Part shown: positions 1 through 49,850 of the stretch, one piece after another | Numbering within the stretch: position 1 is the stretch's first letter | How the letters are laid out: every line of letters starts with the position of its first letter | From: Patescibacteria group bacterium | GTDB lineage: Bacteria > Patescibacteriota > Minisyncoccia > Phycocordibacterales > PALSA-1337 | Direction of reading: 5' to 3' | DNA length: 49,850 nucleotides | Assembly (NCBI GenBank): GCA_040387635.1 | Contig: JAZKDJ010000001.1 | Span: forward strand, 1 to 49,850 | The notes under the pieces: generated by a model | The model's input: only the letters and a program-made list of their open reading frames with translations | Database searches by the model: none | What the model was told of the DNA's origin: nothing | Program-made: the position numbers and the translations under genes

Positions 1-57
1 TAGAGCACCTCATTTGCAATGAGGGGGTGGCAGGTTCGAGTCCTGTAGGGTCCACCA
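1..57 (+). tRNA. tRNA-Ala(UGC), 5' end truncated by the window edge
   Basis: Anticodon arm CCTCA-TT[TGC]AA-TGAGG at 8-24; T-arm GCAGG-TTCGAGT-CCTGT; acceptor 3' strand AGGGTCC with U70 (Ala G3:U70 identity); discriminator A and encoded CCA at 55-57. Confidence 0.95.
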
Positions 58-66
58 ACAATTTAT

Positions 67-114
67 TTAGAAAACTAGAAGCCCCGTATTTTTACGGGGT
101 TTCTAGTTTTCTAA
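67..114. terminator. 22-bp hairpin downstream of tRNA-Ala
   Basis: TTAGAAAACTAGAAGCCCCGTA-TTTT-TACGGGGTTTCTAGTTTTCTAA, fully paired with one G-U. Confidence 0.75.
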
Positions 115-371
115 TACTGAATACACAAAAGTTATCCCCAAATATGATAAAAATTGCGCATATTAGCCATCAAACTCTGAAGTTATTCACATGGGGTTTA
201 GACTTCCATTTGCCTGTTATCCTAACTATAGTGAATGAATCAGGATTCAATCTAATCCGAACATTGACTACACTAAACTACCGGAATGATTAAGCGTCCG
301 GCGACACGCTAGATCATAATCATGTTTGAAGTTTGAAAATAATTTATTATTAAAAAATAAAAGCATACAAT

Positions 372-938
372 ATGGAGGAATCTCTTAAACTATTACTGCG
401 AGACATTGAATCGTGCTACTTACTAGCAAAGCAGGAGCTCTTGGAACGCGAACGTATTGAAAAATTAAATTTAAAAGTAAGAGAAGAATTAGCAGCTATT
501 ATCCCTGAATTACCTGATGAAATCATCCAGCTAAAATGGAAAAAATTAAATAGCGGCTGGCGCTCTTCTTTAAAGCCAGGCTTTTATGGCCTTGAGACTG
601 CACAATCTGAATTTGGAACACGAGAGAGTTTTATGCGAGAAATATTAGCCTATTTAAAAACAGCTAAAAAGACATTTAAAGATCGATTGGATGCGGAAGG
701 CTTATTTATCGAATCACGATCAAAGGAAGATGGTGATATGCATCTCCTTATTGGCCAACGGGATGGAACAGCGGAAAAGGCCCATGTAATCATTGATGCA
801 AAGACAGGGGAAATTCGAGTAGAAGACAATCAAAAGGAGCCTCTCGAATTCGTTAAAAAAATTGAAACTATATTAAGCCTTCCAAGCGGGAAGAAAATAA
901 GAATTGTTCGAGAGGCCATCGAAGAAATAATTGAATAA
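372..938 (+). CDS. Hypothetical protein (188 aa), AT-rich
   Basis: Clean ORF with ATG; frequent TTA/AAA codons unlike the neighbouring genes; no motif recognised. Confidence 0.7.
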   Translation: MEESLKLLLRDIESCYLLAKQELLERERIEKLNLKVREELAAIIPELPDEIIQLKWKKLNSGWRSSLKPGFYGLETAQSEFGTRESFMREILAYLKTAKKTFKDRLDAEGLFIESRSKEDGDMHLLIGQRDGTAEKAHVIIDAKTGEIRVEDNQKEPLEFVKKIETILSLPSGKKIRIVREAIEEIIE

Positions 939-1001
939 GAACTAATATACCCACAACCCCTTCATAAAAAACCCATCTTGCTGTCATACTATAATGACAA
1001 T

Positions 1002-1652
1002 ATGGACTTCAGTATTGTTATGACAAACTTGTTTTCTGAGCATCTCTATCCACTGATGGGGCTCGGGTTAATGATCGGGGGTATTCCAGCGCTCCTAGGC
1101 TCTATATATCTGGCGCTTCAGGGATACATTGATGTAAAGATGCTCTTCGTGCTTTTCTTCGTAGCAAGTCTTCTTCTCGACGTAATATGGTACGGGGTTG
1201 GAAGGGTACTTCGAAAGCACCATCCAAAATGGGTTCGAGGCCTCGCAGAGAAGGCTCGCAAGGCAGAGCAGTTGTACGTGCATCAAAATATTTTCAAAAT
1301 GGTTTTTATATCACGCTTTGTGTATGGAACAAACTCAGCAGTTTCCATTCTGTCTGGAGTGAAGAGGGTATCCTTCAGTAAATTCTTGCTAACCTGCATG
1401 TTTACGCTTTTCATTTGGTTCTTCGTAATGCTCCTCATTGGCTACTCGATCGAAGCAAGCCTTCCTGAGTTCCAGAGCACGCTCAACAACGTCATCATCG
1501 GCATCTCAGTATTCTGGCTAACGATCATCTCTATATTCATTCTGCTCAAAAAATACATATGGGCCAAGCTTACAGGCGAGAAGCCTGAGAAATTCGAGCG
1601 CACGCAGCAAATGATGCATGGTAACCTCAGGAAGAGTAACGCCAATTCCTAG
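1002..1652 (+). CDS. DedA/VTT-family membrane protein
   Basis: Several TM segments; LLLDVIWYGVGR and FISRFVYG match DedA motifs. ATG 1002 preferred over TTG 978 because TATAAT lies at 990-995. Confidence 0.8.
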   Translation: MDFSIVMTNLFSEHLYPLMGLGLMIGGIPALLGSIYLALQGYIDVKMLFVLFFVASLLLDVIWYGVGRVLRKHHPKWVRGLAEKARKAEQLYVHQNIFKMVFISRFVYGTNSAVSILSGVKRVSFSKFLLTCMFTLFIWFFVMLLIGYSIEASLPEFQSTLNNVIIGISVFWLTIISIFILLKKYIWAKLTGEKPEKFERTQQMMHGNLRKSNANS

Positions 1653-1709
1653 GGTCTAAACCTCAAAAACTCTTGATTTCAAGCTAGATTTTGAGTAGGA
1701 TAACCTTTC

Positions 1710-1829
1710 ATGATCGTAAAAGTCTTCAGCTTCGCATTATGGGTATTAGCGGCAGTCATCATATTGCCGTGTGTTTTCATTGCGAACGCATTTTATCCCA
1801 TCTGGGTAAAGTGGGGCGAGGAATTCTAG
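1710..1829 (+). CDS. 39-aa hydrophobic microprotein (not in ORF track)
   Basis: MIVKVFSFALWVLAAVIILPCVFIANAFYPIWVKWGEEF; preceded by TTGATT-N17-TAGGAT (1673-1701). Confidence 0.6.
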   Translation: MIVKVFSFALWVLAAVIILPCVFIANAFYPIWVKWGEEF

Positions 1830-1872
1830 TGTTCTCTAAGGTTTTTTTGGGCTTTATGCTAGTATTATAGCC

Positions 1873-3138
1873 ATGCGCAAACAAACTACTTTCCTGCAAT
1901 CCTGGAAAATCGGCATGTTCCTAGCTCTCAGGGAACTGAAGAAAGCCAACAAATGGACCACACTTCTCATCATTTCCGTGATGATTCTTACGTTTCTTAA
2001 CCTCATTGTGATCAGTGGAGTGCTTGTCGGTCTTATCGAAGGTGCTACTGAAGCAAACCGCGACCGATATACGTCAGATATCATCATTTCGACACCTATC
2101 AAGAAGAATTACATCGAACACTCTGTGGAGCTTGTTGATTTTCTCAAAACATATCCAGGCGTCGCTCTCTACTCTGCACGATACTCCGAAGGTGGCCGTA
2201 TTGAGACCAACTACAAGCGCCGCACGAGACTCACAGACGAACCAGATCAGGCAGGCGTGAACATTGCTGGAATCGATCCTGTAGCCGAGGACAAGCTTAC
2301 AGGAATTTCAAAATATATTATTGAAGGTGAGTATCTTTCACCTGACGACACTGATTCTGTAATTATCGGTGCAAACATTCTTTTCAAATATACTCCTATC
2401 GAATCTCCAGGTTTCCAAACACTCAAAGACGTAGAGATCGGCTCGAAGGTCCGTATGGTCGTCAACGGCCTAACTCGCGAAGTGACAGTGAAGGGAATTG
2501 CTAAAGGCAAAGTAGACTCTATGGACATGCGCGTCCTCATGGTTGATTCGCATTTTAGAAAACTAATTGGCCGAACTGATTTCAACGTTGACGAGATCTC
2601 TGTAAAAGTTGCTCCTGGTTACACTCCAGAAAGTGTCCAGAGTGTGCTCATTGGACAAGGGTTTGATAAATACGCTCGTATTCAGACATGGGAAGAGGCT
2701 CAGCCTAAATTCCTTCAGGATATCAAGCTAACCTTCGGACTTCTTGGAAACGTAATCGGTACTATCGGTCTTGCCGTAGCGTGTATCACCATTTTCATTA
2801 TCATCTTCGTGAACGCTATTACTCGCCGACGATACATTGGAATTCTCAAGGGAATCGGTATTCGCAAGAGCGTTATTGAGATCTCCTATATGATTCAATC
2901 TATTGTCTACGCTGGCGTTGGTATTCTTCTCGGTATGGCAATCGTATTCCTTCTCTTGAAGCCATACATCGCAGCGCACCCAATCAACTTCCCATTCAGC
3001 GATGGTATCCTGGTTGCAACTCCTCTCGGTACAGCTATTCGAGGTATTGTTCTTCTTGTCGCAACTATGATCGCTGGATATATCCCTGCGAGAATCGTCG
3101 TGAAGCAAAATACGCTCGATGCGATTCTAGGAAGATAA
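1873..3138 (+). CDS. ABC transporter permease, MacB/FtsX/LolE-like
   Basis: N-terminal TM, large extracytoplasmic domain, three C-terminal TMs with RRRYIGILKGIG (FtsX-type motif). Confidence 0.85.
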   Translation: MRKQTTFLQSWKIGMFLALRELKKANKWTTLLIISVMILTFLNLIVISGVLVGLIEGATEANRDRYTSDIIISTPIKKNYIEHSVELVDFLKTYPGVALYSARYSEGGRIETNYKRRTRLTDEPDQAGVNIAGIDPVAEDKLTGISKYIIEGEYLSPDDTDSVIIGANILFKYTPIESPGFQTLKDVEIGSKVRMVVNGLTREVTVKGIAKGKVDSMDMRVLMVDSHFRKLIGRTDFNVDEISVKVAPGYTPESVQSVLIGQGFDKYARIQTWEEAQPKFLQDIKLTFGLLGNVIGTIGLAVACITIFIIIFVNAITRRRYIGILKGIGIRKSVIEISYMIQSIVYAGVGILLGMAIVFLLLKPYIAAHPINFPFSDGILVATPLGTAIRGIVLLVATMIAGYIPARIVVKQNTLDAILGR

Positions 3139-3155
3139 CCTGACCTGCTAAATTT

Positions 3156-3833
3156 ATGATCCAGACAAAAAATCTTACAAGAAAATACAAAAGCGGAATG
3201 GGGGAGATTACAGCTCTCAACAATGTCAGCGTTGACCTCGCTGAGGGAGAATTTTTGGCAATCACAGGACGATCTGGATCTGGTAAAAGCACACTCCTGT
3301 ATCAACTCGGTCTGTTGGATAAACCGACATCTGGCGAAATATACATTGATGGAATTGATGTGGTTAAGGCTGACGAGAACGAGCGAACCTTCATGAGACT
3401 CTCAAGCCTCGGTTACGTTTTCCAAGATTACGCTATTCTTCCTTCGCTTACAGCACTTGAGAATGTCATGCTTCCACTCCTCATGCTCGGAATTGAGCCT
3501 ATTGAAGCCGAGAGAAAAGCCGAAGCTGCTCTAGCAAAGATTGGGCTCTCAGATCGCATTAGGAACTATCCTGCACAGCTCTCAGGAGGACAGCAGCAGC
3601 GAGTTGCTATCGCTCGAGCCATTGCTCATGATCCAATGATTCTTTTTGCTGACGAACCTACTGCAAACCTCGATACAGAAACTTCTGAAGTAGTACTCAA
3701 GGCCTTCAAAGACCTCCACAAGGAAGGTCAGACCATTGTTATGGTTACACACGAGAAAGACTACGCAAAGATGACAGACCGAATTATCGAACTTGCTGAT
3801 GGAGAGATCATAAGCGATACTAAATCAATATAA
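3156..3833 (+). CDS. ABC transporter ATP-binding protein, LolD/MacB-like
   Basis: Walker A GRSGSGKST, signature LSGGQQQR, Walker B ILFADEPT, H-loop VTHE. Confidence 0.95.
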   Translation: MIQTKNLTRKYKSGMGEITALNNVSVDLAEGEFLAITGRSGSGKSTLLYQLGLLDKPTSGEIYIDGIDVVKADENERTFMRLSSLGYVFQDYAILPSLTALENVMLPLLMLGIEPIEAERKAEAALAKIGLSDRIRNYPAQLSGGQQQRVAIARAIAHDPMILFADEPTANLDTETSEVVLKAFKDLHKEGQTIVMVTHEKDYAKMTDRIIELADGEIISDTKSI

Positions 3834-3844
3834 CCCTGCAAACC

Positions 3845-5260
3845 ATGACTACTACCGCTTCTGCAACGCCTCCCTCTAATGAACATCAAACACCAACCGT
3901 ATTCGTAATATTCGGAAAAACCGGAAACCTCGCACAGAAAAAACTTTTACCTGCGCTTCTCAATCTTTATTCCAAAAAAATTCTGCCAAAGCAGTTTGCT
4001 ATTGTTGGAATTGGACGAAGAGTGTTTACGCGTGAAGATTTCAGACAGTATGTTCGTGACAACATGCATATCAAAGTCGGCCAGTACAAGGAAGAAGACA
4101 TTAAACACTTTCTTGATCACATGACCTATGTGCAGGGTTTCTTCGACTCCAAAGATCTCTATACAGAGCTAGCAGAGAAGCTTGATGCGCTTGATAAGGG
4201 TTTTAGACGATGTTCGAACAAACTTTTCCATCTCTCCGTGTCTCCTGACCACTACGAACTAATTCTTAGCCAGCTATCGGATTCAGGATTAACAGTTCCT
4301 TGTGGAGGCAATCAGGGTTGGACAAGAATTCTCGTGGAGAAGCCTTTCGGTAACAACAGCGAAACAGCAAGATCACTCGATGCATTGCTCGGCAAGCTTT
4401 TTGATGAATCTCAAATATTTCGAATCGATCACTATCTCGCTAAAGAAGCGATGCAAAACATTATTGCCTTCCGATTTGCAAACTCACTCTTTGAACCGCT
4501 TTGGAACAAGGACTATATAGACAAGGTTCATATCAAGCTTTTGGAGAAAATCGATACCGAGGGCCGAGGCGCCTTTTATGACAACGTCGGTGCACTCAAG
4601 GATGTAGGACAAAACCACATGCTGCAAATGCTTGCTCTTGTTGCTATGGAAAACCCAGACTCATTCGAAGCAGACGATGTTCGAGGTGAACGTGCGAAAG
4701 TATTGGGCAAGCTTTTGCCTATTACCAAGAAAACTATTGCCCATCATGCTACTCGCGCACAGTATGAGGGATACCAACACGAGAAGGGTGTAACTCCTAA
4801 GTCACAGACCGAAACGTACTTCAGGCTTGAGACATACATAGACAACGGCCGATGGAAGAAAGTTCCGTTCTATCTGGAGAGCGGTAAGGCTTTGTCTGAA
4901 GCTAGAGCTGAGATCGATGTGTATTTCAAGAATCCATCATCAGAAGAGCGACAGAACGTCCTCACCTTCAAAATTCAGCCTGACGAGGGCATCAAGATTC
5001 GTTTTTGGGTGAAAACTCCGGGCTTCGACCTCAAAGTTGAACCGAAGACACTCAAATTCAAATATGCCGATTTCCAATCACTCGACCTACTTCCTGACGC
5101 ATACGAACGAGTGCTCTATGATGCGGTAGTTGGCGACCAAACTCTCTTCGCAAGCACAGAAGAAGTGATGGCTGCTTGGGATTATATAACCCCAATTGTG
5201 GAGGCCTGGAGCGAGGTACCCCTCAAGAAATACAAGAAAGGAAGCGAGTACGTAGACTAG
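3845..5260 (+). CDS. zwf: Glucose-6-phosphate 1-dehydrogenase
   Basis: IFGKTGNLAQKKLLPAL, VEKPFG, RIDHYLAKE, QNHMLQ, AYERVL motifs. Confidence 0.93.
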   Translation: MTTTASATPPSNEHQTPTVFVIFGKTGNLAQKKLLPALLNLYSKKILPKQFAIVGIGRRVFTREDFRQYVRDNMHIKVGQYKEEDIKHFLDHMTYVQGFFDSKDLYTELAEKLDALDKGFRRCSNKLFHLSVSPDHYELILSQLSDSGLTVPCGGNQGWTRILVEKPFGNNSETARSLDALLGKLFDESQIFRIDHYLAKEAMQNIIAFRFANSLFEPLWNKDYIDKVHIKLLEKIDTEGRGAFYDNVGALKDVGQNHMLQMLALVAMENPDSFEADDVRGERAKVLGKLLPITKKTIAHHATRAQYEGYQHEKGVTPKSQTETYFRLETYIDNGRWKKVPFYLESGKALSEARAEIDVYFKNPSSEERQNVLTFKIQPDEGIKIRFWVKTPGFDLKVEPKTLKFKYADFQSLDLLPDAYERVLYDAVVGDQTLFASTEEVMAAWDYITPIVEAWSEVPLKKYKKGSEYVD

Positions 5261-5299
5261 GCTGGTGAATTTTATCAAAATCCCTGTTATAATTTGCCC

Positions 5300-5527
5300 A
5301 TGTTCAAGAATTTTTTAATGAAACAAATGCTTAAGCGCCAGCTTAAGGGAGTTCCGGAAGCCGAGCAGGAACGAATTATCAGTGCAGTAGAGAAGAATCC
5401 GGATTTTTTCAAAGAGATCGCGGACGAAGTTGAGAAGCGAGTGAAGGGAGGAATGGGTCAGCAGGAAGCAGCAATGTCAGTCATGAGAAAGCGCCAGGAC
5501 GAGATCAGGAAGATCATGAATGGCTAA
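5300..5527 (+). CDS. Small helical hypothetical protein (75 aa)
   Basis: ATG 6 nt after TGT-TATAAT (5285-5293); host-like codon usage. Confidence 0.7.
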   Translation: MFKNFLMKQMLKRQLKGVPEAEQERIISAVEKNPDFFKEIADEVEKRVKGGMGQQEAAMSVMRKRQDEIRKIMNG

Positions 5528-5544
5528 TTGAAAATAATATAATT

Positions 5545-6138
5545 ATGAAGAAAAAGAAGATCACAGTATTCCTCGGACACCCTGACAAAGAAACAAAGTC
5601 AGGATCATTTGCTGACGCGTACGAAAAGGGAGCACGAGACGCAGGTCACGAAGTCCGAAGAGTAAACCTCGGCGACCTTAAGTTTGATCCCATCCTCCAC
5701 AAGGGATACAAGGTCATCCAGGAGATCGAACCTGACCTCAAGGCAGCTCAGGAAGCAATCACGTGGTGCGACCACTTGGCGGTCTTCTACCCAAGCTGGT
5801 GGTCAACTATGCCAGCCCTCCTCAAGGGTTTCTTCGACCGAGCATGGATTCCAGGCTTTGCATTTAGATTCAAGAAGGAAGGCTTTGGAGCCGGATACAT
5901 CTGGTACCGCCTCATGCAGGGTAAATCAGCTCGAGTATTCGTAATGTCTGACTCACATCCACTCGCAGCTCGATTCATCTTCGGAGATACAACTAACGAA
6001 ATCAAACGATGCCTCCTCTGGTTCGCAGGCTTCTGTCCAATCAGAATCAAGAAAGTCGGTCCTCTCAAGTTTGCCAATGAAGCAAAGCTCGCTAATTGGA
6101 GAAAGCGGTTTGAAAAGTGGGGAAGCAAAGCGGCTTAA
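5545..6138 (+). CDS. Flavodoxin-fold NAD(P)H:quinone oxidoreductase (MdaB/KefF-like)
   Basis: FLGHP, YPSWWSTMPALLKGFFDR flavodoxin-2 signature. Confidence 0.88.
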   Translation: MKKKKITVFLGHPDKETKSGSFADAYEKGARDAGHEVRRVNLGDLKFDPILHKGYKVIQEIEPDLKAAQEAITWCDHLAVFYPSWWSTMPALLKGFFDRAWIPGFAFRFKKEGFGAGYIWYRLMQGKSARVFVMSDSHPLAARFIFGDTTNEIKRCLLWFAGFCPIRIKKVGPLKFANEAKLANWRKRFEKWGSKAA

Positions 6139-6157
6139 ATAATTTGGAAAATTAAAT

Positions 6158-6186
6158 AAAAAAACGGGCAGCAAGGCTGCCCGTTT
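6158..6186. terminator. Intrinsic terminator, U-tract on the minus strand (likely bidirectional)
   Basis: AAACGGGCAGC-AAG-GCTGCCCGTTT, with an A7 run on the left. Confidence 0.8.
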
Positions 6187-6288
6187 GACGTTTATTGGTA
6201 GCGGACATGGAGAAGGCCCTCGCCGTTTAGCAACCTAGGCTGCACTCCGTATCAAGTGTTGCAACTTGCCACCTACACAAGAAACGCC
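6187..6288 (-). ncRNA. Candidate ~100-nt structured small RNA
   Basis: Minus-strand TG-A-TAAGAT (6303-6295) places +1 at 6288; the 5' and 3' ends pair; three stems have G-U pairs only on the minus strand; it runs straight into the terminator. Confidence 0.5.
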
Positions 6289-6335
6289 GCTCAGATCTTA
6301 TCACAATCAAACCTTTATGGTATGCTCTTTCTACC

Positions 6336-7433
6336 ATGTCACTTTCAATCGGAATCGTAGGACTCCCGAACGTCGGCAAGTCCACACTTTTTAACGGCCT
6401 TACTCGCAAGAGCGTGCTCGTAGCCAATTATCCATTCGCAACCATCGACCCATCAGTGGGTGTTGTTGCTGTTCCTGATGACAGACTCGTAAAGCTCGGT
6501 GAGTTTTCTAAATCAGTCAAAATCGTTCCTGCTGCAGTTGAATTCGTAGATATCGCAGGATTGGTTAAGGGTGCATCCGCTGGAGAAGGTCTTGGCAACC
6601 AGTTTTTGACTAACATTCGAGAGACTGACGCGATCGCAGAGGTTGTGCGAATTTTCGAGGACGACAACATCATTCACGTTGATGGAAAAATAAACCCTCT
6701 CAAGGATATCGAAGTAATCAACCTAGAACTCATTCTCGCAGACATGCAAACTGTATCTAAACGACTCTCAAACCTCGGTCGTGAGATCAAGCAGGCCAAG
6801 AAGGAGGCCCTTATTGAAGAAGCTCTCCTCAAGAGACTTATGGCAGCCCTTGAAGCAGGAAAGCTTGCATCATCTGTCACAACAGACGAATTCGAAAAGC
6901 CTATGTACCAGCAGCTTTGCCTCCTCTCATCAAAGCCTATTCTTTATGTATTGAACAAAAAGTCAGGCGGTAAAAACTTGGACGAAATGAACGACGAGCG
7001 TTACCAGAAGCTCATGGAGTTTTTCAAAAGCACTAACTCAGGATATGTAGTTGTAGATGCAGGTATCGAGCACGATCTCAAAGACATGACAGATGTTGAG
7101 AAAAAAGAAATGCGCGAAGGACTAGGTGCAAAAGAAGACGGCATCGATGACCTCATCAAAAAGGGGTATGAAATCCTCAACCTCATTACGTATTTCACAA
7201 CAGGCGAGACAGAATCTCGAGCTTGGACTATCGGCAAGGGTTGGACAGCACCAGAAGCAGGAACAGCAATTCACGGAGATTTCAAAGAAAAGTTCGTCCG
7301 AGCTGAGGTAATCGAATGGAACAAACTACTTGAAGCTGGATCATATGGAGTAGCACGAGAAAAAGGCTGGGTAAAAACTGAAGGAAAAGAATACATCGTG
7401 AAGGATGGGGATGTGATTGAGTTTAAGATTTAG
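6336..7433 (+). CDS. ychF: Obg-family ATPase YchF
   Basis: GIVGLPNVGKST, NYPFATIDP, DIAGLVKGAS.GEGLGNQFL; C-terminal TGS domain (YFTTG, YIVKDGDVI). Confidence 0.96.
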   Translation: MSLSIGIVGLPNVGKSTLFNGLTRKSVLVANYPFATIDPSVGVVAVPDDRLVKLGEFSKSVKIVPAAVEFVDIAGLVKGASAGEGLGNQFLTNIRETDAIAEVVRIFEDDNIIHVDGKINPLKDIEVINLELILADMQTVSKRLSNLGREIKQAKKEALIEEALLKRLMAALEAGKLASSVTTDEFEKPMYQQLCLLSSKPILYVLNKKSGGKNLDEMNDERYQKLMEFFKSTNSGYVVVDAGIEHDLKDMTDVEKKEMREGLGAKEDGIDDLIKKGYEILNLITYFTTGETESRAWTIGKGWTAPEAGTAIHGDFKEKFVRAEVIEWNKLLEAGSYGVAREKGWVKTEGKEYIVKDGDVIEFKI

Positions 7434-7439
7434 GCAAAG

Positions 7440-7468
7440 AAAAGACCCACATACCCAGGGTCTTTTTT
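7440..7468 (+). terminator. Intrinsic terminator after ychF
   Basis: AAAAGACCC-N9-GGGTCTTTTTT. Confidence 0.7.
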
Positions 7469-7520
7469 GATATAATAACCATACGCAGGCTTATTCATAA
7501 TTTGTACAATTCCAACCATC

Positions 7521-8477
7521 ATGACACCTACCAAAATGACGCCGAAGGATTTTTTCCTTCATATCGCATCGATGATTGCACTCTATATTAGCGCTTCGAG
7601 CATTCTGATTCTGCTTTTCCAGGTCATTAACTACGCTTTCCCAGACACACTCGCATTCACTGGATATTCTTATCAATATGACCCATATAGCGGACCAATC
7701 AGGTGGGCGATCGCATCACTTATCGTGGTTTTCCCTCTATATATCTATTTTGTAAACTGGCTCAACAAAGATTACGCTGCCAATCCTGAAAAAAAGAATC
7801 TCGGCCTGAAACGATGGCTTACATATCTGACACTCTTCTTGGCTGGAGCAACTATAGCTTGCGACCTCGTTGCGATCATTAATACATTCCTAGGAGGGGA
7901 AATAACTATCAGGTTTGTCCTCAAGGGTCTTGCAGTACTAGTTGTCGCTTGTGTGATCTTCTCTTACTACATCAGAGACCTCAAGAGCAATTCTTCGCTT
8001 CCACGTGCAGAGCGGGAGGCTTTCCGATGGACAGCTATCGTCCTCGTGCTTGCAGCTATTGTTACTGGTTTCCTCGTCATGGGTTCACCGATGAAGCAAA
8101 GAATGGTTCGGTTTGATAATCAGAAGGTAAACGACATGCAGAACATCCAGTGGAGAATTATCGACACATGGAGAACGGAACAAGGACTTCCAGAGAACAT
8201 TGCTGCTCTCAATGACTCACTAAGCGGATATGTACTTCCTAAAGATCCTCAGACAGGGTTGGATTATGAGTACACAAAGACCGCATCAACGACGTTCAAC
8301 ATCTGTGCAAACTTTAATTTGCCATCACCAACAGCACCTTCACCTACGACAGGTGAGACAAGCAGGATCTATCCGTACGACTCATCTATGGAAAATTGGA
8401 AGCACGGAGCAGGTAGAACGTGTTTCGAGCGAAAAATTAACCCAAAAGATTTCCCTCCAATGCCGACTCGGTATTAG
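7521..8477 (+). CDS. Multi-pass membrane protein, DUF5671-like
   Basis: Five to six TM helices; IRWAIASLIVVFPLY and RWLTYLTLF..A..I..DL pattern recalled from DUF5671 proteins; soluble C-terminal domain. Confidence 0.65.
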   Translation: MTPTKMTPKDFFLHIASMIALYISASSILILLFQVINYAFPDTLAFTGYSYQYDPYSGPIRWAIASLIVVFPLYIYFVNWLNKDYAANPEKKNLGLKRWLTYLTLFLAGATIACDLVAIINTFLGGEITIRFVLKGLAVLVVACVIFSYYIRDLKSNSSLPRAEREAFRWTAIVLVLAAIVTGFLVMGSPMKQRMVRFDNQKVNDMQNIQWRIIDTWRTEQGLPENIAALNDSLSGYVLPKDPQTGLDYEYTKTASTTFNICANFNLPSPTAPSPTTGETSRIYPYDSSMENWKHGAGRTCFERKINPKDFPPMPTRY

Positions 8478-8602
8478 AACTGACAGGGAAGATTCAGGAA
8501 AATAAAGAATAAAAGAAGCTAGAAAACCGCTATTCTTGGCCCTAGTTGGGAGCCATAGTAGGGGTTTTCTTTTGTCTTGATCTGTGCTATAATATATACA
8601 GT

Positions 8603-8800
8603 ATGCAAAACACCACCATGTCTCGTCCTTTCCAATTTCGGAATCGATTAAGCTTCGCAGCAAACCACGGCATTCACTCAACCGCTCCTACGAGCCTCCA
8701 CAAAACGGAGCAAACATCCCCTCAGGTGAGGCTCATGCGAACATTGAGTGTCTGGAAGAAATTCTTCAACCGGAAGAAGAAGATCAAGACCACGGTTTAA
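8603..8800 (+). CDS. Small basic hypothetical protein (65 aa)
   Basis: TGC-TATAAT about 10 nt upstream; own terminator at 8816-8849; no recognisable motif. Confidence 0.45.
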   Translation: MQNTTMSRPFQFRNRLSFAANHGIHSTAPTSLHKTEQTSPQVRLMRTLSVWKKFFNRKKKIKTTV

Positions 8801-8815
8801 GCGAAACAAAGAATT

Positions 8816-8849
8816 GGGCGAGCGCACACGTTGTGAGCTCGCCCTTTTT
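8816..8849 (+). terminator. Intrinsic terminator
   Basis: GGGCGAGC-N13-GCTCGCCC-TTTTT. Confidence 0.75.
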
Positions 8850-8944
8850 CTATTCTTCTTGTTTATGAGCTCCGAGCCTCTAGCATTTTTCATTAAATAC
8901 CACAAGATTTGAATTTTGTAACGTTTACTATTACAATCAATATT

Positions 8945-11827
8945 ATGAAAAAGAAACCGAGAACGTACGACCATATCTCACTTGAGAAAAAGTGGCAGAA
9001 GTACTGGGAGAAGAAAAAGGTATACAAGACCAAAGACCTCTCTAAGAAATTCTACGTTCTCGACATGTTCCCGTATCCATCAGGCGAAGGACTCCATGTA
9101 GGTCATCCAAAGGGCTACATCGCTACTGATGTTGTCTCCCGAATGAAGCGAATGCAGGGCTACGGCGTACTCCATCCTATGGGCTTCGACGCGTTCGGAT
9201 TACCTGCAGAGAACTACGCCATCAAGACCAAGACCAATCCTCAGATTGCGGTCAAAAAGAATGTTGAGCGCTACAAAGAGCAGCTTGAGATCCTAGGATT
9301 CGACTATGACTGGGAACGAGAGGTAAACACTACCGATCCTGAGTACTATAGATGGACGCAGTGGATTTTCCTTCAACTCTTCAAGAAAGGACTCGCATAT
9401 GAATCATACGAGCCTATTAACTGGTGCCCTGTAGACAAGACTGGTCTTGCTAACGAAGACATCGAGGACGGCAAGTGTGAACGATGTGGTGCTGTGGTTG
9501 AGAAACGACCAATGCGACAGTGGGTGCTCAAGATTACCGATTACGCAGACAAGCTCCTAAGCGATCTCGATCTCAAAGACATCAACGGTGATCCACTCCT
9601 CGAATGGCCTGAATCGATCAAAGAGCTTCAACGTAATTGGATTGGCCGAAGCGAAGGCGTTAACTTCAAGTGCTGGATCAAGGACTTGAACATCGAGGTC
9701 AAAATGTACAACTCAGTGCCTCAGACATACAGAGCTGAGACATTTACTGTTATCGCACCCGAGCATCCGCTCGTAAATGATTTGATCAAAGGAACCGAGT
9801 ATGAAAAGCCAGTGCTCGAATTTGTAGAGAAAATCAAAGCCAAGAAAGCAAACAACAAGTTTGATATTGATAAGGATATGGAGGGTATTTTCACAGGAAG
9901 ATATATTCGGGACTTTGCAGGTACAGGAAGAGATCTACCTATTTGGGTTGCTTCATATGTTCTAGCAGACTATGGAACAGGAATGGTCAACTGCAGTGCC
10001 CACGATGAGCGTGACTACGCTTTTGCTAAGAAATACAACCTTCCACTCCATGAGGTAGTAGAACCATTCGTACAAGTTACTACGGGCGATGACGCGGTAC
10101 GCAAAGACATGCCGTTCGTTGAACGAAACGCAGTCATCTGTGTTGTTAAGCACTGGTCAGAAGATAAATACCTCTGTCTCCACTGGAAAGCTGTTGAATG
10201 GAGAGGCTTTGTCGTAGGAGGTATCGAAGACGGTGAGAGCGCCGAATCTGCTGCTATGCGAGAAGTCGTCGAAGAAACCGGTTATAAGAACGTCAGGTTT
10301 GTTAAAACACTTGGAGGAAAAATCCACTCGCAGTTCTACCAAGCAGTCAAAAAGGTAAATCGCTTCGCGCACTTCACACCTGTGCTCATGGAATTAATTG
10401 ATGGCGAACAAAACGAGATCGCCGAAGAAGAGAAAGCACTCCACACTCTCGAATGGGTATCCAAGGACAAGGTCATGGATTTCGTGAACAAGAATGACTT
10501 GAAGATCACATGGAGCAGGGTAATCGGAGCCGAGAAGCCAATAGTGAAGAACGGAATTCTCCTCGAGCCAAAAGAATTTAAAGGCAGAGAATGGAAGGAG
10601 GTAAGGGAAGACATCATCGACTATCTTGTAAAAAGCGGGTACGCCACAAGAAAAATAAACTACAAGATTCGCGACTGGGTTTTCTCTAGGCAGCGATATT
10701 GGGGCGAGCCGATACCAGTAATACATTGCGAGAAGTGCGGAGTGGTGCCGGTTCCAGAGAAGGATCTCCCGGTGAAGCTTCCGAAGGTGAAGTTCTACGA
10801 ACCAACAGGAACAGGAGAATCACCGCTCGCCGCCATCGACTCATGGGTGAACGTAAAGTGTCCGAAGTGCAAAGGCAAAGCAAAGCGAGAGACAAACACC
10901 ATGCCCCAATGGGCAGGATCAAGCTGGTACTACTTACGATACATCGACCCCAAGAACAGCAAAGCTTTCGTTGACAAGAAAAAAGAAAAGAATTGGATGC
11001 CTGTAGACTTGTATGTGGGAGGAGCAGAACATGCCACACGACACCTCATCTACGCGAGGTTCTGGCATAAGTTTCTCTATGACCTAGGCGAAGTAAGCAC
11101 ACCCGAACCTTTCAAGAAATTACAAAGCGTTGGTCTTATCATGGGAGAAGACGACAGAAAGATGAGCAAACGCTGGGGAAACGTTGTAAACCCAGACGAT
11201 GTCATCAAGATATACGGAGCAGACACTTTGCGAGTATACGAAATGTTCATGGGTCCATTCGATCAGGCAATCAGCTGGAGCACGGACAACATGATTGGAT
11301 CACGAAGATTTATTGAACGAGTATGGAAACTTTCGGCGAAGGTAACTCCAAACGAAAGCAAAGCACTCGACCCGATCATTCACAAGACCATCAAGAAAGT
11401 GACCGAAGACATCGACGCGATGAAGTTCAACACAGCAGTGAGTACGATGATGATCGCGGTGAATGAATTCGAGAAAGCGGAGACGATAAGTAGGGAACAT
11501 TACGAAATGCTCATCAAACTCCTTGCTCCGTTTGCACCTCACATCACCGACGAGCTATGGACCGAACTTGGCAACAAACAGTCCATCCACATATCGATGT
11601 GGCCACAGTACAACGCGACCAAGATTACCGAGACTACTCAGCAGATGGCGGTCCAAATTAATGGAAAAGTGCGAGCAAACATCGTCTCCCGTGCAGACGC
11701 TTCAGATGAAGAAATCAAGAAGCTTGCGCTAGGGCACAATGATGTTGCCAAATGGCTCGATGGGAAGGAAATAATGAAGGTCATCATAGTGAAGAATAAG
11801 CTTGTAAATATCGTGGTTAAAGCCTAA
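8945..11827 (+). CDS. leuS: Leucine--tRNA ligase with an inserted Nudix domain
   Basis: MFPYPSGEGLHVGH (HIGH), DWVFSRQRYWGEPIP, KMSKR; Nudix box at 10217-10285. ATG 8945 preferred over TTG 8909. Confidence 0.96.
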   Translation: MKKKPRTYDHISLEKKWQKYWEKKKVYKTKDLSKKFYVLDMFPYPSGEGLHVGHPKGYIATDVVSRMKRMQGYGVLHPMGFDAFGLPAENYAIKTKTNPQIAVKKNVERYKEQLEILGFDYDWEREVNTTDPEYYRWTQWIFLQLFKKGLAYESYEPINWCPVDKTGLANEDIEDGKCERCGAVVEKRPMRQWVLKITDYADKLLSDLDLKDINGDPLLEWPESIKELQRNWIGRSEGVNFKCWIKDLNIEVKMYNSVPQTYRAETFTVIAPEHPLVNDLIKGTEYEKPVLEFVEKIKAKKANNKFDIDKDMEGIFTGRYIRDFAGTGRDLPIWVASYVLADYGTGMVNCSAHDERDYAFAKKYNLPLHEVVEPFVQVTTGDDAVRKDMPFVERNAVICVVKHWSEDKYLCLHWKAVEWRGFVVGGIEDGESAESAAMREVVEETGYKNVRFVKTLGGKIHSQFYQAVKKVNRFAHFTPVLMELIDGEQNEIAEEEKALHTLEWVSKDKVMDFVNKNDLKITWSRVIGAEKPIVKNGILLEPKEFKGREWKEVREDIIDYLVKSGYATRKINYKIRDWVFSRQRYWGEPIPVIHCEKCGVVPVPEKDLPVKLPKVKFYEPTGTGESPLAAIDSWVNVKCPKCKGKAKRETNTMPQWAGSSWYYLRYIDPKNSKAFVDKKKEKNWMPVDLYVGGAEHATRHLIYARFWHKFLYDLGEVSTPEPFKKLQSVGLIMGEDDRKMSKRWGNVVNPDDVIKIYGADTLRVYEMFMGPFDQAISWSTDNMIGSRRFIERVWKLSAKVTPNESKALDPIIHKTIKKVTEDIDAMKFNTAVSTMMIAVNEFEKAETISREHYEMLIKLLAPFAPHITDELWTELGNKQSIHISMWPQYNATKITETTQQMAVQINGKVRANIVSRADASDEEIKKLALGHNDVAKWLDGKEIMKVIIVKNKLVNIVVKA

Positions 11828-11913
11828 AACGAGCACAATTTAAAGCCTTCTTGACTTATAAATGATAAAATGATACAACTAACAGCATAAACGGCCAGAA
11901 GTCACAGATTATT

Positions 11914-12966
11914 ATGACAACTACAATCAAATTCAAGCCAAAACAGGCCACAAAGAAGCTTCTTTCAGTGCTCCAAGACAGAGCGCGAGATGTTCTTGTT
12001 AATCGATACGGACTAGGTAAAAATACCGAAAAAATGACATTGGATGCCATCGGCAAGATGTACGGTATTACTCGAGAACGTGTTCGACAGATCGAGAACT
12101 ACGCACTTAACAACATCCGAAAGTCAGACGCTTACAAGTCAGAGAGCGCGACCTTCGCGGAGCTCGAAGAGCTTATCCATTCACTTGGAGGAATTGTTGT
12201 TGAAGAAGATCTTCTTAGCCACACCTCAAAAGAACGCTCAATCCAGAACCACCTCCATTTTCTCCTTGTAGTTGGGGAGACATTTAAGAAGCGAAAGGAA
12301 GACGAACATTTCAAGCATCGATGGCATGTGAGCGAGGACCTTGCACGAAAGGTTGAAGAATCTATTCACAAGCTCTACAAGAACCTAAGCGACCAGGACC
12401 TTCTTCCTGAAGCTGAAATGGTTAACACATTCCTTTGCCATCTCCAGGACGTGTCAGAGAAGTACAAGAATCAGGAAATCGTTCGACGATGGCTTTCTCT
12501 TTCAAAGAAAATCGACAAGAACGCAATCGGCGAATGGGGAGTTTCTCATTCATCAAACATCAAGACTAAGGGTATGCGAGATTACGCATTCCTCGTCATC
12601 CGAAAGCACGGATCACCTATCCACTTCCGAGAAGTTGCAAACCAGATCACTAAGATCTTCAAGAAAAAGGCACACGTGGCAACTTGCCATAACGAACTTA
12701 TCAAGGATCCACGATTTGTTCTCGTAGGCCGAGGTTTGTACGCCCTCGCTGAATGGGGATACATGAGCGGAGTTGTGAAGGACGTGATCAAGAAGATCAT
12801 CGATAAGCACGGACCACTCACAAAGGAAGAGATCATCGAGAAAGTACTCAAGGAACGATACGTTAAGGAAAACACTATCCTCGTAAACCTTCAGAACCAC
12901 AAGTTCTTCAGGAAAGACAGAGACGGAAGATACTCAATGTCAGAAGAATTGGCTACAGCGAAATAA
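11914..12966 (+). CDS. Sigma-70 region-4 HTH fused to winged-helix (RNAP delta/HARE-HTH-like) domains
   Basis: N-terminal RYGL....MTLDAIGKMYGITRERVRQIE is sigma region 4; C-terminal PIHFREV...HNELIKDPRFVLVGRGLYAL is a wHTH; sigma regions 2 and 3 are absent. Confidence 0.75.
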   Translation: MTTTIKFKPKQATKKLLSVLQDRARDVLVNRYGLGKNTEKMTLDAIGKMYGITRERVRQIENYALNNIRKSDAYKSESATFAELEELIHSLGGIVVEEDLLSHTSKERSIQNHLHFLLVVGETFKKRKEDEHFKHRWHVSEDLARKVEESIHKLYKNLSDQDLLPEAEMVNTFLCHLQDVSEKYKNQEIVRRWLSLSKKIDKNAIGEWGVSHSSNIKTKGMRDYAFLVIRKHGSPIHFREVANQITKIFKKKAHVATCHNELIKDPRFVLVGRGLYALAEWGYMSGVVKDVIKKIIDKHGPLTKEEIIEKVLKERYVKENTILVNLQNHKFFRKDRDGRYSMSEELATAK

Positions 12967-12986
12967 TAAGGAATACATATCCCCGG

Positions 12987-13018
12987 AAAGCACCCCAAAA
13001 AGAAAAAGGGGTGTTTTT
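12987..13018 (+). terminator. Intrinsic terminator
   Basis: AAAGCACCCC-A-rich loop-GGGGTGTTTTT. Confidence 0.65.
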
Positions 13019-13049
13019 CGTATTCGGAACATGAGGTATAATGTTTTCC

Positions 13050-14327
13050 ATGAACGAGCCCTTAGACTTTCTGTCGTATATCTACGTCCCAACAATTGAG
13101 CCTGGGAACATTGCCTTCACACTCTTCAATATCCTCCTTACTATCTCTCCCATCATCGTGTGCTTGGCGCTCGCAGGATTGTTTTTCCCTATATGGGTGC
13201 GATTCGTCAGGGCTAAATTTTTCTTTAAGGAGAAGTACGCAGTGATCGAAATGAAGCTTCCAAAAGAAACTGTCAAAAGTCCTGCTGCTATGGAACTTTT
13301 CCTTATGTCACTCCATCAGACTAGCGGTGAGAGTACTTGGTACGATAAATATTGGCTTGGAAAAACTCGAACATGGTTCTCTTTGGAATTAGTTTCTATC
13401 GAGGGACAAGTGCGATTCTTCATTTGGACAAGAGCATCATGGAAGACATTCATAACTGCGAGCCTCTACTCGCAGTTTCCTGGAATTGAAATTCACGATG
13501 TAGACGATTACACACGTTCAGTGCACTGGGAGCCAAAGGAGATTGCTGTATGGGGCGGAGAATTCACACTTACAAAGCCTGACCCGTATCCAATCAAGAC
13601 GTATGTTGATTACGGTCTCGACAAAGATCCTAAGGAGGAATTCAAAGTGGATCCTATGGCACCTATGATTGAAGCTTTGGGTACTGTGGGACAGAACCAG
13701 CAAATCTGGATACATATTCTCGTACGTGCGCATAAGGCGGAACAAACCAAGCCTGGATTCTTCTTCAAGACAACTGACAAATGGAAAGATGATGCCATGG
13801 CGGAAGTGAACAAGATCATGATCCGAGATCCTAAGACTAAGCTCGTAGGAACATTTGATGATAACAAGCACATCAAGCCAGAACTAAGCCCCGGCGAACA
13901 AGATATCATCAAAGCTCTCGAGAGAAGCATCACCAAGCAAGGATTTGATGTTGGTATTAGATTTATCTATGTAGCCAAAAAAGAAAACTTCACTCCGGGT
14001 CAAATTCCAACAATCTTGGGAAGCTTCAAACAGTTCAGCTCAGAACACCTCAATGGATTCAAACCTAACGGAAAGAAGTGGGTTCTGAAGTTCGATTATC
14101 CATGGCAGGACTTCAAGGAGATTCGCCAGAACCGACAGCGAGATCAACTCCTCCAGGCCATGAAGCGACGTTCTTATTTCTTTCCTCCTTTCGAGAGCAA
14201 GCCATTCGTTCTCAACTCCGAGGAGCTGGCAACTATTTACCACTTCCCAGGACAAGTTGCGCCGACACCGACATTGTCTCGTATTGGCTCCAAGAAAGTG
14301 GACGCACCGCCAAACCTTCCGATATAA
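13050..14327 (+). CDS. Membrane-anchored hypothetical protein (425 aa)
   Basis: N-terminal TM, large soluble domain, C-terminal EELATIYHFPG. ATG 13050 chosen because the track start 13041 overlaps TATAAT (13037-13042). Confidence 0.75.
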   Translation: MNEPLDFLSYIYVPTIEPGNIAFTLFNILLTISPIIVCLALAGLFFPIWVRFVRAKFFFKEKYAVIEMKLPKETVKSPAAMELFLMSLHQTSGESTWYDKYWLGKTRTWFSLELVSIEGQVRFFIWTRASWKTFITASLYSQFPGIEIHDVDDYTRSVHWEPKEIAVWGGEFTLTKPDPYPIKTYVDYGLDKDPKEEFKVDPMAPMIEALGTVGQNQQIWIHILVRAHKAEQTKPGFFFKTTDKWKDDAMAEVNKIMIRDPKTKLVGTFDDNKHIKPELSPGEQDIIKALERSITKQGFDVGIRFIYVAKKENFTPGQIPTILGSFKQFSSEHLNGFKPNGKKWVLKFDYPWQDFKEIRQNRQRDQLLQAMKRRSYFFPPFESKPFVLNSEELATIYHFPGQVAPTPTLSRIGSKKVDAPPNLPI

Positions 14328-14345
14328 CATTTTTACAGACATCCT

Positions 14346-15269
14346 ATGGAACCGAGCAATCATATAGAACCGAGCCTCCCGAAATCGAGACCCAGACTGT
14401 CCACGTCTGCGGGGATATTTTTCATTATCATCCTCGCTCTGTTGGCATTCACTTGGGCAGTGATGCCTCCGCGGCATTTTCCTAAGGACACGCCATTCCT
14501 TGTTAACAAAGGTGACAGCATCAAGAGAGCAGCAGCCAACCTTCAGGCGGCCGGTTTTATTCATTCTGATTTACTTTTTTCTATATACGCACGGTTCACT
14601 GACAAGGACAAAGGTGTGATCGCAGGTATCTACGTCTTCGACAAGCCAACCAACATGTTCTCAATGGCGGAGAAGATGACTAAGACTGGTGGAAGTGAAC
14701 CATACGTCAAAGTTACTATTCCAGAAGGATCTAACAATGCAGAGATTGCAGCCATCCTCGAGAAGAGAATCGTTAACTTTAGCAAAGAAGAATTCCTGAC
14801 TGGAACTATGGAGCTTGAAGGATATCTTTTTCCTGACACATACCACCTGTCACCTTACAGCTCTGAAGATGTGATCATCGATATTCTACGAAAGAACTTT
14901 AATGAAAAGATGAAGCCTCTTGAACCTGGCATCAAGCAATTTGGAAAACCGTTGAGCGAGGTACTCATCATGGCTGCGATTATCGAAGAAGAAGGAAAAT
15001 CTCCGGAGTCTAAGCGAATGATCTCAGACGTGCTCTGGAAAAGACTCAAGGATGACATGCCGCTCCAGGTAGACGTGGCTACATCGACGTATGCAACAAC
15101 AGGCCTCACACCGAAACCAATCACAAACCCAGGTCTTGAATCCATCCAGGCAGCCATCAATCCGAAGCCAAATCCTTACTGGTACTACCTCTCAGATGAA
15201 GATGGAAATTTCCATTATGCTACGAGTTTCGAAGATCACACGGCCAATATTGCGAAGTATTTAAAATAG
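14346..15269 (+). CDS. mltG: Endolytic transglycosylase MltG (YceG family)
   Basis: N-terminal TM, VTIPEG, LEGYLFPDTY, AAIIEEE (catalytic Glu region), MPLQVD, PITNPG, YWYYL. Confidence 0.9.
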   Translation: MEPSNHIEPSLPKSRPRLSTSAGIFFIIILALLAFTWAVMPPRHFPKDTPFLVNKGDSIKRAAANLQAAGFIHSDLLFSIYARFTDKDKGVIAGIYVFDKPTNMFSMAEKMTKTGGSEPYVKVTIPEGSNNAEIAAILEKRIVNFSKEEFLTGTMELEGYLFPDTYHLSPYSSEDVIIDILRKNFNEKMKPLEPGIKQFGKPLSEVLIMAAIIEEEGKSPESKRMISDVLWKRLKDDMPLQVDVATSTYATTGLTPKPITNPGLESIQAAINPKPNPYWYYLSDEDGNFHYATSFEDHTANIAKYLK

Positions 15270-16369
15270 TGCAAGATAGGGGAATTGTGGGACTAATATT
15301 CCAAAAGAAATCAGAAAAACCTAAGGTATACGTCGGTATGAGCGGTGGGGTAGATAGCTCAGTATCGGCCGCGCTCCTAAAGGAGCGCGGCTTCGACGTG
15401 ACTGGAGTTTTCATCAAGGTATGGCAGCCTGACTGGATTGAATGTACATGGAAGGACGACAGGAGAGATGCGATGCGAGTATGTGCCAAACTAAAGATTC
15501 CTTTCATGACCCTCGATCTCGAGGATACATACAAGCAGGAAGTTGTTGATTATATGATCAACGAGTACAAACTAGGCAGAACTCCAAACCCCGACGTCAT
15601 GTGCAACAAGTATGTGAAGTTCGGTGGATTTTTCTCATGGGCAATAGCGCAAGGTGCTGACTATGTTGCAACAGGACATTACGCGCGCGTTGAACAAAAA
15701 GACGGACTCTACATGCTCAAAACCGGACGAGACAAAAACAAAGACCAGTCATACTTCCTATGGACACTCACACAGGAGCATCTTTCTCGAACACTGTTTC
15801 CAGTTGGTGATATTGAAAAGCCTAAAGTTAGGAAACTAGCAGAGCAGTTCGGACTTCCTACAGCAACGAAGAAAGACAGCCAAGGAATTTGCTTCATTGG
15901 TAATATCGACATGAAGGATTTTCTTTCACATTACATTACCGCGCAACCAGGAAACGTCCTCAACGAAGCCGGAGAGGTAATCGGCCACCACAATGGAGCT
16001 ATTTTCCTTACGATAGGAGAGCGTCACGGTTTTACAATCGACAAGAAGACTCCAAACGACGAGCCTAGCTACATCATTTCAAAGAACGTCGAAGCCAACA
16101 CTGTTACGGTTTCACACAAGAATTCAAGCGAGCATCCTGCCTCCGCAAAAACACTTTGTATCTCTCATGAAAATTGGACGCTAGGACACAGCCCAGAACC
16201 CGGCCTCGCACTCACCGCCAGAGCGCGATATCGCCAGCCACTCACACCTATTAGTGTGGCGAGCAATGACTGCTTTGAATTCGACGCTCCTCAGGACTAT
16301 CTTGCGCCAGGGCAATCTCTTGTTATCTACGACGGCGATATTTGCTTGGGTGGAGGAATTATCGAGTAA
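15269..16369 (+). CDS. mnmA: tRNA 2-thiouridine(34) synthase
   Basis: MSGGVDSS, TPNPDVMCN, ATGHY, DQSYFL, KKDSQGICF, PGQSLV; exact start uncertain. Confidence 0.95.
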   Translation: MQDRGIVGLIFQKKSEKPKVYVGMSGGVDSSVSAALLKERGFDVTGVFIKVWQPDWIECTWKDDRRDAMRVCAKLKIPFMTLDLEDTYKQEVVDYMINEYKLGRTPNPDVMCNKYVKFGGFFSWAIAQGADYVATGHYARVEQKDGLYMLKTGRDKNKDQSYFLWTLTQEHLSRTLFPVGDIEKPKVRKLAEQFGLPTATKKDSQGICFIGNIDMKDFLSHYITAQPGNVLNEAGEVIGHHNGAIFLTIGERHGFTIDKKTPNDEPSYIISKNVEANTVTVSHKNSSEHPASAKTLCISHENWTLGHSPEPGLALTARARYRQPLTPISVASNDCFEFDAPQDYLAPGQSLVIYDGDICLGGGIIE

Positions 16370-16410
16370 AACTATTCTCAGGGCTTTGCTTTATTGCTAC
16401 AATAGCAGGC

Positions 16411-17250
16411 ATGAACGAGATTTATATTGTTAAGGTTGATGGAACGAAAGAAATCTTTAACCCGATTAAGCTTCGAACATCCCTCATCCGCTCAGGAGCA
16501 TCCAACCAATTAGCAGAGGACGTGGTCCAAAAAATCGCAGCTGAACTTCGCGATGGAATGAACACGCACGACATCTACCGAAGAGCCTTCGAGATTTTGC
16601 GATCACTCCAACGACCGCTCGCCACAAATTATTCATTGCGCAGATCACTCATGGCCCTTGGCCCCTCAGGTTTCCCATTTGAAAAATTCATTGGGGAAAT
16701 CTTCAAGAAAAAGGGTTACAGCGTACTTATCGATCAAGTTGTGAAAGGAAAGTGCGTAGAGCATGAGATCGACATCATTGCCTACAAACCTGATCATCTC
16801 GTCATGATTGAAGCTAAGTTCCACAATCAATACGGAATGAAGTCTGACCTCAAAGTCGCTCTCTATGTGAAGGCACGATACGACGACCTCAAAGGAATCA
16901 AATTCTCATTCGGCGGTGTTGAGCGAGAGCTCGACGAAGGTTGGCTCATTACCAATACCAAGTTTACTGAGAGCGCGGTCAAATACGCTATGTGCCAGAA
17001 CATTCCAATGATTGGTTGGAACTATCCAGAACGAGCGAGCCTCCTCAAGATGATCGACGATAGCGGCTTGCATCCTATAACATCCCTCACGTCACTTACT
17101 GACCACCACAAGCAGGAATTGATGACCAAGGGCACAGTACTCTGCAACACCCTTAGACAAGATCCTGAGGTTCTCAAATCAATAGGTATCACCGGCGAAT
17201 CTGCCAGCGAGGTTCTTGAGGAGTCGAGATATCTTTGCCCAAGCGTATAA
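16411..17250 (+). CDS. ATP-cone domain fused to a PD-(D/E)xK (Mrr-like) nuclease domain
   Basis: IVKVDGTKEIFNPIKL..SL is an ATP-cone start; GFPFEKFIGEIF...GY, HEIDIIA and IEAKFH form a restriction-endonuclease fold. TGC-TACAAT lies 7 nt before ATG 16411. Confidence 0.75.
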   Translation: MNEIYIVKVDGTKEIFNPIKLRTSLIRSGASNQLAEDVVQKIAAELRDGMNTHDIYRRAFEILRSLQRPLATNYSLRRSLMALGPSGFPFEKFIGEIFKKKGYSVLIDQVVKGKCVEHEIDIIAYKPDHLVMIEAKFHNQYGMKSDLKVALYVKARYDDLKGIKFSFGGVERELDEGWLITNTKFTESAVKYAMCQNIPMIGWNYPERASLLKMIDDSGLHPITSLTSLTDHHKQELMTKGTVLCNTLRQDPEVLKSIGITGESASEVLEESRYLCPSV

Positions 17251-17270
17251 TCCTTCGTTTCATTCACGCC

Positions 17271-17864
17271 ATGACGAAAACAGACCAGCTCAAAAAAATC
17301 GAAGACCAGGTCATGGCTCTCAAAGCGTCGCCGCTCTATGCATACCGTACTGAAAACAATTATTTTCCAGTCATCGGTGATGGAAATCCTGATGCCAATA
17401 TTGTCTTTGTCGGGGAAGCTCCAGGAAAAAATGAAGCCAAGACAGGCAAACCTTTCTGTGGAGCAGCAGGGAAGATTCTCGATGAACTTCTTGCTTCTGT
17501 AGGCATCCCGCGCAGCGATGTTTATATTACAAACATCGTCAAAGATCGACCACCCGAGAATCGTGATCCTTTGCCAGAAGAGATTGAAATCTATGGACCC
17601 TTCCTGGATCGGCAGATTAAAATACTCCAACCCAAAGTAATTGCCACCCTAGGCCGCTATTCGATGAATTACATTATGAATAAGTTCAAGATGGAGCTTG
17701 AGCTTGAACCTATTAGCAAAGCTCATGGTAAGGTGTATAAAGCCCAAGCAAGCTATGGGCCAGTTACCATCGTTCCGCTCTATCATCCCGCAGCAGCCAT
17801 CTATAACCAGGCTCTCAAAGGCACACTCAAGAAAGATTTTCAGGTACTTAAGCAATTTATATAA
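17271..17864 (+). CDS. Uracil-DNA glycosylase, family 4-like
   Basis: VGEAPG..E...G.PF.G.AG motif A, RPP.NR, YHPAA motif B. Confidence 0.9.
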   Translation: MTKTDQLKKIEDQVMALKASPLYAYRTENNYFPVIGDGNPDANIVFVGEAPGKNEAKTGKPFCGAAGKILDELLASVGIPRSDVYITNIVKDRPPENRDPLPEEIEIYGPFLDRQIKILQPKVIATLGRYSMNYIMNKFKMELELEPISKAHGKVYKAQASYGPVTIVPLYHPAAAIYNQALKGTLKKDFQVLKQFI

Positions 17865-17869
17865 CCCTC

Positions 17870-19645
17870 ATGACAACCCAGAACTACAAAACCGAATGGG
17901 ACTTATCTGTATTTTATTCTTCACCCTCAGATCCCAAGATCAAAGCTGAACTCAAAAAATATAAGTCAGTCATTGAGAAATTTGAGAAAAAATACAGCAA
18001 AGCTAATTTCCTCAAAAACGACAGCGCTCTCGAGAAGGCTTTAAAAAACTACGAGGAACTTTTTAGCATAGCAGCAAGCCCGAAGCCTTTGATTTATGCT
18101 TACCTTCTTACGAACACAAATAGCGGCAAAGCAGAATATCAAGCCCTTCTCGCATCGCTTGCCAACGAATTCACAAATCTCATCAATAAGATAATCTTTT
18201 TTGAACTTAGAATTTCCAAGCTACCCAAACAGCTTCAATCAAAATTCCTCAAGTCAAAGAAACTCTCAAAATATAAATATTTCCTTGAGAATATCTTTAA
18301 GAGAGGCGCTTACACGCTTTCAGAGGCAGAAGAAAAAATAATAAACTTAATGACGCTTCCTGCAAAGGAAATGTGGACCATGGGCCAAGAGAAAGCTTTC
18401 ACCAGCCTTGAAATCGAGCACAAGGGAGAACATCTACCGATCGGCAAAGCTCTCAACATGATCAATGCCGCCCCTACTGAAGAGAGGCGAATGCTGCATG
18501 ATGCCATTGTTGCAAAGATTAAGAGCATGGCTTTCTTTGCGGAAAGCGAAATCAATGCTGTATATACAGTTAAAAAAATTACTGACGAGCTTAAGGGATA
18601 CAAGCGGCCTTACTCAAGCACGCTTCTCGACTACCAAAACGACGAGAAAACAGTTATTGGTATGATTAATACCGTTGCGGAAAACTACAAAATTTCCCAT
18701 AAGTTTTCCGATATTAAATCGAAGCTTCTCGGTCTTGAAAAACTCATGTATTCCGATCGTGCAGTGAATATCACTGGAAAGAAATATGATTTTTCTTTCG
18801 AGAAAACAATAGAAATTATTGAGGAATCTTTCAAAGATCTCGGAAGCTACTACAATGAAACTCTACAAAGAATGCTACGAGATGGTCAAATTGATGTGTA
18901 TCCAGCCAAGGGTAAAACCACGGGTGGTTTTTGCTGGCCAAATCTTGGATTACCTACGTATATACTGCTAAATCACAACAATGAACTCAGATCTGTTCTT
19001 ACCTTGGCACATGAAATGGGACACGCTTACCATTCAGAACTTAGCAAAGGGCAGCCGCCTATTTATGAAGGTCATACTATATCTGTAGCTGAAGTGGCCA
19101 GCACGTTTTTTGAGAACTTCGTATTCGACAAACTTCTTGAAACCGCTGACGACGAGCAAAAAATTATTCTCCTTCACAACAGATTGAATGACGAAATTGC
19201 AACAGTATTTCGGCAGACAGCATTCTTCAATTTTGAACTTGAGCTTCACAATCTCATTAGAGAAAAAGGCGCTGCTTCAAACGAGGAAATTTGTGCGATT
19301 GTAAACAAACATATGTCGGCATATTTAGGACCTCGTTTTGAACTTAAGCCGGATGACGGATATCTCTATGTGGTTGTCAGCCAATTGCGAAGATATTTCT
19401 ATGTATATTCGTATACATACGGCTCTCTCATAAGCTCTACGCTTCACGCACGCTGCGTCAAAGACAAAACATACATGAAAAAAGTTGAGACATTCCTCAA
19501 GGCTGGAGGAAGCATGTCGCCTTATCAAATGTTCAAAGCAATTGGTATCGACACTTCAGATCCAAAGTTTTTCAAAGAAGGATTGAAGGCAATAGAAAAG
19601 AAGGTGGACTATCTAGCAGAGTTGGTTGAGAAAAGAAACAAATAA
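17870..19645 (+). CDS. pepF: M3B oligoendopeptidase F family
   Basis: WDLS N-terminus, IDVYP.KGK.TGGF, TLAHEMGHAYH (HEXXH), AEVASTFFE, FYVYSY. Confidence 0.88.
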   Translation: MTTQNYKTEWDLSVFYSSPSDPKIKAELKKYKSVIEKFEKKYSKANFLKNDSALEKALKNYEELFSIAASPKPLIYAYLLTNTNSGKAEYQALLASLANEFTNLINKIIFFELRISKLPKQLQSKFLKSKKLSKYKYFLENIFKRGAYTLSEAEEKIINLMTLPAKEMWTMGQEKAFTSLEIEHKGEHLPIGKALNMINAAPTEERRMLHDAIVAKIKSMAFFAESEINAVYTVKKITDELKGYKRPYSSTLLDYQNDEKTVIGMINTVAENYKISHKFSDIKSKLLGLEKLMYSDRAVNITGKKYDFSFEKTIEIIEESFKDLGSYYNETLQRMLRDGQIDVYPAKGKTTGGFCWPNLGLPTYILLNHNNELRSVLTLAHEMGHAYHSELSKGQPPIYEGHTISVAEVASTFFENFVFDKLLETADDEQKIILLHNRLNDEIATVFRQTAFFNFELELHNLIREKGAASNEEICAIVNKHMSAYLGPRFELKPDDGYLYVVVSQLRRYFYVYSYTYGSLISSTLHARCVKDKTYMKKVETFLKAGGSMSPYQMFKAIGIDTSDPKFFKEGLKAIEKKVDYLAELVEKRNK

Positions 19646-19657
19646 ATCATCAAAAGA

Positions 19658-19685
19658 AAAAGCGAACACCTCGGTGTTCGCTTTT
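19658..19685. terminator. Bidirectional terminator between convergent genes
   Basis: AAAAGCGAACAC-CTCG-GTGTTCGCTTTT, perfect 12-bp stem. Confidence 0.85.
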
Positions 19686-19710
19686 CGCGTAAGGTTCTAT
19701 GGGCAAAAGC

Positions 19711-21210
19711 CTATCTGACAGCCAGCCGCTCGTCGAGCGCCTTTTGAATCAGTGGCCAGACGATAGTGGCGTCCATCTTGAGCTGAGCCGTTGTAGCCTT
19801 GAGGAAAAACTTGCGCCACGACATGTTTTCCTCATACGTGCATCCGCCCATGCCACCGTGCCAGGGCAACTGCGGATCAATGCGGCAGCCGTACATGAAT
19901 TTCTTCACCGGGAGCTTCGCTGCCTTGCGGGCGTTGATGATCTCGGTGAGAGGAGCAAGGTTCTGGATGTGGTTGCGGGGAATGCCGCCACCAATCGAGA
20001 TGATGCCCAGGCGCTTGGCGCCGGTAAACATTTTCAAGAGCTTTTGCGTATCGAGCTCCTGATTCATAACGAACTGTTCCTTGCCGCGCAGGGCACGGAG
20101 CATGTTATGCGTCATATGATCGTTGCCGAGCTCGGAATCATGGAATGCCGGCACCATTACGGGCACACCCTTTTTGTAAGCGGCCTTGAGGATGCCTCTG
20201 CATTTCCCATACTTCGGGTGATAGGCAAGGTACTTGCCGATCTCGCTATGGAGCCGTGCAGGGGAATGGTTTTTCCCGTCGAGGTCCGACAGCACTGCGT
20301 TCAAAACCTCATCAATATGATCGAAGTTGGTCTCGGGCTCAAGCGTGTCAGTGACACGATTCATGCCGAGCTTGGCAAGCATTCCGTCGTCGAACTTGGG
20401 ATCATACTTGTAATGCGCCAAGCCTGTGCCAGCAATGAGACCGTGTGCCATCAAGGCACCCGTCGAAGCAATACAATCAACGCGATTTTTCTCAAGCATG
20501 TCGCAGATGAGCAGCGAGAGCTGTGCAACTGTCATGGCACCCGAGAGTGTCATGAAGACCGTGCAGCCTGGATCGCGTTGCATTACCTCCCACGTATGCA
20601 CCGCATGACGAACCTGCTGTCCAGTGTCGCCATAGTTAGCGACTTCTTCAATTGCCTGAAAAACCGTCCGCGGCACACTTAACTTCAGGCGTTCATCGAG
20701 AACGCGAAAGATGAGCGGAATGATAAACGCAGGATCTGCGAAAATCACGTTAGGGAAGTAGCCGTCCTGGATTTGACCAGGCCGACACCTGCCCTCGGAG
20801 TTAATAAAGATCACCTCCGGACCCAACTCTTCGTGGAGGAGCTCTTCGTAATACGAGGAGTAATTCCCAACAACAAGAACAGGGCGGTCGCCGATAGCTA
20901 TGCGATACCGGCAGTAGTCCTCACTCGAAAGGATTGCATAAAACCACCCCCGGTGATGTCGCGCATACGCTAGTGCTTCATACATCCGATTATTGACGGT
21001 AGGACCGTCGTAGATGACACAGGGCTTTTGAGGCTCCTTCACCCATTTAGTAAGCGTCGCGCTCACGTCTCCCAACATTCGTCCGCCGAAAGCCGTCCGA
21101 CTCATGCCGTCAACGAGTTGGCCGATGGTAGTGTGTTTGGATAAATCAAGCGGTTCAAGCCGCTGCATAGATTGTAGGAACTTCTTAGCTGAAGCATGTT
21201 TGCTCTTCAT
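19711..21210 (-). CDS. Deoxyhypusine-synthase-like protein (499 aa; possible homospermidine synthase)
   Basis: VFMTLSGAM, STGALMAH, PAFHDSELG, IGGGIPRNH, CTYEENMSWRK (catalytic Lys position), MDATIVWPL. Confidence 0.85.
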   Translation of the reverse strand: MKSKHASAKKFLQSMQRLEPLDLSKHTTIGQLVDGMSRTAFGGRMLGDVSATLTKWVKEPQKPCVIYDGPTVNNRMYEALAYARHHRGWFYAILSSEDYCRYRIAIGDRPVLVVGNYSSYYEELLHEELGPEVIFINSEGRCRPGQIQDGYFPNVIFADPAFIIPLIFRVLDERLKLSVPRTVFQAIEEVANYGDTGQQVRHAVHTWEVMQRDPGCTVFMTLSGAMTVAQLSLLICDMLEKNRVDCIASTGALMAHGLIAGTGLAHYKYDPKFDDGMLAKLGMNRVTDTLEPETNFDHIDEVLNAVLSDLDGKNHSPARLHSEIGKYLAYHPKYGKCRGILKAAYKKGVPVMVPAFHDSELGNDHMTHNMLRALRGKEQFVMNQELDTQKLLKMFTGAKRLGIISIGGGIPRNHIQNLAPLTEIINARKAAKLPVKKFMYGCRIDPQLPWHGGMGGCTYEENMSWRKFFLKATTAQLKMDATIVWPLIQKALDERLAVR

Positions 21211-21292
21211 AGATTTTCAAATGTCTGTTCTTAAAACTAGTCGAATTGAGACATAAGTCAAGGATTGAAATTATCTGAAGTTCAAACGAAAA

Positions 21293-21320
21293 CACTCCTC
21301 CAGGTTTCCCTTGAGGAGTG
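21293..21320 (-). terminator. Terminator of the minus-strand 126-aa gene
   Basis: CACTCCTC-N12-GAGGAGTG with an A-run on the left (U-tract on the minus strand). Confidence 0.65.
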
Positions 21321-21364
21321 CACAAAACTGTGTGAATACTACTTGAAGTTAGTTCAGGCCCGTG

Positions 21365-21745
21365 TCAGGCCGACTCAGCGCCGAAAACTTTGCGGGGCTC
21401 CATTATTTCTTGCCTCTGCAGCTTCGCGTAAAAATCGCTGAATGCAGAGCTTTGTACTTCTTTGGCGAAGTCAGCGATCATCACGACTTCTTCTTCAGGA
21501 GTACGTGCGAATTGAAGAATGGTGGGCAGTACTTTTTTCATAACGAACACCACACCCACATCATCTCTGTGAACAAGCGGAGTACCGCCCATCTGCCTGA
21601 AACGAAGTTCAACGAGAAGGGCGCTAGCCACCAAGAAATCAACATTGAATCGATCATACTCCTCTTCAACTTTGAAGAGTTCGCGCATAAGTTCACCAAG
21701 AACACGTTGTCGTTCCGCTCCACGGACCATCCATGCGTCACTCAT
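21365..21745 (-). CDS. Hypothetical protein (126 aa)
   Basis: ATG-started ORF with amphipathic helical composition, own terminator, fills the gap before alaS. Confidence 0.6.
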   Translation of the reverse strand: MSDAWMVRGAERQRVLGELMRELFKVEEEYDRFNVDFLVASALLVELRFRQMGGTPLVHRDDVGVVFVMKKVLPTILQFARTPEEEVVMIADFAKEVQSSAFSDFYAKLQRQEIMEPRKVFGAESA

Positions 21746-21855
21746 ACTTGATCTTCAAATTCTATTGTATAGGATGCAACTTTTACTAATGAATGTCAAA
21801 ACTCTTTTTGCTTTTTTCAGAAAATGTGTAGAATTAGCACATTCACATTAAACAT

Positions 21856-23733
21856 ATGACCCTGCACGAAGTACGCACCAAATATCTTGAGTTTTACAAG
21901 AAGCACGGCCACACCGAGATTCCTTCGGCGAGGCTTGTTCCCGAAAACGACCCGACAACACTATTTACAGGTTCGGGTATGCAGCCACTTGTGCCATACC
22001 TTCTCGGACAAAAGCATCCGCAGGGAGGAAAGCTTGTTAACTCTCAGAGATGTTTCCGATCAGGAGACATCGATGATATTGGAGACAACCGACACACAAC
22101 ATTTTTTGAAATGCTTGGTAACTGGTCGCTTGGAACATACTTCAAGGAAGAACAGCTTCCGTGGATTTTCTCATTCCTTACCGAAGAGGCAGGTATTGAT
22201 CCAGCACGACTCTATGTAACAGTTTTTGCAGGTGACGAATCCAACAACATTCCTCGCGACACTGAATCAGTAGCGCTTTGGAAAAAACTTTTTGCTGACA
22301 AAGGAATCGACGCGAAGGATGTTGAGATAATAACTGAAGCTCGAGGAGGTGAAGTAGGAATGCAGGGTGGAAGGATTTTCTATTACGACGCCAAGAAAAA
22401 CTGGTGGTCACGAACAGGCGTACCTTCAAACATGCCTGCTAATGAGCCTGGAGGACCAGACTCAGAAATGTTCTATGAGTTCACACATGTTGAGCATGAC
22501 CCGAAGTTCGGCAAGCACTGCCATCCAAACTGCGACTGTGGACGATTTCTTGAGATCGGCAACTCTGTTTTCATGGAGTATAAAAAGAATCCTGACGGAA
22601 CATTTTCAAAACTTCCACAACGAAACGTAGACTTCGGAGGAGGACTTGAGCGTATTGCCATGGCCTCACAGAATCTCGCTGACATTATAAGAATCGATGT
22701 TTTCAAAGATTTGATTGCTTCAATGGAGAAGCTTTCAGGCAAAAAATATGACGATGCAGCCTATACGGCAGCCTTTAGAATCGTTGCAGACCATCTCCGA
22801 GCAGCTGCATTCCTCATTGGTGATGGCGTCCTTCCATCCAACTCAGACCAAGGATATTTCGTTCGACGATTGATCAGAAGGGCAGTGCGATACTGGGACA
22901 AGCTTGGCATCAAAGATGGCGGGCTGTTCTTGTCTGTTGAACCTATTGTTGAATACTACAAAACTTCATATCCAGAAATATACGCAAATAAGCTTTCTAT
23001 TATTGATGAAATAAAGCATGAAGAAGAGAGGTTCCGAAAGACTCTTGAGCACGGCCTTAAGGAATTTGAGAAAATTTCTACAACGTCAGCTGAAGCTATT
23101 TCAGGCAAAGATGCATTCATTCTTTTCTCAACATACGGATTCCCGTTGGAGATAACTGTGGAGCTTGCAAAAGAGAAGGGTAAGACTGTGGACAACGAAA
23201 GTTTCAAAGAAGAATTTAAGAAACATCAGGACGCATCACGCTCAGGATCAGAACAAAAATTCAAAGGAGGACTCGCAGACACATCAGAGAAATCTCTTCA
23301 GTACCACACAGCAACACACCTTCTCCACAAAGCACTTCGAGAAGTACTCGGAACGCATGTTGAGCAGCGTGGATCAAACATTACCCCAGAGCGACTTCGC
23401 TTCGACTTTTCTCATACTCAGAAAATGACTGACGAGGAAAAGAAAAAAGTAGAAGACATCGTCAACGAACAAATCAAAGCAGCACTTCCAGTACAAAGAG
23501 TTGTTCTTCCAAAGGACCAAGCTGTCGCGACTGGTGCGCTGCATTTCTTCGGTGAGAAGTATGGAGACGAAGTAAGCGTCTATTTCATAGGAACCTCAAT
23601 CGACACAGCATTCTCAAAGGAATTCTGCGGAGGACCTCACGTTGAAAACACAGGCAACCTAGGAAAGTTTAAGATCTCCAAGGAAGAAGCTGCCGCTGCA
23701 GGAATTCGAAGAATCAAAGCTGTTCTAGAATAA
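21856..23733 (+). CDS. alaS: Alanine--tRNA ligase (short form, no C-Ala domain)
   Basis: DPTTLFTGSGMQ, HTTFFEMLGNWS, DFGGGLER, HTATHLLH, EFCGGPHV, GIRRIKA at the extreme C-terminus. Confidence 0.96.
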   Translation: MTLHEVRTKYLEFYKKHGHTEIPSARLVPENDPTTLFTGSGMQPLVPYLLGQKHPQGGKLVNSQRCFRSGDIDDIGDNRHTTFFEMLGNWSLGTYFKEEQLPWIFSFLTEEAGIDPARLYVTVFAGDESNNIPRDTESVALWKKLFADKGIDAKDVEIITEARGGEVGMQGGRIFYYDAKKNWWSRTGVPSNMPANEPGGPDSEMFYEFTHVEHDPKFGKHCHPNCDCGRFLEIGNSVFMEYKKNPDGTFSKLPQRNVDFGGGLERIAMASQNLADIIRIDVFKDLIASMEKLSGKKYDDAAYTAAFRIVADHLRAAAFLIGDGVLPSNSDQGYFVRRLIRRAVRYWDKLGIKDGGLFLSVEPIVEYYKTSYPEIYANKLSIIDEIKHEEERFRKTLEHGLKEFEKISTTSAEAISGKDAFILFSTYGFPLEITVELAKEKGKTVDNESFKEEFKKHQDASRSGSEQKFKGGLADTSEKSLQYHTATHLLHKALREVLGTHVEQRGSNITPERLRFDFSHTQKMTDEEKKKVEDIVNEQIKAALPVQRVVLPKDQAVATGALHFFGEKYGDEVSVYFIGTSIDTAFSKEFCGGPHVENTGNLGKFKISKEEAAAAGIRRIKAVLE

Positions 23734-23819
23734 TTCTTCATTTTAAGTTAATAAAAATCTGGTAATCAACAGGAGCTCATTGCAAGCTCTAAAAGCTTGT
23801 AGTACTATTTTTGCAGACC

Positions 23820-24044
23820 ATGAACACCAAGCATATGTTGCACCAGCCCGGCACAGCCAACACAGTTGGACACAATCAAGGATTCGCAGTCGGAAGCATG
23901 CCATTCCCGTTTGCTTCCACACAGTCACCTTCCGATCGAGGAGGAGACACTGCCGAAAACTTCGCACACACCTTTACGCGCGCTGACAAGGCCACCGCAG
24001 ATGCTGCGGCACGTCTCAATCGCCGACTGCTTACCTCGGAATAA
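23820..24044 (+). CDS. Small hypothetical protein (74 aa)
   Basis: TTGCAA-N17-TACTAT at 23780-23808 upstream; terminator at 24073-24111 downstream. Confidence 0.5.
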   Translation: MNTKHMLHQPGTANTVGHNQGFAVGSMPFPFASTQSPSDRGGDTAENFAHTFTRADKATADAAARLNRRLLTSE

Positions 24045-24072
24045 CCACCATTCGACGAGGGCCATATCTTTC

Positions 24073-24111
24073 GAAGCTCCAGACCACAAGGTACTGGAGC
24101 TTCTTTCTTTT
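24073..24111 (+). terminator. Intrinsic terminator
   Basis: GAAGCTCCAG-N11-CTGGAGCTTC-TTTCTTTT. Confidence 0.8.
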
Positions 24112-24161
24112 CCACAAAATTTAGACAAATTAAGGCAATCCAGCGTGGTATAATTTGTCGT

Positions 24162-25370
24162 ATGAATTTTACCCGCTTCTTCTCGCACCCAAAAGAAGAA
24201 TTGACACTCATTCTTGATATCCAAAGCGAGAACGTCTCCGGCGCACTAGTTTCATTTTCTAATGACGGCAAGCCGATGATTATGGCGTACCAGAAGGACG
24301 ACATTGCGTTCAGGAAGCTTACCGACTCCAAATTTCTTACCAAAGCCATGCTCGCGTCGCTCGAATCCGTGGTAAATACGCTCATTATGGTCAATTTGCC
24401 GAAGCTCAATCATGCTGACGGTGTTAGAAGGAAAGTACGATCAACACATTTGCTCTTGGCGCCGCCATGGTGCATGTCACAGTCAAAAACTGTAACCCTT
24501 CACTACGACAAACCTACTGATGTGGGCAAAAAGGAGATTGATCGCGTGCTTGCAGACCAGAAAAAAGTACTCGAAGACGAATACAAGAAAAGCAGTGAAG
24601 CCGATCAGTCTACATATGACGTCACATTTTTCGAACAGAAGGTGCTCGACATTCAATGCAACGGCTACTCCATCAAGAATATCGAATCCGTATCGGTAAC
24701 CAACTTATCGGTTTCTTTTGTAACAAGCATTACATCTTCATTTTTTCTTGAACAAATCAAAGTCGTGCTTGATAAGTTTATGCATGGATACAAGGAATAC
24801 GTACACTCATCAGTACTCCTTGAATACACATCGCTACGGGATATTTATCATTCTATGAATGAATACGTTCTCATCAGAACACTCGGTGAACTCACTGACA
24901 TCATCATCATCAAAAACGGTTCCTGCGTGAATATCGCTTCGTTTCCTTGTGGAAGCCATACGATTGCGCGCAAAATCGCAAGAAAACTCCAGCTACCAAC
25001 TCATAATGCCTATATTTACCTCAAAACCGGCCACCAGCAGAGTGATATCAAGATAGATGGCAAGATATCGCATTACATGGACAATGTCATTAAGGCTTGG
25101 GAATCTCTCTGCGTTGATACGTTCAAAACTATTGAGCAATCAACAACTATCCCGCGCACGTGGTTCCATATCGGTACAGAGGCGCAGGATATTTTCCTAA
25201 CATCCCTCAAAAATGCGGCCGAAAAGATTCATGGAGGAGGTATGGAATTCACAATTATCACGCCCGATGTGAGTTCGGCCAAAGAAGATGTCGCAAGCTC
25301 TTCCAGTTGTGGCACTGTTTCTGATAGAATGTATCTCCATGTCCGATCACTTGAACATTTGTTAAGTTAA
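24162..25370 (+). CDS. FtsA/PilM-like actin-fold protein with degenerate motifs
   Basis: LILDIQSENVSGALV and LIRTLGELTDIIIIKNG...FPCGSHTIARKIA parallel the FtsA phosphate-1 and phosphate-2 regions. Confidence 0.55.
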   Translation: MNFTRFFSHPKEELTLILDIQSENVSGALVSFSNDGKPMIMAYQKDDIAFRKLTDSKFLTKAMLASLESVVNTLIMVNLPKLNHADGVRRKVRSTHLLLAPPWCMSQSKTVTLHYDKPTDVGKKEIDRVLADQKKVLEDEYKKSSEADQSTYDVTFFEQKVLDIQCNGYSIKNIESVSVTNLSVSFVTSITSSFFLEQIKVVLDKFMHGYKEYVHSSVLLEYTSLRDIYHSMNEYVLIRTLGELTDIIIIKNGSCVNIASFPCGSHTIARKIARKLQLPTHNAYIYLKTGHQQSDIKIDGKISHYMDNVIKAWESLCVDTFKTIEQSTTIPRTWFHIGTEAQDIFLTSLKNAAEKIHGGGMEFTIITPDVSSAKEDVASSSSCGTVSDRMYLHVRSLEHLLS

Positions 25371-25387
25371 TCCTACTCCCCAAAGCA

Positions 25388-26860
25388 ATGCCTAAAAAAA
25401 TTCTACAAGACGTCGTTCCTAAAAAAAGCATCCGGTCCATCACAAGGACTGACTTGTCCGGCCAGCCCGCAGCCCCAGCTCGAGAAACTCTCCGCCCTGA
25501 GCCGAGAATGGAACCTCGTCATGAGATACGTTCTGAAGTACCTGAACCAGCGCCAAGACCAGAAGCGAGACCGGAAGTAAGGCGAGCTCCAATACGCCCA
25601 ATGCCAATGACGCCTCCACCTCAGCCTCAACAGAACCGTGAGTATATTAGGCGCCAGGAGGAATTCGGTAGTGAACCGCCAGTAGTACGAACAGAGAAAC
25701 GATCTTCATCTCGAAGAGTCATATATTTTGTTGGAATTGTCCTCATCCTATTGGCCGTTGCAGCAGGACTTATGAGCGTTTTCTCATATGCATCAGTGAA
25801 AATCACACCGAAAAGGCAAATTGTGCAGGTTGATACGATCATGACTGCCAAGAAGGACCCTAAACTCCTAAGCGAGCTACCTTATGAAGTACTTTCTCTC
25901 TCTAACACAGCCACACAGGACGTTGTGGCGACACCAGGAGACATTGTACAAGTGAAGGCAAAGGGCCGAGCAGTGCTTTATAACAGCTTCAGCGCAGAGG
26001 CTCAGAAGCTTGTTGCTGGAACACGACTCCAAAACACAAAAGGACTTATCTACCGAATCGACACGAACGTAACCATTCCTGGATACAAGAAGGTTGGTAC
26101 AAAAATAACTCCAGGATCATTGGAGGTAGGAATTACGGCTGATCAGTATGGTGATATCTACAATTCAAAACTCACCGATCTTACGGGAGACTTTACGATT
26201 GTTGCTTTTGAGGATACTCCAAAGGCAAAAACTATCTATGGAAGACTGAAGTCAGACATAACTGGAGGATTTGTTGGCCGAAAGCTCACTGTCGCACCTG
26301 AAGTCGCAAGCTCTACCGAACAAATGCTTCGAAAGGAAATAGAAGCAAAGCTCATGCAGGAATATACCAGCCGAATACCACAGGGCTTCATTGCATATCC
26401 AGGAACACATGTCATCAGCTACGATAAGCCTGAAGTAACCACAAACGAGGGTGGTAAAGGTCAGATGACGCAAACAGGAACAATCTACGGCTCTATCTTG
26501 AGCATTGATTCTCTCGTAAACAAGCTCCTATCTAAGGAATCAGAGCGTTTCCCTAAGGAATACTATTCTCCACAGGGACTTGATAGCCTTGAATTTACCC
26601 TCATAAACAAGAAGGAGTTCTCAGCAGCCAAAGACACAAACATGACCTTCCAGCTCAAGGGAACTATGTACATGGTTGGATTGGTACCTGCGGAGGATCT
26701 TAAGAAAACCCTTACAGGTCTAACCTTGGATGAAAGCAAGAGTATTTTCAGCAATTATAAGGGGGTAGGAAATGCCAATGTGAGCGTTACGCCATTCTGG
26801 ATCGATCATTTCCCGAAGAAAGCTGACCGTATCTCAATAGATACTATTGACTTTAAGTAG
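25388..26860 (+). CDS. Bitopic membrane protein with a baseplate-J-like extracytoplasmic domain
   Basis: Pro/Arg/Glu-rich N-terminus; one TM ([22 protein letters not shown]); then AKGRAVLYN...QKLVAGTRL...V.I.AD..GD.YN, the pattern of baseplate J-like domains. Confidence 0.6.
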
Positions 26861-26898
26861 AGGTTTCTGCTAATATGCTTCCACCTGTAGATAACGTA

Positions 26899-27117
26899 AT
26901 GGACACTCAAAAAAAGGCAAAACCAGCATCCGGAGTCGTAACCGAAGCGTTGCCTGATACGTTATTCCGAGTAAAGCTCGACGGGAGCGAGGAAATCATA
27001 CTCGCATATCTCGCCGGAAAGATGAGAATGAATCGCATTCGAGTCCTTATTGGTGATAAGGTGGAACTTGATCTTGATCCATATGGAGGAAGAGCAAGAA
27101 TCACGAGGAGATTTTAA
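26899..27117 (+). CDS. infA: Translation initiation factor IF-1
   Basis: [40 protein letters not shown]. Confidence 0.95.
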
Positions 27118-27155
27118 TTCGACATTATAATTCACTTATAGCACGCATAAGCAAT

Positions 27156-27272
27156 ATGAAAGTTCGAGCATCAGTTAAAAAGATGTGCGCAAAATGTTCA
27201 GTAGTCCGACGAAAGGGCTATGTTTATGTGGTGTGCAAAGGAAATCCTCGCCATAAGCAGCGACAAGGTTAA
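27156..27272 (+). CDS. rpmJ: 50S ribosomal protein L36 (Zn-ribbon form; not in ORF track)
   Basis: [38 protein letters not shown], between infA and rpsM. Confidence 0.97.
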
Positions 27273-27310
27273 TATAACGATATTTAAATAAATTTTATTA
27301 CAACGTCACC

Positions 27311-27691
27311 ATGCGAATACTCGGTATAACAATCCCTGAAGACAAAAGACTTGAAATCGCCCTCACGACACTCTATGGAGTAGGACGATCACGAGCTCAG
27401 TACATTTTGGATAAAGCAAAGGTAGGCCACGCCGTCAAAGCAAAGGACTTGAGCGTTGAGCAAGAGAACGAGATCCGAAAGACTGTCGAAGCTTTCAAGA
27501 TCGAGGGAGACCTCAAGCGAGAGACTGCTTCAAACATCAAACGATTGAAGGACATCAAAGCATATAGGGGCATGCGACACGCTCGAAAGCTCCCAAGCAG
27601 GGGCCAGAGAACGAAGACGAATTCCCGAACGCTTCGAGGAAACCAGCGAAAGACCATGGGTTCAGGACGAAAGAAAGAAGAAAAGAAGTAA
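27311..27691 (+). CDS. rpsM: 30S ribosomal protein S13
   Basis: IALTTLYGVG, YRGMRH..KLPSRGQRTKTN.RT. Confidence 0.97.
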   Translation: MRILGITIPEDKRLEIALTTLYGVGRSRAQYILDKAKVGHAVKAKDLSVEQENEIRKTVEAFKIEGDLKRETASNIKRLKDIKAYRGMRHARKLPSRGQRTKTNSRTLRGNQRKTMGSGRKKEEKK

Positions 27692-27701
27692 TTAATGTAA
27701 T

Positions 27702-28133
27702 ATGGGAAAAAAGCGAATCGTAACAACAGAAGGAGAAAAGAAAGCGGACGGTGCTAAAGCGCCTCAGCAGACCTCATCGAAAAAACGAGTTGAGATTGGC
27801 ATTTTGCATGTGCAGTCAACATATAACAACACCAAAGTGCTCCTTACGGACGCACGAGGTGATGCTATCATGGCCTCATCATGTGGTGCACTTGGATTCA
27901 AGGGCGCAAAGAAGGGAACTCCTTTCGCAGCAGCAAAGGTAGGCGAGACGCTCGCGGTCAAAGCAGCACTCCTAGGCCTCAAGGAAGTCTCAGTTGTAGT
28001 AAAGGGAGTAGGATCAGGACGAGAGTCAGCTATCCGAGGATTCATTTCTAAGGGAGTAACAATCACGTCAATCATCGACGAGACTCCAGTGCCATTTAAC
28101 GGACCTAAGGCTAAGAAGCCACGGCGAGTATAA
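27702..28133 (+). CDS. rpsK: 30S ribosomal protein S11
   Basis: STYNNTKV, KKGTPFAA, GVGSGRES, TPVPFNG...KKPRRV. Confidence 0.97.
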   Translation: MGKKRIVTTEGEKKADGAKAPQQTSSKKRVEIGILHVQSTYNNTKVLLTDARGDAIMASSCGALGFKGAKKGTPFAAAKVGETLAVKAALLGLKEVSVVVKGVGSGRESAIRGFISKGVTITSIIDETPVPFNGPKAKKPRRV

Positions 28134-28151
28134 TCAGGAGTAATAAATATT

Positions 28152-28751
28152 ATGAAAATAGGACCACGATATAAAATTGTACGACGACTTGGTGCTCCGG
28201 TGTTTGAGAAGACTCAGACACAGAAGTATGCAATGCGAGCGATGCGAAAGACTCCGAAGAGGGGACGCGCTAAGACAGACTACGGTCTAGGCATGATGGA
28301 GAAGCAGAAGGCGCGAATGACCTACGGTGTAACAAGCACTCAGTTCGGAAAGTATGTTAAGAAGGCTATGGCTCGAAAGGGTAACTCTGTTGACCTTCTC
28401 ATCTCTATTCTCGAAAGCCGACTTGATAACGCGGTTCTAAAGGCAGGTTTCTCATCAGTTCGAGCACAGGCTCGACAGATGGTATCTCACGGCCACTTCC
28501 TCGTTAACGGTAAAGCTCTCAATGTTCCTTCATATCAGGTAAGCGTAGGCGACGTAATTTCTATCCGTGAGGGTAGCAAGAAAAAGGTCCTATTTGCCGG
28601 AATTGAGGAGAAGTTGAAAACTGCCAAAGTGCCTGCATGGATCAAGGTGAATCCTGAGAAAAAAGAAGCTGTTATCGATGGTATTCCGCGAGCTGAGCTT
28701 ACGGAACTCCTCTTTAACCCAGCATCTGTCCTTGAGTTTTATAGCAGATAA
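28152..28751 (+). CDS. rpsD: 30S ribosomal protein S4
   Basis: EKQKAR..YG, LESRLDN.V, ARQMVSHGH, V.EFYSR. Confidence 0.97.
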   Translation: MKIGPRYKIVRRLGAPVFEKTQTQKYAMRAMRKTPKRGRAKTDYGLGMMEKQKARMTYGVTSTQFGKYVKKAMARKGNSVDLLISILESRLDNAVLKAGFSSVRAQARQMVSHGHFLVNGKALNVPSYQVSVGDVISIREGSKKKVLFAGIEEKLKTAKVPAWIKVNPEKKEAVIDGIPRAELTELLFNPASVLEFYSR

Positions 28752-28802
28752 TGGTATAGTGTTTTTTCAAAGTCCTTCAATTTATTTAATACATAAATAG
28801 CA

Positions 28803-29771
28803 ATGTCCATGTCTGACAACAAAGTGATGCTTCCATCGAAGCCAAAAATCATCAAAGAAGAAGGTTTTTTGGGCGTGTACGAGATCGACGGTCTCTATCC
28901 AGGCTACGGTCATACACTAGGTAACTCTCTCCGACGAATCATCCTGTCATCTATTCCTGGTGCAGCTATTACTGAAGTAAAAATCGGAGGAGTAGAACAC
29001 GAATTCTCAAGCATTGCTGGCATCAAGGAAGATGTCATCTCAATCCTTCTTAACCTCAAGAAGGTACGAATCAAGATCATCACAGATGAGGCTCAGACAA
29101 TTGTTATCAAAGCAAAGGGAATCAAGAACGTAACTGCTGGAGACATCGAAATCCCAGGACAGGTTGAAATCCTTAACCCAGAACTCCATATCGCGGACCT
29201 TACAGAGAAAGCAGCTGAACTCTCAATCGAGATGAAGGTTGAAAAGGGTCTTGGATACGTTGCTAAGGAAGTTATCCAGAAGGACCGAGTAGACATCGGA
29301 GCAATCGCTCTTGATGCTATTTTCACACCTATCCGACGAGTTAACTACGAAGTAGAGAACATGCGAGTAGGCAACCGAACAGACTTCAACCGAGTTCGAA
29401 TGACTATCGAAACAGACGGAACTCTTACTCCTAAGGAAGCTCTTGAATATTCTATCCGAGTCATGATCGATCAGCTCAAAGCGATCGTAGGATTCGAAGA
29501 GAAGGTTGAGGAAGCTCCTGTAGTTGATGTTGCTGAAGAATCACTCGGCGATGACGACAAGGAACTTGATGTTGAATTCTTGAAAACAAGAATCGACTCA
29601 ATCGGACTTTCTCCAAGAACAGTCAAGGCTCTTTCAAACGCTAACATCCGAACAATCGGAGGACTTGCGCGAAAGAAGGAAGCTGATATCCTCGAGATCG
29701 ACGGTCTTGGTAGCAAGGGTATGCAGGAAATTAAGAAAGTATTGAGCGGATACGGCATCACGCTGAAGTAA
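28803..29771 (+). CDS. rpoA: RNA polymerase subunit alpha
   Basis: GYGHTLGNSLRRIILSSIPGAA, DAIFTPIRRV, alpha-CTD LSPRTVKAL...GLGSKG..EI. Confidence 0.97.
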   Translation: MSMSDNKVMLPSKPKIIKEEGFLGVYEIDGLYPGYGHTLGNSLRRIILSSIPGAAITEVKIGGVEHEFSSIAGIKEDVISILLNLKKVRIKIITDEAQTIVIKAKGIKNVTAGDIEIPGQVEILNPELHIADLTEKAAELSIEMKVEKGLGYVAKEVIQKDRVDIGAIALDAIFTPIRRVNYEVENMRVGNRTDFNRVRMTIETDGTLTPKEALEYSIRVMIDQLKAIVGFEEKVEEAPVVDVAEESLGDDDKELDVEFLKTRIDSIGLSPRTVKALSNANIRTIGGLARKKEADILEIDGLGSKGMQEIKKVLSGYGITLK

Positions 29772-29789
29772 GCCAACCAGAAAGATAAC

Positions 29790-30140
29790 ATGCGACACCA
29801 TTCAAACGTAAAAAAATTCGGACGAGAACGCGGACAGCGAAATGCTCTTATTAAGTCTCTTCTAAGATCTCTTATTATTCATGAGAGAATTACGACGACA
29901 GTTACTAAGGCAAAGGCTCTACGACCTCACATCGAGAAGCTTGTAACAAAGGCAAAGGCAGGGGATGTCGCAACACGACGTCTCGCGATTTCACGACTAA
30001 GTGGCGTGAAGGAGGCAAAAATCCTCATGGAGACAATCGCTCCTAAGTATAAGGATCGACAGGGAGGCTATACCCGAATCACAAAGCTTCCAAAGCGAAA
30101 GATCGACGGGGCTGATATGGCAGTAATTGAATTTGTATAA
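29790..30140 (+). CDS. rplQ: 50S ribosomal protein L17
   Basis: MRH, RITTT..KAK, RQGGYTRI, MAVIEFV. Confidence 0.97.
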   Translation: MRHHSNVKKFGRERGQRNALIKSLLRSLIIHERITTTVTKAKALRPHIEKLVTKAKAGDVATRRLAISRLSGVKEAKILMETIAPKYKDRQGGYTRITKLPKRKIDGADMAVIEFV

Positions 30141-30144
30141 AACC

Positions 30145-30492
30145 ATGACGACTCACACTATAGATGCAACAGGAAAGAAGATGGGACGAGTAGCTAGCGA
30201 AGCTGCTAAGATTCTCATGGGCAAGGACAAAGTTACCTTCGCTAAGAACAAGGTAGAGAACGTCAAAGTCATCATCATAAATACTTCAAAGGCTGAAATC
30301 GACGCCAAGAAGAAAGATGACAAGGAGTACGTTACCTTCACAGGTTTCCGAGGTGGTCTCAACACTGAGAAGCTTGGAGCACTCATTGACCGAAAGGGAT
30401 ACTCTGAGGCTTTCAAGCGAGCTGTGTACCGAATGCTTCCTCCAAACAGTCTCCGGAACAAGATCATGAAAAACTTAACTATCACTGAATAG
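30145..30492 (+). CDS. rplM: 50S ribosomal protein L13
   Basis: IDATGK.MGR.AS..AK.L.GK, AVYRMLP.N.L; ATG 30145 preferred. Confidence 0.93.
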   Translation: MTTHTIDATGKKMGRVASEAAKILMGKDKVTFAKNKVENVKVIIINTSKAEIDAKKKDDKEYVTFTGFRGGLNTEKLGALIDRKGYSEAFKRAVYRMLPPNSLRNKIMKNLTITE

Positions 30493-30494
30493 AT

Positions 30495-30899
30495 ATGACA
30501 CCTACACAAGACAAATACTTTGCAGCAGTAGGACGACGAAAGACAGCAACTGCGCGTGTCCGAATCACTCCTGGAGCAAAGACATCTTTTTCAATCAACG
30601 ACAGGGAACTCGCATCATATTTTCCTACAAAGGAACTTCAGATGATTGTTGCTCAGCCGTTCACAACAGCTAAGCTCACTCAGAAATTCAAGATCTCAGT
30701 GATCGTCCGAGGCGGAGGAGTTTCTGCACAAGCAGTAGCCGTCCAGCACGGAATCTCACGAGCACTTCTCGAATACGACATAGAGCTTCGAAAACTTCTC
30801 AAGGCAGCAGGACATCTCAAGCGAGATCCTCGAGCAAAGGAGCGAAGAAAGTTCGGTCTCAAGAAGGCCCGAAAGAGCCCACAGTGGTCAAAGCGATAA
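30495..30899 (+). CDS. rpsI: 30S ribosomal protein S9
   Basis: GRRKTATARV, GGG..AQA.AV.HGISRAL, RDPR.KERRK.GLKKARK.PQWSKR. Confidence 0.97.
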   Translation: MTPTQDKYFAAVGRRKTATARVRITPGAKTSFSINDRELASYFPTKELQMIVAQPFTTAKLTQKFKISVIVRGGGVSAQAVAVQHGISRALLEYDIELRKLLKAAGHLKRDPRAKERRKFGLKKARKSPQWSKR

Positions 30900-30924
30900 T
30901 CTCAGAATTACGCTCACTATCTCA

Positions 30925-30956
30925 GAAAAACACCCTCAACGGGGTGTTTTTCTTTT
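30925..30956 (+). terminator. Terminator of the ribosomal cluster
   Basis: GAAAAACACCC-N6-GGGTGTTTTTC-TTTT. Confidence 0.8.
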
Positions 30957-31014
30957 AATTGACATGCCCCCATATCTTCAGTAGATTAAAGCTAGACCTG
31001 TATTGTTTTGACAC

Positions 31015-32652
31015 ATGAAAAAAGCTACACAATCGCCTGCGAAAGCAACGAAACCAGCGGCCCAAACCGCTCAAATCCTGAGGCTTCCTGTTAATTACGA
31101 AGCTATGGAATTCGCCTTCGGCAACCAATGCCTGAAGTACAGCATCCGGAGAACGATGGAACTCTATCGAACTCCACTCAACACAATCGAGGATGTCACC
31201 GCAGTCATCCGGATAGCGGAGAAAGACTCTCCTTTGCGTAGCGAGGCGCTTAGCATTTGGGTGGATCTCTCGAGCAAGGAAATTGCTCGCGCCGATAAAC
31301 CTCAAGCGCTCGACGCCGCTCTTGAACGCATGCCTTCCGGGGAACTCGTGAATTTGGAGCTCGCCATGGCCGGCTTCATCAAGCGCATCCGCATGACCAA
31401 GACAGTAACCGAGGTCAAGGAAATCGTTGCGCACCACCGCGGTCGAGGATTCAACGAGAGCTGCTGCTATACCGAGGAAGTTCTTAACTGGGCATTCACG
31501 CGCGTCAAAACCCTCGAGGACACGGCCTTCGTTTACAACAACATCCCACGACCGCCGCACGTGAGCGAAAAAGAAAAGAAAGATGTGCACGGGACCCTCC
31601 GTAAGGAAGCCTGGCAAAGTCTCGAAAAGCTTTTCGCGAAGCAAGTGGCCAAAATGAAAGCGAAAGGTCTGATGGGAGCGATGACACTCATCGTCTCGCT
31701 CGATATATATTACGGCAGGGAAGAGCTGTTCAAGGTGGCGATCACCACGCTCCGCCCCGACGAAGACACGTTGCGTTCCTTCATCAAGAACTCGCCACCA
31801 TACAGGTCTGTGAACAGTCTGTACGACCTTCATCAGAAGGTTTTCAGCCCCATAGCAGGCGCCGTACTGGATGATTTGGTGCTCGCAAGAATCAAGCCCG
31901 ATATGTCTTCCAAAGAGCTGGAAAAGCTCAATGAGTCATGTCAGGGTCTTCAGAAGAGCCATGCGGCGATTTGTAAGCTGCTCGAAAAGAAGCAGCCGAA
32001 GCCAAGCTCGCCTGAGGAAGCAAAAACCTTCGAAGAATTCCGAACTGTCCGCCGTGGATCTAAGGACCACGCTCTGAGAAACCGCTGCTTCGAGCAGATG
32101 CTCACACTCGCGGACACCAGGGATCGATTCGAGTGCTTATGGCAGATTGTGGCCGAAGAACGCAATAATGGGATGGCGGAAAAAGTGCACGAGCGCTGGC
32201 TCGAATGGGCCAAGAACAATCCGTCGGAAATTCGTAATCTCTACTTCCAAGTCTATTCGGACCTGTCATTGAAGGCGCTACTCCAATCATTCCAGACACC
32301 TTCGGAATGCCTGGACCTGATGGAGCGAATCGACGACCGCAGTGGTAACCACCATTACCATTTCCATCGTTCAGACTGCCTCGAAAGGGCCATCGGCCTA
32401 ATCAAGACACCTGCTGATGGCCTGGAACTAATGACGCGAATTGAACGCGACGATCGGCGCAGGGTTGATGGCAATAGTGCCATGAAGGCATTCATGCAGA
32501 CGCTCATGGTCACCGAGGAGAAGGATGACCTGCTCCGTATCGGACGCACGCTCAAGGGCATGACCCAACAGATGAGTGCGGCCCTGTACGAAAAGCTCGC
32601 GCCGTTCTTCCCGGCACAGCCCGCTTCGGCGGAACATGGTGTCGCAGCCTAA
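31015..32652 (+). CDS. Hypothetical alpha-helical (solenoid-like) protein, 545 aa
   Basis: Long ORF with own promoter TTGACA-N17-TAGATT (30959-30987) and terminator (32688-32723); GC-richer than its neighbours. Confidence 0.75.
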   Translation: MKKATQSPAKATKPAAQTAQILRLPVNYEAMEFAFGNQCLKYSIRRTMELYRTPLNTIEDVTAVIRIAEKDSPLRSEALSIWVDLSSKEIARADKPQALDAALERMPSGELVNLELAMAGFIKRIRMTKTVTEVKEIVAHHRGRGFNESCCYTEEVLNWAFTRVKTLEDTAFVYNNIPRPPHVSEKEKKDVHGTLRKEAWQSLEKLFAKQVAKMKAKGLMGAMTLIVSLDIYYGREELFKVAITTLRPDEDTLRSFIKNSPPYRSVNSLYDLHQKVFSPIAGAVLDDLVLARIKPDMSSKELEKLNESCQGLQKSHAAICKLLEKKQPKPSSPEEAKTFEEFRTVRRGSKDHALRNRCFEQMLTLADTRDRFECLWQIVAEERNNGMAEKVHERWLEWAKNNPSEIRNLYFQVYSDLSLKALLQSFQTPSECLDLMERIDDRSGNHHYHFHRSDCLERAIGLIKTPADGLELMTRIERDDRRRVDGNSAMKAFMQTLMVTEEKDDLLRIGRTLKGMTQQMSAALYEKLAPFFPAQPASAEHGVAA

Positions 32653-32687
32653 GCCGCACAACAAACAAAACAGTTAGTACTTTGCAC

Positions 32688-32723
32688 GCGCCGCAACCCC
32701 TTCAGGTTGCGGCGCTTATTTTT
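32688..32723 (+). terminator. Intrinsic terminator
   Basis: GCGCCGCAACC-CCTTCA-GGTTGCGGCGC-TTATTTTT. Confidence 0.8.
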
Positions 32724-32778
32724 ATGGCCGTTAATATATTTTGCCAAATCCAAAAAATTCTGTATACTTTTTCATACC

Positions 32779-33381
32779 ATGACATCTCACAACGAAGACA
32801 ACAAAAAAGACGAAAACGAGCAGCCAGATGAATTCATCATCGAATCCAGCGACCTCGATGACTCTGTTGTAGCTGAAGAATCAGCGCAAGAAACTATCAA
32901 GAAACTCCGCGAAAAGCTCAAGCTTTGCACGAAAGAGAAGCAAGAATATCTCGATGGATGGCAGAGAGCTAAAGCGGAATTTGCCAATGCTCGAAAGCGA
33001 GACGCTGAAGCACAAGCAGAATACAGAAAGTTTGCGAACATGGGACTCGTGGAAGAACTCCTACCTGTACTCAGTAGCTTCGACATGGCTTTTGGTAACA
33101 AAGAAGCTTGGGAGAAAGTAGACAAGAACTGGAGAATGGGCGTGGAATATATCGCTAACCAACTCAAGGGAGTTTTGGAAAATAACGGCATCAAAGAGAT
33201 TGATCCATTGGGTCAACCTTTCGATCCGAACAGGGATGAGGCAATCGAATACATACCGACAGACAAGGAAGGTGAGGATAACTTAATTCTCAAGGTGGTG
33301 CAGAAAGGATATACTTTAAACGGTAAAACAATTAGAGCACCAAAAGTCCATGTCGGCGAACATAAGAAGACGAACCATTAA
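32779..33381 (+). CDS. grpE: Nucleotide exchange factor GrpE
   Basis: WQRAKAEFAN.RKR, ELLPVLSSF, FDPN..EA, VVQKGY.LNGK.IR.PKV.V; ATG 32779 preferred. Confidence 0.95.
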   Translation: MTSHNEDNKKDENEQPDEFIIESSDLDDSVVAEESAQETIKKLREKLKLCTKEKQEYLDGWQRAKAEFANARKRDAEAQAEYRKFANMGLVEELLPVLSSFDMAFGNKEAWEKVDKNWRMGVEYIANQLKGVLENNGIKEIDPLGQPFDPNRDEAIEYIPTDKEGEDNLILKVVQKGYTLNGKTIRAPKVHVGEHKKTNH

Positions 33382-33958
33382 AAAGCGACGGAAGGTTTCA
33401 ACAGTTGATGTTGCACATTTTGTCGCGACCGCAGCGGCCGTCATCGGCGTAAGCTGTCTCATTCTTACTCTTTCATATTTCCTTGGAACAGATCCGCGCA
33501 TGCAAAATGCAGACCACTATGCTGCAGGCGATTCCGAAAGCTCATCTTGGAAATTAGTTTCTTCAGATAACATGGACGTGCGATTCGAAATTCCTTCTAC
33601 CTACGATTATTACGAATCAGAAGACGAGATACTCGTTTACACTTCAAAAAACAAAAGAAGCATCGGCATGGCTGAGATGTCCATCCAGAGAAAAGCCGGT
33701 ACCAGCTCACTCGTGACCTGGAACGAAGACGCTATATCTATCAATCAGTATCGATCAGAGAAAAGCAGGAACACAATCGTATCAACTGCCTACGCAGCTG
33801 ACCGAGGATATGTAGCTCGAAGATATATCATTCTTCCTACTAACGGCGACACCAGCCTTGTTGCTTGGATCTATGCAAACAGACTCAAAGACGGCACCAT
33901 TCGACGAATTATTGATAGTCTTGCGGACACCCGACCCTCTGTTGTAGAATTAGAATAA
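33350..33958 (+). CDS. Membrane-anchored hypothetical protein (202 aa)
   Basis: Basic N-terminus, one TM, beta-rich soluble domain; overlaps the end of grpE by 32 nt. Confidence 0.6.
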   Translation: MSANIRRRTIKKRRKVSTVDVAHFVATAAAVIGVSCLILTLSYFLGTDPRMQNADHYAAGDSESSSWKLVSSDNMDVRFEIPSTYDYYESEDEILVYTSKNKRSIGMAEMSIQRKAGTSSLVTWNEDAISINQYRSEKSRNTIVSTAYAADRGYVARRYIILPTNGDTSLVAWIYANRLKDGTIRRIIDSLADTRPSVVELE

Positions 33959-33982
33959 ATAAGGCTCTAAAGCCTCGAAACC

Positions 33983-34297
33983 ATGCTTATAACCCAACCA
34001 CAAGGGCATATTTTCGATAGAGTACTGCGCACCAAGGAAGGAAAACTAGTGCGAGTGACTTTTGTCGTTGTATCAGTAGGCGGCGAACTCAAAGCCAAGG
34101 TTTTGAATATTGCTCCTCTTGAAGGACACCAGCCGACACTCAAAGCAGCTGAGATTCTCGCACTCCCAGGCAAGGTTTCAAAAGTTTCCATACTTCCTCA
34201 GAAGAAAACAGGCTTCGAATACAAAAGCATTCTTTCTCCGCTCCAGAATCTTAACTTTTTCATAAGCCAACCAACACGAGCACCATCTACAGTTTAA
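33983..34297 (+). CDS. 104-aa ORF upstream of dnaK; candidate ribosome-arrest (monitor) peptide
   Basis: No signal peptide or TM; C-terminus NFFISQPTRAPSTV with RAP at 34277-34285; possible promoter TTGCGG-N18-TAGAAT at 33921-33950. Confidence 0.7.
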   Translation: MLITQPQGHIFDRVLRTKEGKLVRVTFVVVSVGGELKAKVLNIAPLEGHQPTLKAAEILALPGKVSKVSILPQKKTGFEYKSILSPLQNLNFFISQPTRAPSTV

Positions 34298-34336
34298 GTT
34301 CCGAATTTAGTTTCTACTAAAAGTCTAACTTAAACT
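34291..34336 (+). promoter_or_regulatory. Stem-loop linking the leader stop codon to the dnaK initiation region
   Basis: AGTTTAAGTT (34291-34300) pairs perfectly with AACTTAAACT (34327-34336); inner stem TTTAGT-TTCT-ACTAAA; ends 3 nt before the dnaK ATG. Confidence 0.65.
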
Positions 34337-34339
34337 ATC

Positions 34340-36256
34340 ATGTCAAAAATCATTGGTATTGACCTGGGTACCACTAACTCAGCTGTAGCTGTAATGGAAG
34401 TAGGTACTCCAAAAATATTGGAAAACGCAGAAGGACAGAGAACAACTCCATCGATCATTGCTCAGTCAAAAACTGGCGATCGATTGGTAGGTCTTCTTGC
34501 ACGACGACAGGGTGTTACAAACCCAAAGAACACTATCTATCAGATCAAGCGATTCATCGGACACAACTTCGATGAATCTCAGATCCAGAAGGACAGGTCC
34601 TCAGTGCCATTCGAAATGCAGAAGTCAGCTAACGGAGGTATCGAGGTAAAGATGGGCGACAAATGGTATCGACCAGAAGAGATTTCCGCGATGATCCTCA
34701 CGAAGCTCAAGAATGACGCAGAGACACGACTTGGTGAGAAAGTAACTCAGGCTGTTATTACAGTTCCCGCATACTTCAACGATGCGCAGCGACAGGCAAC
34801 GAAGGATGCTGGTAAAATCGCAGGACTCGAAGTTATGCGAATCATCAACGAGCCTACAGCAGCGGCACTCGCATACGGATTCAACAAAAAAACAAATGAG
34901 AAAATCGCAGTCTTCGACTTCGGTGGAGGTACATTCGATATCTCAGTACTCGAAGTGGGTGATGGAGTCGTGGAAGTGCGATCAACTGACGGAGACGCGC
35001 ACCTCGGAGGTAAGGATATCGACCAGAAGGTCATTAACTGGCTTGCAGACACCTTCAAGAAAGAAAATGGCGTAGATCTCATGAAAGACCCTCTCGCAGT
35101 ACAGCGACTCGATGAGGCGGCTGAGAAGGCAAAGATTGAGCTCTCTACAGCAGTTCAGACTGAGATCAATATTCCGTTCGTAACATCAACAGCAGATGGA
35201 CCAAAGCACCTCGTTGTCACAATGACTCGAGCAAAGCTTGAGGAACTCACACAAGAGTTCATTGATCGCGCGATGACAATCACAAAGCGAGCAATGGAAG
35301 CTTCGCCATTCAAGGTAGGAGACATCAACGAAGTAGTTCTCGTAGGAGGCCAGACACGAATGCCAGCGCTCCAGGCAGCAGTGAAGAACTTCTTCGGCAA
35401 AGAGCCTCACATGGGTGTTAACCCAGACGAAGTAGTGGCAATCGGTGCCGCTATCCAGGGAGGTATTCTCGCAGGAGATGTCAAAGACGTTCTCCTCTTG
35501 GACGTTATCCCACTATCACTCGGAATCGAAACTATGGGAGGAGTTGCAACTAAGCTCATCGAGAAGAACACAACTATCCCAACTTCGAAGTCACAGACAT
35601 TCTCAACAGCTGCAGACAACCAGACTGAAGTAACTATCCACGTTGTGCAGGGTGAGCGACCAATGGCGTCAGACAACAAGTCTCTCGGTCAATTCAACCT
35701 TGGAGGAATCGCTCCTGCACCTCGAGGTATGCCGCAGATTGAAGTTGCATTCGACATTGATGCCAACGGAATTCTAAGCGTCTCAGCAAAGGACAAGGCG
35801 ACCAACAAGACAAACTCAATCAAGATCACAGCAAGCTCAGGCCTTTCAAAGGAAGAGGTTGAGAAAATGAAAAAGGAAGCCGAGATGAACAGCGCCGACG
35901 ACCAGAAGAAGAAGGATACCGTTGAAGCTAAGAACCTTGCGGAACAGCTCATCTACACAAGTGAGAAATCTCTCAAGGAACACAAAGACAAGATCCCTGA
36001 GGACGTAACGAAATCAATTGAAGAAAAGATCACAGCTCTCAAGGGCGTGAAAGATGGACAGGATCTCGCTGCAATCAAGTCAGCAACTGAAGCCCTCTCA
36101 AACGAACTCTCAAAGATCGGAGAGATCATCAGCAAAGCCGCTCAGGAAGAGCAAGCTAAGGCTGGAGCTCAAGGAAATCAGGGCCAGCAGGGAGGTGATC
36201 AGGGAAATGGTGGAGACGAGAAAGTACGAGATGCGGAAGTGAAGGACAATAAGTAA
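34340..36256 (+). CDS. dnaK: Chaperone DnaK (Hsp70)
   Basis: [59 protein letters not shown]. Confidence 0.98.
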
Positions 36257-36270
36257 CTTGAAAAGGAGTA

Positions 36271-36365
36271 AAAAGAAAATCGCCTGCCAGCCTGTATAAA
36301 TACAGAGTGACAAGCGACTCTTGAGTCTCCTTTCTTACTCTCCGTCACGATTGTGGCGGGGAGAG
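36271..36365 (-). repeat. Structured repeat element, copy 1
   Basis: 69 of the first 80 nt identical to 38724-38803; 30-nt identical core CAGCCTGTATAAATACAGAGTGACAAGCGA (36288-36317). Confidence 0.85.
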
Positions 36366-36377
36366 TAGAGGGGAGAA

Positions 36378-36938
36378 TTATTCCTTAAACTTCATTCCAA
36401 AACTATGTATTCGACTACACACCCAGTGGTGCGTGAACGATGACAGATCCAAAGCTTTGAATTCTTCGCTCGTATGACTTAGAAGCTGTTGAATTGAGTT
36501 GATTCCTTTTTTCTTAAGCGATCTTACAACGTCACTGCGCATCCCTAAATCTTCAAATGATTCCGGCGCCCAAATTGGCGAATCCTTTAAAGCGAACTTG
36601 TGACGAGCAAGCGTAAAACGAATATCAGAAAGGGTTATGTGACTGCTATTCCTCATTCTTAACACTTCAATGGGAGTAAGGCGCAGCAAATCTTCGAGTG
36701 TCGAGACTGTGTTATTTACCAAGACATTCAACACTCGATTACTGAAACCAAGGTCACGAAGATTCATATTCTCAGGAGACTTCGTCACAGTCACCCTGAT
36801 TTTTGGTTCGACTGGAACAGTTTTGACTTGAACTGAGACATCCAAATGCTCCTCAGGTAGGAGTTGGTAACCTTTTTTCTTCGTCAACCTTTTCAAGTAA
36901 GCCGAGAGTTTTTCCTGAATTTTTTCAATCGTGGTCAT
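36378..36938 (-). CDS. Protein with two RNAP alpha-CTD-like domains
   Basis: LRDLGFSNRVLNVL.NNTVSTLEDLL and FEDLGMRSDVVRSLKKKGINSIQQLL both match the alpha-CTD start; promoter TTGACT-N17-TATTGT on the minus strand; ATG 36938 preferred. Confidence 0.7.
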   Translation of the reverse strand: MTTIEKIQEKLSAYLKRLTKKKGYQLLPEEHLDVSVQVKTVPVEPKIRVTVTKSPENMNLRDLGFSNRVLNVLVNNTVSTLEDLLRLTPIEVLRMRNSSHITLSDIRFTLARHKFALKDSPIWAPESFEDLGMRSDVVRSLKKKGINSIQQLLSHTSEEFKALDLSSFTHHWVCSRIHSFGMKFKE

Positions 36939-37033
36939 AACACAAAGAAGACATCTAAAAATACAATATAACGAAACATTCAATTAGTCAACTAATATAA
37001 CATGACCGAAACCTGCTAAACTAAGCGTTAATT

Positions 37034-38128
37034 ATGGCAAACAAAGACTACTACAACATACTCGGCGTCGACAAAGGCGCATCCAAGGAGGACATCAAGA
37101 AAGCCTTCAGAAAATTGGCGCACGAACATCATCCCGACAAGAACAAGGGTAATGATGCCAAGTTCAAAGAAATCAACGAAGCGTACAGCGTGCTTTCTGA
37201 CGACCAAAAAAGAAAGCAGTACGACACCTTCGGATCAGCAGGTCCAGGAGCAGGAGGCTTCGGTGGATTCAATGGAGGACAAGGCTTCGGCGGTTTCGAC
37301 TTCTCTCAATTCAACCAGGGCGCAGGAGGCCAGGGATTTGAATTCGACTTGGGCGACATCTTCGGCGAATTCTTCGGTGGCGGCAGTCCTCGAGGAGGAA
37401 GAGCAAAAAAAGGTCAGGACATCCAGGTAGATATTTCAATAAGCTTCAAGGATTCAGTCTTCGGTGCGAACAAGGAGATTCAGTACGAGCATATGGCTCA
37501 ATGTGATACATGCAAAGGCTCAGGAGGGAAGCCTGGAACATCCATGGATACATGTTCTACGTGTGGTGGAGCAGGTAAGGTAAACGAAACGAGACGCTCA
37601 CTCATGGGAACATTTACAGCGACAAGAATCTGTCCTGAATGTCATGGAGCAGGCAAGGTACCTAAGGAGAAGTGCCATGATTGTCACGGCCAAGGTGTGA
37701 AGGACAAGCGCGAATCTTTGACCGTCAAAATACCTGCAGGCGTTGAGAACGGCGAAACGCTCAGAGTCTCAGGCCGAGGTGAAGCTCTTGCAGGCGGTCC
37801 ATCAGGCGACCTCTATATCGTCATCCATGTTGAACGACACGCAACCATCCATAAGAAGGGAAACGATCTCATCACCAATCTCAAGGTTCCTATGACCACC
37901 GCACTTCTAGGTGGAGAGATTTCTCTAGATACGTTGGAAGAGAAACTTACTATCAAGGTCCCTCAAGGAGTAACTCACGGTGAGATTCTACGAGTAAAAG
38001 GCAAAGGAGTTCCAAACGAGAAGGGCAGACGAGGCGACCTCATGATTACGGTTGCAATCAATATTCCAAAGAAACTTTCGAAGCAGGCACAGAAGTTGGT
38101 GGAGGAATTGAAGAGAGAAGGAATATAA
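37034..38128 (+). CDS. dnaJ: Chaperone DnaJ
   Basis: J-domain with HPD, G/F-rich region, four CxxCxGxG motifs, C-terminal domain. Confidence 0.97.
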
Positions 38129-38146
38129 AAAACAAACAGCCAAAGT

Positions 38147-38174
38147 AAAAGCCCCGACTCACATCGGGGCTTTT
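38147..38174. terminator. Bidirectional terminator
   Basis: AAAAGCCCCGA-CTCACA-TCGGGGCTTTT. Confidence 0.85.
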
Positions 38175-38194
38175 CATGAATGGAAGTTCTAATC

Positions 38195-38656
38195 TCAAAT
38201 TCCGCGGAGCCGTAGGCTAAGCAGATGTCCCACAAGCTCCTTACCTTGAGGATATGTAAGTGATCTTGCGATCGATTGCTGGAATAGCATACTGCTGCAG
38301 AGCTTGCGCTTGAGTGCACGAAAGAACATGTCGCCATCTCGGCGTTCTCGCTGAGCTGGGCTAGCTTCGATCTCATCGACTGCTTTACTCGCGCGATCAA
38401 CTAAGTACGAGATGTTCCGGAGCACCTTGTACGGAAGTGGATCGCTGTATGTCGCAGCTTTAGCCAATTGGTCTCCTACGATGCCAATGACCAGTCTCAT
38501 GCAATGAAGAGCGAGCCTCTGTGCGCTCATGTAATCTTTCTTTCTTTTGCATTCGCGGATGAGATATCTCACCCGTTCATGATCGCGACGGATGTGCGGC
38601 GGCACCAAGCTCGACGGTTTCGGACGAGAACGAGTTCTCCTCACGGTTGTTTTCAT
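38195..38656 (-). CDS. Basic helical hypothetical protein (~153 aa)
   Basis: ORF converging on dnaJ; ATG 38656 (MKTTVRR) preferred over 38725. Confidence 0.55.
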   Translation of the reverse strand: MKTTVRRTRSRPKPSSLVPPHIRRDHERVRYLIRECKRKKDYMSAQRLALHCMRLVIGIVGDQLAKAATYSDPLPYKVLRNISYLVDRASKAVDEIEASPAQRERRDGDMFFRALKRKLCSSMLFQQSIARSLTYPQGKELVGHLLSLRLRGI

Positions 38657-38723
38657 AACAAAGCTGCTGGAGTTTTCTTTAGTAAAGGGTAACAGAAGCC
38701 CCATATCGCTGCAAGTTTTATAC

Positions 38724-38816
38724 AAAAGAAAATCACTCGTCAGCCTGTATAAATACAGAGTGACAAGCGATTCTTGAATCTCCCTTCTTTCTCTCTGTCA
38801 TGTTAGTGATAGAGAG
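38724..38816 (-). repeat. Structured repeat element, copy 2
   Basis: Homologous to 36271-36365; overlaps the stop codon of the 38803-39093 gene. Confidence 0.85.
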
Positions 38817-39093
38817 GCCTGCTGGGAGACGAAGGCTCTTTCTTTTCCTTGCTTTGCAAGATTGCTGAGCTAATGGTATTTGAGACATGTAGTCCCATCG
38901 CCATGAGCGCTAGCAACATCGTCATAAACGTAAGGCTAGCGAGAGTTCCTAAACCCATCGCCAAAGCCCACGACTTGTCGAAAGCAAGCACTGCTGTGAA
39001 TGTCACGAGCAGGAAAAGAAATGCTGAGGAAGCGAGAGTGAGAATGAGCGGCATAACTAGTGAATGTGGTATTTTCCCAAGGTTACCCGGCAT
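38803..39093 (-). CDS. Small two-TM membrane protein (~96 aa)
   Basis: Two hydrophobic segments; minus-strand promoter TTGACT-N17-TATTAT with TG extension; ATG at 39093. Confidence 0.6.
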   Translation of the reverse strand: MPGNLGKIPHSLVMPLILTLASSAFLFLLVTFTAVLAFDKSWALAMGLGTLASLTFMTMLLALMAMGLHVSNTISSAILQSKEKKEPSSPSRPLYH

Positions 39094-39195
39094 GAAAGCC
39101 AACCTTCTAACACTTATATAATAGCATAATTATTACATAAAGTCAATCCATATAAAAACCTAGCTAATTCTTATCCTTTCGGTATAATTTCAATT

Positions 39196-40140
39196 ATGAA
39201 AAAAACCCTTCTATCAGCCATCCAACCATCGGGACGGCCTCACATCGGCAACTACTTTGGAGCAATGAAGCAGTTTGTTGATCTTCAGAATGAGTACGAG
39301 GCATTTATAATGATCGCTGACTACCACGCGCTCAACTCTGTCCAGGATGCAAAGGAGATGCGAGAGAATATCCTCAACCTCGCACTCGACTATCTCGCTA
39401 TTGGTCTTGATCCAAAGAAAATTACGCTCTTCAAGCAATCAGATGTTTCAGCTCATGCTGAACTTACATGGATTTTTGATACTGTGACTTCTATGCCTTT
39501 TCTCATGCGAGCGCATGCATTCAAAGATGCTGAGGCAAAGAACAAGGAGATCAGCGTTGGAAAATTCAACTATCCTATCCTCATGGCTGCGGATATTCTT
39601 CTCTACAACACAGACCTAGTGCCAGTAGGACAGGACCAGAAGCAGCACATCGAATACTCTCGAGACATTGCTTTGAAGTTTAATAATATTTTTGGAGAAG
39701 CATTTAAGTTGCCAGAAGCTTTGATCAAAGAAAGCGTTGCTATTGTTCCAGGAGTTGATGGTCAGAAAATGAGCAAGAGCTACAAGAACACCATCGAGCT
39801 TTTTGCTTCAGACGAAGAGATCGACAAGGCGGTTATGAGCATCGTTACAGATTCGTCTGGAGAGGTCCCTAAGAACGTTTACGAGATACATAAGCTCTTC
39901 AGAAGCAAAGCCGAGCTAGACGCTATCTACAGCGAGCATAAGGGCAAATACAAGGCATTGAAGGAAGCATTGGCTCAGGATATCAAGGCATTTGTTGGAC
40001 CACTCCGTGAGAAGCGAGAGAAGCTGTCTCAAGACAAAGCGGCCGTCATCAAAATACTCGAGGAAGGCGCCCTCAAGGCCAAGGCAGTAGCTGACAAAAA
40101 GCTCGCCGAAGTGAAGAAAAAGATCGGAGTGACTCTTTAG
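39196..40140 (+). CDS. trpS: Tryptophan--tRNA ligase
   Basis: IQPSGRPHIGNY, YPILMAADIL, VPVGQDQKQH, KMSKS. Confidence 0.97.
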   Translation: MKKTLLSAIQPSGRPHIGNYFGAMKQFVDLQNEYEAFIMIADYHALNSVQDAKEMRENILNLALDYLAIGLDPKKITLFKQSDVSAHAELTWIFDTVTSMPFLMRAHAFKDAEAKNKEISVGKFNYPILMAADILLYNTDLVPVGQDQKQHIEYSRDIALKFNNIFGEAFKLPEALIKESVAIVPGVDGQKMSKSYKNTIELFASDEEIDKAVMSIVTDSSGEVPKNVYEIHKLFRSKAELDAIYSEHKGKYKALKEALAQDIKAFVGPLREKREKLSQDKAAVIKILEEGALKAKAVADKKLAEVKKKIGVTL

Positions 40141-40186
40141 ATTCGCTGCGATATAATGCACGTATTAATTAACTAACGACAATACC

Positions 40187-40348
40187 ATGGAAGCACACTT
40201 AGACATGAAAGGATTAGACAAGGCATGTGAATGCGGATCTACAAAGCCTGCGGGAAACTGCTGCAAGAAGGATGAGAAATGTCCATGCGGATCAGGACAG
40301 AAGGTGAGCGGATGCTGCCTTATGGGAGTAAGCAAGGCTCGAGAATAG
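40187..40348 (+). CDS. 53-aa microprotein with two SEC-C metal-binding motifs (not in ORF track)
   Basis: CECGSTKPAGNCC and CPCGSGQKVSGCC, both CxC-x8-CC; TATAAT upstream. Confidence 0.8.
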   Translation: MEAHLDMKGLDKACECGSTKPAGNCCKKDEKCPCGSGQKVSGCCLMGVSKARE

Positions 40349-40402
40349 ACGAAGAAGAATAAGTACCGAGACGCAACTAAGCCAGAACGGTTTTACAAAA
40401 AA

Positions 40403-41710
40403 ATGAGTACGAAACAAACCAACCCGGAAGCATACTTCAGGGCGGTTGATTTTATTGACAGCTTCTCCAATAGTTCTATTCGCAAGAATGTTGGCCGAGG
40501 AAAAAGAGAGAAGAAAGATCTCAATTTTTACCTTAACCGCACTAAGTATTTTCTTGACCTTCTCGGCAACCCTGAGAAGTCATTCAAATATATTCACGTA
40601 ACAGGTACGGCTGGAAAGGGAACTGTATCTTCGATGCTCCATGAGACGCTCGTCGCATCGGGCAAGAAGACAGGAATATTCACTTCGCCATTTGTCACCA
40701 CGACAATAGAACAGATCAAAGTGAATAGGGAGTATATAAGCCCTGCGGAGTTTACGAAGCTTGTCGATTACATCAAACCATTCATAGAGAAATCCAAAAG
40801 CGGACCTTACGGCAACCCGTCGGCTTTCGAGCTGTTGTTTGTTATTAGTATTCTCCATTTTGCGAACAAGAAGTGCGAATGGGTTGTTTTGGAAGTTGGA
40901 ATGGGAGGAAGATATGATGCGACAAACATTATAGAGGAACCGGTCATCACGGCCATTACGAACATCGATTACGACCACATGGAGATACTGGGCAAAACTC
41001 TGAATGAGATCGCCACCGACAAGATGGGAATTATCAAACCTGGATGCAGCTTTTTTACTTCTGAACAACGACCAGTGCTCCAAAAGATGTTTGAGAAAAC
41101 ATGCAAAAAAGTAAACGCTAAGTTCCATAAAATTCCTCGTCAAAAAAACTATTCTGATCACAACAAGGAACTAGTGCGGGCCATTGCTTCTGAGCTTGGA
41201 ATTTCCACAGAGCATGTCGAGAAGGGAATTCAAGCTACAAAACTCCCATGCCGCTTTGAGACAATGCAGGATACGCCACTCGTGATATTGGATGGTGCAC
41301 ATAATAGAGCGAAGGTAATAAGCACAATGTCCAATCTCAAGAACTACACGTTCAAAAAGCTCTTTCTCATTACTGCAATCTCAGACACAAAGAAAGAAAA
41401 GCAGCTCATCATCGAACCCCTCATTTCAAATCCTTACGACATGACTGTGATCCTGACTCAGACCAAGACGAAGGAACGTAGCTCAGTGTCTCCGAATTTT
41501 CTCAAGCCTTTAGTACAGAAGTATTTAAAAAAGAACTCAAGGCTCGAGCTGATCGACACTCCTTCCAAAGCTCTAGAATATGCATTGAGTAAAGCAGGGA
41601 AGGACGACGTGATTCTCGTTACCGGATCGTTTTTCCTAGCCGGCGAGCTTCGAAAGAAATGGATTTCAGAGGCTTGGGTACTTGAGAATCTGCGAAGTTT
41701 CAAAAATTAA
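40403..41710 (+). CDS. folC: FolC-like folylpolyglutamate/dihydrofolate synthase (Mur ligase family)
   Basis: IHVTGTAGKGT, FTSP, LEVGMGGRYDATN, IDYDH, LDGAHN, VTGSFFLAG. Confidence 0.85.
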   Translation: MSTKQTNPEAYFRAVDFIDSFSNSSIRKNVGRGKREKKDLNFYLNRTKYFLDLLGNPEKSFKYIHVTGTAGKGTVSSMLHETLVASGKKTGIFTSPFVTTTIEQIKVNREYISPAEFTKLVDYIKPFIEKSKSGPYGNPSAFELLFVISILHFANKKCEWVVLEVGMGGRYDATNIIEEPVITAITNIDYDHMEILGKTLNEIATDKMGIIKPGCSFFTSEQRPVLQKMFEKTCKKVNAKFHKIPRQKNYSDHNKELVRAIASELGISTEHVEKGIQATKLPCRFETMQDTPLVILDGAHNRAKVISTMSNLKNYTFKKLFLITAISDTKKEKQLIIEPLISNPYDMTVILTQTKTKERSSVSPNFLKPLVQKYLKKNSRLELIDTPSKALEYALSKAGKDDVILVTGSFFLAGELRKKWISEAWVLENLRSFKN

Positions 41711-41728
41711 TTATGCTAAAATAATCAC

Positions 41729-42109
41729 ATGAAAAAAATACTACTCATCCTACTCTGTGTCCTCGTTGGCGTCGCTGCGCTCTATCTATTATGGTCAATG
41801 AAAGCAACCACTCTTATAAACATCAACGATACTTCGTATTTGGTTCCTGGAGCTACGTCTACAAACAAGACAACAACCACAAATAATTCCAAATACCCTG
41901 AAGTTACATTTACTCCAATCGCTCTAAGCCCTACCCAAGTAACAGGAAACATCAACGTTGGACCGTTTAGCAAGTTCATAAGCGTTCCGGTAACGTTTAC
42001 TAATGGAAAGTATGTAGCAAACACGACGCTCGACCTCAGCGCATTCAATTTCATAGGAGCATCCAACTACAAGCAGGCGGTGGTGCAGGTGAACGTGACG
42101 CTTAAATAA
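41729..42109 (+). CDS. Secreted or membrane-anchored hypothetical protein (126 aa)
   Basis: MKK plus hydrophobic N-terminus, Thr/Asn linker, beta-rich C-terminus. Confidence 0.7.
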   Translation: MKKILLILLCVLVGVAALYLLWSMKATTLININDTSYLVPGATSTNKTTTTNNSKYPEVTFTPIALSPTQVTGNINVGPFSKFISVPVTFTNGKYVANTTLDLSAFNFIGASNYKQAVVQVNVTLK

Positions 42110-42159
42110 ATGTTGTTTTTAAGGCTTAATTTGCTATAGTTACTTCGAATTTAATCACA

Positions 42160-43488
42160 ATGGAACGAACATACATCAAAGACATCAAGGACAAGGTGGG
42201 GCAGGAGGTGCTTATCAAGGGATACGTGGATATTCGACGAGACCACGGCAAGCTTATTTTCATGGACCTTCGGGACATGACGGGCAAGGTACAAATGGTT
42301 GTACTTCCAAACCACGCAGAAGCGAAAGCAGCTGCTCAGGAAGTTCGAGCTGAATGGACTATTGCAGTGAAGGGTAAGGTAAACGCTCGACCAGAGAAGA
42401 TGGTCAACAAAGACGAAGCTCTCGGAATGGTTGAGATTGAGGTTCTCGAAGTAACAGCTCTCGGTAAAGCAAAAGAGCTTCCGTTCGACCTCAACTCAGA
42501 CATCAATGTCGACACATACCTCGATAACATGCCTCTCACACTTCGATCTCCAAAGCGACGAGCTGTGTTCAAGGTACAGGCTCACATTGCAAAAGCATTT
42601 CGAGATTACTACACAAGCGAGAATTTCACTGAGATCCAGGCGCCAAAGCTCATTGGTGATGACGCCGAAGGAGGAGCGAACTCATTTGATGTTACGTACT
42701 TCAAGCACACAGCGCATCTTGCACAGAGCCCTCAGCTCTACAAGCAGATCATGGTAGGTGTTCTTGAGAGAGTGTTTGCTATAGGAAACGTTTACCGAGC
42801 AGAGAAGCACAGCACGACACGACACCTCAACGAGTATACAAGCATGGACATTGAGATGGGATTCATCAATGATCACTATGACATCATGAATGCCGAGAAT
42901 GGTTTCCTAGTACATCTCGAGAAAGAACTACGAGCTCACTGTGCAGAAGAATTCAAGCTTCTTGGAGCTGAGATTCCAACAGTTCCTCAAGAAATTCCAA
43001 AGATGACCCTCAGAGAAGCACAGGATCTCATCACAAAAGAAACAGGCAACGATTGTACGAAGGAGCCTGATCTCGAACCTGAGCATGAGCGATGGCTATG
43101 TACGTATGCAAAAGAGAAGCTCAACTCTGACTTTATTTTCATTACGAATTTCCCAACAGCAAAGCGACCATTCTATACCTATCGAGACGAGCAGGATCCT
43201 ACCTACACAAAGGGCTTCGACCTTTTGTTCCGAGGTGTTGAGATTACAACAGGTGCACAGCGAATTCACGACTACGACGCTCTCGTAGCTTCAATGCTTG
43301 AGAAAAAGCTTGATCCTGAGAAGTTCAGCTACTACCTCCAGGCCTTCAAATATGGAATGCCTCCACACGGTGGATTCGGACTTGGGCTTGAGAGAATCAC
43401 AGCGAAGCTCCTAGGAATCGACAACGTGAAGGAAGCGACTCTTTTCCCAAGAGACCTGAACCGAATTGACGTTCTGCTATCAAAATAG
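42160..43488 (+). CDS. aspS: Aspartate--tRNA ligase, short archaeal-type, probably non-discriminating (Asp/Asn)
   Basis: OB fold with RDHG; LAQSPQLYKQ, YRAEKHST.RHLNEY, PPHGGFGLGLER; no GAD insertion. Confidence 0.9.
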   Translation: MERTYIKDIKDKVGQEVLIKGYVDIRRDHGKLIFMDLRDMTGKVQMVVLPNHAEAKAAAQEVRAEWTIAVKGKVNARPEKMVNKDEALGMVEIEVLEVTALGKAKELPFDLNSDINVDTYLDNMPLTLRSPKRRAVFKVQAHIAKAFRDYYTSENFTEIQAPKLIGDDAEGGANSFDVTYFKHTAHLAQSPQLYKQIMVGVLERVFAIGNVYRAEKHSTTRHLNEYTSMDIEMGFINDHYDIMNAENGFLVHLEKELRAHCAEEFKLLGAEIPTVPQEIPKMTLREAQDLITKETGNDCTKEPDLEPEHERWLCTYAKEKLNSDFIFITNFPTAKRPFYTYRDEQDPTYTKGFDLLFRGVEITTGAQRIHDYDALVASMLEKKLDPEKFSYYLQAFKYGMPPHGGFGLGLERITAKLLGIDNVKEATLFPRDLNRIDVLLSK

Positions 43489-43514
43489 CAGCATCCGGAT
43501 AACCCTCTTGCCAC

Positions 43515-43558
43515 AAAAATCAGGTCATGCCACTATAGCGACAGACCTGATTTTTTGT
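43515..43558. terminator. Bidirectional hairpin after aspS
   Basis: AAAAATCAGGTC-N17-GACCTGATTTTT-TG. Confidence 0.75.
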
Positions 43559-43563
43559 TTTTC

Positions 43564-43927
43564 AATGCGTTGTCCTGCATGGAATGTTGGCCTTGTCGAT
43601 GCCTGGCCACTACGTCCGCCGCACTATGGGCACTGGACAATGCGTTCCTGGTGAGCAAGATCACAAGTCTTGCTGCCATGTCTGTGTGAGACCGCTAGAC
43701 TCACACATGAGATCCGAAAAAAGCCTTGAAGGGGGCCTTTCCTCGGATGTAACTAATAAGGACTTTCTTGTTAGTTACAAAACCTGAGTTGCGTTCAAAG
43801 CTGAACAGATAAGAAACGTTGCGACAAAACGTTGTGACCTACAACCGCAATTCAGAATAGCAAAACGTGCAAAAAGTCTGCACTTGAGGAACCGCTGAGT
43901 GCAATGCAAAGCGGTTCCTTTTACTTT
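43564..43927 (+). ncRNA. Candidate ~360-nt multi-hairpin structured RNA
   Basis: Eight stems tiled almost without gaps, ending in a terminator with a U-tract; G-U pairs mostly favour the + strand. Confidence 0.45.
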
Positions 43928-43962
43928 TTGGGGTATAATATCCTTATATATCCAGGCTAACT

Positions 43963-44706
43963 ATGTTCCACAGCGCTAAACTGAATTTCAACGTCAAAAC
44001 TACCACCTTCGAGGGACCTCTCGAGATTCTTCTTGGTCTCATAGAGAAAAGGAAGCTCATGATCAATGAGATTTCTCTCGCTCAAGTGGCTGATGATTTC
44101 GTTACATACATCAAGCAATTCGGCGCACTTCCAATAGGCGAGTCAGCGCATTTCATCCTTATTGCGTCAACGCTTCTCCTCATCAAATCAAAGTCGCTTC
44201 TGCCAGTACTGAACCTTACCGAAGATGAACAGCATGATATTGCAGATCTCGAACGAAGACTTAAGATTGCTCAAAAAATAAAAGAGGGAAGCGAGCATGT
44301 TAAAAACCTTTATGGCAAGCAGATTATGTTCGCTCAGCAAAAGGGAAGAACTATTGAGCCTACATTCGTGCCGCACGAGACTATGAATACCAAGAACGCT
44401 TATGAATCCATGTTGCGCATCATCATGACGCTCCCAAAGCCCGAGAAGATCGCCACATCAACTATCAAAAAGGTAATCAGCCTCGAGGAAGCCATCAGTA
44501 ACCTCGCAGACAGAGTAAGCAGGAATCTTAGAATCAGCTTTAGAGAGTTTACAGGTCAGGGTACTAAAGAGAAAGTGAATGTGATTGTTAGTTTTCTTGC
44601 CATGCTCGAACTAGTAAAACAAGGCGCACTCCAAGTCAGCCAGGAGGGTGCGTTCGACGATATTCACATCGAAACGAGCCAAATTAAAGTTCCAAGGTAT
44701 AATTAA
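43963..44706 (+). CDS. scpA: Segregation/condensation protein A
   Basis: FEGPLEILL.LI, ISLAQVADDF, IASTLLLIKS..LL, IVSFLAMLELVK. Confidence 0.93.
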   Translation: MFHSAKLNFNVKTTTFEGPLEILLGLIEKRKLMINEISLAQVADDFVTYIKQFGALPIGESAHFILIASTLLLIKSKSLLPVLNLTEDEQHDIADLERRLKIAQKIKEGSEHVKNLYGKQIMFAQQKGRTIEPTFVPHETMNTKNAYESMLRIIMTLPKPEKIATSTIKKVISLEEAISNLADRVSRNLRISFREFTGQGTKEKVNVIVSFLAMLELVKQGALQVSQEGAFDDIHIETSQIKVPRYN

Positions 44707-44711
44707 CCATC

Positions 44712-45275
44712 ATGACACTCGAAGCACAGCTCGAAGCAATTCTATTTTGGTATGCCGAACCGGTAGCAATCAAAGACCTTGTAAAATCTTTGGAGAAAAC
44801 CGAAGAGGAAATCACTGCCGCTCTAGCTGCGCTTGAATCGCAGCTTTCAGAACGAGGAATCAGCCTTCTCCAGCACGGAGGGGAAGTTAGCTTACGCACA
44901 AGCCCAAAGGCAAGCTCTCTTATCGAGAAACTCACGAAGGAAGAGCTCTCAAAAGATCTCGGCAAAGCTGGACTCGAAACTCTCTCGGTCATCCTATATC
45001 AGGGTCCAATATCACGCTCTGAAATCGATTACATTCGCGGTACCAACTCACAGTACATTATCCGCAACCTCCTTATTCGTGGCCTTATCAAGAAAACTGA
45101 AGATCCTAAGGACGAGAGGCGAATGCTCTATGAGCCAACGCTTGATCTCTTGTCGCATTTAGGAATCTCATCTATCAAGGATCTTCCTGAGAGGGAGCGA
45201 ATACAGAAGGAGATAGAAGGATACAAGCAGGCCGCTAATACAGAACCTACAACCAATGGCAACCAAGCTGCATAG
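44712..45275 (+). CDS. scpB: SMC-Scp complex subunit ScpB
   Basis: LEAILF, LGKAGLETLS.I.Y.GPI.R.EID.IRG, Y.PT..LL..LGI. Confidence 0.95.
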   Translation: MTLEAQLEAILFWYAEPVAIKDLVKSLEKTEEEITAALAALESQLSERGISLLQHGGEVSLRTSPKASSLIEKLTKEELSKDLGKAGLETLSVILYQGPISRSEIDYIRGTNSQYIIRNLLIRGLIKKTEDPKDERRMLYEPTLDLLSHLGISSIKDLPERERIQKEIEGYKQAANTEPTTNGNQAA

Positions 45276-46356
45276 GATTGATCGCATATTTCTCGCTATC
45301 GTTGTCCTGCTTACGGTTGGCGGGTTTTTTATCTTTTCTTCAGCATCACTAGGATTGGTAGCTCGTGATGGGGCTCAGATTGGTTCAGTTACATTCAACC
45401 AGCTCTTAAGTCTTTGTCTTGGAGCTGCCGCTTTTTTCATAGCATCCAGAATTAAATATACGTATTGGAAAAAGTACTCGTTCTATATTTTCATTGGAGC
45501 CTTACTTGTTAACCTGCTTATCTTCATTCCTGGACTCTCCCTAACGCACGGAGGAGCAACACGATGGATAGACCTTGGATTCTTTACATTCCAACCTTCG
45601 GAACTCTTGAAAATCGCATTCATTATCTACTGTGCTGCATGGCTGTCATCGCTGAAGGATAAGATTACGACGTGGAAAACAGGACTGGCCCCGTTCATCC
45701 TCATGACCGGTGTCATTGGATGCCTTCTCATAGCGCAATCAGACACAGACACGCTTGTTGTCATACTGACATCGGGCCTCGCTATGTTCATTGTGGCAGG
45801 AGCGAAATGGAAGCATATAGCACTACTCATTCTCCTAGGCCTTATAAGCATCAGTATGATTGCATACGTGCGGCCATATGCGCGTGAGCGAATCATGACC
45901 TTCATCAATCCAGCGGCTGATCCACTAGGATCCGGATACCAGATCCAGCAATCGCTCATTGCTATTGGATCAGGAAGAATTACAGGTAGAGGCTTCGGAC
46001 AAAGCGTTCAGAAGTTCAATTATCTGCCTGAACCCATCGGAGACTCGATTTTTGCAGTAGCAGCTGAGGAATTCGGGTTCTTGGGAAGCCTTGTCATCGT
46101 TGGGCTTTTCTTAGGACTAGCCATTCACGGATTCAAAATCTCGACTAAGGCACCCGATGTCTTCAGTGGACTCATGGTCATAGGCATTGTTATACTTGTA
46201 TCCGTAGAGTCGTTTATGAACATTTCGGCCATGTTGGGAATCACGCCACTATCCGGCATGCCCCTACTTTTCGTAAGTCATGGAGGAACAGCACTTATCA
46301 TGGTGCTTGGAGCAGTAGGAATCATCGCAAATATTTCCAGATACACTAGAACATAA
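45256..46356 (+). CDS. ftsW: SEDS peptidoglycan polymerase FtsW (RodA not excluded)
   Basis: GATRWI, FQPSELLK, GYQI.QS..AIGSG, LPEP..D.IF....EE.G, PL.S.GG; directly upstream of murG. Confidence 0.85.
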   Translation: MATKLHRIDRIFLAIVVLLTVGGFFIFSSASLGLVARDGAQIGSVTFNQLLSLCLGAAAFFIASRIKYTYWKKYSFYIFIGALLVNLLIFIPGLSLTHGGATRWIDLGFFTFQPSELLKIAFIIYCAAWLSSLKDKITTWKTGLAPFILMTGVIGCLLIAQSDTDTLVVILTSGLAMFIVAGAKWKHIALLILLGLISISMIAYVRPYARERIMTFINPAADPLGSGYQIQQSLIAIGSGRITGRGFGQSVQKFNYLPEPIGDSIFAVAAEEFGFLGSLVIVGLFLGLAIHGFKISTKAPDVFSGLMVIGIVILVSVESFMNISAMLGITPLSGMPLLFVSHGGTALIMVLGAVGIIANISRYTRT

Positions 46357-46359
46357 TTT

Positions 46360-47487
46360 ATGAAAATACTTTTTACAGGCGGAGGCTCAGGTGGACATTT
46401 TTATCCAATTATTGCCGTCGCACAGTCCATCACTCAATACTCGAAAGAGCACAAGCTTCTTCCGCCAACTCTTTATTACATGGCGCCAAGCAAATATAAT
46501 CCTCGAGCGCTTTTTGACAATGAGATTATTTTCGTAGGCATTCCAGCTGGAAAAATCAGACGGTATTTCTCAATCCTTAATTTCTTCGATCTTTTTACAA
46601 CAGCATACGGAATCGTTATGGCTGTGATCAGAATGTTTAGTATCTATCCAGATGTTGTATTTGGAAAAGGAGGCTACGCAAGCTTTCCAGCACTCGTTGC
46701 CGCAAGACTCCTTAAGATTCCAGTTATCATCCACGAGTCAGACAGCGAGCCAGGAAGGGTAAACAAGTGGGCAGGAAAGTTTGCTCAGAAGGTCGCCATC
46801 TCATATCCTGATTCAGCGCAGTTTTTCGATCCTAAGAAAGTAGCAATGACAGGATGCCCGATCAGAAGGGATATCATTATGCCGTTGCACCAGGGTGCAC
46901 ATGAGTTCTTGAAGCTTGATCCATCTATACCTACCATTTTCATTATTGGAGGATCACAGGGATCACAAAAAATTAACGATCTCGTTATCGACAGCGTAGC
47001 AACACTCGTGAAGAGCTATCAAATCATCCATCAGACTGGCCGTGCGAATTTCAATGAGGTTCAGCAAACTGTAGGAGTGGTTCTCAAAGACAATCCAAAC
47101 GCTGACAGGTACCAGCCTTTTGATTATATGAATGATCTCGCTATTCGAATGGCTTCAGGAGCTGCATCTGTTGTTGTATCCCGAGCAGGCTCTACCATAT
47201 TCGAGATTGCAGCTTGGAAACTACCTTCTATCATAATTCCTGTACCAGAAAGCGTTAGTCATGATCAGACAAAGAACGCCTTCTCATATGCTCGAAGGGG
47301 AGCCTGCGTGGTTATGGAAGAGAAGAATCTTGCGTCACATGTGTTTATCTCCGAAATCAATCGCATAGTTTCAAACCCAGATATTCAAAACGTCATGAAG
47401 GAAGCGGCAGGTTCGTTTACTCAGCTCGGCTCAGCAGACAAGATAGCGAGGGTGTTGCTCGACACTGCTCTAGAGCACGAGAAGTAA
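46360..47487 (+). CDS. murG: MurG glycosyltransferase
   Basis: TGGGSGGHFYP, FGKGGYASFP, IHESD..PG..N, GGSQG, SRAGST. Confidence 0.93.
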   Translation: MKILFTGGGSGGHFYPIIAVAQSITQYSKEHKLLPPTLYYMAPSKYNPRALFDNEIIFVGIPAGKIRRYFSILNFFDLFTTAYGIVMAVIRMFSIYPDVVFGKGGYASFPALVAARLLKIPVIIHESDSEPGRVNKWAGKFAQKVAISYPDSAQFFDPKKVAMTGCPIRRDIIMPLHQGAHEFLKLDPSIPTIFIIGGSQGSQKINDLVIDSVATLVKSYQIIHQTGRANFNEVQQTVGVVLKDNPNADRYQPFDYMNDLAIRMASGAASVVVSRAGSTIFEIAAWKLPSIIIPVPESVSHDQTKNAFSYARRGACVVMEEKNLASHVFISEINRIVSNPDIQNVMKEAAGSFTQLGSADKIARVLLDTALEHEK

Positions 47488-47598
47488 AATGGCATAATAT
47501 GGCCGTATTCATTCTTTTTTAACCGTGTATGATATACTTTATCGTACAGAAAGATGAGACATTATTAGCCATTTATTCAGCTTAATTTTAAATAATAT

Positions 47599-48087
47599 AT
47601 GAATCCAAACAGCGGTATCAGACCATGGCAGTGGATCGTAGGAGTAATCGTTATCATCGCGATTATTATATTTATCATAGTTACCTGGGGCAAAAATAAG
47701 ACTCAGGACGTGACACCAAACACAGCTAACAACGGTTCTCAGATCTTTAGCCAGAGAATTGTAATTGCTGACCAGTTTCCAGGCAATATTGTTTATTTAA
47801 CATCAGTAGAAGCGGCAGAGCCAAGCTTCGTCGCAATTTATGCTGATAACGGAGGACAGCCAGGAGCTCTTCTTGGAAGCACAGCTTTCTCAAGCGGCAT
47901 CAACCCAGGCAAAGTAAATCTTACGCAATCAACACTCGATGGCAGAACTTACTACGCCGTTCTCTACAAAGATAACGGGGATCAGGTATTCAACCCTTCA
48001 ACCGACACTGTCGTAAAGGATGCACAGGGAAATGACGTCATCAAGTCGTTCAAGGCAGACTCAAATCTTTCAGAAGACAAAGGATAA
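47599..48087 (+). CDS. Membrane-anchored surface protein with an Ig-like beta domain
   Basis: N-terminal TM followed by a beta-rich domain (FVAIY.D.GG.PG..LG, Y.AVLYKDNGD..F). Confidence 0.65.
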   Translation: MNPNSGIRPWQWIVGVIVIIAIIIFIIVTWGKNKTQDVTPNTANNGSQIFSQRIVIADQFPGNIVYLTSVEAAEPSFVAIYADNGGQPGALLGSTAFSSGINPGKVNLTQSTLDGRTYYAVLYKDNGDQVFNPSTDTVVKDAQGNDVIKSFKADSNLSEDKG

Positions 48088-48089
48088 TT

Positions 48090-49415
48090 ATGATAGTTAC
48101 ACGCTTCGCCCCATCACCAACCGGACTCTTGCATGCCGGAAATTACAGAACCGCTCTATTCGCATATCTTTTCGCAGTTAAAAATGGCGGCAAGTTTCTT
48201 TTGCGAATTGAAGACACAGACAAAGCACGTTCCAAGAAAGAATTTGAGGATAATATTCTAGAAAGCCTTGCGTGGCTCGGCCTCGGCTACGAAGGACTTT
48301 GCAGGCAGTCCGAAAGAACAGCTATCTATACTTCTTACATTAAGAAGCTCATTGATGCTGACAAGGCCTACATATCAAAAGAAGAGATCAAGAACGAAGG
48401 GGACAGGGCAGAGGTGATTAGGTTCAGAAACCCAGGAAAGAAAGTTTCGTTCAATGACGTCATTCGAGGAAAAGTTGAATTCGATACTACTGAATTAGGT
48501 GACTTCGTTATCGCACGAAGCATGGAAGAACCTGTTTTTCATTTGGCTGTGGTTGTAGACGACTTTGAAATGGGTGTGACGCACGTTCTCAGAGGGGAAG
48601 ACCACATCTCAAATACGCCCCGCCATATTCTTATTCAAGAAGCTCTTGGCTTCCCAGTGCCGAGCTATGCCCACCTACCACTACTTCTTTCAACTGACCG
48701 TTCGAAGCTCTCGAAGCGCAAGGGTGCACTTCCAATCACAGCATACAGAGACCAAGGTTTCCTCAAAGAAGCCATCGTCAACTACATGGCCCTTCTAGGA
48801 TGGAATCCAGGAACAACTCAAGAGATATTGAGCATGGATGAGCTTGTTAAGCTTTTTGATCTTGAACAAATTCAAAAGAGCGGTGCTGTATTCAGCGAAG
48901 AGAAAATTAAGTGGGTGAACAAGCAGTACATCAACAAAATGTCCGATGCTGATTTCAAGGCGTATGCAATGAAATTTATTCCTGAAAATTCTCCAATTCC
49001 AGCAGCCAAACTTGAGAGAATCATTCCTGTACTCAAAGACAGAATTCATACGTTTGGAGAGGTAACAGAATTGCTATCACCTACAGGAGAACTTGGTTCA
49101 CTTTGGACTAGCCCTTCTTTCGAAAAAGAGAAGCTCCTTTGGAAGCAGGACAGCGACCTATCAGTACCCAAATCTCATCTAGCCCATATCGCATCAGTGC
49201 TTGAAGGCTTGAGTGAAGAAACATTTGCTTCACCTGAGACGGTCAAGCAAACCCTTTGGGGCTACGCAGAAGAAAAAGGCCGAGGAAGCGTCCTCTGGCC
49301 GATGCGCTTCTCACTATCAGGAAAAGAGAAATCACCTGATCCGTTCACGCTCGCGCACATCCTTGGCAAGGAAGAAACGATTTCTCGCATCAAGCGGGCA
49401 CATGACATTCTTTAG
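48090..49415 (+). CDS. gltX: Glutamate--tRNA ligase
   Basis: TRFAPSPTG.LHAGN, RIEDTD, THVLRGEDH.SNT, KLSKR. Confidence 0.96.
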   Translation: MIVTRFAPSPTGLLHAGNYRTALFAYLFAVKNGGKFLLRIEDTDKARSKKEFEDNILESLAWLGLGYEGLCRQSERTAIYTSYIKKLIDADKAYISKEEIKNEGDRAEVIRFRNPGKKVSFNDVIRGKVEFDTTELGDFVIARSMEEPVFHLAVVVDDFEMGVTHVLRGEDHISNTPRHILIQEALGFPVPSYAHLPLLLSTDRSKLSKRKGALPITAYRDQGFLKEAIVNYMALLGWNPGTTQEILSMDELVKLFDLEQIQKSGAVFSEEKIKWVNKQYINKMSDADFKAYAMKFIPENSPIPAAKLERIIPVLKDRIHTFGEVTELLSPTGELGSLWTSPSFEKEKLLWKQDSDLSVPKSHLAHIASVLEGLSEETFASPETVKQTLWGYAEEKGRGSVLWPMRFSLSGKEKSPDPFTLAHILGKEETISRIKRAHDIL

Positions 49416-49850
49416 AAGCAACCGAAGACTCCATATCCTGAAACAGTTCATAGCTATCCCAGCCATCCTAGGAATTACCACTCTGAGCATTACAAGTGGG
49501 CAATTTTCCTATAATATATCTAAACCAAAAACTGTTGAAGCTCAGGTCAACGCTGCTGCCATAAACGAGCAAATCAACCGCAAGAACGCGGAGATCAAGC
49601 AGCTCGAAGCCGAGATTTCTCAATATCAGAAGCAAATTGAAATCATAGGCAAAAGCGCATCATCGCTCTCCTCAGCTCTTTCATCCTTGGATCTTACTCA
49701 GAAGAAACTCAATGCCGATCTCCAGCTCACACAGAAGAGAATCGACAAGGTTGAACTCGACATCAACAATCTTTCAAAAAATATCGGCAACCAGACCGAG
49801 AGTATTGAAGACGCTCGGATAAGTTTGAGCAAGCTCATGCAGACGTTGCG
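49402..49850 (+). CDS. Secreted coiled-coil protein, 3'-truncated (EnvC/CwlO-like N-terminus)
   Basis: ATG overlaps the end of gltX; MTFFRSNRRLHILKQFIAIPAILG..., then a long heptad coiled coil; open to the window end. Confidence 0.65.
   Translation, partial: MTFFRSNRRLHILKQFIAIPAILGITTLSITSGQFSYNISKPKTVEAQVNAAAINEQINRKNAEIKQLEAEISQYQKQIEIIGKSASSLSSALSSLDLTQKKLNADLQLTQKRIDKVELDINNLSKNIGNQTESIEDARISLSKLMQTL

Follow-up and report, generated by a model that had tools for sequence, protein, structure and literature searches.

The spacer between a quinone-reductase-like gene and ychF in this uncultured member of the Patescibacteria carries, on its minus strand, an extended -10-like motif, a 102-nt domain whose two ends pair with each other, and an intrinsic terminator. 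The most likely reading of this arrangement, to which we assign a probability of about one half, is a species-specific, stand-alone gene for a non-coding RNA of ~130 nt. Computation establishes the motifs and how they are arranged, the terminator, and a closing helix that is not random; from these we infer a transcript that is made, stable and functional. RNA polymerase would recognise the extended -10 element TGATAAGAT (6303-6295) and begin transcription at G6288 or G6287. The 102-nt domain would then be transcribed, with its first and last 20 nt pairing as an interrupted 17-bp helix that would bury the 5′ end of the RNA and enclose a three-way junction, and transcription would stop at an 11-bp hairpin followed by U7 (6186-6145).

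The features of the locus are as follows:
6318..6326, plus strand: ychF promoter TG-G-TATGCT, leaderless type, 9 nt before ATG 6336
6295..6303, minus strand: extended -10-like motif TGATAAGAT (TG-A-TAAGAT), which fits the promoter class TGNTANNNT of the genome
6287..6288, minus strand: predicted transcription start (G), 6-7 nt past the -10 hexamer, placed by the spacing seen at leaderless genes
6187..6288, minus strand: 102-nt enclosed domain with closing helix, three-way junction and two inner arms; MFE -32.9 kcal/mol
6269..6288, minus strand: 5′ arm of the end-to-end helix, 17 pairs with 6187-6204
6187..6204, minus strand: 3′ arm of the end-to-end helix, abutting the terminator directly
6162..6186, both strands: 11-bp hairpin with 7 G-C pairs and a loop of 3, intrinsic terminator, -18.1 kcal/mol
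6145..6161, minus strand: U-tract U7 A U3 ... of the minus-strand terminator; on the plus strand, an A-tract before the hairpin

Genomic setting of the candidate RNA locus

The window, by which we mean the whole stretch of DNA analysed, covers bases 1-49,850 of a single contig that is 566,346 bases long (GC 44%). All genes around the candidate lie on the plus strand:
3156-3833, plus strand: ABC ATPase gene
3845-5260, plus strand: glucose-6-phosphate dehydrogenase (G6PD) gene
5300-5527, plus strand: small gene of 75 aa
5545-6138, plus strand: Flavodoxin_2/FMN_red quinone-reductase-like gene
6336-7433, plus strand: ychF

The candidate RNA locus falls within the 197-nt spacer that leads from the reductase gene to ychF. 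Beyond it on the minus strand there is only the 3′ end of the convergent reductase gene, and the gene map thus bears out an earlier sequence-only reading of this DNA, which had argued that no minus-strand gene lies downstream and that the RNA is therefore not a riboswitch leader. The predicted transcript contains no open reading frame of more than 18 codons, and two longer overlapping reading frames gave no Pfam match.

Upstream, the 75-aa gene fills the spacer between the G6PD and reductase genes, with TGTTATAAT (5285-5293) located six bases 5′ of its ATG; DNA matches to this gene are found in relatives G001, G005, G016, G018, G027, G030, and G032. Genes for G6PD, a quinone-reductase-like flavoprotein, and the redox-regulated ATPase YchF adjoin one another across 3845-7433, an order that partly recurs in G001, G005, and G033.

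Orientation of the terminator

As the sequence-only reading had it, the terminator follows the 102-nt domain immediately: the 11-bp hairpin occupies 6186-6162, leaves no gap, and is followed by U7. On the plus strand the tail consists only of UUUGACGUUUAUU, which is poor compared with the minus-strand U7. The hairpin also sits 24 nt past the reductase stop codon, the usual distance, and was called as a terminator on the plus strand as well.

To place this orientation in context, the terminator-like hairpins of the genome were grouped into 112 clusters. Among the 47 terminators situated between co-directional genes, the U-tract lies on the sense strand only in 28, on both strands in 15, and on the antisense strand only in 4, the candidate locus being one of these four. 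Of the other three, one ends an antisense tRNA-Val, one stands behind a plausible 76-aa reading frame on the same strand, and one is unexplained. The orientation favors a minus-strand unit but is not compelling; since 15 of the 47 terminators are bidirectional without an antisense gene, the hairpin can be explained without an antisense RNA.

The main rival, less likely but quite possible, is that the locus holds no RNA gene. The hairpin would be the ordinary bidirectional terminator of the reductase gene, and the 100 nt from there to the ychF promoter a lineage-specific leftover of rearrangement in which a -10-like word and an inverted repeat occur by chance; antisense transcripts, if any, would be noise, halted by the terminator before it reaches the reductase gene. 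The usual distance from the stop codon, the plus-strand terminator call, and the share of bidirectional terminators in the genome all speak for this account, whereas the poor plus-strand U-tract facing a minus-strand U7 speaks against it. The hairpin resembles known bidirectional terminators, built as A-tract, G+C stem, and U-tract, in having A7 on one side and a T-rich stretch on the other, but differs from them in that its strong U-tract faces the strand without an annotated gene. A bidirectional terminator would account for the hairpin alone, leaving the -10 motif and the closed 102-nt domain without an explanation.

A promoter-like motif on the minus strand

The extended -10 element TG-A-TAAGAT that had been claimed at 6303-6295 of the minus strand is present there as TGATAAGAT, and its hexamer TAAGAT is inside the range of -10 hexamers used by the genome. 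The class to which it conforms, TGNTANNNT, has 211 of its 996 sites in intergenic DNA, which makes up 9.6% of the genome, a 2.2-fold enrichment. It occurs 5-9 nt before the start codon of 51 genes, with 57 promoters listed when the distance is set at 4-10 nt, and 8-17 nt before the mature 5′ end of about 10 tRNA genes. Extended -10 words so close to 57 start codons imply that leaderless mRNAs are widespread in this organism. Examples of such promoters within the window are found at 1857-1865, 6318-6326, 24146-24154, and 41714-41722.

At leaderless genes of the genome the distance from the -10 element to the start peaks at 5-9 nt. The first paired base of the candidate, G6288, is located 6 nt downstream of the minus-strand motif and fits this spacing. 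Counting against a minus-strand promoter, the genome has 13 TGNTAAGAT sites and 12 of them are intragenic. The minus-strand motif and the ychF promoter stand back-to-back, with their -10 hexamers ~26 bp apart and their predicted starts ~48 bp apart. We also considered that the -10 word might be a mere reverse complement of a ychF -35 box (TTATCA). This explanation is weak, as -35 boxes show no conservation among the extended -10 promoters of the genome.

Pairs of motif and terminator in gene-free DNA number 9 with the real word and 5-9 with control words. Because the real count equals that of the controls, a promoter-terminator pair is not by itself evidence for a gene, a result that also favors a plain reductase terminator beside a chance -10 word. 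Three of the nine real-word pairs cover tRNA genes (a single tRNA-Val accounts for two, both located upstream of it), two cover small open reading frames, and four are unexplained, the candidate locus among them. The other three unexplained pairs, at G000:C1:261491-261572 (plus strand), 382449-382610 (plus strand), and 510402-510552 (plus strand), contain neither a tRNA nor a sizeable reading frame, and an end-to-end helix is found in none of them.

The closing helix and the statistics of the fold

Most of the secondary structure proposed from the letters alone recurs in the minimum free energy fold of 6288-6187. This fold contains the end-pairing stem (GGCGUUU/AAACGUC, UUG/CAA, and GUAG/CUAC) along with the CAAGU/ACUUG hairpin and the GGAG/CUCC stem. 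It also has five G-U pairs on the minus strand, where three had been noted earlier; among the five are G2-U101 and U18-G87. The inner junction described as GCAGC/GUUGC plus GGC/GCC, on the other hand, turns out to be a suboptimal alternative (-29.1 vs -32.9 kcal/mol). In the closing helix the outer 13 pairs have probabilities of 0.83-1.0, and the 14th has 0.6.

A helix anchored at positions 1 and 102, with seventeen pairs between the 20 nt at either end, arises in 0.33% of 3000 dinucleotide shuffles, a figure that is somewhat favorable because the boundaries of the core were set by the helix itself. A second comparison is independent of helix-defined ends: with the ends set by the -10 word and the terminator, none of 60 control motif-terminator pairs taken from elsewhere in the genome exceeds 8 anchored pairs, while the candidate locus has 17. 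The helix spans exactly the interval from 6 nt past the -10 motif to the base of the terminator. This coincidence, together with its rarity among shuffles and control pairs, argues against a chance inverted repeat next to an ordinary reductase terminator.

The thermodynamic picture is less favorable. A 133-nt piece that includes the hairpin scores z = -3.07, and it does so because of the terminator. The 102-nt core alone yields z = -1.10, with 25 of 200 shuffles equally stable, and the interior of the core z = -0.9; among GC-corrected 102-nt intergenic windows of the genome the core ranks at the 17th percentile. A core z of about -1.1 is what one would also expect if no RNA gene were present. 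Its base composition points the other way: at 53% GC, compared with an intergenic median of 42%, the core belongs to the top 8% of intergenic windows and is unusual for spacer DNA of this genome. The energy difference between the strands is mostly compositional, with shuffle means of -28.9 and -24.3 kcal/mol for the minus and plus strands. The fold thus exceeds chance only in part; the closing helix is unusual and the rest is not thermodynamically distinctive.

The same numbers bear on a reading in which the element acts on the plus strand, either as the read-through 3′ region of the reductase mRNA or as a regulatory leader of ychF. The weak plus-strand terminator tail would make read-through possible, and the inverted repeat can form 14 Watson-Crick pairs on that strand too. 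Folding of the plus strand does not exceed chance, however (z = -0.45, 58 of 200 shuffles equally stable), and no riboswitch or leader family matches. Moreover, ychF has its own leaderless-type promoter 9 nt before its ATG, so the spacer is not needed as a ychF leader, and the regions upstream of ychF in relatives show no conservation. We therefore regard a plus-strand element as very improbable.

Comparison with known RNA classes

Rfam searches at gathering and at relaxed thresholds returned no family for the candidate. The weak matches that did appear were driven by the terminator, namely sraA at 25 bits (threshold 56) and the L20 leader at 17 (threshold 59). Neither the 6S nor the SRP model matched at E <= 10, and no riboswitch family matched.

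SRP RNA (4.5S, RF00169) is similar to the candidate in length, but the candidate lacks the helix-8 motif and would have no Ffh or FtsY to bind. The RF00169 model gave no match at E <= 10 in the region or in the whole genome, and none at E <= 1 in any of 41 relatives. In this genome (G000) the Ffh M domain (PF02978) has no match, PF00448 (SRP54-type GTPase) yields just a 23-bit P-loop match, and a DTAGR motif occurs in none of the six frames. Searches for the SRP54-type GTPase domain came up empty in 31 genomes from the order (with G000 among them), in 120 others of the class, and in 120 others of the phylum; neither the Ffh M domain nor 4.5S RNA was found in 41 genomes (G000 and 40 relatives). 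In control searches, the two protein domains matched 14 of 14 genomes and the RNA model 13 of 14. SRP RNA was accordingly rejected as an identity for the candidate, there being no model match and neither Ffh nor FtsY found in G000 and 241 other Patescibacteria sampled, and the earlier statement that the locus lacks the SRP helix-8 motif stands. That Ffh, FtsY, and SRP RNA were not found is nothing new, since a published remark already notes that many CPR bacteria lack the SRP subunits (PMC8080830).

6S RNA (RF00013) shares with the candidate a small, stable-RNA-like design in which the 5′ and 3′ ends are paired. The candidate differs in being shorter, as was correctly noted before (102-130 nt vs about 180), in having a 102-nt three-way junction rather than a long, ~180-nt rod with a central bubble, and in not being conserved. 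The RF00013 model had no match at E <= 10 in the region, and no 6S gene was found elsewhere in the genome; this identity, too, was rejected.

Three further classes were considered and set aside. Neither ARAGORN nor Rfam recognizes a tRNA or tmRNA at the locus. For Y RNA/YrlA, the TROVE-domain Ro protein (PF05731) has no match in the genome and there is no Rfam Y RNA match. A riboswitch or leader is countered by the lack of a minus-strand gene downstream and of any riboswitch family match.

Homolog searches and the variable reductase-ychF slot

No homolog of the candidate was detected by blastn in 41 relatives, or by nhmmer, which was run first on the DNA upstream of ychF in 30 genome loci, where the sequence-only reading had suggested that one might be sought, and afterwards on all 112 loci around ychF or reductase relatives. 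A single-sequence covariance model combining sequence and fold found none in the 41 relatives (next best E = 0.2) or in 150 genomes of the family, and with filters off it found none in 22 loci around reductase/ychF relatives (best E = 0.22). Phage records and IMG/VR contained no match. Within its own genome the candidate is single copy, with no paralog or partial copy. The searches covered ~190 genomes of the family and order in total, and they are a weak test of homology: the genus is represented by this genome alone in the collection searched, the nearest relatives covered share 80-82% YchF protein identity, and the spacer of the closest known YchF relative, P0002 (88% identity), lies outside the comparison.

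These results decide one part of the earlier interpretation. The suggestion of a minimal housekeeping RNA is not supported, as nothing similar was found in the ~190 family and order genomes; without conserved structure in relatives, the housekeeping option fails by the refuting condition which that interpretation had itself named. The lack of a homolog also counts in favor of a chance inverted repeat beside a bidirectional terminator.

G005 and G033 share the arrangement of small gene, reductase, and ychF, and in G004 and G025 the reductase likewise lies near ychF. Spacer content was read in G005, G033, and G004 (the ~700-nt spacer of G025 was left out):
G005: 73-aa plus-strand open reading frame with its own terminator
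G033: TGATAATAT promoter (plus strand), 85-nt hairpin body, terminator, and a second, diverged copy of the ychF promoter with the first 14 codons
G004: 216-aa transposase-like open reading frame flanked by palindromes

In G001, the reductase is gone from the slot and the small gene directly precedes ychF. The slot is variable, and judged from these sequences the candidate unit appears to be private to its lineage. Such turnover, with different contents in G005, G033, and G004 and the reductase missing in G001, is also in line with a leftover of rearrangement and no RNA gene.

The G033 unit (L031:1223-1365, plus strand) has an 85-nt body with z = -4.35, a stability reached by 0 of 200 shuffles, followed by a hairpin and U-tract. 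No Rfam family matches it, and it resembles nothing in G000 or in the other loci. Like the candidate, it combines the reductase-ychF slot, an extended -10 (TGATAATAT), a structured body, and an intrinsic terminator; unlike the candidate, it lies on the plus strand and is much more stable, and the two share no sequence or model similarity. The same spacer carries the ychF promoter and first 14 codons twice (L031:1366-1430 and 1472-1545, plus strand), with 34 of 42 coding bases identical and the copies separated by a ~70-nt piece with a hairpin. This duplication was apparently left behind by an insertion or a recombination event affecting the 5′ end of ychF. In G004 (L026), the transposase-like reading frame lies ~50-705 nt upstream of ychF, with palindromes CACTTAGGTGT...ACACCTAAGTG.

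Insertions of this kind raise the question of whether the candidate is itself what is left of a small element that was mobile or was inserted here (a decayed gene, say, or a miniature inverted-repeat element), with inverted termini that would form the closing helix at the DNA level. Its arms do make an imperfect 16-20-nt inverted repeat around ~65 nt, and in relatives the slot has received insertions, namely a transposase-like reading frame with palindromes (G004) and a second copy of the ychF 5′ end (G033). The sequence is nevertheless single copy, without partial copies in the genome; an inserted cassette with flanking direct repeats was looked for and not found; the phage and viral collections contain no match; and no protein remnant of the 73-aa gene of G005 was found in the candidate spacer. 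A mobile remnant is, on this evidence, an unlikely origin.

Possible function of a minus-strand RNA

With the alternatives weighed, a stand-alone minus-strand RNA gene remains the reading we prefer. What holds of the original proposal is the promoter class, the terminator, the lack of an open reading frame, and the absence of anything downstream; what does not is the housekeeping option and, apart from the closing helix, a distinctive core fold. The candidate resembles stand-alone small RNA genes defined by a promoter and a Rho-independent terminator in having its own -10 element, no reading frame, a 3′ end made of hairpin plus U-tract, a length of ~130 nt, and an intergenic position. It departs from them in that it is conserved in no relative, has no detectable target, and is predicted only. 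Its host is also unlike theirs, being an uncultured member of the Patescibacteria with extended -10, leaderless-type promoters.

With regard to the trans-acting role that the earlier reading had offered as one option, a duplexfold scan for targets over all start regions gave no outlier, the best energy of -39.2 kcal/mol being weaker than the shuffled mean of -43.0 kcal/mol. The only structural hint to function is that the predicted minus-strand promoter and the leaderless promoter of ychF are arranged back-to-back. This placement makes a local role the simplest guess: the promoters may compete for polymerase or, alternatively, the RNA may regulate something in the neighborhood of G6PD, quinone reductase, and YchF. 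More speculatively, and with little likelihood in our estimate, the candidate could be a newly arisen structured CPR RNA whose presence or transcription tunes this redox neighborhood, with the G033 unit as its functional analog.

To our knowledge, almost nothing is known about small RNAs in Patescibacteria. At present the locus is one orphan candidate, its main value being that of a target for metatranscriptome mapping, and it shows how apparent fold stability came from a terminator. If validated, a species-specific small RNA beside a stress GTPase gene would be a small data point on the origin of regulatory RNAs in streamlined genomes. Should the redox-tuning scenario prove true, the reductase-ychF slot would be a recurrent site of regulatory RNA birth.

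Follow-up and report, generated by a model that had tools for sequence, protein, structure and literature searches.

A dnaK-linked leader ORF in an order of Patescibacteria ends in a conserved R-A-P motif and is a candidate ribosome arrest peptide

Introduction

The leader peptides SecM, upstream of secA in Escherichia coli, and MifM, upstream of yidC2 in Bacillus subtilis, exert feedback onto the gene that lies immediately downstream of them. Their arrest site is found a few codons before the stop codon of the leader (in SecM 4 residues separate the A-site residue from the stop). The start of the downstream gene is occluded by an mRNA helix that sequesters its Shine-Dalgarno site, and the 5' arm of this helix lies within or just past the footprint of the stalled ribosome. 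Release occurs when Sec or YidC pulls on a signal sequence or transmembrane (TM) segment of the nascent chain. To our knowledge, all experimentally established bacterial monitoring substrates report on membrane or secretion machinery via an export signal. Control of dnaK is known to be exerted by HrcA-CIRCE, by sigma-32 with its titration by DnaK/DnaJ, by HspR-HAIR, by CtsR and by the ROSE and fourU RNA thermometers. The dnaK operon of Thermus thermophilus encodes in addition DafA, a small assembly factor of DnaK and DnaJ that, as far as we know, has no RAP-type C-terminal motif.

A group of arrest peptides shares an R-A-P core. ApcA is a RAPG arrest peptide encoded upstream of yidC2 in Rhodococcus erythropolis and other actinobacteria (Sakiyama et al. 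2021, PMC7897499). It stalls the ribosome with Pro in the P site and requires a long conserved segment upstream of RAP. ApcA still arrests with P, C, N, T, S, G, D or A in the A site, and RAPS is the native form in some of its homologues, whereas in ApdA and ApdP any non-Pro A-site residue abolishes arrest; ApcA, the only one of the three to tolerate Ser or Ala in the A site, arrests more weakly and in a species-specific manner (PMC7897499). Mutagenesis of the cores revealed that Arg is irreplaceable and that Pro is irreplaceable save for a partially permissive Gly in ApdP, while Gly can fully replace Ala in ApdA and ApdP and the Ala of ApcA tolerates no change (PMC12992588). RAPP/RGPP leaders have also been described beyond protein localisation, among them the RQH family, examples from S. 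lividans and CruR/CutF (Fujiwara et al. 2024, PMC10987492, and 2025, PMC12992588). The surveys needed RAPP, RGPP or similar words and yielded mostly proteins with secretion or membrane signals, and the recent leaders before other genes are mostly exported proteins as well; neither dnaK nor another cytosolic chaperone gene is given downstream of such a leader, and dnaK goes unmentioned in both papers (PMC10987492, PMC12992588).

Here, we analyze a leader ORF that precedes dnaK in a Patescibacteria group bacterium (GenBank assembly GCA_040387635.1, contig JAZKDJ010000001.1; the whole stretch of 49,850 nucleotides that was analysed is called the window below). Like ApcA it is a small ORF (~100 aa) with an R-A-P core near the stop codon, which follows 3 residues after the core in ApcA and 2-9 residues after it here. 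ApcA, which monitors YidC, carries a TM segment at its N-terminus, whereas the leader ORF has a predicted cytosolic beta-sheet domain and precedes dnaK, and the similarity between the two is confined to RAP. Stalling has been demonstrated for ApcA and is predicted for the leader ORF. With SecM and MifM it shares the position of the putative arrest site a few codons before the stop and a predicted mRNA helix over the downstream gene start, the 5' arm of which would lie within or just past the footprint of a stalled ribosome, and we propose the same feedback geometry for the leader and dnaK. It differs from SecM and MifM in that it carries no export signal, in that the helix covers the A/U-rich positions -13 to -4 in place of a Shine-Dalgarno site, and in that only about half of the family members have the helix. 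As in RAPP/RGPP leaders, a small upstream ORF has R-[A/G]-P close to its C-terminal end, the sequence N-terminal of it is variable, and the distribution is patchy and restricted to a lineage. Like DafA, the product would be a small lineage-specific protein encoded inside a dnaK operon and without wider homologues; no sequence or fold similarity to DafA was found.

Results

A leader ORF between grpE and dnaK

32776..33381, + strand: grpE, first gene of the operon (Pfam GrpE PF01025, E = 2.8e-39)
33983..34297, + strand: leader ORF of 104 aa, candidate RAP-type arrest peptide (ATG start; TAA stop at 34295-34297)
34340..36256, + strand: dnaK, the gene proposed as controlled (75-88% identical to dnaK of relatives)

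A first-pass annotation of the window had singled out a 104-aa ORF that ends 42 nt before dnaK, with no evident promoter between the two and with neither signal peptide nor TM segment. The coordinates of the ORF and the dnaK ATG at 34340 confirm the distance (34298-34339), a consensus scan of the + strand agrees that there is no sigma-70-like site between leader ORF and dnaK, and neither a TM segment nor a signal peptide was found in the leader, whose homologues carry charged residues within the hydrophobic stretch. The C-terminus reads NFFISQPT-R99-A100-P101-S102-T103-V104, the core being encoded by cga (R99, 34277-79), gca (A100, 34280-82) and cca (P101, 34283-85). Pfam and NCBIfam scans of the leader ORF and 27 homologues gave zero matches. 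Since the predicted N-terminus is a three-stranded beta-sheet without a TM segment, the architecture indicates that the leader is not a Sec/YidC monitor, and any monitored machine would be cytosolic.

Homologues were gathered by an exhaustive representative search and an N-terminal profile; a word-index protein search gave only two. The family comprises about 115 clusters at 50% identity, all labelled "hypothetical", with proteins of 92-122 aa and a low overall identity of 30-45%. Related loci were retrieved with a 27-sequence subset of the 106-sequence family alignment. In the order (Taylorbacteria and relatives, Patescibacteria), 68 genomes out of 301 carry the leader ORF. A 400-genome sample of the phylum contained no homologue outside the order, which speaks against a wider distribution. 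Within the same family of genomes, 33 of the 36 other sampled members carry a homologue, in all 33 cases beside dnaK; the remaining three also have no match to the dnaK N-terminus, which points to assembly gaps. Upstream of the leader stands grpE in nearly all related loci and downstream stands dnaK in all of them, and the order grpE-ORF-dnaK is kept in 44/44 and 20/20 loci having downstream DNA. Judged by this conservation, the leader ORF is far beyond a chance open frame. In families without it, grpE abuts dnaK.

The synteny with dnaK that the first-pass annotation had anticipated among relatives thus holds in every locus having downstream DNA. Its expectation of a fixed distance to the dnaK start failed: leader stop and dnaK start are 31 to 1727 nt apart, and another gene intervenes in about a quarter of the loci. 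In about 12 loci this is a small antisense gene, with a terminator abutting the leader stop, and in 5 loci a sense DUF167-like gene follows the leader; the motif is intact in both groups. The annotation had also remarked that the cluster has no hrcA or CIRCE in the window, which proved true genome-wide and beyond. HrcA (PF01628) is missing from this genome and was detected in 0 of 61 genomes of the order, while control genomes scored; no CIRCE element lies within 4 mismatches in the 566-kb genome; CtsR and RpoH (above cut-off) were each found in 0 of 21 genomes.

Selection on the C-terminal motif

34235..34285, + strand: conserved C-terminal segment S85-P86-x-x-x-L-x-F-F-x-S-Q-P-T-R-A-P, defined by column conservation
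34277..34288, + strand: R99-A100-P101 core and S102; R and P invariant, A swapped only for G

Selective conservation of a C-terminal QPxRAP motif had been predicted, and it is what we observe: R99 and P101 do not vary and A100 reaches 98% conservation (the remainder is Gly), in proteins of which the rest is about 35% identical. Among the 115 representatives 113 carry RAP and 2 carry RGP. A divergent subfamily with FFSTQKTR[AG]P[NT] likewise keeps R-[A/G]-P, and the single exception to the core among about 150 sequences is TCAPN in one genome (G306). The SPYxxLxFFxSQPT segment on the N-terminal side of the core is conserved in the family as well. From the Pro of RAP to the stop there are 2-9 residues, mostly 2-4; the annotation had foreseen a fixed spacing here, and the one observed is narrow. 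The resemblance of ISQ to SecM that the annotation had noted is not meaningful; invariance across the family is limited to R[AG]P.

RAP is followed by S in 88 cases, by A in 14, by N in 9 and by T in 4, and rarely by D or G; no other residue occurs there, and Pro never does. All of these residues lie within the set that ApcA permits, yet all of them would abolish arrest in ApdA and ApdP. The annotation's own reservation, that Ser follows RAP in this ORF, is largely removed by the tolerance of ApcA for Ser and by the native RAPS homologues (PMC7897499). The natural R-[A/G]-P variation of the family likewise matches the published mutational tolerance of RAP cores. Because the fourth position is never Pro, the family would escape the RAPP/RGPP searches.

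All six Arg codons, both Ser codon families (AGY and TCN) and all four codons each of Pro, Thr and Ala are used in the motif, and synonymous variation occurs at every motif codon position. Because the synonymous sites are fully randomised, selection in the motif is indicated to act on the peptide. The free synonymous sites rule out conservation at the nucleotide level, be it of an RNA element or of an antisense ORF under the motif. As a control for search bias we used a profile from which the last ~32 residues had been removed. It retrieved 42 new homologues: one is truncated, and in the other 41 R[AG]P is followed by 2-4 final residues; the residues before R vary among them (SQPT, CTIP, GSIP, NIA). 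With 41 of 42 such homologues carrying the motif, an artefact of the search is ruled out. RAP tripeptides as such are common, and a few random ORFs of this genome also end in RAPx.

The N-terminal domain and its distance from the core

34007..34117, + strand: N-terminal three-stranded beta-sheet domain (residues 9-45), presumed sensor (AlphaFold2)
34163..34168, + strand: Leu61-Pro62 (L61 87% and P62 71% conserved)

AlphaFold2, run with the 106-sequence alignment, predicts beta-strands at residues 9-16, 22-32 and 35-45 with a pLDDT of 93-95, and coil with a pLDDT of 63-85 for the residues after strand 3. G20, F27 and G34 of this domain are invariant or nearly so. A profile search of the PDB and a Foldseek search with the AlphaFold2 model gave nothing significant (best Foldseek E = 0.046), and a Pur-alpha-like fold was discarded, its Foldseek matches reaching only a TM-score of 0.3-0.4.

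The end of strand 3 is separated from P101 by about 56 residues in the ORF of the window and by 45-69 residues across the family. Because of this distance from the peptidyl-transferase centre, the modelled domain would be outside the ribosome when the ribosome is at codon 101. L61 and P101 lie 36-40 residues apart in 91 of 92 sequences, a spacing that spans unconserved sequence; the distance from G34 to L61 varies between 18 and 44 residues, and from P86 to P101 it is 15-17 residues. The spacing of LP and RAP would correspond to roughly one exit-tunnel length, with Leu61-Pro62 at about the tunnel exit if the ribosome stalls at P101. The segment from S85 to P101 (17 residues) would then fill the upper and middle exit tunnel.

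A helix between the leader tail and the dnaK initiation region

34291..34300, + strand: 5' arm of the linking helix, AGUUUAAGUU; from the third base of codon 103 through the codon of Val104 and UAA to three bases beyond
34327..34336, + strand: 3' arm of the linking helix, AACUUAAACU; positions -13 to -4 relative to the dnaK start

The end of the leader ORF is complementary to the region before the dnaK start. The 5' arm begins 8 nt past the first base of the P101 codon, and the helix has 10 of 10 base pairs and a free energy of -12.6 kcal/mol (z = -4.61; 0 of 200 shuffles were as stable). Loci with a spacer of at most 110 nt have a linking helix in 18 of 22 cases, with at least 8 different arm sequences, and the helices of the family are AU-rich, at -8 to -15 kcal/mol. 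Relatives were tested without alignment, both by comparing the minimum free energy (MFE) of each locus with dinucleotide shuffles and by comparing cognate with permuted duplexes. The MFE was below that of the shuffles (z -2.3 to -9.9) in 16 of 23 short-spacer loci. Duplexes of cognate tails and pre-ATG regions have a mean of -6.96 kcal/mol, compared with -3.69 +/- 0.40 when the pairs are permuted, none of 20000 permutations being as low. Of the short-spacer loci, about 23 in number, 17-18 have covarying equivalents of the helix. When ten short spacers were aligned with MAFFT, RNAalifold predicted no pairs from the alignment, in which the AT-rich spacers misalign. In AT-rich spacers hairpins arise easily, and shuffles give 8-10 linking pairs when the spacer is very short.

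The helix accompanies the leader ORF: between the grpE stop and dnaK it was found in 0 of 12 relatives without the ORF, which eliminates a stop-to-start helix as a general feature of grpE-dnaK coupling in the order. Tail-to-start complementarity is absent in loci with a spacer above 120 nt, which are about half of all loci and include the dozen with an intervening antisense gene. An Rfam search over 32600-34600, thermometers (ROSE, fourU) included, gave zero matches at E <= 1. Among 287 long ORFs of this genome, words like a Shine-Dalgarno site occur in 6.6% of the upstream regions as against 10.8% in a control window, and the region -12 to -4 before genes is A/T-rich and G-poor. Shine-Dalgarno sites are thus not in use in this genome, and because the zone before the start is A/T-rich and G-poor, pairing of positions -13 to -4 could plausibly block initiation at dnaK.

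Discussion

We consider the leader ORF to be, probably, a RAP-core (RAPP-like) arrest peptide that controls the translation of dnaK. We observe the pattern of conservation, selection at the level of the peptide, the spacing, the synteny and the covarying helix; from these we infer that the ribosome stalls on the leader, that the stall opens the helix and that some factor releases it. The ribosome would pause when the P site holds peptidyl-...SQPTRAP-tRNA(Pro101) and the A site holds Ser-tRNA; SPYxxLxFFxSQPT would then line the tunnel and Leu61-Pro62 would stand at the tunnel exit. In the window and in most short-spacer loci, the last codons and the stop of the leader would pair with positions -13 to -4 of dnaK, and these organisms, which do not use Shine-Dalgarno sites, appear to depend on an unstructured A/U-rich leader before the gene. 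While held at codon 101, the ribosome would cover about the first half of the 5' arm and leave the dnaK start open, and once it departs the helix would re-form. The duration of the stall would be set by the fate of the exposed N-terminal beta-sheet domain, candidate inputs for release being engagement of DnaK/DnaJ, folding or assembly of the domain, and temperature. The outcome would be feedback control of dnaK in organisms without HrcA/CIRCE, CtsR and RpoH. With the known heat-shock circuits this model shares a rise of dnaK when chaperone capacity or folding is compromised, and the AU-rich helix over the dnaK start resembles an RNA thermometer; unlike in those circuits, a ribosome-bound nascent peptide, and not a repressor or sigma factor, is proposed to do the sensing.

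Several observations count against this reading, among them the A-site residue that is never Pro and the missing tail-to-start complementarity in about half of the loci. A terminating ribosome would open the helix as well, so that plain translational coupling would account for the RNA part with no arrest involved. Furthermore, helix-mediated cis control of dnaK cannot, on the comparative evidence, be the sole role of the leader, because the motif is intact in loci with intervening antisense or DUF167-like genes. A stable mature protein with a function of its own is possible, since the N-domain is conserved and the coil is predicted with a pLDDT of 63-85. Carried to its end, this leads to an accessory protein of the DnaK system in the manner of DafA, whose FFxSQPTRAP tail would dock onto DnaK, GrpE or DnaJ, with no stall and with the helix as ordinary coupling. 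We regard such a protein as unlikely, although several observations would fit it. The place of the ORF is always between grpE and dnaK, its N-domain is confidently predicted and the rest does not fall below a pLDDT of 50, a trans-acting product would fit the retention of the motif where antisense genes and terminators part the ORF from dnaK, partners as conserved as DnaK could hold a docking motif invariant, and FF followed by a basic residue recalls known DnaK-binding peptides. Promiscuous DnaK binding, however, would not call for an invariant R-[A/G]-P or for a restriction of the next residue to S, A, N or T, and this spectrum coincides with the mapped tolerance of RAP cores (PMC7897499, PMC12992588). 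The fixed LP-RAP spacing over unconserved coil has no obvious structural reason in a docking protein, the tail-to-start helix covaries with the last codons of the ORF and is absent where the ORF is absent, and no structural or sequence relative was found in the PDB, in Pfam or with Foldseek. That the leader is a conserved operon gene of unrelated function, its likeness to RAP peptides and its hairpin being coincidental, is very improbable. RAP tripeptides and RAPx ends do occur by chance and AT-rich spacers readily give hairpins, but R and P are invariant over about 150 diverged sequences, including those found without the motif, the permutation test of tail and start gave 0/20000, the hairpin of the window reaches z = -4.6, and the synteny with grpE and dnaK is strict.

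If the leader is an arrest or pause peptide, it need not sense DnaK. An intrinsic transient pause, folding or dimerisation of the N-domain, or temperature acting with the helix as a thermometer could each set its output, and we hold this variant of the arrest-peptide reading to be possible but not probable. AU-rich helices occluding the start of a heat-shock gene would look thermometer-like, while a match to an Rfam thermometer is absent. Published force profiles place a domain 45-69 residues from the peptidyl-transferase centre too far away for its folding to pull on the chain, which speaks against release by folding of the N-domain, and the conserved domain together with the LP motif implies a specific interaction and not a passive pause. 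An ApcA-type arrest with Ser or Ala in the A site is intrinsically weak (PMC7897499), which would suit a transient pause. Arrest-peptide profiling has further shown that DnaK mostly lowers the folding force on nascent chains and that deletion of dnaK mostly raises arrest-release signals (PMC12290083), and this does not favour a simple pulling by DnaK. Sensing of DnaK itself, which the annotation had proposed and which would make the leader the first monitoring substrate of a cytosolic chaperone, is a rather doubtful proposition at present. In such a system the last ~38 residues would be inside the tunnel at the RAP/S stall, and the N-terminal sheet and a hydrophobic xLxLP at the exit would present a client-like surface that is incompletely folded. 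Beside the exit, free DnaK/DnaJ would bind and release the stall by entropic pulling, upon which the helix would close over the dnaK start. With DnaK titrated away by damaged proteins, the stall would last and dnaK translation would go up.

If confirmed, the leader would be the first arrest-peptide switch on a cytoplasmic chaperone instead of secretion machinery, and nascent-chain sensing would extend to cytoplasmic protein folding. It would also mean that an arrest core functions in nature with Ser, Ala, Asn or Thr in the A site, and it would explain the control of Hsp70 in a genome-reduced order of Patescibacteria without any known heat-shock regulator. If DnaK is what is sensed, Hsp70 homeostasis would be ribosome-based in bacteria that lost HrcA, sigma-32 and CtsR. 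The family supplies more than 150 natural sequence variants, together with variants of the helix, for dissecting RAP-type arrest. Even without stalling, it represents a previously unnoticed small protein, strictly linked to dnaK, with an extraordinarily constrained C-terminal motif.

Other genes of the cluster

33350..33958, + strand: orf202, predicted single-TM protein between grpE and the leader (no match in Pfam/NCBIfam)
37034..38128, + strand: dnaJ (ORF; downstream of dnaK in most related loci)

For grpE the listed ORF begins with TTG at 32707, ATG 32776 is the likely start, and a promoter-like site is located at 32741-32768, before the gene. Among the related loci, orf202 was matched by tblastn only at the locus of the window itself; it appears to be genome-specific and outside the conserved module. 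Because an antisense gene lies between dnaK and dnaJ in the window, dnaJ is probably a separate transcript here.

Gene order at the dnaK locus

The first-pass annotation had proposed that a small ORF ahead of dnaK (here, the leader) encodes a chaperone-sensing arrest peptide. The position of this ORF, its distance of 42 nt from TAA to the dnaK ATG, its C-terminus (...NFFISQPT-R99-A100-P101-S-T-V) and the lack of a promoter were confirmed in every detail in the window; a consensus scan of the plus strand between leader and dnaK returned no promoter-like site. The locus is arranged as follows.

Genes around the leader
about 32776..33381, plus strand: grpE (Pfam GrpE, 2.8e-39)
33350..33958, plus strand: genome-specific 202-aa TM protein, between grpE and the leader
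33983..34297, plus strand: the leader, ATG start, 104 codons, TAA at 34295-34297
34340..36256, plus strand: dnaK, ATG at 34340
36378..36983, minus strand: alpha-CTD-like gene, antisense, between dnaK and dnaJ
37034..38128, plus strand: dnaJ, downstream of the antisense alpha-CTD-like gene

The 202-aa ORF has one predicted TM segment, overlaps the 3' end of grpE by 32 nt, matches no Pfam or NCBIfam family and occurs at this position in none of the related loci. The minus-strand gene encodes a free-standing protein similar to Pfam RNA_pol_A_CTD (1e-9) in two stretches.

A lineage-specific leader with an invariant C-terminal motif

The leader matches no family in Pfam or NCBIfam, and its genome (G000) holds no second ORF of this kind. 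Searched exhaustively with phmmer, 1.84 billion representative proteins yielded 115 clusters at E <= 1e-3, nearly all of 92-122 aa; homologues that bear a name are all called "hypothetical protein", and they occur in Candidatus Taylorbacteria and neighbouring Paceibacteria-type Patescibacteria MAGs. Within the window's family 33 of 36 other sampled genomes carry a homologue. The remaining three also have no match to the dnaK N-terminus, so that absence of the leader there points to assembly gaps. By profile search, 68 of 301 genomes from the order carry the leader, spread over about 30 of about 118 families; 400 genomes sampled across the phylum gave no credible match. The predicted synteny with dnaK holds in relatives: the same-strand order grpE-leader-dnaK is found at all 44 public-collection loci with downstream DNA and at 20/20 further loci from other families of the order. 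Families without the leader have grpE abutting dnaK directly (gap 10-100 nt), and thus the leader is a lineage-specific insertion in the grpE-dnaK junction.

Homologues are 30-45% identical overall to the protein in the window, with conservation in three blocks, residues 1-46, Leu61-Pro62 and residues 83-102. In the first block G20 never varies, and F27 and G34 almost never do. The AlphaFold2 model of this block is a three-stranded antiparallel sheet (strands 9-16, 22-32 and 35-45; pLDDT 93-95), the N-domain, which has no significant neighbour by structure or sequence. Leu61-Pro62 (the LP motif) is conserved amid otherwise unconserved coil. The third block has the consensus I-x-S-P-Y-x-x-L-x-F-F-x-S-Q-P-T-R-A-P-S, in which R99 and P101 are invariant and A100 is 98% conserved, the rest being Gly, so that the RAP motif suspected from the single sequence is indeed selectively conserved. 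The next residue is Ser (88 sequences), Ala (14), Asn (9) or Thr (4), with single Asp and Gly cases among additional loci; a divergent subfamily reads FFSTQKTR[A/G]P[N/T]. Fixed distances from the motif to the stop and on to dnaK had likewise been anticipated. The former is narrow, the stop lying 2-9 residues past the Pro (mostly 2-4), whereas the latter is not fixed, the spacer from leader stop to dnaK ATG ranging from 31 to 1727 nt across loci. Two relatives carry atypical members that may be decaying copies: in G306 (L069, 2789-3226) the Arg is replaced (…ASQMTCAPNMY), and in G135 (L083, 3008-3451) a 36-residue tail follows RAPS and adjoins an inserted DUF559-like endonuclease gene.

The motif supplies much of the search score, and its conservation might therefore be an artefact of the search. 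This is countered by a profile (A4) that lacks the last ~32 residues and contains only N-domain, linker and LP motif. It recovered 42 previously unseen proteins, 41 of which end in R[A/G]P plus 2-4 residues; the other is truncated just ahead of the motif. Since the residues before the Arg vary in these proteins (SQPT, CTIP, GSIP, NIA, AQPT), R-[A/G]-P plus a small residue is the sole strictly invariant C-terminal element. Codon counts at 55 non-redundant loci reveal free synonymous variation at every motif position, with all six Arg codons, both AGY and TCN for Ser, and all four codons each for Pro, Thr and Ala. This rules out selection on an RNA element or an antisense frame under the motif; selection acts on the leader peptide.

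A further regularity concerns spacing. Of the 92 sequences that have the Leu, 91 place L61 36-40 residues ahead of P101, even though about 20 residues between L61 and the C-terminal segment are unconserved and predicted to be coil. The distance from G34 to L61 varies from 18 to 44, and that from the end of the sheet to P101 from 45 to 69 (median 54). The ribosomal exit tunnel is spanned by about 30-40 residues. With a ribosome paused at codon 101, the upper and middle tunnel would thus be occupied by the SPY...RAP segment and the exit port by the LP motif, and the N-domain would be entirely outside, tethered by a linker that differs in length between homologues. Such fixed spacing over unconserved coil would be hard to understand in a folded mature protein and would be natural for a nascent chain measured by the ribosome. 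We regard it as independent support for an arrest peptide.

Pairing between the leader tail and the dnaK start

The end of the leader and the region before the dnaK ATG can pair at 10/10 positions.

Helix arms in the window
34291-34300, plus strand: 5' arm AGUUUAAGUU, comprising the final base of codon 103, the codon for Val104, the UAA stop and the 3 nt beyond it
34327-34336, plus strand: 3' arm AACUUAAACU, dnaK positions -13..-4

For the 66-nt segment the folding energy is -12.6 kcal/mol; dinucleotide shuffles give -4.2 +/- 1.8 (z = -4.61; 0/200 as stable). Initiation in this genome appears to be Shine-Dalgarno-independent, as suggested by SD-like words in 6.6% of 287 long-ORF upstream regions compared to 10.8% in a control window, and positions -12..-4 of its genes are A/T-rich and G-poor. 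It is exactly this zone, kept free of structure before genes, that the helix covers.

Equivalent helices are present in the MFE structure of 18 of 22 related loci with a spacer of <=110 nt, the 5' arm starting 3-11 nt after the Pro codon and the 3' arm mostly ending 3-8 nt before the ATG. The arms differ between loci, with at least eight unrelated sequences, for example UUUUAGAUAAUAUU/AAUAUUUAAUCUAAAA, GUUUGCGUAAUU/AAUUACGCAC, UGGAAAUAGU/ACUAUUUCUA and UUGGGCAGAAUUUAG/CUAAAUACUAACCCAA. The MFE lies well under that of dinucleotide shuffles at 16 of 23 related loci (z -2.3 to -9.9), and cognate tail-to-pre-ATG duplexes average -6.96 kcal/mol against -3.69 +/- 0.40 when permuted (0/20000 permutations as low). 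At one locus with a 231-nt spacer (L016) the closing helix is kept and the insert lies within the loop. Twelve relatives without the leader have no such linkage between grpE stop and dnaK start, which rules out a general property of the junction and makes the helix a companion of the leader ORF.

The 5' arm begins 8 nt past the first base of the P101 codon. Ribosomes shield or unwind the mRNA for roughly 11-16 nt beyond the first base in the P site, so that about the first half of this weak, AU-rich helix would be melted by one held at codon 101. However, a terminating ribosome would open it as well, and taken alone the RNA evidence speaks for translational coupling, not for arrest.

Comparison with known arrest peptides

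ApcA, ApdA and ApdP stall with R-A-P-tRNA in the P site (PMC7897499, PMC10951233). Saturation mutagenesis of the three found the Arg irreplaceable and the Pro too, save for partial Gly tolerance in ApdP, while Ala to Gly causes no loss or even a gain in ApdA and ApdP and the Ala of ApcA tolerates no change (PMC12992588). In the A site ApdA and ApdP demand Pro, whereas ApcA (RAPG) arrests at wild-type level with N, T, S, D or A and more strongly with P or C, and some natural ApcA homologues have RAPS (PMC7897499). The leader family varies along the same spectrum: R fixed, A replaced by G only, P fixed, then S/A/N/T/D/G. The first-pass annotation had held it against the motif that Ser, and not Pro or Gly, follows RAP; the Ser is real, but given this tolerance the caveat is much weaker than it seemed. 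By A-site spectrum the family would stand nearest to ApcA, whose arrest is comparatively weak and ribosome-specific. Between A-site residue and stop the leader has 1-8 further residues. This closeness to the stop resembles SecM, where four residues follow the A site. It also resembles ApcA, which has three (PMC7897499).

If stalling is confirmed, the arrest core and the logic of leader and helix would be shared with ApcA, SecM and MifM. Unlike these, the leader has a presumed cytosolic sensor domain, a chaperone gene (dnaK) as its proposed target, a non-Pro, non-Gly A site and a target start region that has no Shine-Dalgarno site. In the literature searched we found no paper joining "arrest peptide" with "upstream of dnaK", and neither dnaK nor Patescibacteria is mentioned in the three systematic surveys of RAPP-like peptides, whose motif lists (RAPP, RGPP, RAGP, RAPG and others) would miss RAPS, RAPA and RAPN.

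Long spacers, inserted genes and a possible role in trans

Complementarity between leader tail and dnaK start is lacking where the spacer exceeds about 120 nt, in all but one of about 30 loci. At L050, L022, L036, L005 and L020 spacers of 120-160 nt are filled by palindromic arrays of GAATC-, ACGAAT- or GAATTA-like words, and at L063, L067 and L097 there are GC-rich hairpins with perfect pairing over 20 bp or more; both have the look of inserted dispersed repeats (REP/MITE-like). About 12 loci have a small opposite-strand gene between leader and dnaK, encoding either a membrane peptide of 55-76 aa or a "WCRVDE" protein of 72-84 aa ('...TWCRVDE' motif), with a terminator hairpin abutting the leader's stop. 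Five have a same-strand DUF167/YggU-like gene (70 aa). Small genes have been inserted repeatedly (L002, L009, L047; L011, L026, L035, L038, L062; L003, L018, L021, L051, L056).

All of these loci keep an intact leader that includes the N-domain, the LP motif and the RAP tail. Either dnaK is controlled differently there, or the leader has an additional role that is independent of the helix. The intact leaders are also the main support for a rival view, in which the product acts in trans as a small accessory protein of the DnaK system; the conserved N-domain and a pLDDT of 63-85 for the coil in AlphaFold2, not below 50, fit this as well. The constant L61-P101 distance is what such a folded protein hardly explains. 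On balance the comparative evidence supports an arrest peptide well and we consider this reading the rather more probable one, our confidence not being higher mainly because of the loci where the leader persists without helix or ahead of inserts.

Heat-shock regulators and the proposed signal

The first-pass annotation had seen neither hrcA nor CIRCE near dnaK, and this extends well beyond the window: HrcA was found in none of 61 sampled genomes of the order, while control genomes scored, and no CIRCE-like repeat occurs within four mismatches in the whole G000 genome. CtsR is absent from 21/21 genomes, no sigma factor reaches the RpoH cut-off (0 of 21), and Rfam has no match in 32600-34600. 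With HrcA, CtsR, an RpoH-level sigma factor and CIRCE all missing, these organisms are without a recognised heat-shock regulator, which leaves room for a post-transcriptional device at dnaK without proving it. With the RpoH model each relative yields a sigma-70-type match scoring about 145-178 bits, which is presumably its primary sigma factor. The 566-kb, single-contig G000 genome yields only a partial 38.6-bit match (11899-12123); the assembly, of 80.6% completeness, may lack the gene for the primary sigma factor, or that gene may be unusually divergent.

The sequence points to no particular signal for an arrested leader. Binding of DnaK to the exposed N-domain, as originally proposed, would suit dnaK as the monitored gene. 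The N-domain would be a lone amphipathic sheet unable to bury its hydrophobic face as long as the tunnel holds the C-terminal 38 residues, and the hydrophobic xLxLP motif would lie at the exit port, the place where Hsp70 would exert its strongest entropic pull. However, in vivo arrest-peptide profiling found that dnaKJ deletion mostly raises arrest release, and thus DnaK tends to hold chains unfolded and not to pull (PMC12290083). The N-domain also lies at too great a distance from the tunnel to pull the chain by folding. We therefore think DnaK sensing rather unlikely, and give similarly low weight to an intrinsic or temperature-tuned pause that acts together with the AU-rich helix.

Follow-up and report, generated by a model that had tools for sequence, protein, structure and literature searches.

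As far as is known, the well-characterised force-sensing arrest peptides all monitor protein export or membrane insertion. In the case of SecM, the stalled ribosome disrupts a stem-loop located after the stall site and ahead of the start of the next gene (PMC10987492). A RAPP-like arrest similarly induces secDF2, the gene downstream of uDF_RQH_Enterobacterales, where it opens a stem-loop in the initiation region (Fujiwara et al. 2024), as shown by stem-disrupting mutations and a premature-stop control (PMC10987492). ApcA from the Actinobacteria, encoded upstream of yidC2, carries the motif RAPG and has homologues with RAPS, RAPA and RAPT (PMC7897499; motif list in PMC10987492). It stalls with Pro in the P site and needs further upstream residues for arrest, and no hairpin sequestering the Shine-Dalgarno (SD) sequence was found for ApcA, ApdA or ApdP (PMC7897499). 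Both ApcA and the RQH family stall with the third residue of the motif in the P site (PMC7897499; PMC10987492), while the A-site residues that support the arrest of ApcA are P, C, N, T, S, G, D and A (PMC7897499). As arrest motifs, RAP-S and RAP-A are weaker than RAPP (PMC12992588), which speaks against the arrest proposed below.

Here I analyse a locus in a stretch of 49,850 nucleotides from a very small, uncultured bacterium of the Patescibacteria (the window), where a hairpin links a gene with a stalling-type motif, ORF104, to the chaperone gene dnaK. In the literature searched, I found no description of an arrest peptide upstream of dnaK. The locus resembles secM-secA in the R-A of the C-terminal motif (...GIRAGP in SecM), in a putative stall site a few codons before the stop and in the co-transcription of the genes; as in SecM-type systems, a stem-loop lies between this site and the downstream start, with its 5' arm within reach of a stalled ribosome. 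However, ORF104 has no signal peptide, its product is predicted to be cytosolic and it shows no sequence homology to SecM; while SecM stalls with Gly in the P site and Pro in the A site, R-A-P-S would place Pro in the P site. Furthermore, there is no SD sequence to be sequestered at dnaK, and the downstream gene encodes a chaperone instead of a Sec component.

ApcA is similar to ORF104 in its nascent R-A-P end followed by a small non-proline residue in the A site, but it has a transmembrane segment and monitors YidC, and ORF104 belongs to another phylum and another protein family. The RQH peptide is a secretory monitoring substrate that depends on an SD sequence and has Pro in the A site, whereas ORF104 would be a cytosolic counterpart in an SD-less genome, with Ser in the A site and dnaK as its target. 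In general, the Sec/YidC monitoring substrates (SecM, MifM, VemP, ApcA, ApdA/P, RQH) carry a signal peptide or transmembrane segment and are located directly upstream of sec or yidC, whereas ORF104 has neither and is located upstream of dnaK. By analogy, ORF104, hairpin and dnaK would form a new variant of the arrest-plus-stem-loop switch of SecM and RQH, for which I infer stalling, occlusion and DnaK sensing.

The ORF104 family and its C-terminal motif

ORF104 is part of a grpE-ORF202-ORF104-dnaK unit (Table 1). It has no match in Pfam, and a fold search of its model against the PDB returned nothing better than E 0.1. In the AlphaFold model, a confidently predicted N-terminal three-stranded beta-meander (residues 9-45) is followed by a disordered tail that ends in ...NFFISQPTRAPSTV*. 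The lack of a hydrophobic segment of transmembrane length, next to that of a signal peptide, agrees with a cytosolic product. Homologues are found in 38 of 61 relatives and in 82 of 401 genomes (about 20%) of one Patescibacteria order. The family counts more than 835 homologues. In total 109 loci were collected; ORF104 always sits between grpE and dnaK, with dnaK as the next gene in all loci but one (108/109). A comparable small protein is DafA of Thermus thermophilus, a structural assembly factor encoded in the dnaK operon. It is likewise lineage-specific and located in the grpE/dnaK cluster, but is not known to have an arrest-type motif or a stop-to-start hairpin.

Table 1. Location of the features of the grpE-ORF202-ORF104-dnaK region (positions in the window)
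Feature	Position	Strand	Basis or detail
Terminator upstream of the unit	32688-32715		consensus promoter/terminator scan
grpE, first gene of the unit	32707..33381	+	Pfam GrpE, E 2.8e-39
Promoter-like site	32741-32768		consensus promoter/terminator scan
ORF104 ('leader', 104 aa)	33983..34297	+	ORF list, homologues, AlphaFold model
Conserved C-terminal block S85-S102 (SPLQNLNFFISQPTRAPS)	34235..34288	+	alignment; C-termini of 109 loci
R99-A100-P101-S102 (CGA GCA CCA TCT)	34277..34288	+	motif in 109 loci
Hairpin, outer stem, 5' arm	34291-34300	+	Val104 and TAA stop inside; +8 to +17 from first base of Pro101 codon
Hairpin, inner stem-loop, 6 bp	34306..34321	+	TTTAGT (34306-34311), loop TTCT, ACTAAA (34316-34321)
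Hairpin, outer stem, 3' arm	34327-34336	+	-13 to -4 of dnaK ATG
dnaK	34340..36256	+	canonical N-terminus

All 109 loci carry the motif R-[AG]-P, encoded by codons that vary synonymously among them. The residue that follows is S in 59 loci, A in 23, T in 15, N in 10, and D and G in one each, all within the set that supports arrest in ApcA. In 95 of the 109 loci, 2-4 variable residues trail the motif Pro, and an SP[YF] block is found at a fixed distance of -16/-17 from this Pro. Judged by sequence, R-[A/G]-P plus a small residue shortly before the stop is an arrest signature of the ApcA/RAPP type. The conserved block S85-S102 is proposed as the candidate arrest sequence, placed in the exit tunnel; by analogy, the stall would occur with Pro101 in the P site and Ser102 in the A site. 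The initial annotation had located Pro101 correctly (CCA, 34283-34285). In other peptides, RAP-type motifs act on the ribosomes of both E. coli and B. subtilis. The other RAP-ending open reading frames of this genome look spurious, and I rejected them as a second system.

A hairpin from the ORF104 stop to the dnaK start

The hairpin had been described as an outer stem pairing at 10 of 10 positions, capped by an inner stem of 6 bp and ending 3 nt before the ATG of dnaK, all of which is confirmed in the sequence. Its 5' arm, AGTTTAAGTT, had been taken for the last Val codon plus TAA; both are present (GTT of Val104, and the stop at 34295-34297), but the arm also comprises the last base of the Thr103 codon and three bases of the spacer. 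The 3' arm, AACTTAAACT, is the exact reverse complement of AGTTTAAGTT, and is separated from the ATG by ATC, while the inner stem-loop is closed by a loop of 4 nt. The whole element measures 46 nt and covers -49 to -4 of dnaK, leaving the ATG itself unpaired. RNAfold, which had been proposed as a check, returns this hairpin as MFE and centroid alike (-12.6 kcal/mol). The z-score amounts to -3.54 when 34286-34345 is folded, and to -4.40 when the fold runs from the A-site codon up to the ATG; in either case, 0 of 200 shuffles (dinucleotide shuffles for the former) fold as well. In a context of 111 nt the same hairpin is retained, with a z-score of only -1.63 for the segment as a whole, and the region upstream of dnaK ranks 60th of 573 genes by local folding energy. 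The stem is only moderately strong.

Among 60 comparable gene pairs of this genome, just three have a stop-to-start hairpin. The looser criterion that the first MFE domain covers the stop codon has a baseline of 37% over all genes of this genome, and is therefore a weak test. The 46-nt element has no second copy in the 566-kb genome, which rules out a repeat or mobile element, and Rfam and tRNA scans of the window gave no match at the ORF104-dnaK locus.

In order to discern conservation, a short-spacer class was defined by an ORF104-dnaK spacer of at most 76 nt (27-76 nt; 28 loci from 13 families). Significantly stable hairpins, with z-scores of -2.6 or lower, are present in 22 of these loci. 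In 21 of the 22 the stop codon lies within the 5' arm, and in 20 the 3' arm moreover ends 1-13 nt ahead of the ATG of dnaK. The comparison of orthologous spacers had been set beforehand as the refuting test, and 20-25 of the 28 orthologues with short spacers prove to have comparable hairpins that span the stop and reach the dnaK start. Counted from the first base of the Pro codon, the 5' arm of the 20 conserved hairpins begins at +3 to +11 (median 5), in agreement with the earlier claim that this arm lies inside the footprint of a stalled ribosome.

The sequences of the stems differ from locus to locus while the structure is kept. As the stems were too divergent to be aligned (MAFFT, 15 short spacers), I used a cross-locus permutation and an alignment of three congeners instead of a family-wide covariance model. 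The mean duplex energy is -11.7 kcal/mol within a locus vs. -4.5 kcal/mol across loci, and this locus-specific pairing was not equalled in any of 20000 permutations. In the three congeners the codons TTT, AAT and TAT are compensated by AAA, ATT and ATA, respectively, with four pairs changed on both sides. In locus L045, 22 nt are inserted in the loop, yet the outer stem is kept as in L042 and L047, its relatives, and a divergent member that was found later (L111) shows the same hairpin geometry. The covariation check suggested by the initial annotation thus bears out the hairpin, which in short-spacer loci is conserved as structure rather than as sequence.

The antisense strand folds as well as the sense strand, and G-U accounts for only 20 of the 458 pairs, so that the base pairs are silent on which strand is selected. 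This symmetry, together with the genes that were repeatedly inserted into the ORF104-dnaK spacer, would suit a palindrome acting at the DNA level, such as an operator or a hot spot of recombination or insertion, or else a chance inverted repeat in A/T-rich DNA. Such an origin is, however, extremely improbable: the stem sequence is not conserved and leaves nothing for a protein to read, the element occurs only once in the genome, the complementarity is locus-specific with compensatory changes beyond all permutations, and chance is excluded by the z-scores.

The stems are rich in A/U, with modest stabilities between -7 and -18 kcal/mol in most loci, and they precede a heat-shock gene, as would be expected of an RNA thermometer that melts on heat shock and raises dnaK translation without any part for ORF104. 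Some other control of dnaK is indeed needed, since HrcA is missing in this genome and in 400 of the 401 genomes of the order, and no CIRCE site (TTAGCACTC-N9-GAGTGCTAA) was found in this genome with up to 4 mismatches allowed. As HrcA is missing almost throughout the order, the presence of ORF104 cannot be correlated with its absence. In relatives without ORF104, however, 12 of 13 grpE-dnaK spacers (10-96 nt) are unstructured (z-scores from -1.25 to +1.5), and the hairpin thus accompanies the ORF and not dnaK. Moreover, the 5' arm is translated even in spacers of 51-76 nt, which are long enough to avoid this, and the AUG is unpaired. A thermometer is therefore very unlikely. On balance, the hairpin is probably a selected RNA structure in the grpE-ORF104-dnaK mRNA, by which initiation at dnaK becomes dependent on a ribosome positioned at the ORF104 end.

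A proposed switch for dnaK translation

No SD sequence was found upstream of dnaK. SD-like 4-mers precede 10% of the genes in this genome vs. 14% of random windows, and this genome is a non-user of SD sequences. A scan of the ORF104-dnaK spacer revealed no promoter-like site. A -10 box ending at -7/-8 is frequent in the genes of this genome; for dnaK, a leaderless-type -10 box is absent in every spacer class, which rules out a leaderless dnaK promoter within the stem. With neither an SD sequence nor such a box, dnaK is expected to be translated from a leadered, co-transcribed mRNA.

In the free mRNA, the stem over the region upstream of the dnaK start would hinder 30S loading, because this organism does without SD sequences and would need a leader that is open and A/U-rich. 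With Pro101 in its P site, a ribosome would cover the mRNA up to about +13 and so occupy the 5' arm over the outer 5-6 bp of the stem. The 3' arm beside the ATG would be released, while an initiating subunit would still find about 40 nt of space. When the mRNA is blocked to +13 in a folding model, the unpaired fraction of dnaK -18 to +3 rises from 0.43 to 0.61, with a rise in 26 of the 28 short-spacer loci. By analogy with ApcA and RAPP-type peptides, nascent ...FFxSQPTRAP would block peptidyl transfer to Ser-, Ala-, Thr- or Asn-tRNA, and the length of the pause could set the translation of dnaK. Speculatively, the pause would be ended most likely by free DnaK on the exposed nascent chain, amounting to negative feedback on chaperone capacity.

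It is a tentative possibility, then, that ORF104 is the first monitoring substrate of a cytosolic chaperone. About 37-39 residues from the peptidyl-transferase centre, and thus presumably just outside the tunnel, the family has a conserved hydrophobic patch, phi-[L/C]-L-P, at I58-P62 of ORF104. Free DnaK binding to this patch would pull the chain and release the arrest, upon which the hairpin would close over the dnaK leader; if DnaK were titrated by unfolded proteins, the pause would last longer and dnaK would be translated. Circuits based on DnaK titration or its like are known from sigma32 and DnaK in E. coli and from HrcA/CIRCE with GroEL, in which the free chaperone shuts off its own synthesis. 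These circuits work through a transcription factor, whereas the sensor proposed here is a ribosome-bound nascent chain, and the ORF104 circuit would replace control of the sigma32 or HrcA type in this SD-less and HrcA-less order. A hairpin between a gene with a stalling-type motif and dnaK suggests that chaperone synthesis is under the control of a paused ribosome. If this is true, the principle of the arrest peptide would be extended from export and insertion to the folding capacity of the cytosol, and it would answer how Patescibacteria with reduced genomes regulate their main chaperone.

Alternatively, the hairpin may serve plain translational coupling with no programmed arrest. It would then bar independent initiation at dnaK until a terminating ribosome melts the stem, handover or loading at the dnaK ATG would fix the ratio of ORF104 to DnaK, and the RAP motif would have its function in the finished protein, for instance as the tail of a DnaK-binding or DafA-like co-chaperone. 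Any ribosome reaching the stop would melt the stem, so the hairpin alone is no proof of arrest. The position of the stop inside the 5' arm in nearly all significant hairpins (see above) fits this explanation particularly well, as a terminating ribosome would open the entire stem. The confidently predicted beta-meander suggests a protein function too, and ORF104 is retained with its motif in loci where dnaK cannot be controlled in cis. Against this, R-[AG]-P and the small residue after it are the sole family-wide invariants, and their being followed by a variable tail is the pattern of an arrest peptide and not of a C-terminal binding motif. In addition, the blocks at -16/-17 and about -37/-38 from the Pro, in an otherwise variable disordered tail, fit a positioning in the tunnel. 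I therefore consider coupling without arrest unlikely.

Longer spacers and interrupted loci

The ORF104-dnaK spacer ranges from 27 to 1727 nt and is longer than 76 nt in 80 of 108 loci (about 74%), so that the stop-to-start hairpin is one of several architectures. The likeness to the geometry of secM-secA, as drawn in the initial annotation, holds for the placement of the stem-loop, but no SD sequence of the secA type is sequestered, the ATG is unpaired and about three quarters of the loci lack this geometry; the interpretation given there is partly supported. For spacers of 77-200 nt, pairing between stop and start is not clearly above that in mononucleotide shuffles; for short spacers, the MFE coupling-pair test against such shuffles is uninformative due to overlapping windows. 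A bypass as in T4 gene 60 was rejected, as the 3' part of the spacer offers no second GTT to match the take-off codon, spacer length varies over the range given above and the N-terminus of DnaK is normal.

A hairpin with a U-tract is present right after the ORF in 18 of 48 spacers of 77-200 nt and in 8 of 32 loci of the long-spacer class, mostly starting 4-21 nt from the first base of the stop codon. These counts come from a method that replaced a perfect-stem terminator finder, which missed bulged stems. As an inverted repeat at the end of a gene is also the default anatomy of a terminator, the hairpin in the window could be a terminator or attenuator, or an mRNA processing or stability element, that splits the grpE-ORF104 transcript from dnaK and is possibly modulated by ribosomes. 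However, a U-tract accompanies just 1 of the 28 short-spacer hairpins. With a GC content of 26% and no U-tract after the stem, the hairpin in the window differs from the real terminators of this genome, which are GC-rich and have U-tracts, in line with the earlier remark that it does not look like a terminator; the consensus promoter/terminator scan gave no call there. Since the gap between stem and ATG cannot accommodate a promoter and contains no -10 box, termination at this point would silence dnaK. I regard this explanation as decidedly unlikely, less likely than coupling without arrest.

With its compact hairpins, its spacers that contain terminators and its interrupted loci, the family forms a natural series for comparison, which could be used to dissect the coupling of arrest peptides to downstream genes. 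An antisense gene lies between the ORF and dnaK in three loci (L002, L009 and L035), the first of which is from the closest relative of this genome, and a DUF167-like gene is found at this location in five loci. The RAP motif is retained in every gene-interrupted locus, and the ORF must therefore also have a role that is independent of the hairpin.

The hairpin at the ORF104-dnaK junction

Between the 104-residue reading frame ORF104, which ends in the RAP motif (Arg99-Ala100-Pro101) and a short tail, and the downstream dnaK, the transcript can fold into a hairpin that includes the ORF104 stop codon. The initial annotation had described ten of ten outer pairs, with a 3' arm ending 3 nt before the dnaK ATG, and a 6-bp inner stem, and both the sequence and RNAfold agree with this; the Pro101 codon was likewise recovered at 34283-34285. 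The hairpin is the MFE and the centroid structure alike (-12.6 kcal/mol), and the element is present in a single copy in the source genome, G000 (566 kb, one contig). The stretch that begins with the A-site codon and ends at the ATG has a z-score of -4.40, with equally good folds in none of 200 dinucleotide shuffles, and for 34286-34345 the value is -3.54. When a 111-nt segment is folded, as had been suggested, the hairpin still forms, yet the z-score of the whole segment is -1.63.

Features in the ORF104-dnaK region and antisense reading frames in longer spacers (L002, L009 and L035: other ORF104 loci, coordinates in ORF104-sense orientation)
Feature	Position	Strand	Remark
grpE	32707-33381	+	Pfam GrpE match
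202-aa ORF between grpE and ORF104	33350-33958	+	ORF list
ORF104	33983-34297	+	ORF list
phi-[L/C]-L-P patch in ORF104	34154-34168	+	ILALP, residues 58-62
Outer stem, 5' arm, AGTTTAAGTT	34291-34300	+	last base of Thr103, Val104, TAA stop (34295-34297), three spacer bases
Inner stem, 6 bp	34306-34311 with 34316-34321	+	closes the hairpin over a 4-nt loop
Outer stem, 3' arm, AACTTAAACT	34327-34336	+	perfect reverse complement of AGTTTAAGTT
dnaK	34340-36256	+	ORF list
Antisense small ORF between ORF104 and dnaK	L002:1818-2012	opposite	
Antisense small ORF between ORF104 and dnaK	L009:1860-2111	opposite	
Antisense small ORF between ORF104 and dnaK	L035:645-869	opposite	

Two other A/T-rich stop-to-start hairpins were observed in G000 outside the window, at C1:50740-50790 (37-nt spacer), where the 3' arm runs into the next ATG, and at C1:473570-473620 (38-nt spacer); either may be another instance of translational coupling. 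CIRCE and gene-60 bypass were tried as classes for the ORF104-dnaK element and rejected. Neither HrcA nor CIRCE was found in G000, and HrcA was not found in 400 of the 401 genomes of the order.

Orthologous spacers and controls

Between the ORF104 stop and the dnaK ATG lie 27 to 1727 nt, depending on the locus. Among the 28 loci with short spacers (<=76 nt, 13 families), the stretch between A-site codon and ATG folds with significant stability in 22 (z <=-2.6). In 20 of the 22 the 5' arm takes in the stop codon and starts 3-11 nt (median 5) past the first Pro-codon base, and the 3' arm stops 1-13 nt short of the dnaK ATG. Comparable hairpins in orthologous spacers, which the initial annotation had made a check on its reading, are thus present, with stem sequences that have nothing in common among the loci. 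In an alignment-free test in which 5' halves were paired with the 3' halves of all other loci, the mean duplex energy was -11.7 kcal/mol within loci versus -4.5 kcal/mol across loci, and the observed mean was reached in 0 of 20000 permutations. Three congeners could be aligned unambiguously; both sides changed in four pairs, and the non-conserved tail codon TTT/AAT/TAT is matched in the 3' arm by AAA/ATT/ATA. One locus (L045) has a 22-nt loop insertion and the same outer stem as its relatives L042 and L047, and a divergent member found during control collection (L111) likewise has a stem that spans the stop codon, here ending 5 nt short of the ATG.

Within G000, a stop codon is paired to the next start region in 8 of 126 co-directional gene pairs with 20-80-nt spacers, several of them GC-rich terminators, and in 3 of 60 with 27-60-nt spacers, ORF104-dnaK being one of the three. 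In relatives without ORF104, grpE lies directly 5' of dnaK, from which ORF104 is seen to be a lineage-specific insertion between the two genes, and 12 of 13 of these grpE-dnaK spacers (10-96 nt) show no structure, with z-scores of -1.25 to +1.5; the thirteenth carries a GC-rich palindrome. The hairpin therefore accompanies the RAP-ending reading frame, not dnaK as such, and it is a selected structure tied to that frame. This is evidence against a generic dnaK thermometer or terminator, and I regard an RNA thermometer as very improbable. That the hairpin is a terminator or a stability element is also improbable, although 18 of the 48 loci with 77-200-nt spacers do have a hairpin with a U-tract (L010, L037, L077, L094, L095, L071, L049 and others): such a combination occurs in only one of the 28 short-spacer loci, and in G000, as initially stated, nothing U-rich follows the stem and the terminator scan made no call there, so that I rejected the terminator as a class for this element. 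The palindrome of the exceptional spacer (L119, from genome G054) has a folded-spacer energy of -47 kcal/mol and a z-score of -9.4, and no other ORF104-less spacer is like it.

The RAP peptide and a proposed SecM-like switch

R-[A/G]-P is the sole family-wide invariant of ORF104, present in 109 of 109 loci, where it is followed by S (59), A (23), T (15), N (10), D (1) or G (1), and in 95 of them by a variable tail of 2-4 residues. Its codons vary synonymously among loci, which points to selection on the peptide. In ApcA, ApdA/ApdP and the RQH family, the stalled ribosome has the third R-A-P-X residue in its P site (PMC7897499, PMC10987492); arrest of ApcA is supported by the A-site residues P, then C, N, T, S, G, D and A (PMC7897499), and its relatives include RAPS, RAPA, RAPT and RGPx variants (PMC7897499, PMC10987492). 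These published motifs support reading the ORF104 C-terminus as an arrest-type peptide. The predicted structure is a confident three-stranded beta-meander (residues 9-45) followed by a disordered tail, and a PDB fold search with this model gave no match. An SP[YF] block stands at a fixed -16/-17 from Pro inside the otherwise variable tail, and the hydrophobic phi-[L/C]-L-P patch at about -37/-38 across the family (-39 in G000), while the linker from the beta-domain to the patch varies by up to ~25 residues. These distances match positions expected within the exit tunnel and just beyond, and to judge from the sequence the patch would be a candidate DnaK-binding site located, in a stalled ribosome, where the tunnel opens.

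The 5' arm lies at +8 to +17 relative to the Pro101 codon. Toeprints at +15 to +17 (PMC7897499) indicate that a ribosome with Pro101 in its P site holds the mRNA as far as about +13. It would therefore melt the outer 5-6 pairs and free the 3' arm, dnaK -13 to -4, leaving ~40 nt between the stalled ribosome and the ATG. In a model with mRNA blocked to +13, the unpaired fraction of dnaK -18 to +3 rises from a mean of 0.43 to 0.61, and it goes up in 26 of 28 loci. The proposed switch supposes that the peptide truly stalls the ribosome and that the free hairpin lowers SD-less initiation at dnaK; DnaK acting on the exposed chain would end the pause, giving negative feedback. With somewhat better than even confidence, drawn from sequence and modelling, I take such a SecM-like switch as the best-supported explanation of the hairpin, though not a universal one in the family, while plain translational coupling is a rather unlikely explanation. 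The hairpin geometry claimed initially stands for short spacers, with 20 of 28 stop-spanning, and does not hold for the family at large, where 80 of 108 spacers are longer.

Such a switch would resemble SecM-secA in its working, and it would come closest to the RQH-family peptide upstream of secDF2, for which arrest-dependent stem-loop opening was shown by mutation (PMC10987492). The arrest core resembles that of ApcA, but for ApcA, ApdA and ApdP no hairpin of such kind could be predicted (PMC7897499). ORF104 is outside the SecM, RQH and ApcA families; it lacks both a signal peptide and a transmembrane segment, its neighbours are not sec or yidC genes, and dnaK offers no SD that the stem could sequester. 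Among the papers searched, none links an arrest peptide to dnaK.

Longer spacers and genomic setting

Stop-to-start pairing in the 77-200-nt class is not clearly above shuffles overall, and a long-range outer stem is seen in some loci (L010, L012, L037, L063, L103). The hairpins with a U-tract start 5-21 nt past the first stop-codon base in 17 of 18 loci and at 59 nt in L060; they could be arrest-controlled attenuators or simply the end of the grpE-ORF104 transcript. The antisense reading frames of L002, the closest relative of G000, L009 and L035 form one protein family (~65-84 aa, ...WCR[IV]D[ED][LI]), a DUF167-like 70-aa sense-strand gene follows ORF104 in L003, L018, L028, L048 and L107, and other loci carry further insertions, so the spacer appears to be a recurrent gene insertion site. 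The RAP motif is kept in all these longer or interrupted loci, and ORF104 therefore has a role independent of the compact hairpin: it may control a terminator or how stable the downstream mRNA is, or it may act in trans. This is the main weakness of any single-mechanism reading.

Homologues of ORF104 were found in 34 of 36 other same-family genomes sampled, and the remaining two, also without a dnaK match, are probably incomplete. They occur in 82 of the 401 genomes of the order and essentially nowhere in the rest of the phylum. The protein database holds more than 835, every one with a source name being labelled 'hypothetical protein' and none having a Pfam domain; those named are from Patescibacteria/Paceibacterota. 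dnaK is downstream on the same strand in 108 of 109 loci, the remaining one being truncated by the contig end.

SD-like 4-mers precede 10% of G000 genes versus 14% of random windows, and Shine-Dalgarno sequences are not used by this genome. A -10-like TANNNT hexamer ending 7-8 nt 5' of the ATG, in ~20% of operon-first and ~15% of closely spaced internal genes, indicates leaderless transcripts, and leaderless mRNAs appear to be widely used; no ORF104-family member has this hexamer there before dnaK. The dnaK leader (34327-34339 in the window) is A/T-rich and nearly G-free in most of 108 loci, and in most of them the words TTAAC/TAACT/AAACT recur, often as AACT(A)ATG directly at the start; they may act as a signal for initiation without an SD or as a tract to which S1 binds.

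The genes run grpE, 202-aa ORF, ORF104, dnaK. An independent dnaK transcription start in the spacer, which the initial annotation had counted against its own reading, finds no support in the promoter scan, which places a promoter-like site upstream of grpE and has none in the ORF104-dnaK spacer. The 202-aa ORF has no Pfam match and tblastn matches in 0 of the 29 other loci first collected, and seems specific to G000. In the 24-nt spacer between it and ORF104, a small 6-bp hairpin (AAGGCTCTAAAGCCTC, 33961-33976) is terminator-like in the scan on the minus strand only.

What the first reader, a model, noticed from the sequence alone, without database searches (positions are those of the whole stretch)
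36271..38816. Duplicated ~95-nt covarying RNA element at the 3' ends of two unrelated accessory genes flanking dnaJ
Seen: copies at 36271-36365 and 38724-38816 in direct orientation, identical at 69 of the first 80 nt. On the minus strand each folds as hairpin A, a small hairpin B (GACU-CAAG-AGUC versus GAUU-CAAG-AAUC, a C-G to U-A compensatory change) and a long stem plus U-tract. The four differences in the 3' arm of that stem (UGGCAGGCGA versus UGACGAGUGA) all keep pairing with the invariant UCGCUUGUCA through WC or G-U pairs. On + they would include C-A mismatches, which fixes the strand as minus. Extended hairpin B overlaps the 5' arm of the terminator, so the two folds compete. Inference: a selected RNA element (conditional terminator, 3'-UTR sRNA, or a small mobile unit carried with accessory genes). 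Recombination between the copies would excise dnaJ.
Basis: partly seen in the sequence, partly recalled or inferred. Interest (0 to 1): 0.65.

Follow-up and report, generated by a model that had tools for sequence, protein, structure and literature searches.

The report
Duplicated terminator module built on conserved hairpin
The two ~106-base copies are a real, duplicated transcript-end signal behind two orphan genes on either side of dnaJ. One half of it is a hairpin that related tiny bacteria keep at the same spot between dnaK and dnaJ; the proposed on/off switch is not supported.

Summary
The repeat is real: 36271-36376 and 38724-38829 are direct copies, 79% identical over 106 nt and 88% over 77 nt. 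The 566-kb genome holds only these two copies.

On the minus strand each copy folds as hairpin A, then a 20-bp hairpin, then UUUUCUUUU. Each follows a minus-strand orphan gene (ORF186, ORF99) that interrupts the dnaK-dnaJ-trpS order kept in relatives.

Main new result: hairpin A of copy 1 belongs to a conserved, covarying hairpin family.
- I found it in 10 other Taylorbacteria-type sequences (six families plus one metagenome contig).
- It is always between dnaK and dnaJ and always antisense.
- A U-run follows it.
- What lies between it and dnaJ ranges from nothing to a 197-aa ORF.

The long second hairpin is specific to this genome. Copy 2 is a derived duplicate.

"Hairpin B" competition is negligible: probability 1e-5 to 1e-7, at a cost of 9-12 kcal/mol.

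Best reading: a constitutive intrinsic-terminator / 3'-end module. Why hairpin A keeps its sequence is unresolved. No Rfam match. No transcript data could be obtained.

The parts
36271..36377 (-). Copy 1 of the 3'-end module (hairpin A + long hairpin + U-run). It lies between the convergent dnaK (+) and ORF186 (-).
36326..36376 (-). Hairpin A of copy 1: a three-tier hairpin with a CU-rich 5' arm and a GA-rich 3' arm. It is a member of the conserved dnaK-dnaJ-spacer antisense hairpin family.
36276..36321 (-). Long terminator hairpin of copy 1 (14 bp + 6 bp, with G-U pairs only on the minus strand). It is specific to this genome and sits between hairpin A and the U-run.
   Evidence: no hit elsewhere
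36271..36279 (-). U-run UUUUCUUUU of copy 1. It resembles the UUUUUCUUUUU that directly follows hairpin A in relative G343.
38724..38830 (-). Copy 2 of the module, between ORF99 (-) and ORF153 (-). It is a derived duplicate: hairpin A' scores 17.9 bits with model R2 and is not found with R3.
38778..38830 (-). Hairpin A' of copy 2. Its 5' arm encodes the last 9 codons and the stop of ORF99. The fold is kept (-20.3 kcal/mol) with a 2-nt register shift.
38729..38774 (-). Long terminator hairpin of copy 2.
38724..38732 (-). U-run UUUUCUUUU of copy 2.
36378..36938 (-). ORF186: an orphan protein with an RNA polymerase alpha-CTD-like domain. It is the cargo of the dnaK-dnaJ slot.
36963..36991 (-). 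Promoter-like site TTGACT-17-TATTGT for ORF186.
38803..39093 (-). ORF99/96: a small hydrophobic orphan protein, the cargo upstream of copy 2.
39118..39146 (-). Promoter-like site TTGACT-17-TATTAT with TG, for ORF99.
38195..38656 (-). ORF153 (169 aa if started at 38704): an orphan gene downstream of copy 2 with no recognisable promoter of its own.
38147..38174 (.). Canonical bidirectional terminator (AAAAGCCCCGA...TCGGGGCTTTT) between the convergent dnaJ and ORF153.
34340..36256 (+). dnaK.
37034..38128 (+). dnaJ.
39196..40140 (+). trpS.

Best explanation
The 106-nt repeat is a two-part transcript-3'-end module read on the minus strand.

Part 1, hairpin A, is this genome's version of a sequence-conserved, covarying hairpin. 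In related Taylorbacteria-type CPR genomes that hairpin sits once per genome in the dnaK-dnaJ spacer, antisense to the operon. A U-run follows it, directly in 7 of 10 relatives. There it has the form of an intrinsic terminator. It closes whatever minus-strand unit lies between it and the dnaJ start, from nothing to a promoter plus an unrelated ORF of up to 197 aa.

Part 2 is a 46-nt palindrome forming a 20-bp hairpin. It is specific to this genome. It lies between hairpin A and the old U-run and now supplies the stem next to the U-run.

The whole two-part module was then copied once into the dnaJ-trpS spacer. There it ends the promoter-ORF99 unit and precedes ORF153.

Inferred function: constitutive Rho-independent termination and 3'-end protection of the antisense accessory transcripts. 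Copy 1 would stop them before they run antisense into dnaK. Copy 2 would lower or stop read-through into ORF153.

Shown: the sequences, folds, substitution pattern, synteny and family membership. Inferred: transcription, termination efficiency and the order of events.
For: Repeat and folds. Only two copies in the genome.

Both copies follow minus-strand ORFs that have consensus promoters. G-U pairs and the U-run are on the minus strand only. The genome uses hairpin + U-run terminators generally.

Hairpin A family:
- All 10 strong covariance-model hits outside this genome, plus one metagenome pattern hit, lie between dnaK and dnaJ in antisense orientation.
- In the 7-sequence alignment 98.4% of cells pair, 6 pairs change on both sides, and 0 of 500 shuffles reach this.
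- In 9 sequences there are 141 Watson-Crick pairs, 16 U-G pairs and 5 others. That is 96.9% paired on the antisense strand against 87% on the sense strand.
- The hairpin arms are 77-92% identical between families, while dnaK third codon positions are about 40% identical.

Cargo is present or absent within a genus (G012 vs G022; G202 vs G272/G105), and the cargo ORFs are unrelated. The U-run is directly after the hairpin in 7 relatives.
Against:
- Genomes with an empty spacer keep the hairpin but have no recognisable minus-strand promoter. Termination of a cassette therefore cannot be its only role.
- Ordinary terminators are not conserved in sequence across families. This one is, including unpaired bases.
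- In this genome hairpin A is no longer next to a U-run, yet both copies keep it.
- The statistics from the two copies alone are weak.
- ORF153 has no promoter of its own, so copy 2 may be leaky rather than a full stop.
Confidence: 0.6

Rival explanations
1. Hairpin A is itself a functional RNA: a small antisense or 3'-UTR-derived RNA. It would act on the dnaK-dnaJ transcript, for example by uncoupling dnaJ from dnaK expression, or bind a protein. Termination would be secondary, and the accessory genes would merely use it as a transcript end.
For: - Sequence conservation is far above silent sites, and it includes unpaired bases.
- The hairpin is kept in empty spacers only 10-85 nt from the dnaJ start.
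- Both copies here keep it even though a second hairpin now carries the U-run.
- In G332 the outer stem is replaced by a different, complementary pair of arms while the core is kept.
- A known precedent for an RNA in this spacer is tpke11 of E. coli and Salmonella (PMC12077118).
Against: - No promoter was found in front of it in empty spacers.
- No target or partner has been identified.
- Copy 2 has diverged so far that the family model no longer finds it.
- The distribution is patchy: about 2% of 401 genomes sampled in the order.
Confidence: 0.22
2. The module is the portable end of exchangeable gene cassettes. Conserved ends would act as homology for swapping small genes between spacers and between genomes, and the second copy arrived with ORF99.
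For: - The same module sits at two different spacers in this genome, each behind a promoter + orphan-gene unit.
- Cargo differs within genera.
- The cargo leaders of G012 and G202, from different families, share 29 nt at 93%.
- A hairpin with 17 of 18 nt of the 5' arm identical lies at a non-dnaK locus in G184.
- Earlier notes from this scan describe such slots in other CPR genomes.
Against: - The hairpin is resident in empty spacers, and the promoter comes with the cargo, not with the hairpin.
- There is no rise in similarity at the adjoining end of dnaK.
- No recombinase, terminal repeats or target duplications were seen.
- No phage or plasmid match.
- No compositional anomaly.
Confidence: 0.1
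3. Conditional terminator: hairpin B (columns 51-62) competes with the 5' arm of the long stem and switches termination on and off.
For: - The sequences can pair, and one position pair differs as C-G versus U-A.
- ORF153 behind copy 2 lacks its own promoter.
Against: - Hairpin B pairs have probability 4e-5 to 5e-8.
- Forcing them costs 8.9 and 12.2 kcal/mol.
- Even then an 8+6-bp stem remains.
- In the nascent transcript hairpin A, which shares bases with hairpin B, forms first.
- Hairpin B is absent from all relatives.
- Copy 1 has no gene downstream to regulate.
Confidence: 0.03
4. The repeat encodes a micro-protein: MTE[S/R]KKGDSR[V/I]ACHSVFIQA..., starting at GTG 36348 / ATG 38801.
For: The frame is open in both copies. 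Four of the six differences in the first 20 codons fall on third positions, and both copies have a start codon at the same place.
Against: - There is no Shine-Dalgarno sequence.
- The C-termini differ (49 vs 22 aa).
- The third-position excess has p about 0.1 for one frame.
- In relatives the frame and start are not kept, and the long hairpin that would encode half of the peptide is absent.
- The RNA-pairing model explains all 10 substitutions; the peptide model explains only 6.
Confidence: 0.02

Closest known systems
Rho-independent (intrinsic) transcription terminators, including the A-tract/stem/U-tract bidirectional type common in this genome
   Same: - A stable stem-loop followed at once by a U-run.
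- Placed just after stop codons on the same strand.
- The lower stem pairs with the first Us of the run.
   Different: - It is unidirectional: G-U pairs become A-C on the other strand.
- A second, sequence-conserved hairpin precedes it.
- That hairpin is conserved across families at one syntenic site, which ordinary terminators are not.
[quoted passage not shown]
   Same: A conserved RNA element in the spacer between dnaK and dnaJ, discussed as a means of expressing the two genes differently.
   Different: - No sequence or structure match: Rfam gives no hit.
- The element here is read on the strand opposite to dnaK and dnaJ.
- The lineage is unrelated (CPR).
Phage 'morons' and similar autonomous promoter-ORF-terminator units inserted between conserved genes
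   Same: ORF186 and ORF99 each have their own consensus promoter and a terminator. They sit between genes that are adjacent in relatives.
   Different: - This is a chromosome of a free-standing CPR genome, not a phage.
- There is no compositional difference.
- In relatives the terminator is a resident feature of the spacer, not part of the inserted unit.
Small dispersed intergenic repeats (REP/BIME, MITEs) and integron attC sites
   Same: Short, hairpin-forming repeats at the 3' ends of genes. attC sites follow cassette ORFs.
   Different: - Only two copies.
- No terminal inverted repeats or target duplications.
- No RYYYAAC / GTTRRRY core sites.
- No integrase was seen near the element.

Membership tests
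Intrinsic (Rho-independent) terminator | Stable GC-containing stem-loop directly followed by a U-rich run on the transcribed strand | tested here: met
   A 14+6-bp stem followed by UUUUCUUUU in both copies. In 7 relatives hairpin A itself is followed directly by U5-U7.
Intrinsic (Rho-independent) terminator | Located downstream of a gene on the same strand | tested here: met
   Copy 1 starts 1 nt after the ORF186 stop. Copy 2 spans the ORF99 stop.
Intrinsic (Rho-independent) terminator | Transcripts end at the U-run | not testable with these tools
Riboswitch / attenuator (conditional terminator) | Mutually exclusive alternative fold of comparable stability | tested here: not met
   Hairpin B has probability 1e-5 to 1e-7. 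The forced fold is 8.9-12.2 kcal/mol worse.
Riboswitch / attenuator (conditional terminator) | Lies in the 5' leader of a regulated gene | tested here: inconclusive
   Copy 2 is 68 nt upstream of ORF153, which lacks its own promoter. Copy 1 has only antisense dnaK downstream.
Any Rfam 15 family (including tpke11) | Covariance-model match | tested here: not met
   No relevant hit at E <= 5 in window 34000-41000, or at E <= 1 in six relatives' loci.
MITE / REP-like dispersed repeat | Many copies per genome | tested here: not met
   Two copies by BLAST, short-word BLAST and covariance model. Relatives have one hairpin per genome.
MITE / REP-like dispersed repeat | Terminal inverted repeats with target-site duplication | tested here: not met
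   The repeat ends (UCUCCC... / ...GAUUUUCUUUU) are not inverted copies of each other, and the flanks share no duplication.
Integron attC site | R''/R' core sites RYYYAAC ... GTTRRRY flanking an imperfect palindrome | tested here: not met
   I read the sequence of both copies on both strands and found no such cores.
dnaK-dnaJ-spacer antisense hairpin family (defined here, models R2/R3) | Three-tier hairpin with core CCAYUCUCCCC-RCGAY...RUCRYGGRGAGUAGG, between dnaK and dnaJ, antisense | tested here: met
   Copy 1 scores 69.8 bits with R3, but it is one of the sequences the model was built from. Position and orientation match the other members. Copy 2 is not met: it is not found at E <= 0.5 with R3 and scores 17.9 bits with R2.
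Moron-like autonomous gene unit | Own promoter and terminator, inserted between genes that are adjacent in relatives | tested here: met
   Promoters; relatives' synteny. However, composition is not deviant, and the terminator hairpin is resident in the spacer.

The most novel reading that the evidence does not exclude
The hairpin A family is an undescribed, conserved antisense RNA of the dnaK-dnaJ spacer in Taylorbacteria-type CPR bacteria. It would have a regulatory role of its own, for example pairing with the dnaK-dnaJ co-transcript to set the DnaK:DnaJ ratio, or binding a conserved protein. At the same time it would serve as the ready-made terminator that lets newly arrived or new-born small genes settle there. 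In this genome the module has begun to spread to a second spacer.
Probability: 0.2. Interest if true: 0.7.

Novelty: new variant of a known kind. Interest (0 to 1): 0.5.

Why it matters
As first described, this is a duplicated terminator and would be ordinary. Three things raise it above that.
- Half of it is a sequence-conserved, covarying hairpin. It is kept at one syntenic position, antisense between dnaK and dnaJ, in several CPR families whose silent sites are saturated.
- It matches no Rfam family.
- It marks a spacer whose gene content varies even within a genus.

That makes it a concrete, testable handle on two open matters in these uncultured, reduced genomes: how chaperone genes are controlled without CIRCE-type operators, and how orphan genes gain a working transcription unit.

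If the hairpin is only a terminator, the practical value is smaller. It is then a well-defined unidirectional terminator for CPR annotation.

Tried and rejected
- Extra copies in the own genome: BLAST, short-word BLAST and covariance model R1 found only the two copies.
- BLAST in 60 relatives: nothing.
- Exact core patterns of the long hairpin: nothing in genome contigs or metagenome contigs.
- Rfam: nothing relevant.
- Phage and plasmid collections: nothing.
- A second assembly carrying ORF186 (Logan SRR26324620): identical over 8.5 kb, so no strain variation or empty site.
- Homologues of ORF186, ORF153 and ORF99: none. PHROGs: none.
- Homology among the cargo ORFs of relatives: none. The one apparent hit was antisense dnaJ.
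- Hairpin B switch: rejected on energetics.
- Micro-ORF in the repeat: rejected, because it is not kept in relatives and not significant.
- A UUG-started ORF after the SD-like AGGAGA: it stops after 8 codons in copy 2, so rejected.
- attC and MITE readings: the defining features are absent.
- A recombination tract at the adjoining end of dnaK: no excess similarity.
- A promoter in front of the hairpin in empty spacers: none at the tool's threshold.
- Similarity of the ORF99 leader to the G012/G202 leader: only a 10-mer, not significant.
Full report
**1.

The window carries a direct repeat at 36271-36376 and 38724-38829. It is 79% identical over 106 ungapped nt and 88% over the 77-nt core. In a self-BLAST of the whole 566-kb genome its E-value is about 1e-18, and it is one of only about a dozen dispersed repeats.

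On the minus strand each copy folds as follows:
- a three-tier hairpin A;
- a 4-nt linker;
- a 14+6-bp stem with a UUUA loop;
- UUUUCUUUU.

The fold energies are -47.1 and -44 kcal/mol, with z-scores of -6.1 and -5.7. Every pair of the consensus fold is kept in both copies. On the plus strand 6 and 5 of the 32 pairs would be A-C mismatches. With only two sequences the statistics are modest. Ten substitutions with no broken pair has p about 0.017, and that figure is biased because the structure was derived from both copies. For the terminator stem alone, five transitions with no break has p about 0.15.

**2. The setting.**

The gene order is:
- dnaK (+, 34340-36256);
- copy 1;
- ORF186 (-, 36938-36378), with an RNA-polymerase alpha-CTD-like domain;
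- dnaJ (+);
- a canonical bidirectional terminator (38147-38174);
- ORF153 (-);
- copy 2;
- ORF99 (-);
- trpS (+).

ORF186 and ORF99 each have a consensus minus-strand promoter. ORF153 has none. Copy 1 begins 1 nt after the ORF186 stop. The 5' arm of copy 2 encodes the last nine codons of ORF99.

Relatives are Parcubacteria / Taylorbacteria-type MAGs whose dnaJ is at most 58% identical. They keep grpE-dnaK-dnaJ-trpS. The three minus-strand ORFs have no homologue among 5.8 billion proteins or in PHROGs. 'Accessory genes flanking dnaJ' is therefore correct. Base composition is unremarkable.

**3. Copy number.**

BLAST, short-word BLAST and a covariance model of the whole unit (R1) find only these two copies in the genome. 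The long-hairpin core is absent from 185,000 species genomes and from the metagenome collection, and from phages and plasmids. A second assembly of the same organism is identical over 8.5 kb.

**4. Hairpin A is not private to this genome.**

R1 picked up a 62-nt match in genome G039. It covered hairpin A only and was followed directly by U6. It lay between dnaK and dnaJ, on the opposite strand, 5 nt after the stop of an unrelated 197-aa ORF.

I built hairpin-A models R2 and then R3, and searched about 400 genomes of the order and 40 of the family. This gave strong hits in G039, G156, G343, G272, G202, G105, G332, G012 and G022. A pattern scan added one metagenome contig. Named records are Candidatus Taylorbacteria and 'Patescibacteria group' MAGs.

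All of these hits lie in the dnaK-dnaJ spacer, all antisense to the operon.

The fold is supported by covariation:
- 98.4% of cells are paired;
- six pairs change on both sides;
- 0 of 500 shuffles reach this;
- slid controls pair at 50-63%.

In G332 the whole outer stem is replaced by a different complementary pair of arms around an unchanged core.

The strand is the antisense one. Nine sequences give 141 Watson-Crick pairs, 16 U-G pairs and 5 other cells. That is 96.9% paired on the antisense strand against 87% on the sense strand. A U-run follows on that strand, directly in 7 of 10 relatives.

The arms are 77-92% identical between families, while dnaK third codon positions are saturated at about 40%. 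No Rfam family matches.

**5. What lies between the hairpin and dnaJ varies.**

The gap is 10-85 nt with no ORF in G022, G272, G105, G332 and the metagenome contig. It is 330-650 nt in G156, G343, G012, G202, G039 and this genome, and there it holds mutually unrelated ORFs of 70-197 aa. Alignments within a genus show clean presence or absence of about 400 nt (G012 vs G022; G202 vs G272 and G105).

Long gaps carry a near-consensus TTGACA/T-17/18-TAxxxT promoter beside the dnaJ start. Short gaps have none at the same threshold.

So the promoter travels with the cargo, and the hairpin is a resident feature of the spacer. Notes from earlier agents of this scan describe the same kind of antisense 'slot' in other CPR genomes. 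I treated those as leads. The statements above rest on my own calls.

**6. How the element in this window was built (inference).**

In relatives hairpin A abuts its U-run, for example GGGGA-UUUUUCUUUUU in G343. Here the sequence reads GGAGA-[46-nt palindrome]-UUUUCUUUUU. The long hairpin therefore looks like an insertion between the old hairpin and its old U-run.

Copy 1 is at the ancestral site and fits the family (76.9 bits with R2, 69.8 with R3), though both models were built with copy 1 among their sequences. Copy 2 scores 17.9 bits with R2 and is missed by R3. Copy 2 is therefore the derived duplicate of the already composite module. Hairpin A of this genome is also the most divergent family member, at 58-70% identity. 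That fits relaxed constraint after it lost its U-run, yet both copies still fold.

**7. Mechanism.**

The best-supported reading is a constitutive, unidirectional intrinsic terminator and 3'-end-protecting module for the antisense accessory transcripts. Copy 1 would shield dnaK from convergent transcription. Copy 2 would separate ORF99 from ORF153, and it may be leaky because ORF153 has no promoter.

- hairpin B pairs have an ensemble probability of 4e-5 to 5e-8;
- forcing them costs 8.9-12.2 kcal/mol and leaves an 8+6-bp stem;
- hairpin A, which shares bases with hairpin B, forms first in the nascent chain;
- hairpin B does not exist in relatives.

An open frame through the repeat (MTE[S/R]KKGDSR[V/I]ACHSVFIQA) shows a third-position bias. 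It is not significant, it has no ribosome-binding site, and it is not kept in relatives.

**8. What remains unexplained.**

A plain terminator does not need conserved unpaired bases. It also does not need to persist in spacers with no visible antisense promoter. Hairpin A may therefore have a second role, as an antisense or 3'-derived small RNA or as a protein-binding site. I give that reading about 0.2.

The nearest precedent for an RNA in this spacer is tpke11 of enterobacteria (PMC12077118). It is unrelated in sequence and is not known to be antisense.

The family's distribution is patchy: about 2% of the genomes sampled in the order, spread over six families. The searches used strict filters. 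Vertical retention with many losses cannot be told apart from lateral spread. I found no excess similarity at the adjoining end of dnaK.

Transcript evidence would settle most of this.

**9. Verdict.**
- Observation: confirmed.
- Interpretation: partly supported. It is a selected minus-strand RNA element at the 3' ends of accessory genes. It is not a conditional terminator and not demonstrably mobile.
- Novelty: a new variant of a known kind. It is an intrinsic-terminator module whose older half is an undescribed conserved hairpin family tied to the dnaK-dnaJ spacer.

Noticed in passing
L088 (G012) and L076 (G202), minus strand just downstream of the slot promoters: The cargo units of two genomes from different families share a 29-nt leader at 93% identity (GGGUUGGCUUYAGAAAGGAAGCC.UGGUG...CCCGAACAA). 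The small hydrophobic ORFs that follow are not detectably related. This suggests a common origin or exchange of cassettes.
   Followed up: partly
window 38803-38830: The last nine codons and the stop of ORF99 are encoded by the 5' arm and loop of the duplicated hairpin A'. The protein tail (SSPSRPLYH) therefore derives from the repeat. The stop codon arises from a change relative to copy 1 (CACAAUC to CACUAAC).
   Followed up: partly
window 36346-36348 and 38799-38801 onward, minus strand: An open frame runs through both copies (MTE[S/R]KKGDSR[V/I]ACHSVFIQA). Differences fall at alignment columns 35, 41, 47 and 53, spaced exactly 6 nt apart, all on third codon positions. It is not significant and not conserved in relatives, but the regular spacing is odd.
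   Followed up: yes
whole genome G000, e.g. C1:60392-60442, 145220-145274, 157846-157923: The genome carries many long, perfect A-tract/stem/U-tract palindromes (32-78 nt), apparently bidirectional terminators. The module studied here differs from them in being unidirectional.
   Followed up: partly
L078 (G184:C2:2218-2271, minus strand): A hairpin + U-run shares 17 of 18 nt of its 5' arm (UCUCCCCUCUACUCUCC) and ACGGAGAGU with copy 1. It lies at a locus with no dnaK or dnaJ within 1.5 kb. It may be a relocated relative of hairpin A in another family.
   Followed up: partly
L075/L076/L077 (genus g83), between the dnaK stop and the hairpin: A further conserved block of about 77 nt (87-89% identity), containing UCAUAC-UUUC-GUAUGA hairpins, lies between dnaK and the antisense hairpin. 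It may be the dnaK 3' end or terminator of that genus.
   Followed up: no
L014:10874-10956 (minus strand): A weak R1 hit about 4.8 kb from dnaJ: a hairpin-A-like three-tier hairpin whose apical part reads GGGUCGAAUCCCG (resembling a tRNA T-arm), followed by a second small hairpin and a U-run, right after a stop codon.
   Followed up: no
window 38657-38723: ORF153 has no recognisable promoter or Shine-Dalgarno sequence between the U-run of copy 2 and its start. Gene callers disagree on the start (153 vs 169 aa).
   Followed up: partly

Follow-up and report, generated by a model that had tools for sequence, protein, structure and literature searches.

The window analyzed here, a stretch of 49,850 nucleotides, covers the initial 49.85 kb of a Patescibacteria genome (Paceibacteria-type) that consists of one 566-kb contig and is the sole genome of its genus. 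An ORF-free gap of 474 nt (43489-43962) separates aspS from scpA. These two genes and scpB, which follows scpA, all lie on the + strand. The homologues of aspS carry PF01336 and PF00152 and are annotated as aspartate--tRNA(Asn) ligase, and its product is probably a non-discriminating AspRS. The gap upstream of aspS is just 50 nt and contains no T-box leader. T-box leader matches of 35-49 bits, below the gathering score, are found at three loci of family relatives (L016:1708-1843, L006:2414-2546 and L007:573-705), in front of another gene of the AspRS/AsnRS type, ~33% identical. The aspS-scpA region is sequentially composed of the following features, compared where indicated with L032, a 2.3-kb ENA contig from a relative.

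42160..43488, + strand: aspS, upstream neighbour, encoding a 442-aa archaeal-type AspRS (from the ORF list and homologues)
43508..43536, + strand: putative RNA promoter, TTGCCA-17 nt-TGc-CACTAT, of the extended -10 type (from sequence reading)
43515..43561, + strand: aspS terminator, a perfect 12-bp hairpin (AAAAATCAGGTC/GACCTGATTTTT) and a T-tract (from an inverted-repeat search)
43562..43857, + strand: hairpin body, lineage-specific, folding with a z score of -8.2
43858..43929, + strand: conserved 3' module, the sole part that can be aligned with L032
43933..43942, + strand: scpA -10 box, GTATAATATC, directly 3' of the terminator T-tract and identical in L032
43963..44706, + strand: scpA, downstream neighbour, encoding the 247-aa kleisin of SMC-ScpAB (PF02616 in homologues)
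44712-45275, + strand: scpB, 3' of scpA (PF04079 ScpB in related loci)

Two signals predicted from sequence bound the structured region, a plausible promoter on one side and a strong intrinsic terminator on the other. The putative promoter is built from TTGCCA at 43508-13 and TGc-CACTAT at 43528-36, with a predicted start near 43543. It matches the consensus at 7 of 12 positions in addition to the TG, and lies below detection in a scan with the E. coli consensus. Promoters of this extended -10 kind (TGn plus NANNNT) are found in front of many of the genome's tRNA genes. The putative -10 box is contained in the 17-nt loop of the aspS terminator hairpin. A first-pass annotation, made from the letters of the window alone, had pointed out this promoter and a minus-strand TGC-TATTCT near 43855; both are present in the sequence. 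On the 3' side, the -10 box of scpA immediately follows the terminator. The RNase P RNA gene of this genome is arranged in the same way, with TGTATAAT immediately 3' of the T-tract of an upstream terminator. The layout shared by the two genes runs from a terminator T-tract directly into (TG)TATAAT, with no recognisable -35 box. In the simplest reading, the locus consists of three units: aspS, ending at ~43560, an RNA of ~43543-43927, and scpAB with its own promoter.

The same annotation had described the gap as a series of hairpins. All eight of its stems are recovered where it had placed them, both by sequence reading and in the minimum free energy (MFE) fold.

43564-75/43635-46, + strand: stem 1, 12 bp with 2 G-U, closing a three-way domain (43564-43646)
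43654-61/43667-74, + strand: stem 2, 8 bp, in the hairpin region 43649-78
43683-90/43700-07, + strand: stem 3, 8 bp, in the hairpin 43681-710
43712-17/43743-48, + strand: stem 4, 6 bp plus inner stems
43749-61/43766-78, + strand: stem 5, 13 bp with 2 G-U
43784-92/43847-55, + strand: stem 6, 9 bp, closing a multibranch (43784-43855) with two inner hairpins
43867-71/43879-83, + strand: stem 7, 5 bp
43886-96/43910-20, + strand: stem 8, the 11-bp terminator stem, followed by UUUUACUUUUU

The + strand of 43556-43930 folds with an MFE of -140.2 kcal/mol, compared with a mean of -100.9 +/- 4.8 for dinucleotide shuffles (z -8.23). None of 100 shuffles reaches the native energy, and a shuffle-like energy, which the first-pass annotation had named as a sign against its proposal, is clearly not what is found. 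The centroid and MFE structures are nearly identical, indicating that the fold ensemble is well defined. The minus strand of the same interval reaches a z score of -4.13. The helices of the + strand contain 15 G-U pairs, which turn into A-C on the minus strand, and five long helices are consequently lost or shortened there. The 12-bp, 8-bp and 9-bp helices and the AACGUUGCGAC hairpin are gone, and the 13-bp helix is split. Two short helices are longer by a pair or two on the minus strand. This strand-wise comparison agrees with the initial impression that three stems have G-U pairs on the + strand only and that one stem favours the minus strand.

The structure was placed in its genomic setting by marking all ORFs of at least 100 aa and folding both strands of every gap of 250-700 nt, 65 gaps in all, for comparison with shuffles. 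The + strand of the aspS-scpA gap ranks fourth among the 130 gap-strands with a z score of -8.0 (minus strand, -4.7). The gap that holds the RNase P RNA gene ranks first, with z scores of -12.5 on the true strand and -5.6 on the opposite one. Since a comparable difference between strands marks this known RNA gene, the strand bias at aspS-scpA counts in favour of an RNA gene. The structure is real, non-random and strand-biased, much like a known RNA gene. Its long, near-perfect helices with plain loops resemble recently formed hairpins more than they do an ancient RNA with tertiary structure. Two other gaps of the genome, G000:C1:338168-338536 (z -8.8 and -7.1 on the two strands) and G000:C1:60046-60457 (z -7.0 and -6.5), contain very long perfect hairpins and give no Rfam match at E<=0.01.

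The element does not belong to a known RNA family. No Rfam 15 model matches the gap region at gathering thresholds, and a cmscan of 43400-44050 at E<=10 returns two chance-level matches only, CRISPR-DR64 (16.8 bits) and snoZ242 (10.7 bits). The corresponding gap of L032 gives no Rfam match at either the gathering threshold or E<=10. A hit to a known family would have removed the novelty of the element, and none was obtained. RNase P RNA (RF00010/RF00011) is excluded by the lack of a match in the region at E<=10, and that of the genome is found at C1:152168-152559 on the minus strand with 116.9 bits. ARAGORN detects no tmRNA (RF00023) in the window and places the tmRNA of the genome at C1:311228-311632. 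This tmRNA encodes an unusually long tag of 28 residues, ANTVVSKAKSIVSPFFGASDFSFAYARA. The SRP RNA models (RF00169 and RF01854) have no match in the region. These searches agree with the first-pass annotation, which had seen no RNase P, tmRNA or SRP signatures.

SRP RNA is conserved wherever Ffh is present and is marked by helix 8 with its GNAR tetraloop and by conserved symmetric and asymmetric loops. The element is missing from relatives that need an SRP RNA, which rules it out as this RNA. RF00169 and RF01854 find nothing in the whole genome or in 20-30 relatives, with positive controls detected. These models may simply fail in this order, whose SRP RNA would be divergent. 6S RNA is a rod of ~180-200 nt with a closing stem and a large central bubble. 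Its model (RF00013) has no match in the region or elsewhere in the genome, and the fold consists of independent hairpins, not a rod. Since the model misses divergent 6S RNAs, the exclusion of 6S RNA rests mainly on shape. OLE, ROOL, GOLLD, raiA, the HEARO/IscB omega RNA, riboswitches and the T-box are likewise rejected, with no covariance-model match at E<=10.

Other kinds of element were also considered. A MITE or REP-like repeat is rejected, as the element is single-copy and has no terminal inverted repeats; neither a genome-wide blastn with the gap as query (word size 7) nor an all-against-all comparison of gaps reveals a paralogue. Tandem guide arrays (CRISPR, TIGR) are rejected as well, the sole repeat being one 13-nt unit in 1.9 copies. 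A mobile element is rejected, as the genome holds neither repeats of the gap nor a TnpB-type gene, and no similar sequence was found in phage and plasmid collections. A small protein gene or type I toxin mRNA is rejected by a tblastx comparison of the window gap with the L032 gap, which yields nothing below E 1. The gap ORFs have no Pfam match and are not conserved in L032, in keeping with the earlier judgement that no ORF is convincing. A pseudogene is rejected since tblastn with the proteins encoded between aspS and scpA in relatives leaves no trace in the gap.

The closest ScpA in a collection of 5.8 billion proteins is ~73-75% identical and is encoded on L032. This contig carries the 3' end of aspS, a 630-nt gap and scpA. 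The gap is composed of a 125-nt long hairpin, a strong promoter and ~430 nt of hairpins. The long hairpin (L032:686-810; AAGCATGCACACACGCATGTCT ... ATATGCGTGTGTGCATGCTT) is near-perfect and lies directly 3' of aspS, and its 3' arm adjoins the -35 box of the RNA promoter. The promoter, TTGATA-17-TGtGATAAT, matches the consensus at 10 of 12 positions, has the TG extension and occupies a position equivalent to that of the window promoter. The ~430-nt hairpin region folds with z scores of -4.9 on the + strand and -4.1 on the minus strand.

Only the last ~85-110 nt of the two gaps can be aligned, at ~70-76% identity (blastn E 2e-6). The aligned part contains a single-stranded linker, UAGCAAAAC in the window and UAGCGAAAU in L032, with the consensus UAGCRAAAY. 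The linker is followed by the hairpin of 43867-83, GUGCA-AAAAGUC-UGCAC in the window and GUGCC-AAAGUC-GGCAC in L032. One A-U pair of this 5-bp hairpin is replaced by C-G, a compensatory change seen between two sequences only. The spacing of the palindrome changes from 7 to 6 nt with the pairing kept. The terminator stem is retained with a different sequence, and the T-tract and GTATAATATC are also shared. Third codon positions of aspS, scpA and scpB are only 45-53% identical between the window and L032, and the higher identity of the 3' module points to constraint on it. Position and 3' module are conserved between the two lineages. The body, by the same comparison, would be either unconstrained in sequence or replaced between lineages.

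Covariance model R1 was built from the 3' module, and single-sequence models R2 and R3 from the two halves of the body. Among 34 scpA loci and 121 family genomes, R1 matches only the window and L032, plus one ordinary terminator. R2 and R3 find nothing in L032. The ~300-nt body has no detectable homology between the two lineages, and its fold consequently receives no covariation support. The 3' module, by contrast with the body, has homology in one relative over ~85-110 nt. An outcome without homologues or covariation, which the first-pass annotation had named as evidence against its proposal, nearly describes the body.

The carriers of the module are two, the window lineage and L032. A DNA search of 60 relatives gives no true homologue; its sole match is a chance 41-nt stretch inside a large coding ORF. 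ScpA is found in 58 of 61 related genomes at <=58% identity. Synteny was checked in 20 scpA-upstream regions of family and order genomes and in eight metagenome loci. The upstream neighbours of scpA vary, and scpA mostly lies close behind another gene, at 14-160 nt. Among these regions, only that of genome G005 keeps the order aspS, gap, scpA. Its 355-nt gap contains an unrelated, weakly structured segment of ~190 nt (z about -3). At ~2200-2210 of the oriented coordinates of this locus (L021), a perfect DnaA box, TGTGGATAA, lies beside a promoter-like TTGACT...TATACA. Neither the contigs of the next-nearest ScpA proteins nor N-terminal fragments at contig ends add a carrier. A pattern of the conserved hairpin gives four matches in 400 genomes of the order, against three for a reversed-pattern control; three of the four are in coding sequence and the fourth is in L037 (G114:C33). 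A longer hairpin pattern has 0 matches in all GTDB representatives, and a 14-base pattern is too short to be informative in viral contigs.

The proposal of an unannotated structured RNA is partly borne out. The element is non-coding, structured, biased to the + strand, present in a single copy and absent from Rfam; for covariation across a ~360-nt RNA, the one relative offers homology over the last ~85-110 nt only. In our preferred reading, to which we give about an even chance, the element encodes a structured ncRNA that has its own transcription, is restricted to its lineage and combines a conserved 3' handle with a body that evolves fast. The element would be a self-contained + strand transcription unit inside the aspS-scpA gap. 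Transcription would start near 43543, at the extended -10 promoter nested in the hairpin of the aspS terminator, and the RNA would run through six tightly folded hairpin domains. It would end at ~43927 with the 3' module, a short hairpin and an intrinsic terminator, adjoining the separate scpA promoter. The predicted product is a stable, non-coding and highly structured RNA of ~385 nt, apparently limited to a single Paceibacteria-type lineage from which few genomes have been sampled. The body would change quickly, with any selection acting at most at the level of structure, and the sequence of the 3' handle (~70 nt) would be constrained. Most likely, the RNA would act in trans. The UAGCRAAAY linker together with the 3' hairpin and terminator may serve as a binding or stability module, and the hairpin body as a nuclease-resistant scaffold.

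The independent RNA gene is favoured by L032, which has a strong promoter at the equivalent place and ~430 nt of hairpins behind it. It is weakened by the folding of L032, where the two strands do about equally well, and by the weak promoter of the window and the restriction to two lineages.

The main rival, which we consider rather unlikely, is an operon-boundary spacer. Here only the aspS terminator, the 3' hairpin and terminator, and the scpA promoter would be functional, insulating aspS from scpAB, and the body would be a functionless, fast-evolving by-product, such as an accumulation or the decayed remains of hairpin insertions, or a non-coding cassette gained by horizontal transfer. The 3' module could then be kept merely as an operon-boundary terminator plus scpA promoter. 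In line with this explanation, conservation with L032 is limited to the 3' module and the -10 box, the bodies cannot be aligned and are missed by R2 and R3, and more distant relatives have no such gap, their scpA lying 14-160 nt behind another gene. The stems are also long and near-perfect, with simple loops. However, a z score of -8 and a strand bias in G-U pairs are unexpected for neutral sequence or DNA-level palindromes. The single copy and the lack of terminal inverted repeats do not suit inserted hairpins either. In addition, a streamlined 566-kb genome retains the ~300 nt, and in the sister lineage the body is even longer and has its own strong promoter. An 11-mer, TCA[A/G]AATAGCA, occurs as TCAAAATAGCA over the aspS stop (43480-43490) and as TCAGAATAGCA at the start of the conserved module (43852-43862). 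The repeat is compatible with an insertion between aspS and an ancestral terminator, and could be the target duplication of an old insertion or a product of chance; we estimate that chance alone would give a region this large roughly one repeat of the kind.

A broader form of the RNA gene proposal, which we regard as quite improbable, makes the element one of a set of rapidly evolving, cassette-like structured-RNA genes of ~390 nt in a deep Paceibacteria lineage. A host factor would recognise the 3' handle and leave the body free to diversify. The diversified body could serve as a decoy, a scaffold or an RNA involved in defence, unlike a ribozyme or riboswitch of the classical conserved kind.

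The region could also be a long structured 5' leader of scpAB, in which a leader-binding protein or ligand would set the choice between termination and read-through (attenuation). The element is co-oriented with scpA, 36 nt lie between the end of its terminator and the scpA start, and the conserved part is precisely the terminator and its preceding hairpin. Another structured region of the genome, ~390 nt within 95205-95992, likewise has a terminator at its end, directly in front of a gene. Against a leader, a perfect TATAAT conserved in both lineages separates the terminator from scpA, and the same order of terminator and TATAAT drives the RNase P RNA gene. In L032 (1276-1291) this box is 7 nt from the scpA ATG, compared with 23 nt from the called start in the window. 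The short distance points to an independent promoter of the leaderless type and suggests that the scpA mRNA of L032 is leaderless. Furthermore, no anti-terminator pairing stood out, and no cis-regulatory family of Rfam matches. Predicted pairing with the 5' end of scpA is no better than in shuffles, 25% of which are as good in the window; the same result rejects antisense pairing with scpA. We see a slim chance for the leader.

A function of the minus strand, or of the DNA itself through protein-binding palindromes or hairpins extruded from single-stranded DNA, is highly improbable. The minus strand does fold better than shuffles (z -4.1), and it carries the TGC-TATTCT motif plus a hairpin and a T-run at 43883-43855. 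The 12-bp hairpin of 43515-55 could terminate in both directions, the minus strand of L032 has the lower absolute free energy, and we read GTGCA-N7-TGCAC, ~70 bp upstream of the predicted scpA start, as a possible activator site. Nevertheless, the five major helices need G-U pairs available only on the + strand, which also bears the neighbouring genes, both promoters and both strong terminators. The palindromes all differ in sequence, arguing against a common protein site, and a change of palindrome spacing from 7 to 6 nt with the pairing kept is easier to reconcile with an RNA hairpin than with a site bound by a dimer.

Several known systems resemble the element in part. The raiA motif RNA, OLE, ROOL and GOLLD, which are structured ncRNAs of bacteria encoded by stand-alone genes, are, like the element, several hundred nucleotides long, multi-hairpin and devoid of coding capacity. 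They share with it an own promoter and a Rho-independent terminator (both predicted here) and a fixed place between housekeeping genes. However, conservation of these RNAs extends across many genera and includes their junctions and covarying helices, whereas the element is seen in two lineages, aligns only over its 3' ~85-110 nt and matches none of their Rfam models even at E<=10. The sRNAs CpxQ and SroC of enterobacteria are 3'UTR-derived or terminator-proximal. As in the element, the conservation of such sRNAs lies in a short single-stranded stretch, a hairpin and a terminator, and the upstream part is variable. Unlike the element, which appears to have its own promoter, CpxQ and SroC are Hfq-dependent and processed from mRNAs. 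The interspersed hairpin repeats REP/BIME, ERIC, Correia and RPE are similar in forming strong intergenic stem-loops that start shortly after a stop codon, in turning over fast between lineages and in their possible built-in terminator. The element differs from them in being single-copy and missing from 60 relatives by DNA search. It also has no terminal inverted repeats, is much longer and consists of eight different hairpins.

The ultra-small genomes of Patescibacteria are tightly packed, and a 474-nt gap with folding statistics like those of RNase P RNA is therefore unlikely to be accidental. If transcribed, the element would be an uncatalogued RNA of a group whose non-coding repertoire is almost uncharted. 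If the preferred reading is true, RNA genes may keep a 3' handle during turnover of the body and escape both homology searches and covariation tests. With two carriers and a transcription unit predicted from sequence, the element is a candidate, not a discovery.

A second hairpin-rich stretch of this genome may be compared with the element. It is located in a 788-nt gap (G000:C1:95205-95992) and shows no sequence similarity to the element, and R1 does not match there. Like the element, this candidate has no Rfam match and no relatives. At ~390 nt it is of the same size class, and at its end a strong terminator immediately precedes a small gene of the same orientation, on the minus strand, that we take to be rpmG.
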